Origin: an uncultured Methanosarcinaceae archaeon | GTDB taxonomy: Archaea > Halobacteriota > Methanosarcinia > Methanosarcinales > Methanosarcinaceae | Direction of reading: 5' to 3' | Length of the DNA: 64,000 bases | NCBI GenBank assembly: GCA_963833425.1 | Contig: CAWHXP010000003.1 | Location: forward strand, 32,001 to 96,000 | Shown here: in pieces, positions 1 to 64,000 of the stretch | Layout: each line of letters begins with the position of its first letter | Position numbering within the stretch: position 1 is the stretch's first letter | The notes under the pieces: generated by a model | What the model was told of the DNA's origin: nothing | Database searches by the model: none | What the model saw: the letters and a program-made list of their open reading frames with translations, nothing else | Made by a program: the position numbers and the translations under genes

Positions 1-1272
1 ATAAAGGAGACAGCTGTTAGGGCTAGAGTTGAAAAGGTAATTGATGAAAAGGCATCGCCTTCTGAAATTCCGTTTCTTATAAAAAGCGATATTATGGAGA
101 AACTCAAACCTAGGATGCTCCTTATAGCTAAAGAAATTAAGAAAGCTATATTCCATTCAAAACCCATAATACTCAGGCATCATGCTGATGCTGATGGTAT
201 CACCTCTGCAATTGCAATTGAGAGAGCTATACTGCCCCTTATTACTGATATCGGTGGAACAGACGCAGAATATTATTTTTACAAGCGTGCTCCTTCGAAG
301 GCACCTTATTATGAACTTGCGGATGTTACAAGGGATATTTCATTTGCACTTGAAGATTCCTCAAGGCACGGGCAGAAAATGCCGCTTGTAATTCTTGTGG
401 ACAACGGGTCAACCGAAGAGGATGTTCCAGCCATGCGGCAGGCAGAGATTTATGGCATTGAAATGCTCGTTATTGACCACCATCATCCTGAAGACATAGT
501 GGATCAGTATCTTATAGGACACGTAAATCCCGCACATGTAGGAGGGGATTTTGGGGTTACTTCAGGTATGCTCTGTACTGAAATTGCTCGCATGATCAAT
601 CCCAACGTTAGCGATACAATAAAGCATCTTCCTGCAGTTTCAGCAGTTGGAGACCGTTCGGAAGCTCCTGAAGCTGAAAAATATATCTCTCTGGTTTCAG
701 ACCACTATACTCTTGAAGAATTAAAAAAAATGGCTTTAGCACTGGATTATGAACAATTCTGGCTGAAATTTAGCACTGGGAAAGGCCTTATCGATGATAT
801 CCTAGATCTAGGTGATAATGCTATCCACAATAAGCTGATTTCTCTCCTGTGTGAGCAGGCAAATACCATGATAAAAGAACAACTTGAAACATGTCTTTTT
901 AATGTTAAGTCTCAGAAATTAGCAAACGGTGCTATCATGAACGTTATCGATGTCGAGAATTATGCACAAAAATTCACTTTTCCGCCACCTGGAAAAACCT
1001 CTGGGGAAGTCCACGATGTACTTGTCAAAAAAAATCCCAATAGAGCCATAGTGACTATAGGATATGGGCCTGACTTTGCTGTCATTCGTTCAAAAGGCAT
1101 TCTTATGAATATTCCACGAATTGTAAGGGAACTTAGAGAAGAAATGAAAGGTGCAGGTATCAGCGGAGGAGGTCACCTTGTCGTGGGCAGTATCAAGTTT
1201 GTAGAAGGGATGAGGACCGAGGTACTATCAAAGCTTTCCGAAAAAATAGCATCTACGAAAGTCGAGCATTGA
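1..1272 (+). CDS. RecJ-like DHH family phosphoesterase (5' partial, reading frame open from base 1)
   Basis: Motifs HHADADG, LVDNG, IDHHHP and C-terminal DHHA1-type GGGH; frame is open upstream of 94 to the window edge. Confidence 0.85.
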   Translation: MKETAVRARVEKVIDEKASPSEIPFLIKSDIMEKLKPRMLLIAKEIKKAIFHSKPIILRHHADADGITSAIAIERAILPLITDIGGTDAEYYFYKRAPSKAPYYELADVTRDISFALEDSSRHGQKMPLVILVDNGSTEEDVPAMRQAEIYGIEMLVIDHHHPEDIVDQYLIGHVNPAHVGGDFGVTSGMLCTEIARMINPNVSDTIKHLPAVSAVGDRSEAPEAEKYISLVSDHYTLEELKKMALALDYEQFWLKFSTGKGLIDDILDLGDNAIHNKLISLLCEQANTMIKEQLETCLFNVKSQKLANGAIMNVIDVENYAQKFTFPPPGKTSGEVHDVLVKKNPNRAIVTIGYGPDFAVIRSKGILMNIPRIVRELREEMKGAGISGGGHLVVGSIKFVEGMRTEVLSKLSEKIASTKVEH

Positions 1273-1778
1273 TTTGATAAATATCATTTATTTCAGTTCC
1301 TTTACAATAGCATCTGTGGATTTAAGGAAATGAAATATTTTTTATGCAAAGTTACAGATAATTTGTGACCCAAAATTTGAAATTTGATTTTTATGTTGAA
1401 ATAAAACTTTATATTTTTAATGAATGAAGAAATGATATTATGCCAACAAATTTTTGATTCATTTTTGACGATTCATGGACAGGTAATTCTCATCTTTTTG
1501 ATAAATTTTTATCAAACTTTTTGATATCGAATCCGACAGATTATATGGAAAATGAAAAAAATATTTACTAATGTATACAAAGTTGTATAGCAAAAATACT
1601 GAAATAGAAGAAAATTTTCATGTCTAAACATCTTTTTTTAGTTTATAGATTTGAAACTACATATACTAAATAATTTTAATGAAAGCTACAATTTTATGCA
1701 GTCGATTTTTGTCTAACAATACAAATTTTGAGCTATGCGGCAGATTTTTTTTTCGTTTGCTGTGTTTTAGTAGTAAAA

Positions 1779-2135
1779 CTACTCCCCATTTTCCCATTTT
1801 TCCAGTTCCTGCCCTAACCTATCGGCCCAGGAATTAACTACAATCATTATAATATTTTTTATTTTAGTTCTAGAATGGATTTTATATTTGAAAACGTACC
1901 CCCCTCCATCCAGATTCTGCTGGAACCTGTACAAAATTTCTTTTTCATGCAATTTTTTTACGGAACGCTGGATTGTTGAGATGTCCATAGTCAAAATTTC
2001 TGAAAGAAAGTATGTATCAGCCCACTGCTCTGTTTCTTTTAAAAAATATTTCATAACCTTGAGGTCTGCTTTTGTTAGATTAAGGGCACATTTAATTACA
2101 TCTTCTATTTTGAACTCTTTACAAGCAAAATCCAT
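1779..2135 (-). CDS. TrmB/MarR-like winged-helix transcriptional regulator
   Basis: CALNLTKAD...STIQRSVKKL HTH and LDGGGYVFKY wing; GGAGTGA SD upstream. Confidence 0.75.
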   Translation of the reverse strand: MDFACKEFKIEDVIKCALNLTKADLKVMKYFLKETEQWADTYFLSEILTMDISTIQRSVKKLHEKEILYRFQQNLDGGGYVFKYKIHSRTKIKNIIMIVVNSWADRLGQELEKWENGE

Positions 2136-3142
2136 TGTCTCACTCCATCGGAATTGCTACAGTAAGGTATATCTTATCAGTAGTAGTTATGTATTAATAA
2201 ATGCTATACTCACCAGCCAAAAATATGATACACATATTTTTTAATAACTGTGTTTCAAGCTTACATACATTCAATAACCAAAAAATTTACTGCGTGGGAA
2301 ATAAGATTCATAAAGCAATATGAAAGCATTTTGACAATTTTAAATTACTATTGATGGTATTGGTTTGTTTTTTTGTTATACACTTCTAAAACTAGATAAT
2401 GAATTTAATTCAATTACTTCTGTAGCTTCTTTACATACACTTATTTGTTCAATAAGAACATTTGTGAGCTGCAGTCTAAAAATCTGCATTTTTGACATTT
2501 ATTTTTTGAGGTAACCTTTCATTCTATCAGTTAACTGAATATGTAATGAAAGTAATGTTTCCCACACAATGCTGGACTCATAAGGAAAAAATTGTATTTG
2601 TCGGCAAAAGTTTTAGTCTTGTAGAGGTTTGCTTGGATTTCGATACTCTTATTATTTTCTATTTTTCAAATTTTAACTCAAGATCTTACAAAAAAAATAA
2701 AATTTTAACTTCATTTAAATAATTTTTCATTATGATTAATGAAAACAAGTCAATAGACATGTTAGTCATAAAAACAATATTTAAAAGCAATATAATTACT
2801 TCAGTATTTCATTAATCTTCACTTCCACATAAAAAGAAGTCTCATACACTTTTATATTCGATACAAACACTCGTAGATACTTTTCTACCATATAATTTTG
2901 GATATAGTACTGAAATAGGATTTAAGTCACAAATTATTGATGCTTCATTAACACTTTTAATCGATTATATAAATGTTGATGGTTCACTTAAATTGGAAGT
3001 ATTTTAGTGCAGTTGTGAGTATGGAATCGGTCATAATTCTGTTCGCTCGGTCTCAAAAAACAGTACCTTATGCTGAGTGTTAAATGTCATATGTAACCCT
3101 TAATAAAAATGAAGATCATAGAGATTATACAGTCACTGAAAG

Positions 3143-3994
3143 GGTTCCGTTGCAAAAAGATTACGAGGGAGATACAATGAAATAAGAATTTAGGAGGGTA
3201 TGGTATGCAAATAAATGCCTTTAAATGGAAAAACTTTACAGGAGAAATCATCTTGCAAACAGTAAGATGGTACTTAAATTATTCATTGCGCTATAAAAAT
3301 TTAGAGGAAATAATGGCAGAAAGAGGAATTAAAGTTGACCATACAACAATCATGAGATGGGTACATCAATATTCTCCTAAAATAGAAAAGAAGATAAGAA
3401 AGCATTTGAAGCCAACCAATGGCTCCTGGAGATTGGACGGAACATACATCAAAGTAAAAGGTGAATGGAAATATCTTTATTGTGCGGTTGATTCAGATGG
3501 AAATACAATTGATTTCATGCTAAGTGCAAAAAGAGATAGAAAACTCGCAAAGAAATTCTTTAAAAAGGCTTTGGGTTCAAATCAGAATCAAATGCCTAGA
3601 GTGATAACAATTGATAAGAATGCAGCTTATCCGAGAGCCATAGATGAACTGAAATAAGAGAAAAAGCTGTCTAAAAAAATTTAAATGAGACAAGTCAAGT
3701 ATTTGAATAACATTGTAGAACAAGATCATAGGTTTATCAAGCGGATAATTGCTCCAATGCTAAGCTTACAGTCTTTTCACTCTGCAAGTAAGATTTTAAA
3801 AGGAATTGAAGCTTTGAATATGGTTAAAAAAGGACAAATCAAGAATCTAAACTACTCTGGTCTTAATGAAGCTAAATATATTAATCAATTATTTGGAATA
3901 GTTCTGTAATATTGATACGTCTTTCTCGGATATTTTGACTTTTGTTCATCATCCATATTTTACATACTTATTCTGAGATTTTTGCAACGGAACC
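3143..3994 (+). mobile_element. IS6-family insertion sequence, transposase interrupted by stop codons
   Basis: TIRs GGTTCCGTTGCAAA / TTTGCAACGGAACC; near-perfect 8-bp flanking duplication ACTGAAAG / ATTGAAAG; ORFs 3205-3657 and 3685-3909 with TIMRWV, TYIKVKGEWKYLY, NNIVEQDHR. Confidence 0.95.
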
Positions 3995-5312
3995 ATTGAA
4001 AGTTCCCCTTCAAAATCCAATAAAAGCTCTGAAAACAGGTAATATCTATGAACTACCTGTTGATCACACTGATACTACTTCTGGTGAAAAAATAAATTCA
4101 TTTTATGAAAAATACGTAATGTTTAGACGAGTAAAAAGTCAATAAAATCCTTTTATTCATAACTCCCTTTAAGCCACTAAAAATAAGAAAGATTTATTGC
4201 ATCAGTTATTCCTACAAAAAAAAGAAAATAGAGCAGAATGCCCATTATTTTATCTACCTTATCAAAAACTTAAGTTTTAAAATTAAGGTTATTGTTTGGC
4301 GGGAGTTTTATTCTGTAGATGTGCTTGAATTTTTCAAAATGATAAGATTCCACATATAGTTTCAGTTATTGAGAAAGGAAATCAGATTCAACAGATCCTG
4401 AAAGAGAGTAATGCACAGATCGAAAATATGCTATGAAGGATCTAATAAAAATTCTTTTAAATATTGTCATTCTTGTCAAGTGTCTTAAAGGAAAAACGAA
4501 GGAAGGAACGTAAAATCGCGATTTTTTTGGTTTTGGCGTTAAATAATCACCACGAAAAGTTTGCATAGTTTACAAAAGAAAGTTTGCTGTTGCATTATTA
4601 GACCGAAAGAGGAATTTGAATAAATCAAGGGCTTAAATTGGTAAATTCTCGATTTAATGCATTCGTACACTAATTGAAGATGGTTGAGAGAGAAATTGAG
4701 AGGATTAAGACGGTACTTAGTGTTTAAGGTATATAGATAGAATAGAATGTATCGAATGTATCGTGAAATTTCATCGATGAACTGAATTTAGTGAAACAAG
4801 AGGTTTATAAAAATTTTCTTCAACTGTCCAGAACAAATTTATATTCATTCTTCGGATATTTTATTAATTATATAAAAGAACTTTGTTAAATTTTTTAATG
4901 TTTAATATGTCTATAATTTCTTTTTGATTTAAAAGTTGCCAGCTTCCGTGATGCTAAATCATCGGTGAGCTCATGATCCCGTTTCCTAGGATGTACATAA
5001 GATTTACATTCATTTTATCCAAATGATATTAGCTTAAATTTTAGTTTGACTTCATTAATAATATTGGCAAGATAGACGAATGAATTATACATCTATGTGA
5101 ACCTACAGAATATCGAAGAAAAATGAGTCTAAAAGTTGTTAACCTCAATATTACCTCCTCATTCCCCCACAAATTTGAAAATTTCCTTTCAAAATAAAAA
5201 TAGAACTGTTAAATTGGAACGACAATTTAGGAATAATCTCTAGTTCAACAACTCAATTTCTGTGGATTAATCAACATGTATAGGGTATTTTTGCAACATA
5301 GACCTTTGCGGC

Positions 5313-5330
5313 AAAAACTTTATATAAAAA
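5313..5330 (+). promoter_or_regulatory. BRE/TATA box upstream of tRNA-His
   Basis: AAAAAC-TTTATATA about 50 bp upstream of the tRNA. Confidence 0.55.
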
Positions 5331-5376
5331 AACTCCTTTTATAAGTTACTTCAAATCTGAATTACCATGCTCCTGT

Positions 5377-5449
5377 GGCCGGGGTAGGGTAGAGGTCATC
5401 CTGTGGCCCTGTGGAGGCTACGATCCGAGTTCAATTCTCGGTCCCGGCC
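5377..5449 (+). tRNA. tRNA-His (GTG) with genome-encoded G-1
   Basis: Acceptor GCCGGGG/TCCCGGC, anticodon arm TGGCC-CTGTGGA-GGCTA, T arm CCGAG-TTCAATT-CTCGG, discriminator C; CCA not encoded. Confidence 0.95.
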
Positions 5450-5708
5450 CTTATTTTCCTTGAATATTTTTGCTGAAATTTTTCCATTCTAAGCCCTATG
5501 ATTTTTCAATTACTTGTAATTTAACACTTAACTGCAGCATATACTCCCATCTTCAATTGTCGTAATATTTACTAGCTTGAAGTATGAAATCAAATAAAAT
5601 TTATGTTTTGTTTGGATTTAAATTTTAGATGATTAAAGGTTTGTTGCTGCTGATTTTTCAGTTCAACTGTTGAAGTCCTATATCTAATAAATGTGAACAA
5701 GAACTCGC

Positions 5709-7424
5709 ATGAAAGCGCTCATTATTGATGGCTATGTGGACGAACCTGCCTGCCTGGGGGTTCCTCCATACCTTTCCCCTTATCCGCGTTACATAGCAGG
5801 AGCTCTCAGAGAACGCGGGCTTTATGAAAAAGATATTCATTACTATACTATCGACACTCTGAGAGAAAATTCTCCTGGTATAGGGGAACTTATAAAAAGG
5901 GCAGAAATTTTGATTGTTATTGCAGGAATTACTGTGCCTGGGAAATACATTCGAGCTTCCCCTATAACTCTTGAAGAAATCGAGGCTATTTTCCGAGTTG
6001 CGTGTGGCATAAAAATACTCGGCGGTCCAATCAGATTAGGATTCAGCAAAGAAGGGGGAAAGGTTGCAAAAGGTGCTGAAGATTTGTTAAACCTTGAAAA
6101 CGTCTTAATTGCTCGAATAGACATAGAGGCTTTTGTTTATGATCTATTTGAAAGAGGATCTCTTGGAACAGGAATATTTCCTTCATATCTGAAAATTCCA
6201 GAAGTAATTGAGCACCGCTTAAGGACAACATCTGAAATAGGGCGTTGGGGGCCGAAAGGGGCTTTTTTGATCAGGCAGCATCCTGATTACCCTTATTGCA
6301 TGTGTGAGCTTGAAACCTACAGGGGCTGCTCCAGGAAAGTTCACTGCTCTTTCTGTACAGAACCCTTTTATGGTGCCCCTGATTACCGGGATGTGGAAGA
6401 GATTATCAATGAAGTATCAGCCCTTTATGCTCATGGAGCTAGTTACTTTCGAATAGGGAGGCAGTCGGATCTCTTTTCCTATCATGGGAGAGATAATGGA
6501 GGGCCTGTCCCAAAGCCTGAGCCTGATATAATTGAAAGGCTTTATATGGGGATCCGGAATTCTGCTCCTGACCTTTCAGTGCTACATATGGACAATGCGA
6601 ACCCTGGTACTCTTGCCACTTATCCACAGGAATCGGAGAAAATTCTTAAAACAATAATTAAATATCATACTTCAGGAGACGTGACTGCATTCGGGATGGA
6701 AAGTGCCGACCAGATGGTAATTGCAGCAAACTGTCTTAAGGCAAGCTCCGATGAAGTCCTTGAGGCAATTAAACTTGTGAATAAGTATGGAAAAGTTAGA
6801 GGGACAAATGGACTTCCAGAAATTCTTCCTGGCATCAATTTTGTGCATGGGTTAATGGAAGAATCTAAAAAAACTTTCCAATTTAATTATAATTTCCTTA
6901 AGAATGTGCTCGATTCTGGAATGCTCCTGCGCAGGATCAACATTCGCCAGGTTATGGCTTTTCCCGGAACGCCTATTTACGGTAAGATAAAAGCTGGAAG
7001 GAGAAACAAGAATCTCTTCATGGACTATAAGGAAAAGGTTCGAAAGACTATTGACCTTCCTATGTTGCGACGCGTTGTGCCAAATGGCACGGTGCTCAGA
7101 GACGTCATGTGTGAAGTGTATGAAAAGGGAGTTACCTTCGGGAGACAGCTTGGTTCGTACCCTTTATTGATAGGAATTCCTGCTCACCTGCCTTTACGGA
7201 AATTTATTGACGTTACAGTCACCGGGCATGGGATGCGCTCGATTACTGGTATTCCTTATCCTCTGTCTATAAACATGGCTTCTTTTTCCCTTGTAAAAGA
7301 ATTACCTGGAATTAGTAAGAAAGTTGCTGCTTCAGTTATTGCTGGAGTTCCTTATACTGATAGGGAAGATTTTCTCAAACGTTTAAAAGAAGGAGAAAAA
7401 TTGATAGAGTTCATTGAAATTTGA
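5709..7424 (+). CDS. Radical SAM protein with C-terminal helix-hairpin-helix (COG1031-like)
   Basis: IIDGYVDEPACLGVPPY N-terminus, RGCxxxxxCSFC cluster motif, INMAS...ELPGIS HhH. Confidence 0.85.
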   Translation: MKALIIDGYVDEPACLGVPPYLSPYPRYIAGALRERGLYEKDIHYYTIDTLRENSPGIGELIKRAEILIVIAGITVPGKYIRASPITLEEIEAIFRVACGIKILGGPIRLGFSKEGGKVAKGAEDLLNLENVLIARIDIEAFVYDLFERGSLGTGIFPSYLKIPEVIEHRLRTTSEIGRWGPKGAFLIRQHPDYPYCMCELETYRGCSRKVHCSFCTEPFYGAPDYRDVEEIINEVSALYAHGASYFRIGRQSDLFSYHGRDNGGPVPKPEPDIIERLYMGIRNSAPDLSVLHMDNANPGTLATYPQESEKILKTIIKYHTSGDVTAFGMESADQMVIAANCLKASSDEVLEAIKLVNKYGKVRGTNGLPEILPGINFVHGLMEESKKTFQFNYNFLKNVLDSGMLLRRINIRQVMAFPGTPIYGKIKAGRRNKNLFMDYKEKVRKTIDLPMLRRVVPNGTVLRDVMCEVYEKGVTFGRQLGSYPLLIGIPAHLPLRKFIDVTVTGHGMRSITGIPYPLSINMASFSLVKELPGISKKVAASVIAGVPYTDREDFLKRLKEGEKLIEFIEI

Positions 7425-7819
7425 TTCTTGTGGTTTCTGATGTTTGTAATTTATTTGACCTTAAGGTCACTATCTTGTGAATTACAGCAAAGTAGATTAG
7501 AATCGATCCGATAAACCCAATCCATCCGACTTAGAAAAGGGCATTGGTATTTAACATGATATAATTAAACGATTATGAACTGTGTAACTTTGATTGATTA
7601 CAGTCAATTAAAGTGAAACTAATGATAATTTTTTGATCTCCTAGATGTTTAAAAGTCTAAAATATAAGGGGCATTAAAAAAATCAAAACACGCACATTAT
7701 AGATCCCACTTTCCGCAGCTATAAACTAAAATGCCATCTATTTTCTCAATATGGCAGTAATTTAAAAATTAATCTGACTTTCAATGAGTAATAGTGGGCA
7801 AATAGGTAAGCAAGTTGTA

Positions 7820-7903
7820 GAAAATTTCGATAAATCCCTAAATTTTGTCATATGCTTCTAAAGGGCATAAGATTCTTGAAACTCAGAGCATATCGAAATC
7901 CTC
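7820..7903. repeat. ~85-bp MITE-like repeat, copy 1 (IS5-like ends)
   Basis: Imperfect inverted ends GAAAATTTCGATA / TATCGAAATCCTC; core CCCTAAATTTTGTCATA shared with 20250-20338 and, more diverged, 63674-63760. Confidence 0.55.
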
Positions 7904-7940
7904 TTACATATGTGTGCAGCTGCAGAATGTCGGATAAGTA

Positions 7941-8546
7941 TTATAGAGGAATAATTTTCTCTCCGTACATCTCGTTTATTACCTGACCCATAGCAGCATA
8001 AATCGCTGAGAAGCCTACAATGATTCCCTCATAGCCGGCAATTTTGGTTATTGCTGGGTTGGCCAGGTATGCTCCTGCGGCAAGCATGAAGAATAGGATG
8101 GTCAACGACAGGAAAACAAACTGAAGAGCCCTTGTTGTTCTCAATGAGCCTATGAACATGTACAGTGTGAAGATTCCCCATAAGAACAGATATGCTGCAA
8201 AGTCTTTTGCTGTAAAAGCAAGTGCTGTAAAATTATCCCCTAACTTAGGCAGCAGAACAATTGCTACCAGAGTGAGCCAGAAGAGTCCATACGAGGTGAA
8301 AGCAGTAGCTCCAAAGGTGTTACCTTTTTTCCATTCCTCTATTCCAGCAATGACTTGGGCTAATCCACCGTAGAAGATACCCATCGAAAGAATTACTCCT
8401 CCCAAGGCATAGTATCCTGCATTATGCAGATTCAAAAGCACAGTAGTCATTCCGAAACCCATCAAACCCAGAGGAGCAGGGTTCGCAGATTTATCAGCTA
8501 TAGCCACATCACGGATGCTAGTAATATCTTGAATATTTCCAGTCAT
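7941..8546 (-). CDS. satP: Acetate uptake transporter, GPR1/FUN34/YaaH (SatP/AceTr) family
   Basis: Signature ANPAPLGLMGF, YGGLAQ, GNTFGATAFTSYGLFW; GGAGG SD. Confidence 0.93.
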   Translation of the reverse strand: MTGNIQDITSIRDVAIADKSANPAPLGLMGFGMTTVLLNLHNAGYYALGGVILSMGIFYGGLAQVIAGIEEWKKGNTFGATAFTSYGLFWLTLVAIVLLPKLGDNFTALAFTAKDFAAYLFLWGIFTLYMFIGSLRTTRALQFVFLSLTILFFMLAAGAYLANPAITKIAGYEGIIVGFSAIYAAMGQVINEMYGEKIIPL

Positions 8547-8931
8547 AAATACAATCCTCCTTCCGTTAACCGGATATTTAGCCTATCTTCAATAATCCCT
8601 CTATTACCTTCTAATGATTATATAATGGTTTATTTTACATTTACTCCCCTATTTAAATTTGGTGAAATTATCTGAATTAATTATTATAGAGCTCATACCA
8701 AAACTCAGAATTACGTTCTTAAATCTGGAATTTAAAATAATCAATTGATCTTCTGATTAGGAAAATAATTCTGAAGCACTTATATGTGGAAATAAAATTG
8801 TTTAGTATGAGCTCATAATTTAAATATTAGTTGACATATTTTATAATTCAATTTGAAGTCAAAATCCTACAAAATAAGGGCCTCATACTCATTTAGAGAA
8901 TAGTATATATTAGTTTTAGTATAAATAGTCT

Positions 8932-10032
8932 AATGGGAAAAGAGGAGCAAAATCAAAGTTCACTGATGTTTACTGTCCTAACCAAGATTGTAAATTTGAT
9001 AGTATTTCCGGGAAGGAAAATATCATATGCAATGACTTATGCCATTTCAGCAACAGAAGAATTCACGAATATATCTGCCGCGAATGCAGCAGAGTATTCA
9101 ATGATCAAACAGATACTTTCTTTGATGATCTTCGCAAAGATGAATCAATTATTCTGTTACCTTTAAAAAATGGCTTGAAATGAATGTCAATAGAAACCCT
9201 TGCTGATGTACTGGAAGTCAGACCGGCTAAAGTCAGTACTGGTTGTTTCGCGCAGCGAAACAATGTGAGAAGCTAAATGACGATTTGATGAAAGATCTAA
9301 ATATTTCCAAAGTTGAGATGGACTAATTGTGGGTAATACCCAAAAAAAAGTTACGCTAAGACCAGAAAAAGAGGATAAAGGAACCTTGATGTGGGTAAAC
9401 CTTGCACCTGAGTCAAGGCTAATAATCGAATTTATCTTAGAACGAAGAAAAAAATTTATGGTGGACGAATTGATAGAGGTAACAGATAAGCATCTTTCAG
9501 ACTCCCAACCTCTTTTTACCACAGATGGACTAAAATTCTATGCTGAAGCCTTTTTGAAAAAGTATGTAGAATGTATTGAGTTTCCTAGAACTAGAAAGAG
9601 AGGACGACCTAAAAAGTCAGCTTTAGTACCTGATAAAGACCTGAAATATGCTCAGGTTATCAAAAATAGACAAGGAAAAAGGCTCCAGAAAGTTGATAAA
9701 AGAGTTATCTTTGGTCAAAATATAATCAAAAGAAAATATCAACGAGTTTAATTGAAAGACAAAATCTAATTTTTAGACAGGGTAACAAAAGCGTCTCAAG
9801 AAAAATGATAGGATTTTTAAAGAAAATTAGGTGCCTTTACAATCAAATGAGACTCTACTGCACTCATTTTAACTTTTGTAGAAATCACACGGGATTGACT
9901 AAAGAAAAGGAAAATGGGCATATGGAAAAGAATACACCTGCAAAAAATCTGGAATCACTAAGAGTAAATTGGCATTAATGTAATTGCTAAATACAGGTGT
10001 ATCGAAATATCAACTAATTATTAATAGAGCAC
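8932..10032 (+). mobile_element. Degenerate IS1-family element (multiple frameshifts)
   Basis: N-terminal zinc ribbon (CPNQDC...YICRECSRVF), TTDGLKFY, RGRPKK, LKYAQVIK; right end ...TTAATAGAGCACC. Confidence 0.8.
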
Positions 10033-10452
10033 CAAAAATCATAACCGTAAAAAAATGTGATATCAAAACTATATTTGATTCTATGACAGGACAAGAATGC
10101 AATAAAGTTGATATCTATCTTAATTTTAAAATAATTAACTACCTGGTTTTTGAATCAACAGCATAAATTATCCCAACGTAAGTGGGTAAGTTTTGAGACA
10201 CTCTGGAAAAAATATTAATATTCTTGCAATAGATATAGATAAGACTTATCTATGAAAACCAATATTTATGGAACCTCTTTAAGGAGAATGCTAAACCAGA
10301 AGAAGAATTAACATAGATCTGTCTCCAGCTAAGGGCTGAAGTTCAAAAAGCAACACAAATAATTTAGCTGCCTTCTTTTAACTAAAAAAGAAACGAAAAA
10401 GAGTTAAGTTGATCTCTTCTTCGTTTCACTGGCACAGAAGTCTTGGAGACAT

Positions 10453-11727
10453 CTACTCTACTGGTTTCATCAGAACAAATGCCGAGACCATTCCAAGTAG
10501 TGCTAGAACAGCTACTATTAGGAAGAATGGCTGGTAAGCTCCAAGGAGATCTTTGGCCTGTGCTGATACTATGCCACCTATCACTGCCCCAATGCCGTAA
10601 GCTGTGTAGATAAGTCCGTAGTTCTTGGCGTAGTCCCTGGTTCCGAAATAGCTTGCTGTTGCAGTTGGTGCAATTGCCAGCCAGCCGCCAAGACAGCCCC
10701 AGAGAGTAATGAAGCCGATCATGTAGGCTGTTTGAGATGCATAATTCATGTATATTAACAAGCACGCAGCAATGATGAGCACATATGTTATCAACGCTGT
10801 GTTTCTTGGAGTCAGCTTATCTGTTAGGGTGCCGAATATTGGTCTGCCTAGGCCGTTAGCCAGAGCAAAGGGGAATATCAGGGTTGTAATCATTGCCGTT
10901 GCTGCAGGTACACTTAAGCCAGCGCCTTTCAGCATATCTTGACCGACAGGTCCTGAAATTCCGATTGCTGTAAGTCCAGCCAATGTTCCGACTGTATAGC
11001 ACAACCAAAGGCCGTAGAATGTCTTGGTCTTTACCATCTCAGCTCGAGTGAGGTTAACAACTGGTCCACAAGTTCCTGCTTTTGGTGTTGGTGGTGTCCA
11101 TCCCGCTGGACACCATCCTGCTGGCGGAAACGCTAGAAACATTGACAATACGACTGTAATGATGAAGAAAGCAATACCGAATGTCTTCAAGACAGTCATT
11201 ATTCCCATTCCGCTATCAAGCAAGAATTTATTTATCTGCGTGATTATCGCTGAAGAGAATCCAAAGCCTAATACAGTAAGCCCTACAGCAAGGCCACGTT
11301 TGTCAGGAAACCAAGCAGATGAGACTGCGATTCCACAACCATAAGCTATCCCTACCCCAATTCCACCAATGACACCATACAATGGAATTAGCATTAATGG
11401 AGATGTAGCAAAAGATGCTGCAAACCAGGCGATTCCAACAAGTATTCCTCCAACAATGGACACCTTCTTGGGCCCCACTTTCTGAATGTAAGGACCTGCT
11501 AGAGGCATAGCAAGAGAAAAGCATAATAGAAATACTATAAACGGCCAAGTCATGTCCATTGCTGTCGGATCTAAACCGAGAGACTTAAAGTAAGCTGTAA
11601 TTGGAACTCTCACAACGCCATATGCATAAATGGCACCCAGACAAAGCTGGATTGTTAGGCCCACCAACACCATGAGCCAACGCCCGGATGCTACGGGCAT
11701 GCCTAATATTTTGACATCATCTGCCAT
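10453..11727 (-). CDS. MFS transporter, oxalate:formate antiporter (OFA) family
   Basis: Many hydrophobic segments (12-TM MFS pattern), WFPDKRGLAVG, NGLGRPIFGTLTDKL, FGTRDYAKNYG; start chosen at MADD after GAAGGTG SD. Confidence 0.88.
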   Translation of the reverse strand: MADDVKILGMPVASGRWLMVLVGLTIQLCLGAIYAYGVVRVPITAYFKSLGLDPTAMDMTWPFIVFLLCFSLAMPLAGPYIQKVGPKKVSIVGGILVGIAWFAASFATSPLMLIPLYGVIGGIGVGIAYGCGIAVSSAWFPDKRGLAVGLTVLGFGFSSAIITQINKFLLDSGMGIMTVLKTFGIAFFIITVVLSMFLAFPPAGWCPAGWTPPTPKAGTCGPVVNLTRAEMVKTKTFYGLWLCYTVGTLAGLTAIGISGPVGQDMLKGAGLSVPAATAMITTLIFPFALANGLGRPIFGTLTDKLTPRNTALITYVLIIAACLLIYMNYASQTAYMIGFITLWGCLGGWLAIAPTATASYFGTRDYAKNYGLIYTAYGIGAVIGGIVSAQAKDLLGAYQPFFLIVAVLALLGMVSAFVLMKPVE

Positions 11728-12465
11728 GATTTTAACACCTTCGAAAGGAAATAATTCCATTCTTATTCAATCCGGACAATAAATATTCCAGGACTTACGC
11801 AGTTGAGCTATAGATAAATAACATTAAGCCTTGAGCAGATAACATTAAGCCTTTGGCTATCTAAAATGTGAATTTAATTTACGATATTTCTTTTACTGAT
11901 TTGTGGCCAAGTGCGTAAGCCTATATTGATCTATACTTGTAACTGTTCAGCCTATCTGAATTAGTAATTGATACCGATTTTAGTGGAAATAAGTGCAAAT
12001 ATCAGTCAATAGAAGAAAAAAACAAACCAAAACCATCAATTTAAGAAAACCGATTAACGTGAATTTGCTTATTAAATTTTATTGGAGATAACAAATTTCT
12101 TTGTTTTACCCAGGCTGAAAAGTTGTCTATTTCTTGTCAACATCCTGTACTAATTTAGTTTCACTTTTCTTTCATCAATTCCTCCATTGCCTTCGAATGA
12201 CTATACCATGGTCCAATTCTATTCTGTTTCACCCCTATTTAAATTTGGCGAAAATTTATCAGTATTATTCATTATATTATTTAATTTATCATCATAAGCT
12301 TATTTTACGGCATGTAGTAAACTTAAGCTCTGCAATTAATCATAAAATGTAGCAAAAGGCATATTACCATCCGTAACCTTTAATAGTTGCAAATCCTTCT
12401 CATAGAAATCACTATCGGTGCCAATCTCTTTTAAATAGAATGCTAAACCAGAGAGGAGTGCTAAT

Positions 12466-13035
12466 ATGCTAAAGATCAACCCAAAAACATTTTGGAACAG
12501 CACACAGTGCATGCCGAAAGTATCAGCAACCGCTTATGTGGACGACTCAGCTGTACTGATAGGGGATGTAAGGATAGGGGAAAAGGTATATGTCGCACCT
12601 GTGGTCTCACTCAGAGCAGATGAGGCACACCCTATCATCATAGGCGACGAATGCAATATCCAGGATGGCGTAGTGTTTCACGGCCTTGAAGGTAGCTCTA
12701 TTGTGCTGGGAAAGCGAGTCTCAATAGCCCATGGCGCAGTAGTCCACGGCCCCATGAATATAGGTAATGATAGCTTTGTAGGTTTTAACGCAGTAGTGCA
12801 TGCATCTACCCTTGGTGAAAAATGCTTTATCGCTCATGGAGCCGTAGTTATTGGCGTCAAGCTTGCTGATGCCAAGTTTGTACCACCTGCTACTTTAGTA
12901 GATACGCAGGATAAGGCCGATGCACTTGGACAAATTCCAGATAACCTCAAACACTTTAATGAAGAAGTAGTCGAGGTAAACAAAGAGTTTGCTACAAGCT
13001 ACGGTTTAAAATCTAGGACATCCAGTGACCACTAA
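12466..13035 (+). CDS. Gamma-class carbonic anhydrase (Cam-like, no signal peptide)
   Basis: SLRADE, NIQDGVVFH, SIAHGAVVHGP metal and catalytic residues; hexapeptide repeats; GAGG SD. Confidence 0.9.
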   Translation: MLKINPKTFWNSTQCMPKVSATAYVDDSAVLIGDVRIGEKVYVAPVVSLRADEAHPIIIGDECNIQDGVVFHGLEGSSIVLGKRVSIAHGAVVHGPMNIGNDSFVGFNAVVHASTLGEKCFIAHGAVVIGVKLADAKFVPPATLVDTQDKADALGQIPDNLKHFNEEVVEVNKEFATSYGLKSRTSSDH

Positions 13036-13042
13036 ATTACTT

Positions 13043-13060
13043 GCCTCCTTCTTAGGAGGC
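13043..13060 (+). terminator. Hairpin downstream of the carbonic anhydrase gene
   Basis: GCCTCCT-TCTT-AGGAGGC perfect 7-bp stem 8 nt after the stop. Confidence 0.5.
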
Positions 13061-13540
13061 TAAAAGAAATAAAAACTAAATAACAGGTTTTTTATTTTGC
13101 CTACTGGACAGTATTAAGGATGATTTGTAGGTGCTTTCAGGAGGATAATGCCACAATGATACCAAATAGGGACAGTGCAGTTCTATATGGAAGGTTTTGG
13201 CACATTCACTCAAAATGCACTTTTTAGAGCCTTCGATAAATCCGGATAAAATTCATGGGAAATTAGCAAGCGTAAAGGAGATCAATATCCATTAAAGAGC
13301 CGCGATAACTCCGCCTATCATTACTTTTTCCGAATTCGATTTGTAAGAAATATGATTTATTCCTTAACATGGAATAAAAAGAATCTTAAAGGTTACTCGC
13401 AAAATAGGTAATTTCGAAGACGACTATAATTAATGGCAGTAAATAATATTTTTAATATAATATAAATATATAATATTAAAATTTCAAAATGCTTCTAAAA
13501 GCTTTACAATAAGTATTTATGAATAGGTGAAGAATTTTTG

Positions 13541-15088
13541 ATGATTAAGGCAAGAAGACCTCTTATGCTCATTATCCTCGATGGCTGGGGATACAGAGAA
13601 GATGAAGAAGGAAATGATATTCTGGCAGCTTTGACTCCAAATCTTGATATTCTGATGCAGGACTATCCCTGGTGTTTTTTAGAAGCTTCCGGAGAGGCTG
13701 TCGGCCTTCCAAAAGGTCAGATGGGAAACTCTGAAGTTGGGCATCTGAATATAGGGGCGGGAAGGATAGTGTACCAGGACCTTACCAGAATAAACCTCTC
13801 TATTAAAAATGGAGATTTTTTCAAAAATTTTGCTTTTCTGAATGCGATTTCAAATGTAAAGGCCAACGACTCAAGCCTTCACCTCATGGGACTGGTCTCC
13901 TACGGAGGTGTGCACAGTTATATGACACACATTTTTGCACTTATAAAACTTGCAAATGAAAATAAGCTAAATAAAGTTTATATACACGTTTTTTTGGATG
14001 GAAGAGATGTACCTCCTAAGTCCGCTCTGGGCGATATAAAGGAACTAAATATATTTTGTAAACATAATGGAGGTGCAAAAATAGCAACTGTCTCAGGGCG
14101 CTATTATGCGATGGACAGAGACAAGCGCTGGGATAGAACAAAAATTGCCTTTGATGCTCTGACAAATGGCGTTGCCCCTTATAAAGCTTCTAATGCAGAG
14201 ATTGCAATTTCAGAAGCCTATTTGAGGGGAGAGACTGATGAGTTTGTAAAACCAACTACAATCATTGATTCAGAAGGCAAGCCTGAAGCAATAATAAAAG
14301 ATAATGATTCAGTGATCTTCTTCAATTTTAGGCCAGATAGGGCGCGGCAACTTACCTGGGCTTTTGTAAAAGACAACTTTGAAGACTTTGTGAGAGAAAA
14401 ATGTCCGAAGGTTTACTATGTCTGTATGGCGCAGTATGATGAAAACCTGGATTTACCTATTGCCTTTCTTCCAGATAAGCCGAAAAATGTGCTTGGAGAA
14501 GTCATTAGTAAGAATGGACTAATTCAGCTCCGAATTGCTGAGACCGAGAAATATGCCCACGTAACTTTTTTCCTTAACGGAGGGCAGGAAAAATGCTATG
14601 AAGGAGAAGATCGTTGTCTTATTCCTTCTCCGAAGATCGCTACTTATGACCTAAAACCTGAAATGAGTGCTTATGAAGTTACAGATAAAGTTATCAGGGA
14701 AATTCAATCCAGAAAGTATGATGTTATTATCCTCAACTTCGCAAACATGGATATGATTGGGCATACCGGAATATGTGGAGCTGCAGAAAAGGCAATAGAA
14801 GCCGTGGATAGTTGTGTAGGCAGGATTGTAACGACTCTTTTAGAAAGGGGAGGCAGCGCACTTATAACAGCAGATCATGGAAATGTCGAACAGATGATAG
14901 ACACGGAAACAGGAGAACCACATACTGCACATACTTCAAATCCGGTAAGATGCATTTACGTAGGAAACGACAAGATAAAAGCTCTTAAGAATGGAAAACT
15001 ATGTGATCTCGCCCCTACTCTTCTGGAACTCCTCAACGTTGCGAAACCGCAGGATATGACAGGAACATCACTTATCTTGAGAGATTGA
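13541..15088 (+). CDS. gpmI: 2,3-bisphosphoglycerate-independent phosphoglycerate mutase
   Basis: [43 protein letters not shown]. Confidence 0.96.
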
Positions 15089-16179
15089 TTCAGTATAGAG
15101 AAAAATAACCTGGAGCTTCAAGCATCGTAATTTTTCTTTTTAATTTTTATTTCAATATTACTTTTATCTGTTTTTTTAGTTTTATAGCTTTGTAATAAAG
15201 TTTACAGTTTATGAGGAATTTTTGGACATAAAATATCCGAAACTACTTTAACATAGTGAAATTAACTTATTTTGGAGATTTTCAATTCGTTTCCACTCAA
15301 AGCTATACTTTCTGCTAATTTTTACCTAACCACTTTGTTTTTCTATTTAGATCTAAATCAGACTTCCATCATTTTCTTTTTTTTCTTTTTTCTGGTTTTC
15401 TCCAACTTTGAAAACATAATGGAATTTCATCCAAATTTATCTAATCACTTTCTTATTTTTGAATAATTGGTATACTTAACTATTCGTTAAATGCTTCACC
15501 ATCTAGTTCGGATATCAGTAAAATTCTACCCATTTTTCATAAATTTTGCAGGAAATTAATTTTGAATAAATTATTTCCTTTCACAGTTTTCGTCTCAAGT
15601 TAGTTAAATAGAGGATAAAAATTTTTCAGTTTAAATTGCCCTGATATACATACGATCATGCTGTTTTAGGATATGATAAGAATAGAATAAACACTATTCA
15701 CCAATTTATCTGTTGAATTGTGTTTACCAAGTTATACCATGCTAATGTCTTTTTATACTCAGTGGATTTGATATTACTTGGAGTGAGTATTAACATCCAG
15801 TATTCAAAAATAAAGACAAAACACCTGTTTTTGACGATACCACTGATTTGTAAGTATTGCGGTTTCAGTAAGAATATTCTATCGACCATTATCCGTATAC
15901 ATATTTAAATTTTTTTGCGGTTTTAGGTTAATAACCACCAACCGAAAAAGAGTAAATTTCTAGGCCCCTTTTGTCTTTTCGATTTTTCAGCATTTTATGC
16001 GTAATGCAAAATTAAGATGGAAATTTTAACGTAAGTTTCTAGGTATTAGAAGAATCGGTTTAGTAACTCTAATTGTTAAAAGAAAGATTTTGCGAATTTT
16101 TCTTCGTGAGGTAAGCTTGTTTCATTGAGTTGAGTTGTTCCGATAGTATACCAATTTAGGGGTAAATTTTGCAACGGAA

Positions 16180-16420
16180 GAATCATAACAAGGATCAAAA
16201 GTGAGGAAGGAAATTCTAAAAGATTGTTCAGGCAGTAACAAGAAAGAAAAATAGCGAAGTTAAGATCATTTAGTTAACCGAAAGAAAAAATCAATTGGGT
16301 ATGAAAAAGGAATTATTGCTTTAGCAAGGAAAATTACCACAATTATATTGCATCAGATTGCGAATGAAAAGATATACGAAATTGAAAATCAGCATAAAGA
16401 GAGAAAATCCAAACGAGAGT
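16180..16420 (+). mobile_element. IS110-family transposase C-terminal relic
   Basis: Broken frames give KLRSF.NRKKKSIGYEKGIIALARKITTIIL; abuts an isolated IS6 TIR at 16167-16179. Confidence 0.6.
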
Positions 16421-16839
16421 AATTGTTATGACTGTGTTCTTTTAGGTCGATAAACGTATAAAATAAATCATAAAATGATTGTAATTATGGGAAAAGAGAA
16501 CAAGGACTGTATCTGATGACGGTAAATAGTGAGCAAATATCAAACAAATTAGATATCTGTATACATTTGCAGAATATAAAATTTATTAACCATCTTTTTT
16601 CTCAGTAATTTATTTTTTCTCAAGTTTATTTTACGGATTTAATTAATATAATATCAAGGTGAATAAGTACCCTCAGTTTTAAATTTGCTCTTAAGCCTCA
16701 AGACTCCTTTTCAGGCTTTGAAGTCGGTTTTTAGGTTAGAGAAATTAGCCAAAAGTCTGAATTCATATGAATTAATTGGAACAAAGTTATTGTTAAAAAA
16801 AGTAAAAGGTCGGGAGAACCAAGTGGAAGGAGTTTATTT

Positions 16840-18360
16840 ATGCAATTGAAGCTGGAACATATTAATATCAAAATAGGACAGCACAAAGTGTTGTTGAATA
16901 TTGCCGACGCAAAGGAACTGGGGGTTAATCCAGGGGATAGAATCCGCATCCGTGGACACGAAAGCCTTTCTGCCATTGTGGACACAACTGATGACATGGT
17001 TCCTCCTGGTGTTCTGGGAGCTTTTGTCGAAATTTACAGGCATTTCAAGGACTGGGATAAGCCAGTCGAAGTTGTACCAGCATTCCGCTCAAAATCTGCA
17101 ACCGTGATTAAAAAAATTATGGATAAAAAACCTATTATTCAAGAAGAATTTAAGATGCTAGTAAATGATATCGTGGAGGAAAACCTCAGTGATATCGAAC
17201 TTTCGGCTTTTATAACGTCTACTTATATCCATGGAATGACTGATGACGAGGTAGAATGGCTGACAAGAGCTATGATAGATAGCGGAGATCAGATCGAATT
17301 TGATACACATCCTATCATGGACAAGCATTCCATAGGTGGAGTACCAGGAAACAAAATTTCCCTTCTTGTTGTCCCTATAGTTGCTGCAAATGGACTTTTG
17401 ATCCCAAAGACAAGTTCCAGGGCAATCACAGGGGCAGGTGGAACTGCAGACCTTATGGAAGTACTCTGCCCTGTTGAGTTTACCTCTATGGAAGTCAAGG
17501 AGATAACTGAGAAAGTGGGAGGAACTCTGGTATGGGGAGGAGCCACTAATATCGCTCCTGCAGATGATAAGCTAATCAGAGTCGAATACCCCCTATCAAT
17601 TGATCCTTACTACCAGATGCTTGCATCAATTATGGCAAAAAAGGGAGCTATAGGAGCTGACAGCGTGGTAATCGACATTCCTATAGGAGCTGGAACAAAA
17701 GTTCCAACAATTCAGGAGGGACAAAAATTGGCAAGAGACCTGATTAATCTCGGGCATAGGCTTGAAATGAATGTAGAGTGTGCCATTACCTACGGATCCT
17801 CTCCAATAGGAAGAAAGGTGGGCCCGGCGCTGGAGGTAAGGGAAGCCCTTAAAGTGCTGGAAAGCATGGAAGGCCCAAATAGCCTTATTGAAAAGAGTGC
17901 TGGTATTGCGGGTATTCTGTTAGAAATGGGTGGTGCGGCTCCAAGGGACCATGGTAAAGAACTTGCACTAGAAACGCTCAGGAACGGAAAAGCTCTTGAG
18001 AAGATGAAACAGATCATTGAAGCACAGGGCGGAGACCCTAATATCACATCCGATGCTATTCGGGTTGGACAATATACCGCCGATCTTTTTGCTTCTACTG
18101 ACGGATACGTTATAGAATTTGACAATAAATGGATAATTGAAGTTGCCAGGCTTGCAGGTGCCCCTAACGACAAGGGAGCTGGGGTTTCTATCCACAAGAA
18201 AATGGGTGAGTCAGTCAAGAAAGGAGACTCGATTCTGACTATCTATGCTGAAAAGCAGTTAAAGCTCGAAGCTGCATTGACAACAGCTCAGAGAACGAAT
18301 CCAATAATAGTAGAAGGTATGCTTTTGAGGAGAATCCCTGGAAATTTTGGATTCCAATAA
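16840..18360 (+). CDS. deoA: AMP phosphorylase (thymidine phosphorylase family)
   Basis: DKHSIGGVPGNK, IPKTSSRAITGAGGTAD; N-terminal double-psi barrel; 506 aa. Confidence 0.93.
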   Translation: MQLKLEHINIKIGQHKVLLNIADAKELGVNPGDRIRIRGHESLSAIVDTTDDMVPPGVLGAFVEIYRHFKDWDKPVEVVPAFRSKSATVIKKIMDKKPIIQEEFKMLVNDIVEENLSDIELSAFITSTYIHGMTDDEVEWLTRAMIDSGDQIEFDTHPIMDKHSIGGVPGNKISLLVVPIVAANGLLIPKTSSRAITGAGGTADLMEVLCPVEFTSMEVKEITEKVGGTLVWGGATNIAPADDKLIRVEYPLSIDPYYQMLASIMAKKGAIGADSVVIDIPIGAGTKVPTIQEGQKLARDLINLGHRLEMNVECAITYGSSPIGRKVGPALEVREALKVLESMEGPNSLIEKSAGIAGILLEMGGAAPRDHGKELALETLRNGKALEKMKQIIEAQGGDPNITSDAIRVGQYTADLFASTDGYVIEFDNKWIIEVARLAGAPNDKGAGVSIHKKMGESVKKGDSILTIYAEKQLKLEAALTTAQRTNPIIVEGMLLRRIPGNFGFQ

Positions 18361-18426
18361 TTTTCTCTTTTATTCTTCATTTTTTCAGTGAAATCCTTTA
18401 ATACCTGTTCTGGCTTTAGCACGAGC

Positions 18427-18950
18427 ATGAAAAAAGTTATTTTGTTGCGATTGGGGCATCGCCCCGGAAGGGATAAAAGGATCACTACCCATGTTGGCTT
18501 GACAGCTAGGTTGCTTGGTGCATGTGGGATGCTTCTTGCTGCAGATGACCCAGTGGTAGTAAGGAGTCTTGAGGCCGTTGTCAAGCGTTGGGGGGGAACT
18601 TTTTCATTAAAAATAAAGTCAATTTTAATCAGGAAATCAAGGAATGGAAAGCTAGCGGTGGAAAAATTTGTCACCTTTCGATGTATGGAGTCAATCTACC
18701 CAATATCATCGATGAACTTAAAAAATGTGATAAGCTTATGATTGTTGTAGGAGCAGAGAAGGTCCCTCCGGAAATATACTACCTCGCTGACTGGAATATT
18801 GCGGTGGGAAATCAGCCGCATTCTGAAGTTGCGGCTCTTGCAATTACAATGGATAGAATCGCTGATGTTGAGATGCTGGAGAAAAAATTTCCCGGTGCTG
18901 AACTGACAATTATCCCCACAAAAAGAGGGAAACAGATTATTGAAAATTAA
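18427..18950 (+). pseudogene. trm56: tRNA (cytidine-56-2'-O)-methyltransferase split by a 1-nt deletion in a G run (true frameshift or sequencing error)
   Basis: [21 protein letters not shown] in one frame, HLSMYG / GAEKVP / GNQPHSEVAALA in another; junction at G7 run 18590-18596. Confidence 0.85.
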
Positions 18951-19379
18951 GGAATTGATATAATTCCTTTGTGCATTTTTATCTTTGTGCATTTGCTATT
19001 ATTATAGATCTAACCTGCTAGCAGATGCAAAAATGCTAACTATTCAAGTAGCTTTGTGAATGTGCATACGACACAAATAGAATATCATGAGATTCCTTAA
19101 AGATTCGAGAGTTCCATCTGAAAATAAACCGGTAAAAAGGAAACTCAGAATGATGAAATTACAGCAAAAATAGAATGAACATTCAAAACCAAATAAAGGA
19201 GGGCAGCTTTTTGTAGCATTAAATTCCACAGCACTACGATCCGAAGGAACCGTTTGTAGGTTATAAAAGGTATTTTCTCGGTATTTAAGGAGAGAAATCG
19301 ACTATACCTGAATAGTTACAATAAATATTTTATTCTGCAGAACAACTGATTATATAATTGAAACTTATGGAGATTTCTA

Positions 19380-19650
19380 AAATACGTAGATTCACTGATA
19401 CTCGATTTCATTCAGAGTGATTTCTTCATTCCTAATTGCTTTTGTACTTACAACATAGTAAAGATAGTTTTTCATCCTTCTTTGGTCTTCCTCTCTGCTT
19501 TTTTTCGCGTTCCTATATTATGAAATTCTTCACTGTTCCCATTGATTCTCTAAAAACTGAACATAGTTATTTATGGAGTAATAGAAGTTTTCAAGAGTAT
19601 AGCTGCGCATTTATATCCCTTACCACCAGGTTCACTAATCTAGTCTCACA
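19380..19650 (-). mobile_element. IS1634-like transposase relic
   Basis: Degraded frame with EKKQRGRPKKDEKL motif. Confidence 0.4.
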
Positions 19651-20249
19651 GTTTCTATAATTTACCATGTTTCTCTTAACCCCTCAGAAATTTATTTGAG
19701 AGATTTCCATAGTATATAGTATGTCTATATTTTTTTGTGTCAGCTTTCAGAACAAAAGCAAAAGTTATGATGCACCCATGAAAATGGCAGTAAAAAACAT
19801 CTTCTAGGAATTAGTGATATACTAATAACAAGAGGATAAACTCAAAAATAGGCCCAGATAAACTGTTTGTGTAACTAAAAAAATTCAAAGCAGAACAAAT
19901 TTTTGTTACTACTGTTCAAAAAATGAATCTAAAAATTTTGTTCACAGCTTTTGCTTATACTCAATGTCAGTTGAGACATTGATAATAAAAAAATTATTTC
20001 TAGGATAGCGGAATCTATCTTTAAAATCAAAGAATACTGAGCCAGAAAAAAAATCTGATCAGATACAGAATTAGCTAGAAAGATTTGGATAGTATTCCCG
20101 CGAAGAAATACATTAGGAGTAAATTTTAATTCTGTTTGACCTAAAAGAAAGCTCCTACGTAATATATTACCTAATAATATATTCAAGGTTCCACACTTTG
20201 GGCATTCAGTCAATAATATAACAAGTAAATAAACTTGTCAGATACCTGC

Positions 20250-20338
20250 GGAAGGTTATCTCATTCTCTGATTTTCACGAGTCATTTATTCATCATTTAC
20301 ATGCGTATGACAAAATTTAGGGGTTTCTTAAAATCTTC
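20250..20338. repeat. ~85-bp MITE-like repeat, copy 2, at the breakpoint of the N-ATPase operon
   Basis: CTCTGATTTTCACGAGTCATTT...TATGACAAAATTTAGGGG matches 63674-63760 and the reverse complement of 7820-7903. Confidence 0.6.
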
Positions 20339-21832
<1,494 letters not shown>

Positions 21833-22485
21833 CTATGATATAGGAAAGTACTTGTGAAAATAGAATGGATATAATAAAAATTCATGCGTCCTCAGTTAAT
21901 TGAGGAATCGCATAAATTGCTCTATTCCAACAAGGTCGTCCAAAATATTAGTTGGTTAGATATGGGAAAAAGGTATAGATTTTAGCTTTGGTGCTAAAAG
22001 TATGATTATTTCTTGTTTCAAAATAGACAGCAACAACCAAGAGTAGTGCCACAAAATCCACAATTAGTAGAAAATACTATAGGGGAAAAAGAACGATTGT
22101 TCAACTCTCAAGCAATAACTTCATCAAAAAATAATCTAGCCTTTAGATATCTGTTTTACTGTACGAATTATTTATTGCTATGTTTACCTGTCTCCCATGA
22201 ATAAACATATTATTTAATGTATATATGATTACCGATCCACATTGTTTAATATATCATAATTACGATGGACAGCTATACTCAGGTGTTTACAGCGGAGTAC
22301 GCCATAGAAAATTAAATTTTGATGCTCACATTATTTATGGTATATTGTCCCTCCAAATGACGACTTTACAGAACTACATAAACAAAATTATAGAAATGCG
22401 TAAACAAAAAATGTAGAAATAACTCGGATTGAATTAAGAATTTCTACAAAGCTTCTCTTCAAGAGACTTTTTAGAATCATCCAGA

Positions 22486-22520
22486 ATCACTAAAATTTAT
22501 CACTAAAATTTATCACTAAA
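22486..22520. repeat. 13-bp tandem repeat ATCACTAAAATTT x ~2.7
   Basis: Directly visible. Confidence 0.8.
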
Positions 22521-22778
22521 TCCATTAGTAATTGGCTACAATCAATCATAATTATCAGCAAGAATAAAAAGTCTAAACTTTTATTTATTCAAGATACTTC
22601 ACTAACTGTTAAAATCATCCCTAAAGGGACTAAATACCAACTTTACAGGTAATTGGGTTGAATTTAAAAATTGTCTCATTTTTAAAGGATTTAGCCGACA
22701 TGTCAATTGCAAAGGTTGAAATTCAGAATTAACACATATCTAATTATCACAGATAAAATAATCCAGAGATGAAAGTCT

Positions 22779-23237
22779 ATGCCCGGTGGAAAAGTGCTCT
22801 TCATAATGGGATGTCCCGAGATCCCAATTCAAACTAGCATTGCCCTGTATCTTTCCCATAAACTGACCAATTTAGGATTCACTGTAACAGTCGCCGGTAC
22901 GGATGCCGTAACCAAGCTCTTGAAGGTCTCTGATTCCGATGGCTATTATGTAAAAAAATTGGTGAATCTAGATAAAACCCTAGAGGATATTGTTGAGAAA
23001 AGAATAGATTTCGACATATGCTTCGCTTTTATGCATAATGATGCTGGAATAACATACGCTTCCACCATAAGTGCTATTTCTCAAGCTAAGATATACTCCA
23101 TAGTTTTCGGCAGGAACGCCGACGCTCTGTCCGAAACAATTGAATACAATTGTGAAAAAATAGTCGCTAATGATGTTCATAGTCCCTCTCGTCTCAAAAA
23201 TAAGCTAGATAAGGTGATGGAGGATATAGTCAAATGA
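22779..23237 (+). CDS. DUF1890 family methanogen protein
   Basis: MGCPEIPIQT, LLKVSDSDGYY, FMHNDAG; overlaps the next gene. Confidence 0.85.
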   Translation: MPGGKVLFIMGCPEIPIQTSIALYLSHKLTNLGFTVTVAGTDAVTKLLKVSDSDGYYVKKLVNLDKTLEDIVEKRIDFDICFAFMHNDAGITYASTISAISQAKIYSIVFGRNADALSETIEYNCEKIVANDVHSPSRLKNKLDKVMEDIVK

Positions 23238-23608
23238 GCTGCATCGAACAGATGAAATACGAGATTCTTATGGAAAAAAAGACTTTTAAGGAGTCCAGAG
23301 AATTCATTGAGAAAAACTCTGACGAGGTTTACTATGTACCTCCTGGCTACAAGATTTTCAATAACTACTACATAATAGGAATACCACCAATTGCTTTAGG
23401 GATTAAGGGCAATGCTCTGATCTTCACCTATACGAAACCCTGCTATGGGACTTTTGTCCTTTCTATAGATAGTGAGGATAGCAGAAAGGAAATTTATAGA
23501 CTTAGAGAGATGGGGAAAGAGAAAGTACATACCCCATTTAAGAATGACAGCTCTCTTGAAAGCTCCAAGAAGCCACAAACCAGCTTTCAAGATATCTGGA
23601 AAAAGTGA
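23234..23608 (+). CDS. DUF1894 family protein
   Basis: MSCIEQM, IGIPPI, YTKPCYGTFV; ATGA coupling with DUF1890. Confidence 0.85.
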   Translation: MSCIEQMKYEILMEKKTFKESREFIEKNSDEVYYVPPGYKIFNNYYIIGIPPIALGIKGNALIFTYTKPCYGTFVLSIDSEDSRKEIYRLREMGKEKVHTPFKNDSSLESSKKPQTSFQDIWKK

Positions 23609-23728
23609 AATTCAGGTGTCTGGTCACAATCAAAATCTCAGAAGAGAGTTACAACATAGTATAACACTATATTGATCCTCACTTTCTTCCAAGTTGATTT
23701 TCTAAATTGAGTTTTACATTCTTTGACA

Positions 23729-24727
23729 CTATAATACCATGTCTTTTATCCTGATCCCGCTTTCTACGATTTCTCCGACTATCTTTCCACCGGTAATGTC
23801 TGCAGCTTTTGCTGCATCTTCTTCCGGCAGGATGATAAGAAAGCCCATACCCATATTGAAAGTTTTGTACATTTCAAGATCTTCTACTCTCCCTTCTTCT
23901 TGTAGGAATTTGAAAATTTCCGGAGGTTCAATGGGATCATAAAAATCAAAGCCCAGTTTTGTTACTCTCCTCAGCTTTAAAAGTCCGCTACCAGTTATGT
24001 GGGCAAGCCCGTGAACTCCACATACCTTAAGTACATCCAGAATCTCGATATAAATTCTTGTTGGGGTCAGGAGCTCGTCTCCTATGGTCTTTGAGCTGTT
24101 ATAAGGACAAGAATCATAATAAGAATATCCCGCTTCTTCAATGATCTTCCTTACAAGGGTGTAACCATTGCTGTGAACGCCAGTGCTCGGAATACCAACA
24201 ACCACATCACCCATCCTGACTTTTCCTCCTTCAATAATCTTATCCTTTTTGACAATTCCAAGGCATGAACCTGCGAGATCAAAGCCTTTTATTATATCAG
24301 GCATTGTAGCGGTTTCTCCACCTACAATAGACATTCTTGAGATTTCAGCTCCTTTCAGAAGTCCTTCTCCTATCTGTGCGGCAAATCCTTCGTCATGCTT
24401 TTCCAGGGCAAGGTAGTCCAAGAAGGCTACCGGTTCAGCTCCTATGGCAAGTAGATCATTAACATTCATCGCGATACAGTCTATTCCTACAGAATTCCAT
24501 CTCTGCATTTCGTTTGCGATAAGTACTTTTGAGCCCACTCCATCCATTGTCAAGGCAATGGCATATTCCCCGAAGTCCAGAAGCCCCGCATAGTGACCTA
24601 TCCCTATGATGGGAGCTCCAATGCCTTTTCGAACGTAGCTGAGTTTTTCGATGATGTTTTTGATTGTTTTTTCTTCTTTTACAATATCTACGCCTGAATC
24701 AGCGTATGTCAAATGCTTCTCGCTCAT
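23729..24727 (-). CDS. purM: Phosphoribosylformylglycinamidine cyclo-ligase
   Basis: TYADSGVD, DGVGSK, VGGETA, GVHSNGYT, AHITGSG, TFNMGMG. Confidence 0.96.
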   Translation of the reverse strand: MSEKHLTYADSGVDIVKEEKTIKNIIEKLSYVRKGIGAPIIGIGHYAGLLDFGEYAIALTMDGVGSKVLIANEMQRWNSVGIDCIAMNVNDLLAIGAEPVAFLDYLALEKHDEGFAAQIGEGLLKGAEISRMSIVGGETATMPDIIKGFDLAGSCLGIVKKDKIIEGGKVRMGDVVVGIPSTGVHSNGYTLVRKIIEEAGYSYYDSCPYNSSKTIGDELLTPTRIYIEILDVLKVCGVHGLAHITGSGLLKLRRVTKLGFDFYDPIEPPEIFKFLQEEGRVEDLEMYKTFNMGMGFLIILPEEDAAKAADITGGKIVGEIVESGIRIKDMVL

Positions 24728-24749
24728 TCTCTGCCCCTTCATGCTTTTT

Positions 24750-26150
24750 TTAATTTTCGTTATACAGCTCGAATTCTTCATGCAGGATCCTGACTGCAGC
24801 AAATGCATCTTCTTCTCGAACCACGAAAGATATATTGTACTGAGAAGAGCCCTGACTGATCATGATAATGTTTATCATTGAATTCCCAAGAGCTCCAAAA
24901 ACTCGTTTTGCAACACCAGGTGTTCCTGCCATACCTGCACCGACAACTGCAACTACGCATACATTTTCATCTAAGTTGATCTCTTTTACTATTTCGCGGT
25001 CGAATTCAGCATGAAGAGCTTTTAATGCGGATTCAGCATGCGCTTCGCTAACCACAAAAGAAATATTGGACTCGGAAGAGCCCTGGCTGATCATAACAAC
25101 ATTTACTCCGGCCTTCGCAAGCGCCGTAAAAAGCCTTGCTACAGTTCCGACTGCCCCTGCCATCTCTGCGCCTGAGATATTAATTAGGTTCACATTTTTT
25201 ATCAGGCTTACGGCTTTTACAACGTGTTTGCACTGGAACTTCTCCGCAACAACGAGGGTTCCAGGAAACTCGGGATCGAAGGTATTTTTAACACGTACCG
25301 GAATGTGTTCTCTCATTGCAGGCGCAATTGTGCGCGGATGCAGCACGTTTGCCCCAAAGTAAGAGAGCTCCATAGCTTCAGAATAAGAAATTTGTGGGAT
25401 CGTTTTTGCTTCAGGTATGATTCTCGGATCAGTAGTCATGATTCCGTTCACTTCTTTCCAGAGCCAGATTTCATCGGCTTTAAGGGAAGCGCCCAAGATG
25501 GAAGCTGTAAAGTCAGACCCACTCCTTCCCAGGGTAGTAATAATTCCGTTTTCATTTTCTCCAATAAAACCTGTGATTACGATAACCTGTGAACCAAGTA
25601 CGGACTCAAGCCTATTTTTTACAAGTTCGTAAGTTTTTTCCAGAGGCCTGGCATTTCCGTAATCCGATGAGGTTATTATCCCTATTTCTCCACCTGTGTA
25701 TTCGGTTGACGCTATCCCAAGAGATCGAATAGCTCCTGAGACAATCGGAGCAGCTAAGCGTTCTCCATAAGAGCATATATAGTCAATAGACCTGGGCGTA
25801 AGCTCACCAAGATAACAAATTCCAATTAGAGCTTTTTCGAGGTCTTCAATGAGGTGATCGAGAATTTGGAGTACTTCTTTTGCAACTTTGGGTTCATCGA
25901 TTGCATCCTTTACAGCTTCACGGTGTTTTTTTGCAAGTTCTGTTTTAAATTTTTTAATAAGGCTGACTTTGCCTTTTGTTGAGGCAGAAAATGCATTTTC
26001 CAAAAGCTTGTCTGTTACCCCACTCAATGCCGAGGTTACTACCACGATTTGGTTGCCTTCATCGTGGTATTTTTTCAAAATTCGCGCAACCTGGCTGATC
26101 CTTTTTCCGTTCCCAACGGAAGTTCCTCCAAATTTCATTACAATTTTCAT
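24750..26150 (-). CDS. lysC: Aspartate kinase with two ACT domains
   Basis: MKFGGTSV, TTLGRSGSD, DPR, ISQGSS twice. Confidence 0.96.
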   Translation of the reverse strand: MKIVMKFGGTSVGNGKRISQVARILKKYHDEGNQIVVVTSALSGVTDKLLENAFSASTKGKVSLIKKFKTELAKKHREAVKDAIDEPKVAKEVLQILDHLIEDLEKALIGICYLGELTPRSIDYICSYGERLAAPIVSGAIRSLGIASTEYTGGEIGIITSSDYGNARPLEKTYELVKNRLESVLGSQVIVITGFIGENENGIITTLGRSGSDFTASILGASLKADEIWLWKEVNGIMTTDPRIIPEAKTIPQISYSEAMELSYFGANVLHPRTIAPAMREHIPVRVKNTFDPEFPGTLVVAEKFQCKHVVKAVSLIKNVNLINISGAEMAGAVGTVARLFTALAKAGVNVVMISQGSSESNISFVVSEAHAESALKALHAEFDREIVKEINLDENVCVVAVVGAGMAGTPGVAKRVFGALGNSMINIIMISQGSSQYNISFVVREEDAFAAVRILHEEFELYNEN

Positions 26151-26843
26151 AATCAGATCACGTTTTACATTAGCTTGATTATTTCTTATGTCGTTGTTTA
26201 TCCTTAAACTGCTAATATTGATAACTTTGGTTTGAACTCTTTTTTAAGATTGCCGGAATTAATATTTAATTTCAAGTCAGAATATATATTATGCCGTTGG
26301 TCGATTCTCGTTAAAAACATTTCTATGTAATTTGCTTCTGCCTAGCCGCTGCGTGATATATTTCAAGCTGAAAACCCGCCCTGTATAGGGTACAATACTA
26401 TATTATAATTTTTGCTAAACAATAGGTCCAATTTGCTGTGGTTCCGAATGACTATTTTTATTCGGTTACAATTTGTCCTCAATAATTCACAAGAAAAAAC
26501 TTCATTCAGACATCATTGTTCTATTTTTTTGTAATCGCCTATACAAAATTCAACATCTAAAAGTTTTAAAGTATAAAATATACATAGTCTATACTAAACG
26601 GTCATTTTGATTTCTTTAGTACACTTTGAGTCAATACACCTAATTTATCGTTACCTAAACACCAGATTTATTTCTCTATCAAATTTCATTAATAAATTCA
26701 TGAGTAATTTTACTAGGATATATATTGATCTCACAAGATTTACAAATTATTTAATTTTTTCACTCATGACTTGTGTTGTTTGGTAACCTTTTTCCGAATT
26801 CTTTGTCGTAAACTTAATCTATTTTAACTTATCTGTTAGAGCT

Positions 26844-27452
26844 ATGAAAAGAATGGTGATTCTAGATTATGGACTTGGGAATCTTCGGAGTGTTCAAAAG
26901 GGACTTGAACATATAGGGGCCAGTTCCATTATCTCCGGAGATCCTGAGGAAGTTCTTGGCGCAGACGGTGTAATTCTTCCGGGTGTCGGAGCTTTTGCGG
27001 ATGCGATGAAGTACCTTGCTCCAATTGAAGGGATCATAAAAGAGTATGTACTGTCAGGAAAACCGATGCTCGGTATTTGCCTTGGGCAGCAAGTTCTGAT
27101 GAGTTCTTCTGAAGAAGGAAAGTTTACAGATGGACTTAATATTATTTCTGGCAAGGTTCTGCGCTTTCCAAAATCAGAATTAAAAGTACCGCATATTGGG
27201 TGGAATAATATTGGAATCAAACAGGATCACCCTTTGTTTGAAGGCGTTTCTGAAAATTCTTTTGTATATTTTGTACATTCGTATTACGTGGGCACAGCGT
27301 TGGAGAATACCCTTGCAGTGTGTAACTATGGGCTGGAGTTTTCAGCTTCTGTCGTGAACTCGGAAGGCAATGTTATGGGTACCCAGTTCCATCCTGAGAA
27401 AAGTGGAGCGACTGGATTGAAGATCCTAAAAAATTTTAGAGATATGTGCTGA
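26844..27452 (+). CDS. hisH: Imidazole glycerol phosphate synthase glutaminase subunit
   Basis: DYGLGNLRSV, LPGVGAF, GICLG, FVHSY, QFHPEKSG. Confidence 0.97.
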   Translation: MKRMVILDYGLGNLRSVQKGLEHIGASSIISGDPEEVLGADGVILPGVGAFADAMKYLAPIEGIIKEYVLSGKPMLGICLGQQVLMSSSEEGKFTDGLNIISGKVLRFPKSELKVPHIGWNNIGIKQDHPLFEGVSENSFVYFVHSYYVGTALENTLAVCNYGLEFSASVVNSEGNVMGTQFHPEKSGATGLKILKNFRDMC

Positions 27453-27639
27453 ACAGATATTTAGAAGAATTCGCTAATGTACTAAAAATTCGCTAACATT
27501 GAAGCTTGAAAGTTATTTTTTATTTTTTTGTTCAGTAATTAAGTTTAGATTCTTAAGCGCTTTAGATAAAATATTTAGTTCACCGGATATAATGTTTGTG
27601 TGATATCCCTGAACTTTAGGGTAGCATAATCTACAAGAG

Positions 27640-28983
27640 ATGGTCAATATGGATTTAGAAGGCTATGCAAAACGGGCTCTCAGGAAGAATCCTTCAAATG
27701 AAGTAGAACTTAAGGCACAACTGGCTTCAAGGATCCTCGAAATTAAGAACATAAGCTACGAACGAGTTTATGAAATTGTGGCTGCAGTTATTAATGAGGC
27801 AAAAGCAACACTCAATTTAGAAGGCGAAGTTTTAAGTCCTACCTTATCTGGAGTTTCCATGGGAGAATTTGGAGTAGGGTCCAGAGGTACTGGGGATTTC
27901 TATGTTCACTCCAAGCTCGGAGAAGTCATAGGCCAAACAGGTGCATTTGTAGATAGTTCCCAGCTTGATGACTCAGGTGTTGTCAAATTCGGTGATGAGT
28001 ACCTCGTTGTTACAATTGATGGTATCCATTCTCGCCTGAGTGATTTTCCTTTTCTTTCAGGGTTTCATGTAGCCAGGGCAGCTTTACGTGATGTATACTC
28101 CATGGGGGCCCGTCCTCTGGCGATGTTTTCAGATATTCATATAGCAGACGACGGAGATGTTGCAAAGATTTTTGACCATATTGCAGGAATAACTACGGTT
28201 TCTGAACTAACGGGAATACCCCTCATAACTGGAAGCACACTTCGAATTGGCGGGGACATGGTCATAGGTGAACGAATGACAGGAGGTGTTGGCGCTGTAG
28301 GTATAACTTCCTATCTTACCCCCCGAAATAAGACTCAGATAGGCGACCTCATATTTATGACCGAAGGAGCTGGTGGGGGTACAGTTTCTACAACTGCGCT
28401 TTACTACGGGATGCATGATGTTGTGGAAGAGACTATAAACATCCGTTTCCTTGAGGCTTGCGAAGCTCTACTGAAATCAGGACTTTATAGTAAAATTCAT
28501 TCTATGACTGACGTTACTAATGGCGGAATTCGGGGTGATGCCAGAGAAATCTCAAAGACCGCAGGTGTAAAAATGATCTTTGAAGAAGAAAAAATGAGAG
28601 CACTTGTAAATCCGAAGGTTCTTTCTATGCTGGAGTTCCTGGAAATCGACTACCTTGGAATATCTATCGATGCTCTGTTAATCATTGCACCATCTGAACA
28701 TGCAAAAAATATTTTAGAAACTGTTAGAGCTGCAAATGTCGAGATTGACATCATAGGTCGTGTGGAAGAAGGGCTAGGAGCAGAGATTCTCATGAATGGG
28801 GAAATTCGGGACTTTTCGCCAAGGTTTCGAGAATCGGCCTATACCCCTGTGAAAAAGGTACATGGTGAAGAAAAACCCAGAGACTTTGAGGATATGAGGT
28901 TAGCAATCGAAAGAGCTGCTGAAGAAGCTATCAGTAAAAAAAGTCGGATTCTAGAACATATCAAAGGTAAAAGGAAAAATTAG
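27640..28983 (+). CDS. AIR synthase-related (PurM/HypE-fold) methanogen protein
   Basis: GVGSRGTGDF, DGIHSRLS, MTDVTNGG. Confidence 0.85.
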   Translation: MVNMDLEGYAKRALRKNPSNEVELKAQLASRILEIKNISYERVYEIVAAVINEAKATLNLEGEVLSPTLSGVSMGEFGVGSRGTGDFYVHSKLGEVIGQTGAFVDSSQLDDSGVVKFGDEYLVVTIDGIHSRLSDFPFLSGFHVARAALRDVYSMGARPLAMFSDIHIADDGDVAKIFDHIAGITTVSELTGIPLITGSTLRIGGDMVIGERMTGGVGAVGITSYLTPRNKTQIGDLIFMTEGAGGGTVSTTALYYGMHDVVEETINIRFLEACEALLKSGLYSKIHSMTDVTNGGIRGDAREISKTAGVKMIFEEEKMRALVNPKVLSMLEFLEIDYLGISIDALLIIAPSEHAKNILETVRAANVEIDIIGRVEEGLGAEILMNGEIRDFSPRFRESAYTPVKKVHGEEKPRDFEDMRLAIERAAEEAISKKSRILEHIKGKRKN

Positions 28984-29347
28984 GCTGATTGATGCCTGAA
29001 ATTTTGATTAAAGACTAAAATACAGTAGCATATTTTTTGCTTGCTATAAGTACTTGCTTTTCTTTTGCAATAATAAAGACTTTTTCTTTAAATCTTGTTG
29101 CCCCTATGACAAAATTTTGAAGTACTCTATAATTGTAACTTTAATTTGAGAGTTCTATTTATATGCTATATGGCATTTTTATATTTATAAGGAATGAAGG
29201 ATTAACATTATGTCAACAAATTTTTGATCAATTTTTTATGATTCTATTTGGCAGATATTTTCCCACTCCTTGAATGTCATTTTTTCAAATTTTGATCGAA
29301 TTTTTAATATTTGATTTGATACTATATGAGTAACATGAAAGATATTA

Positions 29348-30200
29348 GGTTCCGTTGCAAAAATTTCAGAATATGCATGTAAATCTATGAGTGTAAAGAA
29401 AGTAAAATATTCAAGGAAAATGTACTAACATTATAAAACTATACCAAACCATTGATTAATGTATTTGACTTCACCAAGAACAGAGTAATTTAGATTATTT
29501 ACTTGTCCTTTTTTGATCATATTCATGGCTTCAATTCCTTTTAAAGTCTTATTAGCAAATCGAAAAGGCTGAAATCCTAACATTGGATTAACGATTCGTT
29601 TGATAGATCTATGATCTTGTTCTATAATGTTATTCGAATACTTGATTTGTCTAATGCCTACGTTTTTAGGTGATATTTTATCATTTTTCAGTTCATCTAT
29701 AGAAAGTGGATAAGCTGGATTCTTATCAACAGTTATTACTCCTGGAATTTGATTATGATTAGAACTCAATACTTTCTTAAAGAATCTCTTCGCTGCATTT
29801 CGGTTTCGTTTTGCACTTAACATGAAATCAATTGTATCTCCATTTGAGTCAACTGCTCGGTAAAAATATTTCCATTTACCTTGTACTTTGATATAGGTTT
29901 CATCAACTCTCCACAAATAGTTTGTTGGTCTTAAATGCCTTATGATCTTCTTTTCTATTTCAGGGGGAATATTATGCACCCATCTCATTATAGTACTGTG
30001 ATCAACTTGAATTCCTCTTTCTATCATCATTTCCTTTAAATTTCTATAGCTCAATGGATATTTTAGGTACAATCTTATATTCAATAGGATAATTTCTCCT
30101 TCATAATGCTTCCATTTAAAGGAATTAGATAGCATGTTACTATCTTTGGTTTTCTTTTTATTCTATTGTACCAGTAGAAAGGATTTTTTGCAACGGAACC
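29348..30200 (-). mobile_element. IS6-family insertion sequence with uninterrupted 234-aa transposase ORF (29431-30135)
   Basis: Both TIRs GGTTCCGTTGCAAA; WRVDETYIK, VDKNPAY, NNIIEQDHR; no flanking duplication. Confidence 0.95.
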
Positions 30201-30627
30201 CTTTAAACTCTTCTATGAAAATGCAGTTGTCACGATACATCTATTCTTGATTAGTTATCTCTATTCTTTGCTCCTGTCTCTGCTTCATCGTACTTATCGG
30301 AAAAAAGTAAAAAAAATGGCCTTCACCATATCGATAGTTTTATATGTAGCAAGTTAATTTAATTGCCTTTTAAAATTGTTTTTGTATTGGGTACATCATT
30401 CTCGAGTACTTTATAGATTTTTATGGATGTAACTAATTTATGTGAAGACTATAGATTGTTTAGAAGTTCTTCTATAGATTCTTTATTCAACTACGCGATC
30501 TTTCTGCTTGATAGCTGAGATTAACTTTAGTGATCAATGTCAAATTAAGCGTTAAGTCGTGAGCCACATAGTGATGATACTTATATTAGCCAAATGTAAA
30601 AAATCCAGCAAAATGAGTAAAAATTAA

Positions 30628-32622
30628 GTGAAGGCTGAAATAATAATGCAAAATATTGGAACATATGTTAAGAAATTAAAGATTTCAATTATTGGAGAAC
30701 CACGTAACCCATTAGATTCGAATATATTTCATAAAATTTCTCTGATATCACTTTTTGCGTGGGTTGGTCTAGGATCTGACGCAATGTCTTCCTCATCTTA
30801 TGGCCCTCCGGAAGCATATCTGGCACTGGGAGGACATATTTATCTTGCCATATTTGTTGCGATGGGCATTATATTGACAATCTTTGTAATTAGTACGAGT
30901 TATTCGCAAATAGTTGAGTTATTTCCTACAGGCGGTGGTGGATATTTAGTTGCAAGCAAATTGCTATCGCCGTCTCTTGGAATGCTTTCTGGTTGTGCAC
31001 TCCTGATAGATTATGTACTTACAATTTCAATTTCAATAGCAAGCGGTGTAGAAGCCGTACTAAGCTTTCTACCAATAAGTTGGCAAATAACTAAATTGGG
31101 GTTCGCTTTTTTTGTGATCATGGTACTTATCGTATTGAATTTGAGAGGGATAAAGGAATCAGTTATAGTTTTAGTACCAATATTTGCATTATTTGCAATT
31201 ACCCATGTTATATTAATAATATATGCATTTTCTACCCATCTAACGAACGTACCAACAGTGATGAATAATACCGTCACTGATGTCCACGAAGTAACATCTG
31301 GAATAGGGGTTACAGGGTTGCTTTTTATTATTCTGCATTCATATAGCATGGGAGCTGGGACATATACTGGAATTGAGGCCGTAAGTAACGCAGTTCCAGT
31401 AATGAGAGAACCGAAAGTGAAGACGGCAAAGAGAACCATGCGTCTTATGGCGATTTCACTGGCATTCATGGCAGCAGGACTGATGTTTGCTTATGTACTT
31501 TATAATGTCGCCCATGAACCTGGTAAAACTTTGAATGCCACCTTATTTGAGAATGTGACCAAGTCTTGGGGAAGTCTGGGTAACTATTTTGTAATAGCAA
31601 CTCTCCTATCAGAAGCAGGACTATTGTTTGTAGCGGCACAGACTGGATTTATAGATGGTCCACGAGTCCTGGCAAATATGGCTCTAGATAGATGGGTTCC
31701 GACTAAGTTCGCAACGCTGAGTGATAGATTTGTGACTCAAAATGGCATATTGATAATGGGCATTTCAGCGTTAATTATGGTCTTCCTTACCCATGGATCA
31801 GTCGAAAGCTTGGTAGTCCTTTATAGCATTGCGGTTTTCATAACTTTTTTTCTATCTCAAGCAGGAATGGTTCGCCATTGGTGGGAATCTAAAACAGAAG
31901 TCAAAGACTGGAAGAAAAAATTTCTCGTCAATGGTATGGGATTATTAATGACTGTTTTGATATTAATATCAGTGATACTGGTTAAGTTCCACGAAGGTGG
32001 ATGGGTGACATTGCTTATTATCGCAGTTTTTGCTGGAGTTGTTCTTGTTATTAGGCACCATTATGACTATGCTTCAGGACTTATTAAAGAGTTGAATGCC
32101 GCAATCATCAATTATACCGAATTTGCGGATATAATTAAAAATGATGCACCTTATAGAGTTGACATGCAAGATAAAACTGCTGTACTACTTGTAAACGGTT
32201 TTAATGGTTTGGGGATCCATACACTGTATAATATATTCAAATTATTTGGTGGAATATACAAAAATTTTGTATTTGTACAAATTGGAGTAATCGATGCTGG
32301 AGTGTTTAAAGGAGTAGAAGAAATTAAAGGACTTCAGGCTGAGGTAAATAAGGATATAAATAAATATGTCGGATTAATTTCATCATATGGCTATTATGCC
32401 GAAAGTTTTACCTCAATAGGTACTGATGTTGTTGATGAAATTACAAAGCTGGCACCAGAAATCTTAAAGAAGTTTCCTAATTCGGTATTCTTTGGTGGAC
32501 AGATTGTCTTCCCTAATGAATCGTTACTCTCTAGATGGCTCCATAATTATACTGTCTTCTCATCACAGAGAAAACTATATGCTGAAGGCATTCCTTTTGT
32601 AGTTTTGCCAATCAAGGTGTAA
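30628..32622 (+). CDS. APC-family permease, KimA/YdaO-like (putative K+/H+ symporter)
   Basis: DAMSSSSYGP, GGGGY, LLIDYVLT, TGIEAVSN, KFHEGGW plus C-terminal cytoplasmic domain. Confidence 0.85.
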   Translation: MKAEIIMQNIGTYVKKLKISIIGEPRNPLDSNIFHKISLISLFAWVGLGSDAMSSSSYGPPEAYLALGGHIYLAIFVAMGIILTIFVISTSYSQIVELFPTGGGGYLVASKLLSPSLGMLSGCALLIDYVLTISISIASGVEAVLSFLPISWQITKLGFAFFVIMVLIVLNLRGIKESVIVLVPIFALFAITHVILIIYAFSTHLTNVPTVMNNTVTDVHEVTSGIGVTGLLFIILHSYSMGAGTYTGIEAVSNAVPVMREPKVKTAKRTMRLMAISLAFMAAGLMFAYVLYNVAHEPGKTLNATLFENVTKSWGSLGNYFVIATLLSEAGLLFVAAQTGFIDGPRVLANMALDRWVPTKFATLSDRFVTQNGILIMGISALIMVFLTHGSVESLVVLYSIAVFITFFLSQAGMVRHWWESKTEVKDWKKKFLVNGMGLLMTVLILISVILVKFHEGGWVTLLIIAVFAGVVLVIRHHYDYASGLIKELNAAIINYTEFADIIKNDAPYRVDMQDKTAVLLVNGFNGLGIHTLYNIFKLFGGIYKNFVFVQIGVIDAGVFKGVEEIKGLQAEVNKDINKYVGLISSYGYYAESFTSIGTDVVDEITKLAPEILKKFPNSVFFGGQIVFPNESLLSRWLHNYTVFSSQRKLYAEGIPFVVLPIKV

Positions 32623-33074
32623 AAATGATCTTTGAAGACTGAAATTAAAGTCTTGAGGATCAAAATCAGATACAATAAAAATTTTATTTTCAAATTAGAA
32701 CTTAGACATCAGAAGGTTTAAATGCCATTGATTTCTCGATTTGGCTATATAAGTCCTAAAATTTAGTTGTCATATGGGTGATTTTGTTAAAATAGGAATT
32801 GTTCTATATAAATCAAAAAAATGTACTTGATAATGAAAAAGGGAAAATATTAAATGGATTTCTAAGACTAACATATAAACTATGAAAGCAATAAAAATAT
32901 TATGAAATATTTTCGGTCACGCGAGTTATTTATTTATCAATTCTGAAAAAAAATAATATTATCCAAAAGTATTTTGAGTAAAATACAAAGAGTTTCTGAC
33001 ACTCACTGTCTTTAGTAACTTGTGGACACGACATAAAAGGTAAGATTGGAAAAATAAATATATTTTTGAAGAGA

Positions 33075-33300
33075 ACTTGAAAATAGGGTCACTGAAATTT
33101 TTTTCTGTAACGGTCGTCAGGATGGTTGAGACTTTGAATTCCTTGCCCGCACTGACAACTAGTTCAGCATTGTTACGGAGATATACGACATCAATAGACT
33201 TGGTATCGAAGGCCGCCTGCGACTGATAATCGATCATAATCAACGTATGGTTGGTCGGATTCAAAAGCGTTTTTCTTGGGGTTGGATTTGCTTTGAACAT
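33075..33300 (-). pseudogene. YcaC-like isochorismatase/cysteine hydrolase, N-terminal fragment
   Basis: LIMIDYQ...LRNN...TILTT...FSDPIF, then similarity is lost. Confidence 0.7.
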
Positions 33301-33705
33301 AGTTTAGACTTTCTGTTTAGGTAAGATCATATCTCTAGTTTCGTTTATGTTGCCTGAATAATAAAGTCAAAAGGACATAGATACTATTTCGAACTTTGCA
33401 AGTATAATTTTTCTGATGGGCTTTCTCTAAAAGTAAGTCATTTTATGACTTCAAAATGATAAAGAATGTTGTTTTATTATTAATTCTCATTTATATATAT
33501 CTATTATTTTTTTTAAAACTTAGTCAAATGAATTAAATTCCCTTAACTTTTGAAATATGTTTACTCATAGTTCTAGTGAATCGAAAATTATGGGAAGGAT
33601 ACGTTGAGAATATGGATAGATTTTATGCGAAATCTCTGCATCAGTGAAACAATAAACACTGTTTTTGTGGTGGAGACAAAGAACACAGAACTACTTAGAA
33701 TTTAC

Positions 33706-34352
33706 GGTTCCGTTGCAAAAAATTCAAAAAAAAGATGTAACTCTATAAGTAATAAACAAAAATCAAAAATATCCGAGGAAAATGTATCAATATTATAAAA
33801 CTAAACCAAACAATTGATTAATGTATTTGACTTCATTAAGAACAGAGTATTTTAGATTCTTGATTTGTCCTTTATTGATCATATTCATGGCTTCAATTCC
33901 TTTTAAAGTCTTATTAGCAGATCGAAAAGACTGAAATCCTAACATTGGATTAACGATTCGTTTGATAGATCTATGATCTTGTTCTATAATGTTATTCAAA
34001 TACTTGATTTGCCTAATGCCTACGTTTTTAGGTAATATTTATCTTTTTTCAGTTCATCTATAGAAAGTGGATAAGCTGGATTCTTATCAACGGTTATTAA
34101 TCTTGGAATTTGATTATGATTAGAACTCAATACTTTCTTAAAGAATCTCTTCGCTGCTTTTCGATTTCGTTTTGCACTTAACATGAAATCAATTGTATCT
34201 CCATCTTAATCAACTGCTCGGTAAAAATATTTCCATTTACCTTTTACTCTGATATAGGTTTCATCAACTCTCCACGAATCGTTTGTTGGTCTTAAATGTC
34301 TTCTTACCTTTTTTTCTATTTCAGGAGAATATTAATGCACCCATCTCATTAT
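33706..34352 (-). mobile_element. Truncated IS6 copy (5' part of transposase deleted, internal stops)
   Basis: TIR at 33706; sequence nearly identical to 29431-29990; broken at IMRWVH by the next element. Confidence 0.92.
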
Positions 34353-34354
34353 AG

Positions 34355-34473
34355 GGTTCTGTTGCAAAAATAATATTTTCACAGAATTCTTGTCTTTTTG
34401 TACTGTTTCCCGGTGATGAGAATGATTAAAATTCTTAATTGTAGAGGTTTTACACTGATTTTGCAACAAATAC
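34355..34473. mobile_element. IS6-derived MITE (~119 bp)
   Basis: GGTTCTGTTGCAAAA ... TTTTGCAACAAATAC, no ORF inside. Confidence 0.7.
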
Positions 34474-34492
34474 AGATTTTTTGCACCACAAA

Positions 34493-35013
34493 CAGACCTC
34501 AACCTGTGCTCACTCTGATCTTATGGGCAATCTCACAATGCAGTACTGTGACCTCTGGTCCAATGAATCAGTAGAATACCACGGTGAATTTGGTGGTACA
34601 ACTGTTCAGTGCTGGTCTGAAACCCTGGCATACGACTGCGCTCTCATGAACTTTGCTCTTGACTCAGGTAATGAAAAAATCCTGAGAGACATGTTTGCAG
34701 CTTCGGACATGTATAGAGATGCGCAGGGTTATGTGCTTGCATATCCTAATACATACAGAGTGGGACAGGCAATTGCAAAGGATGGAAACGATACTTATCT
34801 CCGTGCCAAGAATGCGGCTCTGGAAAGCATCAAAATAGTCGAAGAAGGAGCAAAAGGCAAACTTGAGCTCTCCAGGTTCGAAGCAAATGCTCTTAAAGAT
34901 GTAAAAGCAGCTTTCGGAACCCTTACAGACGCAGAGATCAATTCGTGAGCGACTGCCTCACAAAATATAAGAGTGAAGTTGCGATCTTCCTGCCTGAGAA
35001 TTAGTGCTTCTAA
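34493..35013 (+). pseudogene. mtaB: Methanol:corrinoid methyltransferase, C-terminal fragment
   Basis: TSTCAHSDLMGNL, CDLWSNESVEYHGEFGGTTVQCWSETLAYDC, RDAQGYVLAY; 5' part missing, frameshift near 34930, then SDCLTKYKSEV.IFLPEN. Confidence 0.92.
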
Positions 35014-35129
35014 TCGGGGCTGGTTCTTCTATTATCTTTTTTAAATAGTCTTGGTTAAAGCCCTTGTTACAAAACCTATATCAGTACTTTTTCATTGAAC
35101 TGAAAAAGTAAAAACATTTCAGAGAAAAA

Positions 35130-35650
35130 AGAAAAAACAGGTTTCACAGTCACTCTTTTCTTACCAGGCGATTCTCTCGTCTTCGCAACTGAGGCTCTTG
35201 ATGCTATCGGATCGCTCAAGTTATTTACCCTACTGTTTACCCTGTTTTTTGCAGCTATTGCAGGAGATACTGCCAAGTATCATGTCGGTCAGTTATTAAG
35301 AAATAATGTAGCGAGCAGCGATAACTCCGGTTTATTTAACAGGAGCATCTTGATCTTACACACATATTCTTTGAAAAACATGAGGCGAAAACAACAATAA
35401 TAACCTTCTTTGTTCCTATTATCCGCAGCTTTGCGCCTTTTGTTGCAGTTGTTGGAATAATGTCCTGTTCAAATTTCATTAGCTATAATGTCATTGGTGG
35501 AATCTAATAGGTATGAGCATTCCTTTTAGAAGGATACTTTTTTCGGAAACCTGCCGAATGTAAAGGATAACTTCAGCTTTAAGATACTTGGAATGATTTT
35601 TGATTCATTACTTCCAGGCTTTATTACGTATATTCAAAGCAGAAATGATT
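35130..35650 (+). pseudogene. DedA-family membrane protein relic
   Basis: FLPGDSLVF, AAIAGD, IIRSFAPFVA, FISYNVIGG in broken frames. Confidence 0.75.
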
Positions 35651-36285
35651 AAAAAAGGACTGCAGTCAAGTAAATACAGCACAAAATCAAATCAGAAATT
35701 AGAATTGACAGCTAGGTATAAATCAGGCTCAAGAATAGTTAGAAAAAATGGGGCATGCTCGTTTTTCAGAATTATCAAAGAACTCACAGATGCGACTGAA
35801 TTTCCTTTTCAGTGTTTTTCTTCCTGCTTGAAAGATTCTCTATTTTTTGCAATATGTGTTCTCTTTATGTTCGCGCTCGTGGTCATTTTCAGGTTTAGGT
35901 ACCTTAATGCCCCTCTTCTCAAAAACTCCCTGTACCGAGCTATTTACTGCTTCTTTAAGGGCTTCTTTCTTAACATTTGAAACTGCTGAGAGGATTTTTA
36001 ATGCAGGAACCGATCCTTACTTTGTTTTAATTATATCTTCTGGGGCTCTTCGTAATATATTGTAACGCTTTGTTTTACGGTTTCTGACCCTATATCTACG
36101 AAAAGGTTAATATGCCTGCAAATTCGGGATTTAATTTTAATACCTTTGCTTTTAAGTGGTCATCAATTAGGTTATTAATTCTCTTGCAGCTACATTGCTC
36201 AGATTTTCATTTTCAACTGCAAATTCTACATAATAGTGTATCAAAATAAAGAAACTATTTTACAGACAGATTTCTAATTATAACC

Positions 36286-36560
36286 ATGTCTCAACAGGAT
36301 ATTCGTAACCTAGCTTACTGGAACAATCGACTAAAAATTGCAGAAAACGAAATGTTACCAGAAAATTTCAAAATTCTCAGAAAGCATATCAAAAGGTTGC
36401 AGGATGAAGAAAGAAAACCAACGATGATAATTAATAATCTGGCTATACTTATACGCTTCTCTAAGTGATTGGAAAAGAAATTTAAGAACTTTATCAAGGA
36501 TGACTTTACCGACTACTTGGACACTACGGTGACCCTGAAAAATTCTTATCAAATAACTTA
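36286..36560 (+). pseudogene. Possible N-terminal fragment of a tyrosine integrase
   Basis: ENFKILRKHIKRLQDEERKPT..NNL..L..F pattern typical of methanogen integrase N-termini; in-frame stop, truncated. Confidence 0.4.
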
Positions 36561-36566
36561 ATCTGG

Positions 36567-36878
36567 TTGGGAGACGAAGAAGCTTTGAAAAAACTCGGGC
36601 AGGGATGGTATGCAGATGAAACCTTTGCCCTTGTATACTTCTGCATTTTGAGTTATCCAAAAGACTATAAAAAAGCAGTGCAAACATCCGTGTATATCAC
36701 AGGAGATTCTGATTCAGTAGGAAGCATTGCAGAAGGAATTCTTGGAGCAAAGCTGGGTATTGAAGAAGTTCCTGCTTCCTGGACTGAGGCTCTTAAGGAA
36801 AAAGAAAAACTCGAGGAAATGGTCAGACCTTTACTTGAAAAATACTTTAAGATTTCAGATAATAAAATGAGGTCTTGA
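36567..36878 (+). pseudogene. ADP-ribosylglycohydrolase C-terminal fragment
   Basis: LGQGWYADE, TGDSDSVGSIA.GILGA. Confidence 0.8.
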
Positions 36879-36879
36879 A

Positions 36880-37318
36880 ATGGATTTTTCCGAAAAAGGG
36901 GTTTACTGTCTTATATTTGAAAACCAGGATTGTAAATTTGAAGTAGGGAAAAAAAGGTGAGTTCTCATTCGCTTCAGGCTTTCATATATACGTTGGTTCA
37001 GCCCTTGGGTCGGGAGGTCTGAAAAGAGTAAAAAGGCACATTAACTTTTTTGGGAACAAAGACAGAAATCCCAGATGGCATGTAAATTATCTCCACCTAA
37101 ATCCTTCTTTTAAGCTGATCTCGACAGTTTATGCCATTACCTCTACAAGACTTGAATGCGCACTTGCCAACAGGATAAAATGGGAATAAGTTTTCGGTTT
37201 TGGTTGTACGGATTGTACCTGCAATTCTCACCTTTTTTACAGTAGAAAAAGCCCTATTGGTGAGATCACTGAAATTTTTAAAAATCTTGGGCTTTCGCCT
37301 ATTTTGATTGAACTATGA
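36880..37318 (+). pseudogene. DUF123 / GIY-YIG-like nuclease, frameshifted
   Basis: KGVYCLI, IYVGSALGSGGLKRVKRH, PRWHV.YL, GFGCTDCTCNSHL in shifting frames. Confidence 0.75.
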
Positions 37319-37419
37319 AACTTCTGTTTCTTTTCTTTGACATCTACAGGAAAGCTTAAGGTAAAACAGGGTTTATTCTTAGTTATCAGAAATAAGGCTT
37401 TTTGATCAGAGGATATCGA

Positions 37420-38985
37420 ATGGAACATTTTTCTTTTATTGCCTGCATGCCTGACAGACCAGGAACATTGCACAGGGCAGCCGAGATAATAAGCCGGTAC
37501 GAAGGAAATATTAATAGAATTCAATATGACCGCAGGATCGACAGACACACTGTTTTTTTTGAAGTGACTGCCGTTCCACAGGTTTATGGCAAAATCCGTG
37601 AGGAACTGGAAAAAATAGATTATCTCCAGACTTCCCTCCAGCTTGTAGCTTTTCTAAAATTCTATGTATATCTCCCGAACTGTTCTGGCGCCTTATTCGA
37701 TTTCCTTAATCATATTACTTCATCGGGGGCAAATATCACTTTTCTTGATTTTGATGACCGGGGACAGCATCCTGAAAGACTTGTTGTAGGTCTTAATATC
37801 GATAATACCAGCCTAATAGATTCCCTTCTAAACCAGCTCAAATCACGGTATAGGCTAGAGATTATCGAGTACGACACAACCGGTGAGAGACTTGATGACA
37901 CGGTATTTTATCTCAGGCTGGCTCAAAAACTTAGATCTTTTATTGGAAGTGCTGAAGACGAATTTCTGATGAGGTTTTTGCACGATATTAACCATATTGC
38001 ACAGGAACTTTCAAACCTTCAGAAAGATCCTGTTGAGGTCTTTGAAAACATCCTGAAAATAGGGGACCGCCTGAACCGGACTTCGGGAGAAAACTTTTAT
38101 GCTGATGTGCAGCGAATACTAATTAAAAATGACGTCGAACTATTTTGTTTTCAGCTCCCATGCGGGGGAAATATCTACCTTTTCGATACCCCTTCCGAAA
38201 GAATCATGATTGATACAGGTTATGGCGTCTATTACCAGGATGTTGTGACTATGCTCCAGCACTACAGGCTTGGGGATCTAAGCCGGCTCAAAAGGATTTA
38301 CATTACCCATGCTGATGCAGATCACTGTGGAGCCGCAGGCTTTTTTTCTGCTCCTTCTTATCTTAATCATGAAACTCTTTTGATTACACAGAAAACAAGC
38401 AGAGCATACGGATCCTGCAATCAGGGATGTATTCTTGAAGAGGTCTATACGAAAATAATCAATCTTTTTTCCAAGTTTACTCCGCCTTCGAATGTAGTGC
38501 TTTTTCCTGAAATCTCAGCATCTAATGAAAACATTGAAAAACGAGGGGCTTTCTCTATAATTGCTCGGTTTCACATAGGAGATTTGAACTTTGAGGCTCT
38601 TGCAGGATTAGGAGGGCATATGCATGGGGAAGTTTTCTATCTTTGCCCTGAAGAGGGGTTGATTTTCCCTGAGGATGCTGTCATCAATTTTAAAAGTTTG
38701 AGCTCTGATAGGACGGAATATAACTTGCTCGCTGATTACCTTATGACCTCTGTAAATGTTGACAGTAAGCTTGCTCGGGAAGAGCGAAACGCCCTTCATT
38801 CCCTGATCTCCGAAATCGATGAAAGGCTCACAGTAAAGGGTAAAAAATGCTTGATCTGCTGTGGGCATGGCTCGGTATCCGTACTTGAAGATGGAAAACT
38901 CATCGAATATACAGAGCCAGAGAGATACACTGAAAAGCAAAGAAACATTTCTATCTCTCAAGAAGATTTTTGCGAAGAGAACTGA
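37420..38985 (+). CDS. ACT-domain plus metallo-beta-lactamase-fold hydrolase
   Basis: MPDRPGTL ACT start, IDTGYG, THADADHCG, GGHMHGE, CCGHG. Confidence 0.85.
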   Translation: MEHFSFIACMPDRPGTLHRAAEIISRYEGNINRIQYDRRIDRHTVFFEVTAVPQVYGKIREELEKIDYLQTSLQLVAFLKFYVYLPNCSGALFDFLNHITSSGANITFLDFDDRGQHPERLVVGLNIDNTSLIDSLLNQLKSRYRLEIIEYDTTGERLDDTVFYLRLAQKLRSFIGSAEDEFLMRFLHDINHIAQELSNLQKDPVEVFENILKIGDRLNRTSGENFYADVQRILIKNDVELFCFQLPCGGNIYLFDTPSERIMIDTGYGVYYQDVVTMLQHYRLGDLSRLKRIYITHADADHCGAAGFFSAPSYLNHETLLITQKTSRAYGSCNQGCILEEVYTKIINLFSKFTPPSNVVLFPEISASNENIEKRGAFSIIARFHIGDLNFEALAGLGGHMHGEVFYLCPEEGLIFPEDAVINFKSLSSDRTEYNLLADYLMTSVNVDSKLAREERNALHSLISEIDERLTVKGKKCLICCGHGSVSVLEDGKLIEYTEPERYTEKQRNISISQEDFCEEN

Positions 38986-38986
38986 G

Positions 38987-39264
38987 GTGGACTACTCCTC
39001 CCTGCCTTCTGATGAAGGCTAGGAAGGAGCTTCATGGTTCATCCCTTAAACTTTTGTTTATAAATCCCCAATCTCTTCCCCATGTTCCATAGGTATCATA
39101 GAACTATTAGATTTTGATCTTGAAGAGATAATTTATTGATATTGATTGCTGTGTTTATATCTCCATCATGCTTTGTCTTGTAATCGGTACATATCCATTC
39201 CCTATCTTTCAAGGTTAGATTCGAATTATGGAATCTGCAAACATTACAGAGTTTAAAAGATGGT
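38987..39264 (-). mobile_element. tnpB: IS200/IS605 relic: TnpB C-terminus plus right end
   Basis: PSFKLCNVC...LTLKDREWIC...HDGDINTAINI followed by RE hairpin GCTCCTTCC...GGGAGGAGT and terminal GTCCAC. Confidence 0.85.
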
Positions 39265-39990
39265 TTAAGCTGTCCTATTTGGGGAATAACTTCCTACTCC
39301 TGAGGATTCGATTGAATTTTCAGTTTCTTGAGATACAGAAAGTTCACGTTTTTTTACTGCTATGGTTTCTGGAGTTTTTGCTGGTATTTCTTCTATATCT
39401 GGAAGCGCTATTCTCATGAAATTTTCGAACTTTCCCCCCATATCCTTTCCTGAAAGCAGAACTACTCTGGCTTTTGGATCTAGCTGCTGTACTGATGCTT
39501 CAAGAACGGAAATCCTGATAGGTTCTATCAGATCAACTCTATTTATTACCAAGATTTCAGTATCTACAATCTGCTCATAGCAAATCTTTTTACATATTTC
39601 ATAAGATTTTTGAATTTACTACCGTCAATTAAGGTAATCAGAGGAGTAATTTTTATCTGTTCGCCAAGATTCATAAGCTTTATTTCATCCCTTATCACAC
39701 GAGGAAAAGCAATACTTGCGGATTCGATCATGAGAGTATCATGCTTGTACTCTTTTGCGAGCAGAGTAACTGTTGTCCACAACCCTACTTTAAGGAAGCA
39801 ACAAATGCAACCGCTTGTAATCTCTTTTGTATCGAACCCGAATCTTTTGATTGCATCTCCATCGATTCCGACTTCGTCTCTCTCATTTACAATAATTGCA
39901 ACTTTTTTCCCTTTTCTGCCAGGTATTTTCTCATATTGATTATAGTTGTGGTTTTCCCACTTCCTAGGAAACCACCCATCACAAGAACCT
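39265..39990 (-). pseudogene. CobW/P47K (COG0523-like) G3E GTPase, frameshifted
   Basis: GGFLGSGKTT in one frame; IIVNE, GCICC, INRVDL in others. Confidence 0.85.
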
Positions 39991-39999
39991 GTAAGATCT

Positions 40000-40465
40000 C
40001 GCCCCTTCCAGTGCTCCTTAGATTGTTGGCTTTGCAACTTTCCCCATATTTTCTTTGAAATTCTCGATAATTCTCTCCCTAAATAGCCATACAGTAGTAC
40101 TGTCAGGTATGTATTCAGGAAATCCAAGGGATTTTCTAAAAGAAATTCGATCTATACAATGTTTCTCAAGTTCAAAATCAGAGAGCACATGCCATTGTTA
40201 TAAAACAAGCATTTTGAACATCACAATGACATCAGTTTCAGGTCTCCCTCCTGAAACGGTTTTGTTAATATACATAGACTCAAGAATAATCGAAAAGTTT
40301 TCCAATCAATTAAGGAAGCAATTTCAGCAAGCTTATCTCCAACAGATTCAAGAAGTTTATACTCTTATTTAAGAGCAAAATCAGTAAGAGTTTTCATGAA
40401 TATACATAAATATTGACAAGTTTAAAGCCAACCATGCTCAAGAGCATGGAGGTTATCGAAATTTT
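40000..40465 (-). mobile_element. IS5-family transposase 5' relic with left end
   Basis: MKTLTDFAL...GDKLAEIASLIDWK...GGRPETDVIVMFKMLVL...DRISFRK.LGFPEYIPDSTTVWLFRE; end sequence GAAAATTTCGATA near 40454-40466. Confidence 0.85.
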
Positions 40466-40576
40466 CCATAATTAAAATAATCTTTATTCCAGCAACAAAA
40501 CCATCAATTTTTCCGTCTGATTATTGTTTTTCTACACCTTTATGTCCTCAAGAACGATAGATGTATTGGACAGTTG

Positions 40577-40903
40577 TCATTTGGTCCTATTGCCCATCAT
40601 TCCTGTCCTATGGCTCATCATTCCTGTCCTATGACTCATCATCCCTGTCCTATGACTCATCATTCCTGTCCTATTACCTCTCATTCCTGTCCTATTACCA
40701 CTCATTCCTGTCTTATTACCCATAGCAACTGGAGCTACTGTATTATTTGTAGTTACTGTATTATTTGGAGCTACTGCATCATTTGGAGTTGCTGTATGAT
40801 TTGGTGTTACTGCATTATTTGGAGCTTCACCTTTATTACCTGCGCATCCTATTGCAAGAAAGACACCGAACAATACTAGCAAAATAAGAAATTCTTTTCT
40901 CAT
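40577..40903 (-). CDS. Small secreted lipoprotein with 6-aa and 7-aa (Met/His-rich) tandem repeats
   Basis: GGAGG SD, signal peptide with lipobox LAIG-C, (PNxxVT/A)x5 then (RTGMMSH-like)x7. Confidence 0.8.
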   Translation of the reverse strand: MRKEFLILLVLFGVFLAIGCAGNKGEAPNNAVTPNHTATPNDAVAPNNTVTTNNTVAPVAMGNKTGMSGNRTGMRGNRTGMMSHRTGMMSHRTGMMSHRTGMMGNRTK

Positions 40904-41789
40904 TATTTCCCTCCACATTATTCAAGTTTCTTTATTTATTGTCAACGTAGTAAATATTTACACATATAAACAGCCATAATAGCAGGTTACGTCTTGAAAC
41001 GTGCAGTTAACCCTTGGCTCTAAACGCGAAAGAATGTACTGGCTTAACCTGATCGCGTTTTTTGAGGTTTAAGGCCGCATATTAGAATTCATACACAGCC
41101 TACGTTTCTTACATTTAAAGCGCCTTAAGTTAGTTAAGTATATTTATTTACGTTCGAAACTATTATGCATTAACTTTTAAAGTTCTCTTGGAGAAACTAA
41201 AAATGATGCATAATCTTATGTATATTTTATTAAAAACGGTTTGTATTCTCACCGTAATCTCTCCATTACGATTTTCTGCACAATTATTCAGCACTCACAA
41301 ACTTAAGAGTATAGAGAAACGCGTAAGATTTGATTTTAGGCAAATTTGCTCTTATATAATCGCCTCTGTGCCGATTTAAGCCATTTTTTTGATTAGAGGG
41401 TAGTAACCCATGAGATTTACTAACTTTGTTCATTAAATAAATTATATTAGACCTTATAATTTAAATTTACATCACGACATTTAACGGTTTAATACTGTAG
41501 TTACTCGGTTCAAATATATAAGTCCTAAGCCAGTCCTATCCCAATTATGGGATTAAGTTTATTTTAGGACACTCATTAGGCGAGACTGCCAGCATGCAAC
41601 CTTTTCTATGATGAGTGGACCGACAGTTCTGCAAATTCTGATTGGCTCTGTAACCTTTATCTCCACCACAAAAAAAAACAGTGTTTACTGTTTTATTGAT
41701 ACATAGATTTTACTATATAAACCTATACAACAAAGAAGAAAAAATGATTTTTAGCGTTTTTATGTAATTGGAACTTTTTTCCTATTCCT

Positions 41790-42240
41790 TGATAAATTGG
41801 GAATGTTTTTTTATAATCTCCCATTTGATGGTAGAATTCAGCCAGAGTGCTTACATTTTTTGCAACATCTGAGGTTTCGATTCCAGTTCTGCTTCAAAAA
41901 TTTGCATTATTTCTTCATACTCTTCACATACCTTCTAACCATATACCAATCTCTTGTATAGGTTTCAGCTATTATTTTTCTTACCTCATTTTCATCTATT
42001 CTGCAGTTTTCCTTATTGAATTTAGGTGGTATTTAATGCCTTAATGTAAAGTTTTATGAACGTGTCTGCATCCTCAAAATCATCCAAATTTTGTACAAAA
42101 GTAAGTATATCGTTTGCTGTTTTTTGTTCAAATGTTTTTTTCGTTGCTTTTGTTACTTTTTCCATTGTACAAGTAGGATCCGCTTTCCAGATTATCTGCT
42201 CTTCATTTCTTGACTTTGATACATCATCATACTTTTCCAT
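41790..42240 (-). pseudogene. 72-aa ORF (42022-42240) followed by a degraded TPR-like segment
   Basis: SD-preceded ORF; downstream broken frame DVAKNVSTLAEFYHQMGDYKKTFPIYQ resembles Methanosarcina TPR units. Confidence 0.5.
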
Positions 42241-42346
42241 TTCTCTTTCTCCCCTTTATTTTCTTGGGGCACTTTTTCCCATCTATAATTCCCTTTTATA
42301 GTTTTCATTTTAAGCCTAATAAGGCGGTTGAAAAACTAAAAAAATT

Positions 42347-43239
42347 TAGATGAGTCTCTACTATCTCCCCTTATCCACTCACTCCAGATACGTACTCTTA
42401 CAAGTATACTCTCACAAGTATATTTAATTTGAAATAAGACTAACATCTCCCAAGGCATTCTTTTTACCAGTTTGTGGTCTCTTTTTGGCCTATTCGGTTT
42501 TTCTACAGTATACTATTATCCCCATAATTATTTTAAATTAATCATACGAAAAATAGTTTCTAAACGAAAAATAATCCCGCATAAGATTCTTCACAATCAA
42601 AATATAATTAAGATTAATAATGATTTTTTTTGTTGTTTCCAAGTTTTTCATTCTATGGCAATTATTTTTTAATATTTTTTTGTATTTACTGAACATAAAA
42701 TCGGTAGAAATTTGTATATTCCAACGATCTATAGAACGATCAATTTTACAGACAGATAGGCAAAAATCTGGTTCTTCGTGGTTCTGTGTGGGTTAAAAAT
42801 AATTTTCCAGTTGAAAAGTGGCACTTTAAAAAGATTAGCATCGAGCAGAAACTTGATTTTCCCACAATATATTTTTTCACAGATTATGCATGTTGTACAT
42901 CCATTTAGAAAGTGAGAATATAATTTTCCCCTAAAATCGCAAGAGCCTAAAAAATTAACACATGTTGATTTTTTAGGGAAAGCATACATTCGATTTTGGT
43001 ACTTGACTGTGAAAATTCTTAGATATAATTATTTTCCGTATAATTAATTTAAGATAATTATGGGGATAATAGTATACTGTAGAAAAACCGAATAGGCCAA
43101 AAAGAGACCACAAACCGGTAAAAAGAATACCTTGGGAGATGTTAGTCTTATTTCAAATTAAATATACTTGTGAGAGTATACTTGTGAGAGTATAATACCT
43201 GAAGTTAGTGGATAAGGGGAGATAGTAGAGACTCATCTA
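42347..43239. repeat. ~211-bp inverted repeat (42347-42557 / 43028-43239) around a ~470-bp non-coding spacer
   Basis: Arms align by eye with about a dozen differences; ends TAGATGAGTCTC / GAGACTCATCTA. Confidence 0.95.
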
Positions 43240-44445
43240 TTCTCTTTTAATGCGCTTGATTCGGCAGAATGCAAAATTTGATGTAAAATCTCAAATTTTG
43301 GAAAGTAATTGAGTAGGCAATATCACATTTAAAGAAAAATTAATAAACATATATAACAATGCATACATAATATATAACTAAAAACATATAGAAAAAATAT
43401 GGTAAATTCAAAACCATTTAATTTCCATTGGAAAACATTATAATACTCTATTTCAGTATACTTTTTGTTATAAAGCGAAGTGAGATACTTGTAGCATGCA
43501 GCTAAAATTCAAATGCTAACATAGAAAAATAATAATTCAATCGTGAATTATTACACAAAGATAAGAAAATAATAAGCAATGTGGAAGTTTCGGTAATTTT
43601 GGAAGCTTGTTCAAAAATTATGGAGCTAAGGCTGAAATAACATTTTCTCCAAAGACTCTATTTATAAAGATATTTAAAAAGGAAGGATTTGAATAAGAAA
43701 AAGCAGTTTGATGCTTTCCATTTACTAGAGGCTGTCTTTAAATTAGCCCTTGTAGAAAACCTATTATATCAATTGCAAAAGGCTGAAATTGGATAATAAA
43801 AAGACATCAGGTTATCAGCTTAGACTCATCTTTCAAAGATTGCGAAAAAACGATGGCAATAGACTGCATAATTAATATTTTAACTGAAAAATAGTCTGAT
43901 AGCGAATTCATTCAACTTTTAGAACTTTTGATACTTTAAAATCGATACGTTTAGAGCCTGCTAACTTACTAACATTTTTAGGTTACACTTATATACCAGT
44001 ATTACGGTTATGAATTTTTGTCATCAATAAACCCATTCTTGTATCTATTGCCTTTAAGCATCACGCATTTTAGTTATTTTTCGTCGTGTTCTTCAAATGT
44101 CTTTGAAGACATAGCTTAATTAATGAAAATTAGTTGTTCCAGACGATTTCTACAAAGCAATTAATATAAAAATGTATATAATACTTGGATTCTAAACAAA
44201 AAGAACTATTCTTTAGTTGCAACTTTAATTATTTCTGATCTGACCCTAAAATCCAAAAGTGAATCTCTGAATTATCTAAACCCAATGATTAATCGAGTTT
44301 TGGATCATGGAAACTGCTCAGAACCTTTGTATACAGAAAATAAAACTTATTTTGGGATGAGTTTCTCATTAGACGCACTATTGCAATTAAAGTCGAGTTT
44401 TCCGTTCAATCTGGAGAATTGAAAAAGACAAAATGATGTCTGGAT

Positions 44446-46751
44446 ATGAGCTTTATCATATATCCATCTTTGTCGCTGCTCTCTGGTCTGGCTATCTACC
44501 TTTTAGGGAAGAGGATGGAATGGAGCAGGCATGCTAAGATAGTAATGGGACTGATAGTCGCCCTGATATTCGCGATATTCAGCTTTTTTCTCTACGCGGA
44601 TATCATCCGCTGCCCATTTCCATTCTTTTCCCACATGAAAAGCTCGGAGTTCATGTTCCACAGCGATATAACTCACATCACAAAATCGATAGTTCCAAAG
44701 ATTGTCGTACTATTTCTGTTTCTGCTCTATCCGTTCTGGATCCTTGCCGGGTATGCCTACCCCATGCTCCTGGAAAAAAGAAGGCGCATTACTCAAGAGA
44801 TCTACACATACACTGATGTCAGGAGTAAGAAGGGCGCCCACGCGAAAAACATCAACTATATCAAAAACGATAGCAATATTGATGAATCCAGAGAGGACAC
44901 AGGCATCTACGGCCCACAGATCACAAATAAAGCAGCTGATTCCATGAAGTCATCGGATTATTCGGTTCAAAGGGGTGAAGATATACAAAAGTGTGGGCAG
45001 GACGCCATCGAGACTCCCTGGGTGGTATAGGCAATTCGTCAAGAAGAGCTACAAGGTACTAGTAAAGATCAACATCTGCGGGGGAGTGCCGGAAAGGATG
45101 GGAACATTCACTAGCATGAGGTTGCCGACGTCTTAGCGGATCTCATCCTGTCTGCCGGAGGCAAGCACACCTTTGCAGATGCCGACATGGTCTGGACCAA
45201 ATTCTGGCCGGCGGCGAAAGATTCAGGATTTGTGGGATGGGCCAAAAAGAAGGGAATAGATCTAGTCAATCTTTCCGAGACCAAGATTGTGCGCTTTGAC
45301 TTTGGCCAGGAGAGTGCTCTAGGCACAGAGAAGGAATCTAAGGAGTTAATCGATGCCGATGTGATCATCTCTGTCCCCACCATGAAAACTCATCGCCTCA
45401 CCGGAGTTACCCTGGGCATGAAGAATATGTACGGCACATTTCCGGACATCTACAAAGCCAAGTTCCACAAAAAGAGCATCGAGAATGCCATCCTTGAAGT
45501 AAATTCTGCCTTTACTCCCAATCTGGTTATAATCCGACGGAGCATAGGCGGCGAAGGGATAGGTCCTCTCTCTGCAACTTCGCTGGACTATAAGACCATT
45601 ATCGCCTCCAAAGATGTAGTCATGGCCGATTCCATTGCCTGCCAATTGATGGGCTATAAGCCCCTCCTGGACATCGAGCATATCAAGATGACCTCGGAGA
45701 AAGGACTAGGAGGCGCCACGGCACATTTCGATATGAGCAGCCTACCCTACCCCCATCCAAAGGATGGCAACTGGGAGCGTCCCAATCCACAGGTCAAGGA
45801 CTTCTATGAATGGGGCATAGAGCTAATCCTGATGTTTCCCGGCTGGGAGACTTTTTCTAATATTAGGGCGGACTTCCTGCTCTATGATACCGCCCGCCTG
45901 CCGGTATTGCGTTATCTGATCCCAGCATTTCTCCAACTCCTGCACGATTTCGTCTACACTAATCTCAAGGGGATCAAAAGCACTTTAGGAGACATCACCA
46001 GGAGAGTAATCAATATCAACTTGATAGCTCTGGTGGCATTGGGATACGCTATCGGCTACTATGCAGATGGATATATTTGGAAGTCCAGCCTACTCTTTGA
46101 GTGCAGCTACATTCTGGTAATAGCAATTGCCGCTCTGGCTTCGGCCAGAATGAAGACCATTTCCATCATATCGCTTTTGGCAACATCATCTCTAGTCTGT
46201 TATGTGGTAGAACATACTAACATAAAGACAGGGCTTCTCCAGTACACAGGAAGCACAGATGTAACCATCTTCACCATATCTGGCTGGATATTGATAATGG
46301 TTGTCATATTGCAGCTATCCGATTTCCAAAAGGTGTGGCTGATTAGACTGGAGATCTTTAAGAAAATAAAAAACTGGAGGCTATTTCCTTTTTTGGTGGC
46401 GCTAGCTATCTTTGTCCTGTTCTCTTACTGGGAGGGGTATCTGGCCATATCGAGTATAAATGTGCTGGTGATATATGCGGTCCTGGTTGCCATTGGTATG
46501 CTCTACTCCAGGGAAGCACTCCATTGAATGGAATCTCACTAGTGGTGGTAAGTGTGGTTGTAGGCGGCTACATGGAACTGCTGGGGTCAATGGCAGGATA
46601 CTGGACTTACAGTTTCCATTGGACCTTGGCTATATTCTTTGCCCTCTCCTGGGCATTGAAACACCATGGCCGTTCACGGACTAGCCTACGTTCTCCGCAT
46701 AGATCTGGGAGATCTGGAGGAAAGGCATCTCTTGCCCAGGAATTAGAATAA
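44446..46751 (+). pseudogene. DUF362-domain membrane protein broken into at least three frames
   Basis: SLGGIG...KVLVKINICGG, ADVIISVPTMKTH, TLGMKNMYG, ASKDVVMADS; N- and C-terminal TM segments; frameshifts near 45010-45120 and 46520. Confidence 0.8.
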
Positions 46752-47697
46752 AAGAAATCCGGGAGGGAAGATCTTTTACCTCAATTTCCATCGGAATAAA
46801 CTTTCCATCCGGAATAAGGAGCAAAGAGAACGTTAAGGGGAGATACTCACATGAAATAGGTAACTTTGGCTTTGAGGTGAGTCAAAATTATCCCTTCAAC
46901 AAAAAGCTCTGTGACAATAATTTTTACTTCAGACAATGGATGTTATTTTAGTGATAGCAGGATTAATGTTAACATCTTCAACTACAATAAAAAGATACCT
47001 ATATCGAAATTAGGCTCGCTGAGAAAAATTTAAAATATGTAGGTGGTACTGGTATAGTGCTCATTGTTATAGGCGTGTTTGTACTATTAAAATCTTATAA
47101 TTTAATTCAATTCATAGCCAAGCTGGTAGATTATCTCTCTACTTGACTAAGATTCTTTGAAATGACCAAAACGAGGGCTATAGATAATTTTTGCATGTAC
47201 TTTTGAGCAGTTTAGATCCAATGGCTGAAAAACTTTCTTTGAGATACAATTTTATGCTTTTTTGTTTTAAAAGTACCATATAACAACTATATTTTTTGTC
47301 TTTATGCATACAGATTTTCACTCTAAAAACTATATTCAATCTAAATCAGAGAGACAGAGATTTTGTTAGCATAAACACGATTTTACATCATTTTATCTTT
47401 TTTCCTTTTCACCTTAATCTAGATTTCAGCACTTTGCAAGCTCGCTAGAATTTTTTAGGATTTTTAAAGTCTTGTTAATATTTTTAAATTTTGTATAAAT
47501 GTCTTCATCCTCTTTTAATTGCTGAGGACATCTTCTTTAATTTGTCTTTTCCTAAATATATACATCTATATGTACAGATTGATTTTGTTTATACTATATT
47601 TGATACATACAAAGAATATATAATAAGTAACGTGTATTTAGGATTTTGGTAATAATTTTCTTTTAATTTAGAGTTACTACAAGAAAAACTATATCTT

Positions 47698-48465
47698 ATG
47701 GAAAAGGAAAGGAGTTACAGTGTGCAGAAAATTTTAAAAAATAACATAAGTAAGGCTGACATTACAAGAATTAATCTCAACGAGAGCGACTTTAAGAGAT
47801 TTAATCTTATAGGGATCGACCTTAGAGAAGCTAACCTAAAAGAATCCAACTTTGAAGGGGTTAATCTTATGGGAGCCAAACTAGAAGGCTCTAACCTTGA
47901 AGGAGCTAATTTTAGAGAAGCTAACCTTAAATGGGCTAACCTTAGAAAAGCTAACCTTGAAGGAGCTAACCTTGAAAGAGCCAATCTTATAGAAGTTGAC
48001 CTTAGAGAAGCTAATCTTATGGACACTAATCTCGAAGGAGCTAATCTTGAAGGAGCTAACCTTATAAAAACTAATTTCTATGGAGCTGACCTTCAAAAAG
48101 CTAATCTTGAAAAAGCTAATCTTGAAAAAGCTAATCTTGAAGGGACTAACCTTGTAGAAGCTAACCTTGAAAAAGCTAACCTTATGGGAGCTAATCTTCA
48201 GTGGGTTTACCTTAAAGGAGTTAACCTCAAAGAAGCAGACCTTCAAGAAGCTAACCTTAAAGACGCTTACCTTAAAGAAGTTTACCTTGAGAAGGCTAAT
48301 CTTAAGAAGGCTAACCTTGAATCAGCTTTCCTTGGAGAAGCTTACGGACTATCACTTGACCAACTTTCTAAAGTGAAAACACTTTACGATACTAAATTAG
48401 ACGAAAAACTTCTCATACAATTAAAAGAGAAATATCCTGTCCTTTTTGAAGAAACTAACGGATGA
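47698..48465 (+). CDS. Pentapeptide repeat protein
   Basis: Long run of ANLxx repeats; C-terminal LSLDQLSKVKTLY...LKEKYP.LF. Confidence 0.92.
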   Translation: MEKERSYSVQKILKNNISKADITRINLNESDFKRFNLIGIDLREANLKESNFEGVNLMGAKLEGSNLEGANFREANLKWANLRKANLEGANLERANLIEVDLREANLMDTNLEGANLEGANLIKTNFYGADLQKANLEKANLEKANLEGTNLVEANLEKANLMGANLQWVYLKGVNLKEADLQEANLKDAYLKEVYLEKANLKKANLESAFLGEAYGLSLDQLSKVKTLYDTKLDEKLLIQLKEKYPVLFEETNG

Positions 48466-48900
48466 GCGGATATTATCAAAATTTCCAATCCGGTTTATCA
48501 TTTTCCGTTATTTTATGATAATTAATGCATATGTTTTAAGACTAAAAACTGTGCGTTTTTGAGATAGTAAAGAATGCAATCAAAGTCATTATTCCTGAAA
48601 TTCTACTCAAAGCTGTCAATGCATCATATGGGAAAGTTACTTGAGCTGACCATTATAAAGAACATTCAGATAATATTGAAGAAAAATTTGCAAATGGCTT
48701 TTTCTAACATAGATGTAAATAAAATATTTTGAGTTCATAACTTATATATGTGTATATGTGATCATATTTACTGAAAAAGATGTAGCTATGCTGTATATCA
48801 CAATTTAATAAAGTTAAAAGAAGTACATCTGATTTTGAAATCATTGGATATGGGTTAAGAACTTACTACATTTATTTATTCAAATCTAGGAATTCTTAAA

Positions 48901-49344
48901 ATGCAAATTTTTAATAAAACTAGTTTTCAAATTATATTACAGCCAGATAAGGGAGACACTCTGTCAAAATACTGGCAAGATCAATGTAAGTGTTTTTATG
49001 ATGAAATATATATGATACTGCCAGAAGGTTCGATAAAACCTTTGACTCTAGAAGGTGTTGTGGGGGGAAAAAATAGTAATTGTAAATTATATAATCAATT
49101 AGAAGTACTCACGGAGCCTTTTGCTGCAAAACCCATAGCATTTAAATTTTTTGAAGCGTTTCAAGAAGTACTTAAAATTTGGTCTAATCACCAACCAACT
49201 GCTGATATTATAATAATATGTGCCGACGAAAGCACCACAAAGATTACACAACTATTTGTCTCAAAATTAATAGAATATTCTAAAAAAAATCAGCATTTGT
49301 CCGTCGTCCAGGTCCTAAATAATTTTAAGAGTTTTACGGAATAA
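48901..49344 (+). CDS. Hypothetical protein, possibly EACC1-like
   Basis: 147-aa ORF; pattern VLKIW....ADIIIICADE.TTKI. Confidence 0.55.
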   Translation: MQIFNKTSFQIILQPDKGDTLSKYWQDQCKCFYDEIYMILPEGSIKPLTLEGVVGGKNSNCKLYNQLEVLTEPFAAKPIAFKFFEAFQEVLKIWSNHQPTADIIIICADESTTKITQLFVSKLIEYSKKNQHLSVVQVLNNFKSFTE

Positions 49345-49789
49345 TATATTTATATAAGGACCATTAATAAAAATAATTTGGCTGATATTAGGAATAATCA
49401 TCCAAATTTTAATTAATAATTAAAGTTTGCAATAGCGGACGCTACCAAAATTAAGAAAATTTTTGCATGTGGGTATATTTTATTTTTACAATCTTATTTT
49501 TCTGATATCCATTTAAAATTAATATTCTAAGTCAAGTTTTTGTTATACTATAAATTTGTTATACTGTATGTAATTGTGTTTTTCAGAAGTACTGTGAATA
49601 AGCGCATATAATGATCAGTACAGCACTTAAAGTCAAAATTGCTCATTATAGAATTAATAAAAGTTTCTTTAATTTTAAGAGACTCTCTTATTTGAAAGAT
49701 TGTTATCATTCTTGATCCCTCATGGAACATTTGGAACTGATTAAACTAAAGCATAATCATAAATAGAAGATTTCAAAATAGAAAATTTG

Positions 49790-50082
49790 AAATTAAAACG
49801 ATACGGTACAAATTGCAAACAAATAGCCATATATTTTGTGTCGCGCAACGTTGACCGTGGCTGCAAGTATAACAGATGCTGCCATAGTGCTGTCCCTATC
49901 ACAAGTATGGTGGTGATAGGTGTGTTTTATGATTTCAACATTTTCTACTTCAACTACTATTTTTATTCTCTCTAGCAACAACAGGTTCTGCACTTACTTC
50001 TGCAGCTGTCCTGATACCACAAAAAGAACTGCCAGCAAACTAGCCAGTGCTGCTGTCATTCTAATAGATGATTGCCCCAACA
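49790..50082 (-). pseudogene. Degraded small secreted protein
   Basis: GGTG SD then MLGQSSIRMTAALASLLAVLFVVSG signal-like sequence, frameshift to AAEVSA. Confidence 0.45.
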
Positions 50083-50599
50083 TTTATTTCACACCTTTAT
50101 GGCTAAAATTAATAATTATAAAGGAATTTGTTTTTAGTAACTATTCAAACTATCAAAAATTGATTGGCTGAGATCTATTCTATTGCGCCAAGATATTCGA
50201 TGAACGAATTACTTACTGGGCTTAATTCGTTATTTTAAATTAATTACACAAAAAATAGTTTCTAAAGAAAACTTATTTTCCTCTTTTCATCGGACATTAT
50301 CGGATAATTAGATTTTCAAAGTTAAAAACACTTTCTATATTCTGATCGCTGAACGAGCACATAAAAACATAGGAAAATTTAATATTATATTACTAGAACT
50401 TCCACTCTGGCTTTTTTATTTCCGGATTTTTATGATGTAACTTAAGGTTTAACCTTCTATTTTTTGGATCAATATTTAAATGTTAATCCTTGAATTATGC
50501 ACAGCTTTTGCTATAAAAATCTATGTATCTATGAAACAATCGGTGTGTCTTCTGAAAGATTAAAATTCGAAAATTTCCTTTCTGATCATTCTAAATAGT

Positions 50600-52188
50600 A
50601 AATATTTATTTCAGCAGCTTTTAGTATCAAAGAGTGATCTCAATGAATACTTAGAGGAGTTTTATGGATCTAGAAACTCTCGCTCATCGAGCATCAGATA
50701 TTCTCTTCCCCGCCTTGCCTTTCATTTATGAGGGAAAAGATGTTGTAGTAAAAAAAGTTGGTGACGTACTTCTTGAAGAAGGTATCAAAAACAGATAGAT
50801 ATTTCATTGGTATTTAAAAAAGAAAATATTATTCAATTACCGGGGATTACCGAGGATACTGCAAAAAAAATTGCCCAGATAGCTAATAAAAATTGGGATG
50901 AAATTGAATTTAATAATACTGTAGGCTCAATTTTTATGCCTATAGGTATCATAAGCCAACTATTTTTGGCAATTCCGGATGAAAAAATACATTTAAAACA
51001 TATTTTAATAACTTGTCATCTGCTCCATAAATGCGGTATTTTCAAAGAAAAAAAACCTTTCTTTTAGATTGGATTACACTTTTTTGTGATGTATACTATG
51101 AATTTAAAACGAAAAAATGGGAATGGGAAAACTCTTTAGAAGAACTTGAAGGATATCATCTTATACAATTATTATCAGCTTCCACAATTTGGGTTGAAGA
51201 AGTTTATTTGGAGCGAATATATAATCCAAAGAATCGAATTTCTGATTTAACTTTATATAGGACAATGATAGACTGTTTTTCAAATAATCCAGACGTTTTT
51301 TTTGATTGTCCTGAAGTATTATTTCGGTTTACAAACAATCCTTATTATTTTCTAGGAGTTTTAGATGATAAAAAAGTAAAACTATATATCCTGGCAAAAA
51401 ACGTATGTGAAAAGGCAATAATTGAGACTCTAAAGAATTCAATTGAGAATGTTCAGTATCACAAATTTCTTGGAATTTCATATCGTGTTCTGTCAGAAAT
51501 GGATGAGAAAGATCAAATTTTTAATGCCAAAAAAGCGATTAAATCATGTGTTAAATCTTGTAGATATTTTGAGTCAAGTAGTGATTCCTCAAGAGGTTAT
51601 GCAATTTGGAAATCCGACCTTGGAACTGCATATCGACACCTTGCCGAAGTAACTTCTCAGGCAAATAAAAAAAGAATCTATTGTAATAAAGGAATAAAAG
51701 CTTGTGAGGAAGCTCTCCAAATTAAGGAGTGCCCCCTCGTATATCATGCCACCACTTATACCATCCTTGGAACGTTACATAGAATTCTTGGTGAAGTAGA
51801 ATATGAGAAAAAAAACTACAATCAAGTAATAGACAATTGTACGAAAGCAAAAAGATATTGTAAAGAAGCTTTAAACATCTACACAAAGAACAATCTTACA
51901 ATTCAAGTTGCTACCACACAATACGTGTTAGGAAAAATTTACAAATTGCTTGCAGAAGAAAAAAAATCACTTAATGTCAGAACATTCAGAGATTTTAAAA
52001 TTGATTTTGCAAAGACTCAAGTAATATTGAGAGATGCATATTTGATTCTCTCGAAATTTGAAAATGAATCAAATAATCGTACTAACGCAAAAATTGCTTA
52101 TGAAACAGCATTAAATGTATTTTCAAATACTAAATTCCCAAGATTACATGATTCCATTCAATCTAAGATTAAAAAAAAGAATGATTAA
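50600..52188 (+). pseudogene. TPR-repeat protein, frameshifted (A-run near 51048-51055 and upstream stops)
   Basis: TPR-like units LGISYRVL, LGTAYRHLAE, LGTLHRILGE, AYETALNVF; upstream coding-like frame 50807-51067. Confidence 0.7.
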
Positions 52189-52331
52189 TAAATATTTTTA
52201 GACATTAGAGCGTGATTTAGAAAATAACGTTGTACGAATTTAGATACAATTAAAATATATGAAATACTGAACAGTAATAAATAATTAAATAATTATATGT
52301 TGTTTTACTAATGCAAAATCAGGAAGATATA

Positions 52332-52883
52332 ATGATACTGAGTCATAAGAACAAAAGTCCAAAGATTTCAAAGACTGTTTTTATTGCAGACTCTGCAGAT
52401 ATAATTGGAGATGTAGAAGTAGCAGATTTTTCAAGTATATGGTTTAATGCTACAATTAGAGGAGATCAAAATAAAATAATAATTGGAAACAGAACAAGTA
52501 TCCAGGATAATATGGTAATTCATGCAGATATTGTTAATGGAGTGAAAATCGGGGATAATGTAAGTGTAGGACATGGAGATGTACTTCATGGATGTAAAAT
52601 AGAAAATAATGTTATTATAAGAATGAATTCTACAGTGCTAAATGGAGTTGATATCGGGAAAAATTCCATAATCGACGCAAATTCACTGATACCTGAAGGG
52701 AAAAATTTTCCTGAAAAAAGCTTAATTATTGGAGTTCCAGGAAAGACAAAAAGAGAAATTGACGAAGCTGAAATCAAATCCATAGCAAAAAATGCCGAAA
52801 AATATGTAGAGCTTACAAAAGAGTATAAAAAGAATAAAGAAGACTCCAAAGATATAAGGAGAGATATTCCGTTGCAAAAATAA
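52332..52883 (+). CDS. Gamma-carbonic anhydrase family protein (CamH/YrdA-like)
   Basis: IRGD, SIQDN..IH, VGHG.VLHGC, GVPGK. Confidence 0.88.
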   Translation: MILSHKNKSPKISKTVFIADSADIIGDVEVADFSSIWFNATIRGDQNKIIIGNRTSIQDNMVIHADIVNGVKIGDNVSVGHGDVLHGCKIENNVIIRMNSTVLNGVDIGKNSIIDANSLIPEGKNFPEKSLIIGVPGKTKREIDEAEIKSIAKNAEKYVELTKEYKKNKEDSKDIRRDIPLQK

Positions 52884-53103
52884 TTGATTAATATATTTAG
52901 CTTCATTAATATCAGAGTAGTTTAGATACTTAGAGATGAAACATAAAAAATATCAAAACATTTTTCATGGTTATTTCTCAAACCTTTTTGTGGGATTACT
53001 GAAAAATTAAGTTCCTGATTTAGTTATTCATATTTTGAATTTTGTTTAAGTACTCGAGTATTATTTTTTTCTGATATTTTCTATTTATGATTATTCTCCA
53101 GTC

Positions 53104-53253
53104 GGTTCCGTTGCAGAAAATCAGAACATTTTATAAAATCGCTGAAAATCTTCACAATCAGGTAATTTGAGTGATCAAATTGGGATTAAAATATCATTTA
53201 AAGGAAATAATAATGACCTCAAAGTAAAGAAAAATTATTTTTGCAACAGAACC
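53104..53253. mobile_element. IS6-derived MITE (150 bp)
   Basis: GGTTCCGTTGCA ... TTGCAACAGAACC, no transposase. Confidence 0.85.
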
Positions 53254-53439
53254 ATATATCTTGTTTTAAACTTTGCATATAGGATGGAGATTGCTGACAA
53301 CATCATAGAACAGATCCAAGCACGATGTGTTCATTTATTAAATATTATGCAAAATAATATTCTCTAATCAGTTTGCAGAAAAAAATCGCATCATTTAATC
53401 TGGCTCTTAAAGAACCATCTTAGATTAACACTATTAAAA

Positions 53440-53650
53440 ATGCAATTGAACTGCGGTCAACCCAGATGGAACAAAAGCGTATGTAACAAGCAGTGCCAGC
53501 GGCGACAATAATGTCTCTGCAATTACACAGCCACACAACACTCACTGTTGCAGCCAGGGTGAATACAGGAAACAGCCCTGAAAGAGTCGCAGTCACACCC
53601 GATGGATCAAAAGTAATGTTGCAAATTCTGGTAACATCAGTGTTTTGAAT
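53440..53650 (+). pseudogene. YVTN beta-propeller (surface protein) fragment
   Basis: AVNPDGTKAYVT and GNSPERVAVTPDGSKV. Confidence 0.75.
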
Positions 53651-54157
53651 TGACATTTCAAATAACTCAACAGAAATATCAAATTCAGATCTTCATAGCT
53701 ATATGCAAAGCTTTTTCGTCTAAACGTTCCAGGTTAAGACTTGTTTGAGTAAACATAAACAAAAAAACCACTCGAAACACAAATATGCCAAAAAAATTTA
53801 TAAGTGTAAAGTAACTAAAATAATTGATGCATAGTTCCATTACATGTAAGTAATGACAGCAACGAAGAACTTAGATCCTGGCTTACGGTGTCCATAGCAT
53901 ATGGGAAGAACAAAACAGTCCATAGCCAGTACTGACTGCATTCCTGCTATATTAGAACTTGTCGATGTCCATGTTTTTTACCTGGGTATCCAAAATATTT
54001 ACACTTATAAGCCCACAAAAGTTTGCTAGGGATATTGCTGAGGGACATCAGGCAACCCAAATCTCAAGACCATTTAATGTGAATATTACCCAGTTTAATT
54101 AGCACTATATAGTATATATGCAGAAGATATATAATACATCAAATCTAGTTATTATTT

Positions 54158-54270
54158 AAAGGTATTCTAGTACCTAGCATTCTACCTTCTCTCGGGCTGC
54201 AGGATCTCTTCACCTGCAGCTAACAAGATCAACTTTTTTGACAAACAAGATCAACCTGGTCACATAAAGT
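54158..54270 (+). ncRNA. Candidate sRNA, copy A
   Basis: TATA at 54126-54135; hairpins AGGTA..TACCT and GCTGCAGG..CCTGCAGC; ACAAGATCAAC x2; no conserved ORF. Confidence 0.6.
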
Positions 54271-54910
54271 AAAAAACAAAAAAGTTGAATTTTGATCTTT
54301 TAATCGATACTACTATTGTTTGAAACTTCCAATTTTTGTGGATAATAGGTTCCAACGGATGGAAAAGATCCGAAAGTCTTAGATCCTTAATTGCTCAATC
54401 TTGTGACAGTATGTCTAATTTAAGACTATTGTACCACAGCAGACCACGTTCACGGAGCTTTGTAGCATTTTTAATTTTCTCCATATCCAAGCTCATTCAT
54501 ATACAGGAGTTTTGTGTTGAATTTGCGACAAATCAAGAGACATCTTCTACAGTGGAATTAGAGTCGTTATTTTAATATTTTTTCATACTCTGTTCAAAGA
54601 TTCATTAAAATATATATAATCTTATTCAGTTTAATTAAGTATAGGGCAAGTTTATGATTTAAGTCAAAAATGAATGATTATAGGATTATGAAAGGCATTT
54701 TCTTGAGTTTGGTAAGGATCTTAATCCTATTGACAATCCAAAACATTCAGTAGGGACTTTGATCAAGCCTTTTAGTGATTTGCGGAGAAAGGCTCCATCC
54801 GTTATATTTCATGAGATAAGGACCACACAACTGATATATTAATTAGTTTATGGAAGTACAATTTAGGATATATACAAAACCTATATAATAGATTGATTTG
54901 AGTTCTAATT

Positions 54911-55020
54911 TATAGGTTCTCCCGTAGCTCCAACCCAGCCATTCTACCGGACTTCAGGCATTGATCACCTGCATTTCACAAGATCAACTTTTTGACACTA
55001 AGACGAGCCGGTTTAACTAA
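54911..55020 (+). ncRNA. Candidate sRNA, copy B (diverged)
   Basis: TATA at 54882-54890; CAGG..TCACCTG hairpin; ACAAGATCAACTTTTTGACA. Confidence 0.5.
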
Positions 55021-55164
55021 GCTAATTAAATAAAGTAGAAGAAGTCTAATTTTGGAATTTGCGCATATAATCGACCAATATTATATCTTCGTCATCATAT
55101 AAGCTTGCGTAATTTTACTGTGAATATTGCAGTAGGACATAAGACAACCCGAAGTCAGAACAAC

Positions 55165-55246
55165 ATAACTTTAATCCTAATTAGTTTCAGTTAGAGATAT
55201 ATGTGCACAAAAGTATATAATAAATTAGATTTAGTAATATTTTATA
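55165..55246 (+). promoter_or_regulatory. Promoter-only copy D of the same unit
   Basis: CTAATTAGTTTCAGTTAG...CAAAAGTATATAATAAATTAGATTTAG matches 56508-56580; RNA core absent. Confidence 0.55.
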
Positions 55247-56577
55247 ATTTTTCAAATATCTTTATATCGACATCCGATCGGACTAGGCATTTCCACCAGC
55301 AGACCAAAATATAAATTTTTGGAGATATAAGATCAGCTTGATAACTTAAATTAATAAAAAAACTAAGTAATTGATGGCTTTCGAAGATGTCGTGGTTGTT
55401 ATTTGCATGCTTGATGACAAAATTAAGACGAAGCGAACAGTACATTTTGTAGTTAAACTCATTATTGGCAGTTTATTTTTGGGCATCTTGATAGGCCTAT
55501 TTATTTTTTTTCACTTAGTGAACTGGACTTAATATAATACAGTGTAATTAAATAAGTTCAAAGCAATGATAAAATGAAAATCAGCCCACATAAATTTGCT
55601 TAATTAATCGTAGTGAAGGCAAGATTGAGATTCCTTTGGAGAGCTGAATAATTGGCTTCTCCAGAAATATAAATTTTCAATTCACGAACGCCTTAAGATT
55701 TGAAATTTCACAGAAAAATTGAAATACTACCAATCTGCTCAAATAAGTTAAATCACGATCATAAACAGAAAAAACCTAAAAAGTTGTCATCATTGTTTAT
55801 AAGATTAAATACGTAAGTTTTATAATATTTAGATATATCTATGAATATATAGAATATATACAATAAATATATATTAAATCACATTTATTTGATATATCAT
55901 GATACATAATGCACTACGACATAAATCCTGGAAAAAAAAATGTTTAGTGTAGTTATGTATCTGAAAATAACAGATTATCAAGGAGTTTATGATAAATAAC
56001 CCATACGCTGCAGATATCCCTAACTTGCAGATTGCAATGATGTTTTGAAAAAAAATGTCGTTTAAAAACCTTGTCAGCAGTTCTAAAACCTTTGGGTTAT
56101 CTGGGCATCATCATAAAAATAAAATGAGATTTCTCATATCGCTGATGGACCATAGTCAATCTCCTTACCAACTAATTCTTTTTGAGCATTGTAGAAATAT
56201 ACTATATCTTCAGTGCTAATCAAGACAAATGAGTACTTATCGCAATTTATGTGTCTGTGGTGCACTGGGTGTTGTAGACAAATTACAACTTTTACAACAG
56301 CTATTATTGATGTTTGGGTTAGGCTCTAAATAAAAAATGAACGATCTTAAGGCTCTATACGGCCTTTTATTGAGTTGAATAGGGGATCCTAACAAAGGAA
56401 CAACCAAAAAACCCATTTTAGGGGCTGAGATCAAGTCATTTATTGATTGACTGGGAAACGCACTCGTTTGTTATAATTCATGAATAGGACTGCATGATTA
56501 GTAGACTAATTAGTTTAAGTTAGTGCTATTTAGGGTATATCCAAAAGATATATAATAAATTAAATCTAATTATAATT

Positions 56578-56690
56578 TATAGGTATTCCCGTACCTTGCA
56601 GTAGACTTTCCGGCTGGCTGCAGGTATCTTGTCACCTGCAGCTTACAAGATCAACTTTTAGACATACAAGATCAACCGGATCACATTAAT
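56578..56690 (+). ncRNA. Candidate sRNA, copy C
   Basis: TATA at 56547-56556; same two hairpins and ACAAGATCAAC x2. Confidence 0.6.
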
Positions 56691-58090
56691 TAATAATAAG
56701 AAAAAAATTAGTCTCAAGCAAGACCAGTAATATGTTAAACGGCCTAAAGCTATGATTTAATGATGTAAAAATAAATTAAATTTAAAAAGACAATGAATAT
56801 TCTGTTAGTAGTCTGAGTTGAGCTTCATTGTCAGTTACATAAGTTAGTGATATCCATAGCAATAATAAAAGTAGCGCCAATAACAAGTTAAGCAGGTATT
56901 AGTACAAAATATGGCTCCAGCATCTATATTTAACTATACTATCTCAAATCCGCTTTCCAATTTCTGGCAAATCAACCAGGTTCCAAAGAGCAATTAATTA
57001 ATTGATACATAACTGGCATCAAAATGTACTAAATGCACTTGTGTACTTTATTAATACTTTTTTGGTATTTTCTAGCCTCAATCGATCTTTGATTCAGTTG
57101 ATTCATATTCCTAGTTTTGTTTAGAGTATTATATAATTATCTTTTTATGTGTTTATTTATGATCGTGATTTAGGTTAATTAATTCACGGTTCCATGAGTT
57201 CCATATCGCTACTAGTCCCAAAAACTCCATGATCGTAGATCATCAATATTTCCTTACACACACCACCATAGTCATGGTCAGGTTGGTATGATGGATGTAA
57301 TTAGCCAATCATGAAATTGATATCGATCTGGCGGCTCTTCTTGGCATCGTTGAAATTTACTTTATTTTGCTTCTAAGAAGCATTATCAAAATTTTTAAAG
57401 TTTCTATTTAAATTTATAAACTTGTCATAGAATGTTTATCTAATAGTTTTTTTATTAATTTTAAAGCTTCTATTAATTACAGGTATACACTAATTAAAAC
57501 ATCGTATTTGTGCCAACTTGTAGGCAATAATTCTGAATAAGTCTGTATGAGTTTACCCCATGTTCAACATTCGGCTATCCGTATATCTAAATTTGAAAAT
57601 CTACCACATAGTCACATGGTAAAAGCCTTTCAATAAAAAACGATAATCAACTTATATTATATAAACATTATTATCTAAATAGTTAAGAAATTCATATTTT
57701 ACTCATTTAAATTATTTTTTTACCTATTTCTATTTTAAAAACATGAGCATTATCTAAAGTTAAATAAAAAAACCCACCAATATTTGATCGAGAAAAAATT
57801 GAGTGTTAAACTATGATTAAGGGATATACAAAACCAAAAGTGCAACCAAAAAAATAAGAAAATAAATTTGTGGATGCCCATGAAAAATTTTCAATTTAGA
57901 CTAAAAATAATAAAATTTTAGAGCAGTTATCATAATACAAACTAAATTGATCAAATAATATACTTACTTAAAACTATTGCAAGTAAGCTGCAAACGAAAT
58001 AGATAGTCATCAGGAGCCATACCAAATTTGTATACTATAGACTTAAAAAGTACAGAAATGTGGCGAGATAATACGCCAACATTTATACAT

Positions 58091-58411
58091 TTACCCGAAC
58101 AATGCACCTAGGCCGGCCATTCCATCCTCTTCAGCATGATCCTCCTCTTCTTCTTCCTCAACAGGAGCTGCAGCTGTTACAGTTGTTGCGGCCGCAGGGG
58201 CTGCAACTGCGGGAGATACGGCAGTAGGAGCTGCAAATGCAGCCTTTGAAATTGCTTCTTCGATATTTACGCCTTCAAGGGCTGCGACAAGAGCCTTAGC
58301 CCTAGCCTCGTTTACTTCGATGCCCGCAGCCTTGAGAACTGCAGTGATTGCTTCTTCAGTAATTGCTTTACCAGCATTATGCAATAAGAGAGATGCATAT
58401 ATATATTCCAT
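58091..58411 (-). CDS. rpl12: 50S ribosomal protein P1/L12
   Basis: [11 protein letters not shown], Ala-rich hinge, acidic tail GLGALFG. Confidence 0.97.
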
Positions 58412-58447
58412 TGTTTTATCACCTAATTTCAATTAACACAAATTTGT

Positions 58448-59482
58448 TCATCCAAAAAGAGCACCGAGACCAGCCATTCCATCTTCTTCGGCATGGTCCT
58501 CCTCTACCTCTTCTGGTTCTTCTTTTTGTACTTCTTCCTTCTTAACAGGTACTGTGGCTGCTATCGCACTTGGTACAGCCTCGAGAACCTTTTTAAGGTC
58601 GTAGTCTACCGCATCTGAACCGCATTCTGCGGCTTTAGATGCGACGGAGATCATCTGTATATAGGCCCTTGATAGAAGGGAATCCATGATTCCTGAATCA
58701 AAAACAACAGCATTTACACCAAGGTTTTTTGCTTCTGTAGAGGCCTTTGCCAGCAGAGTGCCGATTGTTGCACTTGTAGGGTACGCAATGTTAACAGATA
58801 AATTGAAAGCGTTCTGATTTGCCTTGATAATATCAGAAAAGTATTGGTTTTCATCAATTGTAAGGAGTTCAGGCTCATAAATCATTTTTTCATCATAAGC
58901 TGCTCTTAGGTCCAACCCTATGATTAGAGGGTATATATCCAACTTTGAGAGCATAGTTGCGAGTTTTTGTGGGACTCCCTCACCGGCTTTACAGACAACC
59001 TTTGTTTCCTTTATCGCAACTTTTCCGGCTTCAATTGAAGCTGGAATCCCTGCACTCTGAAGTTCACCCAAAATAGGGCCAGGAGGGAAATTAGTAGGCC
59101 CTTTTTGAACGGTAATATCCATCGGAGAAATTGCGCCTCCTCTAATAGGTGACGGGGTCTTTGTACGCTCGAGCACTTTTTGAAGCTTGAAAGGACTTTC
59201 GTTAGTAAACACCAGAGCGGTCTGTTTGTCAAGGTATTTATTCATCCCTAGAATGCTTCCCCCAAGTTGATTTAAAGCCAGCTCTGTGAGAGTGTTCCTG
59301 GATACCTTAACCACCGCAACGTCTTTGAGGTCCCGACGAATCTTCTGGATCTTGACCGCAAGAATCCCTTCGATTCCTACCATTCCAAAGACCTTATGAG
59401 AGAGTATGAGTTTCTTTATTTTTTCAATTTCTTCTTTCTTCCACTTTGGGATATGCTCAGTGTGATGCTGTTCTTCCGCCAT
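58448..59482 (-). CDS. rplP0: 50S ribosomal protein P0/uL10
   Basis: IPKWK, VSRNTL, GPTNFPPGP, GLGALFG. Confidence 0.97.
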   Translation of the reverse strand: MAEEQHHTEHIPKWKKEEIEKIKKLILSHKVFGMVGIEGILAVKIQKIRRDLKDVAVVKVSRNTLTELALNQLGGSILGMNKYLDKQTALVFTNESPFKLQKVLERTKTPSPIRGGAISPMDITVQKGPTNFPPGPILGELQSAGIPASIEAGKVAIKETKVVCKAGEGVPQKLATMLSKLDIYPLIIGLDLRAAYDEKMIYEPELLTIDENQYFSDIIKANQNAFNLSVNIAYPTSATIGTLLAKASTEAKNLGVNAVVFDSGIMDSLLSRAYIQMISVASKAAECGSDAVDYDLKKVLEAVPSAIAATVPVKKEEVQKEEPEEVEEDHAEEDGMAGLGALFG

Positions 59483-60124
59483 TTACATCACCTTCTCTGA
59501 TTTACCCATGGTTGTCGTGACATAGATCGACCTAAGGTTGTGCTTGCCCTTATCCAGAATACGTTCCAACCTAGCTATAACAGTCTCAATGTTCTCGGCA
59601 AGGTCTTCAGGATTCATATCCCTCATTCCAACAGCCACATGGAAAGTAAGCCTGTCTTTTGACCTAAGCTTGACAGCATTCTTTTTACTTTGAATCAGTT
59701 CACCTACATCCTTGTTAGGTAATAACGGAATAGGCATTTTTCCTCTGGGCCCGAAAACAATACCAAGGTTCTTACCAATTGTCGGCATGAACTGAGTTTC
59801 TGCGATAAAAAGGTCACATTCATTTGCGAGAGTCCGGGCTCTATTCTTGTCAGCTGCCAGTTCTTCGAGTTCAACTTCAGAAATAACATACGCAGCACCG
59901 GCAGCTTTTGCCTTCAAGCCGACGTCACCTTTTGCAAAAACACCGATCTTCAGTTCTTTTCCGAGCCCATGTGGAAGAATTACTTCTTCATCGACTCTAT
60001 TCTTCGGTTGATTCATATCAAGATTTTTTAAGTTAATCGCCAGGTCCACACTTTCAGAGAAATTGCGTTTTGGAGATATCTCAAGTAATTTCTTGACAAC
60101 TTCCAGTATAATTTGTTCTGCCAT
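59483..60124 (-). CDS. rpl1: 50S ribosomal protein uL1
   Basis: RNFSESVDLAINL, GPRGKMP, TTTMG. Confidence 0.97.
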   Translation of the reverse strand: MAEQIILEVVKKLLEISPKRNFSESVDLAINLKNLDMNQPKNRVDEEVILPHGLGKELKIGVFAKGDVGLKAKAAGAAYVISEVELEELAADKNRARTLANECDLFIAETQFMPTIGKNLGIVFGPRGKMPIPLLPNKDVGELIQSKKNAVKLRSKDRLTFHVAVGMRDMNPEDLAENIETVIARLERILDKGKHNLRSIYVTTTMGKSEKVM

Positions 60125-60135
60125 TTCGTTCCTCC

Positions 60136-60185
60136 CTGTAGTATTTGAACTCGCGTGTCCAAGCAGCCTTAGAGGCTTACTACAG
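60136..60185 (-). promoter_or_regulatory. Structured three-way-junction 5' leader of rpl1
   Basis: CTGTAGTA/TACTACAG stem enclosing AGCC-TCTAA-GGCT and TTGGAC-ACGCGA-GTTCAA, touching the GGGAGG SD. Confidence 0.6.
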
Positions 60186-60365
60186 TTGGTTTTAGGGTTT
60201 CTAGTGAATCAGGATTCTGTCATTCTTGAAACATTAAACCAATAATAAATTTTTATAATTTGTTTCAGTAAAACCGTATTCAGAGTTCTTGAGCTATTAG
60301 TGGTATTCGATTTAAAACTATTGGTGTGTTAGACTACGGACCAAAATTTAAATGGTCTAAAAGGC

Positions 60366-60851
60366 TTACCATCCCTCATCGGCAAGTAAATCATCGAATT
60401 TGCCATTCTCGAGCGCCTTCTGGCAGTCCTTGGCCTTGACCCCTTCTACAGTCACACCCATCGGGACACAGGTCCCCATTACCTCTTTCATCGTTGATTT
60501 AAGATCATAAGAAAGCACATCTTCCTTTTTCATACGGGCAATTTTTATGACCTGGGGTATACTAATATTGCCAACAATTTCGCTTCCTGCATTTCCTGAC
60601 CCTTTCTGAATTCCTAACTCTTTCATGATTAAGGATGCAGTGGGGGGTATGCCTACTTCGATTTCGACATTTTTCTTGTCATCAACAATTACTTTTACAG
60701 GAACCTGCATTCCAATATAATCTCTGGTTTTTTCATTAATCTTTTCGACCACTTCTTTTATATTAACCCCGAGTGGACCAAGAGAAGGACCTAAAGGTGG
60801 CCCTGGATTCGCTTTTCCTCCTGGGACGAGTGCTTCAACGATACTTGTCAT
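60366..60851 (-). CDS. rpl11: 50S ribosomal protein uL11
   Basis: GGKANPGPPLGP, GTCVPMGV. Confidence 0.97.
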   Translation of the reverse strand: MTSIVEALVPGGKANPGPPLGPSLGPLGVNIKEVVEKINEKTRDYIGMQVPVKVIVDDKKNVEIEVGIPPTASLIMKELGIQKGSGNAGSEIVGNISIPQVIKIARMKKEDVLSYDLKSTMKEVMGTCVPMGVTVEGVKAKDCQKALENGKFDDLLADEGW

Positions 60852-61179
60852 ATGAGTTTCACCGATTTCACTAAGTATAAAATTTGAACATCTTTTTCAA
60901 AGCGTGTTCTGAATTTGATGAAATCACAAATGTCATAATTAATAAATGAGCTTTATGTATTTGTTTTCTTCATACAATTCATAGTTACGCATTATGTTCT
61001 TTTCCTTTGACAGTTGTTATTTCTTAGACTTATTCAGTGCCTTAAGAACCATTTTTAGTAAGAACAGCTATATTAATTAGTAACATCTGCCAAATTAAGG
61101 GATTACTTGTAATTTTATTTACTGATAAGCTGAAGTTTTTCTTTATAATTTTTCGTTCTTTTTCCACTAGATACCTAGC

Positions 61180-61638
61180 TCACTCATTTTCTCTTTTGAG
61201 CACCCTTACAGTATCGCCGCGAATAGTGATAGGAATCGGGACAACAGCATCAAACAGCTCTACAGTAATTTCCTCATGGCCTTCATCAACTCTTTTAACT
61301 CTAGCTTTCTCCCCCTTAAAAGGTCCTGAGGTAACCTCAATAATAGCTCCCTCCTTGATACCAGTTACGGTTGGTTTAGGCTTAAGGAAATGTACAATTT
61401 CAGCAACTGTAGAACTCCCTTTCACAATAGCCCTTGCATGGGGAATAGTCTGAATTGCTAGTTCCACGATTCCAGATATAGGAGCCTCGACAAGTACATA
61501 TCCTTTTAGCTCGTCGGGAGCCAGAATTGCCCTGATATCCAGTTTCTCCTTCTTTGAAATTTTGGCAAGGGCTGTTGCAACCGATCTTTCCTGGTTTGCT
61601 GTGGTTTTAATTACAAATATCTGGGAATCTTCATTCAT
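61180..61638 (-). CDS. spt5: Transcription elongation factor Spt5/NusG
   Basis: KTTANQE, KGYVLVE, KOW motif GPFKGE. Confidence 0.96.
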
Positions 61639-61871
61639 TAGGCCACCCACTTGGGCAACACCGTCAACAATACATATATAACAAATCCTATTGCTCCCAC
61701 AGCCAGAATACCAATACCTGCAACTTTGGCAATGGTCAAGAACTCTTCCCTGGACGGTTTTTTTGTAAGTTTCAGTACTCTAATGTGTGCCCGGATAATC
61801 TGACCAATACTTTCTGCAGTCTGAACAATACTTTCTGCAGTTATATTCAATTTAAACGGAGATTCTACCAA
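61638..61871 (-). CDS. secE: Protein translocase SecE/Sec61-gamma
   Basis: [14 protein letters not shown] plus one TM helix; position between ftsZ and spt5. Confidence 0.95.
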
Positions 61872-62380
61872 TCAATTCACATCCAGGTATATTAGATTAT
61901 TTGATCTCGAATTTTTTGCTCATAGTTATACCTATATGTTTACCGAATTCACTTTTATGCTCGATATTTATCATGTTATCTTTTAGGAGGTACCGAACGG
62001 ATTATATTACTGATTCCTATTATATGAAGATATCACTTATATTGATTAACATGAATCAGGACTATAAATTTCGGATTATTTTTTTCAAATACTTTAAACT
62101 GTTTCAGTATAAATTTTTTGTATTCAATACCAAATTTCATAGGCAAAAAAAGCATTTGCCATAAAAATAGTTTTCGATTGGATCGAGATTCCTAATCCCT
62201 ACGTTTAGACTTTTTATAATTTCCCGAGTTTTGAATGGATTGCATTCAATTTTTAGTGTAACTAATAACAACTTCTGAATATTCCAGAAAATATTAAAAA
62301 GTCTATTTTTCTTACTCTAATAAAGGAAAACAGCATTTTTTCCCAATCGAATATTTTAATTTCATTTATCTTTGATATAA

Positions 62381-63505
62381 TCACTCTACAAAATCAATTC
62401 CATATCTAAATGTAATATTTTTGTCACTTCCATGACCATAAATCTGAGCAGATGTTACTCCTGTGACTACGATCATAGTGCGGACGGTCTGTTCTAGATC
62501 AGGATCAATCTGGGCACCCCAGATCAGTCGAGCATTGCTGTCTATCCGGCTGTAAACTTCCTGAACAACACTTTCAGCTTCCGAAATTGTCATGTCAGGC
62601 CCTCCTACAACATTAACAAGAGCAGAGGTAGCGCCAGAGATATCTACATCAAGGAGCGGACTGCGCAGAGCTTTTTGTACGGATTCAACAGCTTTATTAT
62701 CACCTTCTGCTTCTCCGAGACCTATCATTGCAACACCTCCATTTTGCATAACAGTTCTAATATCTGCAAAATCAAGGTTTACGAGTCCAGGTTTCGTTAT
62801 TAATTCGGTTATGCCTTTCACAGCTCTCATAAGAACTTCATCCGAGACTTTGAAAGCAGCCTGAAGCGGAAGTCTTGGAACTACTTCAATTAGCTTATCA
62901 TTAGGGACCACTATAACTGTGTCTGCAACATCTCTCAAACGTTCCAGGCCAGCTTCTGCATTGGTCCTTCGAACATGACCTTCCACACTGAATGGAAGGG
63001 TTACTACTGCGATCGTAAGGGCTCCAGCATCTCTGGCAGCTTCAGCTACTACCGGTGCAGATCCAGTCCCGGTTCCTCCCCCGAGACCTGCAGTGATGAA
63101 AACCATATCAGCACCGTCAAAAAGCTTGTTAATTTCATCGATACTCTCTATTGCAGCATCCTCTCCTATCTGGGGAAGGCTTCCGGCTCCAAGTCCACGG
63201 GTTTTCTTTCTTCCGATAAGAATTTTTTTCCCGGAACGTATATGAAGGAGATGCTGAGCATCAGTATTTATGGCGATGAGATCTGCTCCCTGGATTCCTT
63301 CGCCCATCATACGCTGGATACTGTTCGAGCCGCCTCCTCCGCAACCTACCACTTTAATGGTTGTTTTAAGACTTCTAAGAATCTCCTCAAGTTCAGCATC
63401 GGTATCTGAGTCTGAATTAGAGTAATCTGAGTTTAAATACTCTCCCTGCCGGGCGCGTCCTTCCAGGGCAGATCGAGCAAGAGCTTCTTCCACAATGGAT
63501 TTCAT
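62381..63505 (-). CDS. ftsZ: Cell division protein FtsZ (FtsZ1 context)
   Basis: [23 protein letters not shown]. Confidence 0.97.
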
Positions 63506-63673
63506 GCTACTGTTTTCCTCCATCATAAGGTGTAATATTAAACGAATAGTATGGAAAGAACAACTTCATTCAATATATTTAGAGAATTATAATAAACCTC
63601 AGAAGATCTCTATAACCCCCCAATTTTAACAAATTGCTTATATAGACTTTATAAACAACTAGCCAAAAATTGT

Positions 63674-63760
63674 GGTATATCGAAATCGCTCTGATTCTCA
63701 CGAGTCATTTGTGCACATTTATAGACATATGACTAAATTAATGAGTTTATCTAAATTCTC
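63674..63760. repeat. ~85-bp MITE-like repeat, copy 3
   Basis: CTCTGATTCTCACGAGTCATTT...ATATGACTAAATT matches 20250-20338. Confidence 0.55.
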
Positions 63761-64000
63761 TTCATTTTTATCCATCACATATACGGTTTCCAATTTAATA
63801 GTTTTCCTTTGTCAAGTTTAACTTCATAATATTTTGCTTAATCATTTATTAACATTCCCTATTTTTCTGCTTGACATAAGATTTTTGCTCTTTACAGTTC
63901 CTAAGATTCGCTTTTCTTCTTTGTCCCCAATATTCTTTAATTTATCACTTAAAATTTTCATTTTTTATTTTTTTGTATTTCTGAAGCCGTTCCTGTATTT

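Follow-up and report, generated by a model that had tools for sequence, protein, structure and literature searches.

Introduction

Several described systems place small non-coding units in front of genes or beside them. Structured 5′ leaders with premature terminators consist of a promoter, a folded leader and a T-run before an open reading frame (ORF), and they are reused on unrelated genes. The Correia elements of Neisseria are promoter-bearing MITEs; they are small, occur in many intergenic copies and place promoters and hairpins beside genes. Type I toxin-antitoxin systems combine a small hydrophobic toxin ORF that has a long structured 5′ UTR with an overlapping antisense RNA. Phages of the pac type have a small terminase (TerS) together with a pac site, and phage satellites carry stand-alone TerS genes. 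In Methanosarcina mazei, the small RNAs sRNA154, sRNA41 and sRNA162 are roughly 100–130 nt long. To our knowledge, post-transcriptional control elements of archaea are poorly catalogued.

Also close to the present case are putative mobile promoters, which are described as highly similar non-coding upstream regions that occur within a genome before non-homologous genes (Nijveen, Matus-Garcia, van Passel 2012, PMC3575422), and RNA regulatory motifs can travel with them (PMC3575422). For two of the M. mazei sRNAs, anti-RBS sequences are described, in loop 2 of sRNA154 and in sRNA41 (PMC5867862).

Here we analyse a repeat unit from a 64,000-nt stretch of Methanosarcinaceae DNA, hereafter the window. 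Like mobile promoters, the units are similar upstream DNA before non-homologous genes, but the mobile-promoter survey deals with near-identical 50–100-bp matches, with Methanosarcina unmentioned in the text searched (PMC3575422), whereas the units are 70–90% alike, carry a covarying two-hairpin leader, occur in tandem, mostly lack a gene, and have expanded together with a TerS-like gene. We see about an even chance that the repeat belongs to a cassette system, as a promoter plus structured 5′ leader that has been re-used as a module.

Results

Four units in the window

By covariance model R1 the window contains exactly four copies, in the order A, B, D and C and all on the + strand. Their E-values run from 5e-29 to 2.6e-15 and the next-best match in the window has E = 0.87, so the four are far beyond chance. 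The features are as follows, promoter roles being predicted from sequence.

54120..54136, + strand: putative unit A promoter, BRE/TATA-like GCAGAAGATATATAATA, TATA start placed by a 37-copy alignment
54147..54271, + strand: unit A core (R1 117.8 bits, E 4.7e-25; RNA fold z = -2.9), in the order hairpin 1, linker, hairpin 2, CACAAGATCAA box, T6 run, second box
54874..54890, + strand: putative unit B promoter ACAAAACCTATATAATA, from the 37-copy alignment
54901..55024, + strand: unit B core (R1 91.2 bits, E 1.1e-18; fold z = +0.6)
55206..55222, + strand: putative unit D promoter CACAAAAGTATATAATA, from sequence alignment
55233..55353, + strand: unit D core (R1 77.2 bits, E 2.6e-15), model positions 1-125 all covered
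55374..55532, + strand: unit D small ORF, 52 aa plus stop, with a C-terminal hydrophobic helix, intact, 21 nt past the unit
56541..56557, + strand: putative unit C promoter CCAAAAGATATATAATA, from the 37-copy alignment
56568..56692, + strand: unit C core, the best copy (R1 134.4 bits, E 5e-29; RNA fold z = -3.1)
56581-56585 with 56592-56596, + strand: unit C hairpin 1
56616-56624 with 56635-56643, + strand: unit C hairpin 2
56645-56655, + strand: unit C box
56656-56659, + strand: unit C T4 run
56666-56676, + strand: unit C second box

Copies A, B and C lie where the preliminary description of this DNA had placed them, each with BRE/TATA-like sequence at the similar spacing it had reported, starting about 19 nt upstream of model position 1. 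The architecture it gave also holds: an AGGTA...TACCT hairpin, a GCTGCAGG...CCTGCAGC hairpin and two ACAAGATCAAC boxes 21-22 nt apart, all of them weakened in B, where both hairpins are partly degraded with non-standard pairs in both helices and the T-run is T5. Unit D had been taken for a promoter only; it is in fact a full-length homologue to which the whole 125-position model aligns (77 bits), with both hairpins broken and an intact ORF behind. On the sequence, the unit D core would serve as the entire 5′ UTR of that ORF.

Several repeat families make up the 5 kb of AT-rich, ORF-free DNA in which the array is set. The array has no orthologue in the five sister genomes, the homology on the rpl12 side ending at about window position 57737, and a query of window positions 54050-55550 gave no match in phage and plasmid collections. 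Downstream of unit A there is no conserved ORF, the ORFs there not being common to related copies, and the cassette downstream of unit C has no shared intact ORF among 10 relatives aligned to about +500. The hairpins and promoters of A and C are perfect despite the absence of an ORF.

Predicted promoter and RNA structure

A TATA-like element, a promoter by its sequence, is aligned in all of the long copies (37/37), and in a rough pattern count a TATA-like hexamer lies upstream of 42 of the 51 hits in this genome, the hits without it including 5 of the 9 partial ones. Over 64 copies, 89.2% of the cells in the two hairpins are paired (78.7% in hairpin 1 and 95.2% in hairpin 2), compared with 28–54% in slid controls. 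Both hairpins are kept by compensatory changes, with 9 of the 14 pairs changed on both sides. Double-change cells number 31, against 11.7 ± 2.6 in shuffles, and 0 of 500 shuffles reach the observed value, a significance that the shuffle controls overstate because the copies are related to each other. There are 57 G.U cells and 24 A.C cells. The compensatory changes and the G.U excess in the two hairpins favour an RNA on the + strand.

Mean pairwise identity is highest in the box (0.80) and in the arms of hairpin 2 (0.79), and 0.49–0.52 in the linker, loop and tail. The core is better kept than its surroundings, as had been stated. The CACAAGATCAA box is single-stranded and conserved, and behind it comes a T-run, with at least four T in 52 of 64 copies and at least five in 40 of 64; runs of the latter length fit a terminated short RNA as well as they fit a leader. 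GATCA motifs repeat at spacings of about 22 and about 10 nt. We likewise find no conserved reading frame, since with hairpin 2 as the anchor a stop occurs within 15 codons in 23–29 of 64 copies in each + strand frame.

The same array invites the reading that the units are neutral debris, recent segmental duplicates of a promoter-leader-gene cassette whose genes have decayed, their apparent conservation being due to youth or to homogenisation by gene conversion. The ORF-free setting of several repeat families, the many broken downstream ORFs and the degraded hairpins of B and D would fit, but hairpin 2 is paired at the 95% level with double changes despite 20–30% overall divergence, conservation is segmental (0.79–0.80 in hairpin 2 arms and box against about 0.5 alongside), and the module is kept in at least 26 genomes. 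We regard decay of this kind as quite improbable.

The units resemble leaders of the attenuator or riboswitch type in having a promoter, a conserved folded leader and a T-run, and in standing before several unrelated genes, but they show no antiterminator fold, have two simple hairpins that lack the complexity of a ligand pocket, and are mostly geneless. RNAalifold and single-sequence folds of the 3′ half gave weak 4-5 bp helices only, with no third helix or antiterminator, a point that also counts against the leader reading. The mutually exclusive structures expected of an attenuator or riboswitch were not found in the two kinds of fold, nor was any alternative to hairpin 2.

The 3′ homology boundary varies by subclass, ending at about +95 or about +145, and hairpin 2 plus box is also found without promoter or hairpin 1. 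One such copy (L139) lies 34 nt behind a phosphate-binding-protein (PBP_like_2) gene. Part of the unit may thus have a role that is not specific to leaders. As a terminator hairpin 2 was rejected, L139 being the one clear case and 0 of 9 partial copies in this genome following an open frame of at least 100 codons. The block from -135 to -40 was considered as the C-terminus of an upstream coding region (…VIIHEIRTT and stop) and rejected because no frame in the 37 copies is open for more than 64 codons and tblastn with its best fragment finds only itself.

A dispersed family with one amplified clade

What had been described as a local array is part of a dispersed family of ~50 copies in this genome (51 hits by nhmmer, 48 by the covariance model). 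Each of the five sister genomes has 29–58 copies by the covariance model. A model search of Methanosarcina gave a match in 26 of 59 genomes, six with 29–58 copies and twenty with 1–5, and no match in the other 33, three complete 4.1-Mb genomes included. A blastn search of 16 genomes that represent the order's other genera found no match. When named genomes were scanned for the exact pattern, five Methanosarcina MAGs plus strain T3 accounted for 25 hits, and 2 stray ones fell in bacteria. The high-copy genomes form one clade of six peat or soil Methanosarcina species and hold roughly 290 members in total. Tandem arrays occur, with a period of 330–370 bp and no ORF between units.

The Rfam check that had been called for was run with cmscan against Rfam 15 on window positions 50000-60000 at a permissive E-value threshold, and no family matches the units; the sole match, to mir-2818, is a chance one outside the units (24 bits, where the gathering score is 90; E 0.22). 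We know of hardly any description of promoter reuse for archaea. Rfam has no entry for this conserved, covarying RNA module, which has a clear ancestral context in zinc-ribbon and pentapeptide-repeat leaders; its amplification in peat methanogens, 10- to 50-fold, is recent and amounts to a natural experiment on promoter-plus-leader re-use in archaea. A literature search on Methanosarcina sRNA paralogues, promoter reuse, terminases and repeats, MITEs and dispersed repeats found no description of the family, and a survey of prokaryotic satellites covers, in the text seen, short tandem and protein-coding repeats and not this element (PMC6749651).

Genes behind the units

Of 20 loci examined in the low-copy genomes, 9 have a 46-aa zinc-ribbon ORF and 4 a pentapeptide-repeat gene about 240–260 nt downstream, and at these 13 the module sits between promoter and start codon before orthologous genes. 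The zinc-ribbon version has no T-run.

In this genome, a family of small membrane-protein ORFs stands behind four units, unit D and the units C20, C6 and C7; it comprises 10 open frames of 52–69 aa among 14 distinct tblastn places, and the unit D ORF belongs to no Pfam or NCBIfam family. A second family, of 39–48 aa ('DVYDVYGKK' among the downstream ORF types), lies behind a unit at 3 loci. Six of the seven ORFs of these two families begin 10–35 nt past the unit end, at +130 to +159 relative to model position 1, and the space before these six is too short for another promoter; the seventh begins at +348. Thus the unit would make up the 5′ UTR there, and in at least six copies the T-run would have to be read through. 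Three further units stand before pentapeptide genes, so that 10 units of this genome precede three ORF families, and unrelated genes with the same head include PAP2-like, OYE-like and transporter-like ones. Homologous upstream non-coding DNA before non-homologous genes, the mark of promoter reuse, is what we observe here. At the PAP2 locus, the orthologue in genome G067 has no unit; the segment is replaced with no readable target duplication, the boundaries of the empty site being unreadable because a multicopy repeat makes up its other flank.

A recurrent or sizeable ORF lies behind only ~10–14 of the 51 units in this genome. That most copies have no recognisable downstream gene, A, B and C included, runs counter to reading the units as leaders.

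A type I toxin-antitoxin locus was considered for the unit D ORF, which has a hydrophobic C-terminal half and a structured UTR of ~130 nt; the other cassette ORFs are not hydrophobic.

Leader module or free-standing RNA

The preliminary description had read the units as independently transcribed small RNAs whose variable segment might set target specificity. Spelled out, this view makes each unit a complete gene for a free-standing, trans-acting RNA of ~85–120 nt in which the linker would be the seed and the U-run the terminator, and which would regulate other mRNAs, whose ribosome-binding sites it might mask; ORF-linked copies would then be dual-function or read-through cases. Several observations agree with it: a promoter of its own seems to precede each unit, compensatory changes and a + strand G.U bias are seen in the hairpins, the T-run lengths given above suit a terminator, the solo units A and C are structurally perfect with no ORF, and units form ORF-free tandem arrays. 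In addition, 29 of 64 units contain 6-mers identical to the 3′ end of 16S rRNA, compared with 10.2 in shuffles and at most 20 over 200 shuffles, and M. mazei sRNAs have been reported to act via anti-RBS sequences (PMC5867862). Likewise, the units share with sRNA154, sRNA41 and sRNA162 the genus, a comparable size and a stem-loop architecture, and some carry words like the 16S 3′ end that recall the anti-RBS of sRNA154 and sRNA41 (PMC5867862); the M. mazei sRNAs are set apart as single-copy and experimentally detected, whereas the unit family is multicopy and known from sequence.

Against free-standing sRNAs, the same module starts long 5′ leaders in the low-copy genomes, where the homologues are plainly leaders and the zinc-ribbon version has no T-run, and it would form the 5′ UTRs of small ORFs in this genome, with at least six copies in which the ORF starts 10–35 nt past the unit and the T-run would have to be read through. 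The segment once proposed to set target specificity is the least conserved linker (mean pairwise identity 0.52), merely less conserved than the rest, and the anti-SD-like words occur in fewer than half of the copies, their excess possibly inherited rather than selected. Of the earlier claim that the units are independently transcribed, the part that stands is an apparent archaeal-type promoter of their own at a fixed distance; their free-standing status is not supported. The 5′ UTR of a deleted gene, which had been named as a case against the sRNA reading, suits A, B and C no less well than an sRNA. We therefore consider the sRNA family rather unlikely, and since copies normally lead into small genes, a set of free-standing regulatory RNAs probably fits less well than a re-used control module. 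Were the short RNAs to exist, each genome would hold dozens of paralogous sRNA genes, an unusual situation for any prokaryote.

As a re-used control module, the unit would be a self-contained head of a strong archaeal promoter and a structured 5′ leader of ~120 nt. The usual spacing from TATA box to start is ~26 nt, which would place the transcription start 1–3 nt before hairpin 1, and the predicted leader would then run from a 5′-terminal hairpin through a poorly conserved linker, a GC-rich hairpin, the CACAAGATCAA box and a T4–T7 run to further GATCA repeats. Its ancestral role in Methanosarcina may have been as the front of the zinc-ribbon small-protein and pentapeptide-repeat gene leaders, which would make the module old, with re-use and amplification to ~30–60 copies per genome in the one six-species peat/soil clade. 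In those genomes the amplified units would stand at the front of short gene cassettes, many of them in tandem arrays and many paired head-to-head with a TerS-like gene. The promoter might fire constitutively or answer to a regulator common to the units, protection or marking of the RNA may fall to the 5′ hairpin and hairpin 2, and the T-run past hairpin 2 could stop part of the transcripts to give an RNA of ~85–90 nt, while the remaining transcripts would read through into the small ORF where one is present. In the window, A, B and D would then stand in tandem before the sole surviving small ORF at 55374-55532, and C would head a decayed cassette.

Mobile elements and the TerS-like gene

The units could instead be mobile elements of the MITE or IS-end type, given their high copy number, intergenic position and lineage-specific expansion and the IS6-like transposase fragments near a few copies. 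They also resemble Correia elements in being small, high-copy and intergenic and in setting a promoter and hairpin beside genes, but differ in having a variable 3′ boundary, a tandem period of 330–370 bp and no terminal inverted repeats or target duplications that we could find. The end of a known IS or MITE had been named beforehand as a case against the sRNA reading, and the flanking inverted repeats and target duplication expected of one were not found. In the repeat search no unit proved to be flanked by terminal inverted repeats, the 3′ boundary is not uniform between subclasses, an intact upstream gene is present in 0 of 37 copies, the sole empty-site comparison is the replaced segment at the PAP2 locus with no readable target duplication, and the phage and plasmid collections gave no match. 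We judge this origin extremely unlikely.

The TerS-like gene is a stand-alone gene whose TerS-likeness consists of one PHROG profile match (PHROG 4102, E 1.7e-15); its protein has no Pfam family and no sequence relative in the PDB. An NCBIfam match to aspartate-ammonia-lyase was set aside as weak noise. The gene is expanded in exactly the six unit-rich genomes, with 11–50 matches against 0–3 in the other 53. In this genome, a unit lies within 1.5 kb of 10 of 31 TerS upstream blocks, where a rough estimate expects ~1, and 11 of 12 unit-TerS pairs are head-to-head. Among the matches listed, read by eye, there are at least 25 further head-to-head pairs within 1 kb, with a gap of mostly ~423–430 nt. 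The co-amplified family may mark an unrecognised mobile system in Methanosarcina.

From this association one could argue that the unit works as DNA, within a selfish or mobile cassette system, its phased GATCA/AAGATCA repeats (and perhaps the palindrome) being putative pac-like or partition-like binding sites of the TerS-like protein, and transcription and RNA folding being secondary. The matched expansion, the proximity and orientation of the pairs, the GATCA spacing and arrays that are non-syntenic between species all accord with this, and as in TerS/pac systems the TerS-like gene adjoins arrays of short phased repeats, here in many copies per genome. However, no other phage genes were seen beside the TerS-like genes, transcription of the units would run away from the gene, and their covariation is of the RNA type, compensatory changes and G.U over A.C being predicted by RNA and not by a protein-binding palindrome. 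The module is also present in 20 low-copy genomes, many of them with no TerS match (genome G004 has 4 units and 0 TerS matches), there is no TerS gene or block beside the window array, and terminal repeats and target-site duplications were not found. A primary role in DNA is in our view unlikely.

Similarly doubtful to us is that short structured RNAs of ~85–120 nt and the TerS-like genes together make up an undescribed archaeal selfish cassette system, the RNA acting in trans or on its partner gene. Trans action would there mean masking ribosome-binding sites or titrating a protein. The RNAs would carry ribosome-3′-end-like and repeated AAGAUCA motifs, and the system would have multiplied in the one peat Methanosarcina clade to ~50 units plus ~30–50 TerS-like copies per genome.

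Four units in the window

By sequence reading, repeat search and alignment, the window holds four direct copies of the unit on the + strand, each with a BRE/TATA-like sequence that begins about 19 nt ahead of position 1 of R1, our covariance model of the unit. R1 gives four matches in all across the 64 kb of the window, and its next-best hit has an E value of 0.87. These copies, along with the reading frame that follows one of them, are as follows.

54147–54271, + strand: unit A (R1, 118 bits)
54901–55024, + strand: unit B (R1, 91 bits)
55233–55353, + strand: unit D (R1, 77 bits), full-length, degraded
55374–55532, + strand: unit D ORF, intact, 52 codons
56568–56692, + strand: unit C (R1, 134 bits)

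The preliminary description had credited unit D with a promoter only, but at 77 bits its core is full-length though degraded, and the intact 52-codon ORF begins 21 nt past its end. The hairpins and the twin ACAAGATCAAC boxes are seen in the window copies as that description gave them, and no frame is conserved in the core: on the + strand, every one of the three frames meets a stop codon no more than 15 codons from hairpin 2 in 23–29 of 64 aligned copies.

At 55847–55879 the BRE/TATA region of the units occurs a fifth time (ATATAGAATATATACAATAAATATATATTAAAT; repeat search family D5), as a promoter-like sequence without a core behind it. At 55935–56035, a divergent hairpin-2-like element (GCTGCAGAT...CTTGCAGA), to which R1 gave no score, follows a different 5′ module (ATGTTTAGTGTAGTTATGTATCTGAAA...). 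This alternative module also precedes hairpin 2 at C6:172.9 kb and C8:515.2 kb of the window's own genome, and a related form occurs at loci L112 and L142.

RNA structure and conservation

The structure was examined in an alignment of 64 copies, made up of 37 from the window's own genome, 23 from named MAGs and 4 low-copy orthologues. In the two-hairpin structure, 89.2% of 872 cells are paired (78.7% for hairpin 1 and 95.2% for hairpin 2), both sides have changed in 9 of 14 pairs, and the picture is unchanged when only the 37 own-genome copies are used. Double-change cells number 31 compared with 11.7 ± 2.6 in 500 shuffles, none of which attains the observed value, and pairing is only 28–54% when the partner is slid by 1–3 columns, although these controls overstate the significance of the covariation because the copies are mutually related. 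A search for more robust helices or an alternative fold of the unit found none. G.U cells exceed A.C cells by 57 to 24, or by 37 to 22 after dropping the pair with a G.U consensus, and this excess favors an RNA on the + strand over one on the minus strand or a palindrome at the DNA level. Going by the usual archaeal TATA-to-start spacing, transcription would start 1–3 nt ahead of hairpin 1.

The best-kept segments are the single-stranded CACAAGATCAA box, with a segmental conservation of 0.80, and the arms of hairpin 2, with 0.79. Conservation is far lower in the linker, at 0.52, in the loop of hairpin 2, at 0.50, and in the tail, at 0.49. A run of at least five T follows the box in 40 of the 64 copies, and at least four T in 52. 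This T-run speaks for a free-standing family of sRNAs, as do solo units with perfect structure and the presence in 29 of the 64 units, compared with 10.2 in shuffles, of words like the 16S 3′ end (taken from the own genome); we consider such a family somewhat unlikely.

In some copies (e.g., L116 and the one at C6:143.8 kb of the own genome) the tail is GGATCACCT-AAGCTAATAAA, similar to the end of the 16S rRNA gene together with the bases directly after it in the rDNA of contig C2 of the own genome (GGATCACCTCCTAAGCAATAAA). The full 9-mer occurs in only 2 of the 64 copies, and the likeness may be coincidence.

Just upstream of the BRE/TATA, in the region from −60 to −10, TTAG occurs three times at 10-bp spacing (TTAGTTTAAG TTAGTGCTAT TTAGGG), for example at window positions 56506–56540. 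This stretch is kept even in low-copy species and could be a regulator site.

Family size and spread

When the four units are used as blastn queries, 53 places are hit in the window's own assembly of 4.07 Mb, and 37 of these are at least 120 nt long; the profile search and covariance model give 51 and 48 copies, respectively. Across 59 Methanosarcina genomes, R1 has a match in 26, of which six are high-copy (tabulated below) and 20 are low-copy with 1–5 units each. The remaining 33, three complete 4.1-Mb genomes among them, have no match at E ≤ 0.001, and none of 16 genomes of other genera in the order was matched by blastn. When named genomes were scanned for an exact pattern, 27 stretches came up, 25 of which are in five peat/soil Methanosarcina MAGs and Methanosarcina sp. 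T3. The two in bacterial MAGs are without any flanking similarity.

A check against Rfam, which the preliminary description had left to be made, gave no family matching the units. That the unit is the end of a MITE or IS is very improbable, as terminal repeats were not found, the 3′ boundary varies between copies and there is no upstream gene; by the features tested, the unit belongs to no Rfam family and is not a MITE. The unit would work partly as do the intergenic sRNAs of Methanosarcina mazei that a review describes (PMC5867862), but membership among them is not claimable, the unit being a predicted RNA with no R1 match in 33 of the 59 genus genomes.

A small-terminase-like partner gene

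Divergent from and upstream of some units is a 140-aa ORF (e.g., L012:2030–2449, which is C9:52793–53212 of the own genome) that matches PHROG 4102, "terminase small subunit," with an E value of 1.7e-15, and has no Pfam match and no PDB sequence match. Counts of this TerS-like gene across the genus mirror those of the unit, with 0–3 matches in each of the other 53 genus genomes, and since the six high-copy genomes are one clade, the co-expansion counts as one event rather than six.

Units found by R1 (lower bounds in MAGs) and TerS-like matches in the high-copy genomes
G000 (own genome): 48 units, 27 TerS-like matches
G019: 55 units, 48 TerS-like matches
G055: 29 units, 11 TerS-like matches
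G064: 56 units, 40 TerS-like matches
G065: 42 units, 26 TerS-like matches
G067: 58 units, 50 TerS-like matches

Upstream of the TerS-like gene is a conserved block of its own, about 330 nt long, with 31 copies in the own genome. A unit lies within 1.5 kb of 10 of these 31 blocks, compared with roughly one expected by chance on our estimate, and of 12 block–unit pairs in the own genome 11 are head-to-head. Comparison by eye of the matches listed for the sister genomes adds at least 25 pairs that are head-to-head and no more than 1 kb apart, mostly with a gap of about 423–430 nt; several of them include arrays of two to four units. As an alternative, the GATCA repeats might serve the TerS-like protein at the DNA level, which we regard as unlikely. 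No TerS-like gene or upstream block adjoins the array in the window.

Genes behind the units

In a sample of 20 low-copy loci, the module opens the leader, about 240–260 nt long, of a 46-aa zinc-ribbon ORF at nine (CPEC…CPVC motif; zinc-ribbon Pfam matches sub-threshold only) and the leader of a pentapeptide-repeat gene at four. The remaining seven have mainly hairpin 2 and the box in other settings, one such copy lying 34 nt past the stop codon that ends a gene of PBP_like_2 (phosphate-binding) type. Three ORF families recur after units in the own genome.

Small membrane-protein family: four loci, unit D's ORF included
39–48-aa ORF family: three loci
Pentapeptide-repeat genes: three loci, two broken

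The first two families together have seven ORFs. Six begin between +130 and +159, counted from model position 1, so the unit would form the whole of their 5′ UTR, and one begins at +348. The small membrane-protein family has 10 open frames of 52–69 aa among 14 distinct tblastn places in the DNA searched. The unit D ORF is similar to the N-terminal portion of two longer proteins, both predicted to be membrane proteins (C17:24223–24360 and C2:315979–316104 of the own genome), and for this reason the cassette gene may be a truncated paralogue. Ordinary genes (PAP2-like, OYE-like and transporter-like) follow a few units. Nothing conserved stands behind the remaining own-genome units, A, B and C included, and an alignment of the unit-C cassette's ten relatives, taken as far as about +500, shows no common intact ORF and only remnants of a small hydrophobic-start frame. 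That the family is neutral debris seems to us quite unlikely.

We give about an even chance to the reading that the unit is the promoter and structured leader heading a cassette system. The dispersed family with fixed promoter-to-core geometry and RNA-type + strand covariation argues for it, as do the 5′ leader or UTR position (in low-copy species and at least 10 own-genome copies), the use before unrelated genes, the presence or absence of the unit at an orthologous gene, which we observed, and the co-expansion and pairing with the TerS-like gene. On this leader-head reading, the promoter would be active, the 5′ hairpin and hairpin 2 would stabilize or mark the RNA, and the T-run would terminate part of the transcripts, with the remainder read through. 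The closest concept is promoter reuse by "putative mobile promoters," whose defining feature, as set out in PMC3575422, the unit shares; beyond this it has a leader with covariation, arrays in tandem and a partner gene. Interest would be much greater if short RNAs or TerS-linked mobility were demonstrated.

At L172:1651–2701 (C15:38550–39600 of the own genome), an approximately 1-kb segment has a methyltransferase-like ORF and is multicopy at 81–92% identity on contigs C9, C8 and C7 and in sister genomes.

Setting of the window array

The array sits within a stretch of about 5 kb (~52.9–58.0 kb) of 27–33% G+C, in which there is no ORF of 90 aa or more, with a hexapeptide-repeat transferase gene on one side and the 3′ end of the L11-L1-L10-L12 ribosomal-protein operon on the other. 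Homology with five sister genomes, at 84–90% identity, covers the ribosomal side only up to window position ~57737, past which the array region matches many scattered places at 70–80%. Because sister-genome homology ends there and gives way to scattered multicopy matches, the array, as judged from these alignments, is a species-specific, repeat-built island. In the same AT-rich island, 6 kb from the array, is a 255-aa pentapeptide-repeat gene (47698–48465), of a kind that elsewhere is typical module cargo, and the R1 scan of the window detected no unit ahead of it. Units A, B and D stand in tandem ahead of the sole surviving ORF, and this layout of three units and then a unit-D-type ORF is seen again at C20:14.7–15.7 kb of the own genome and on a G019 contig.
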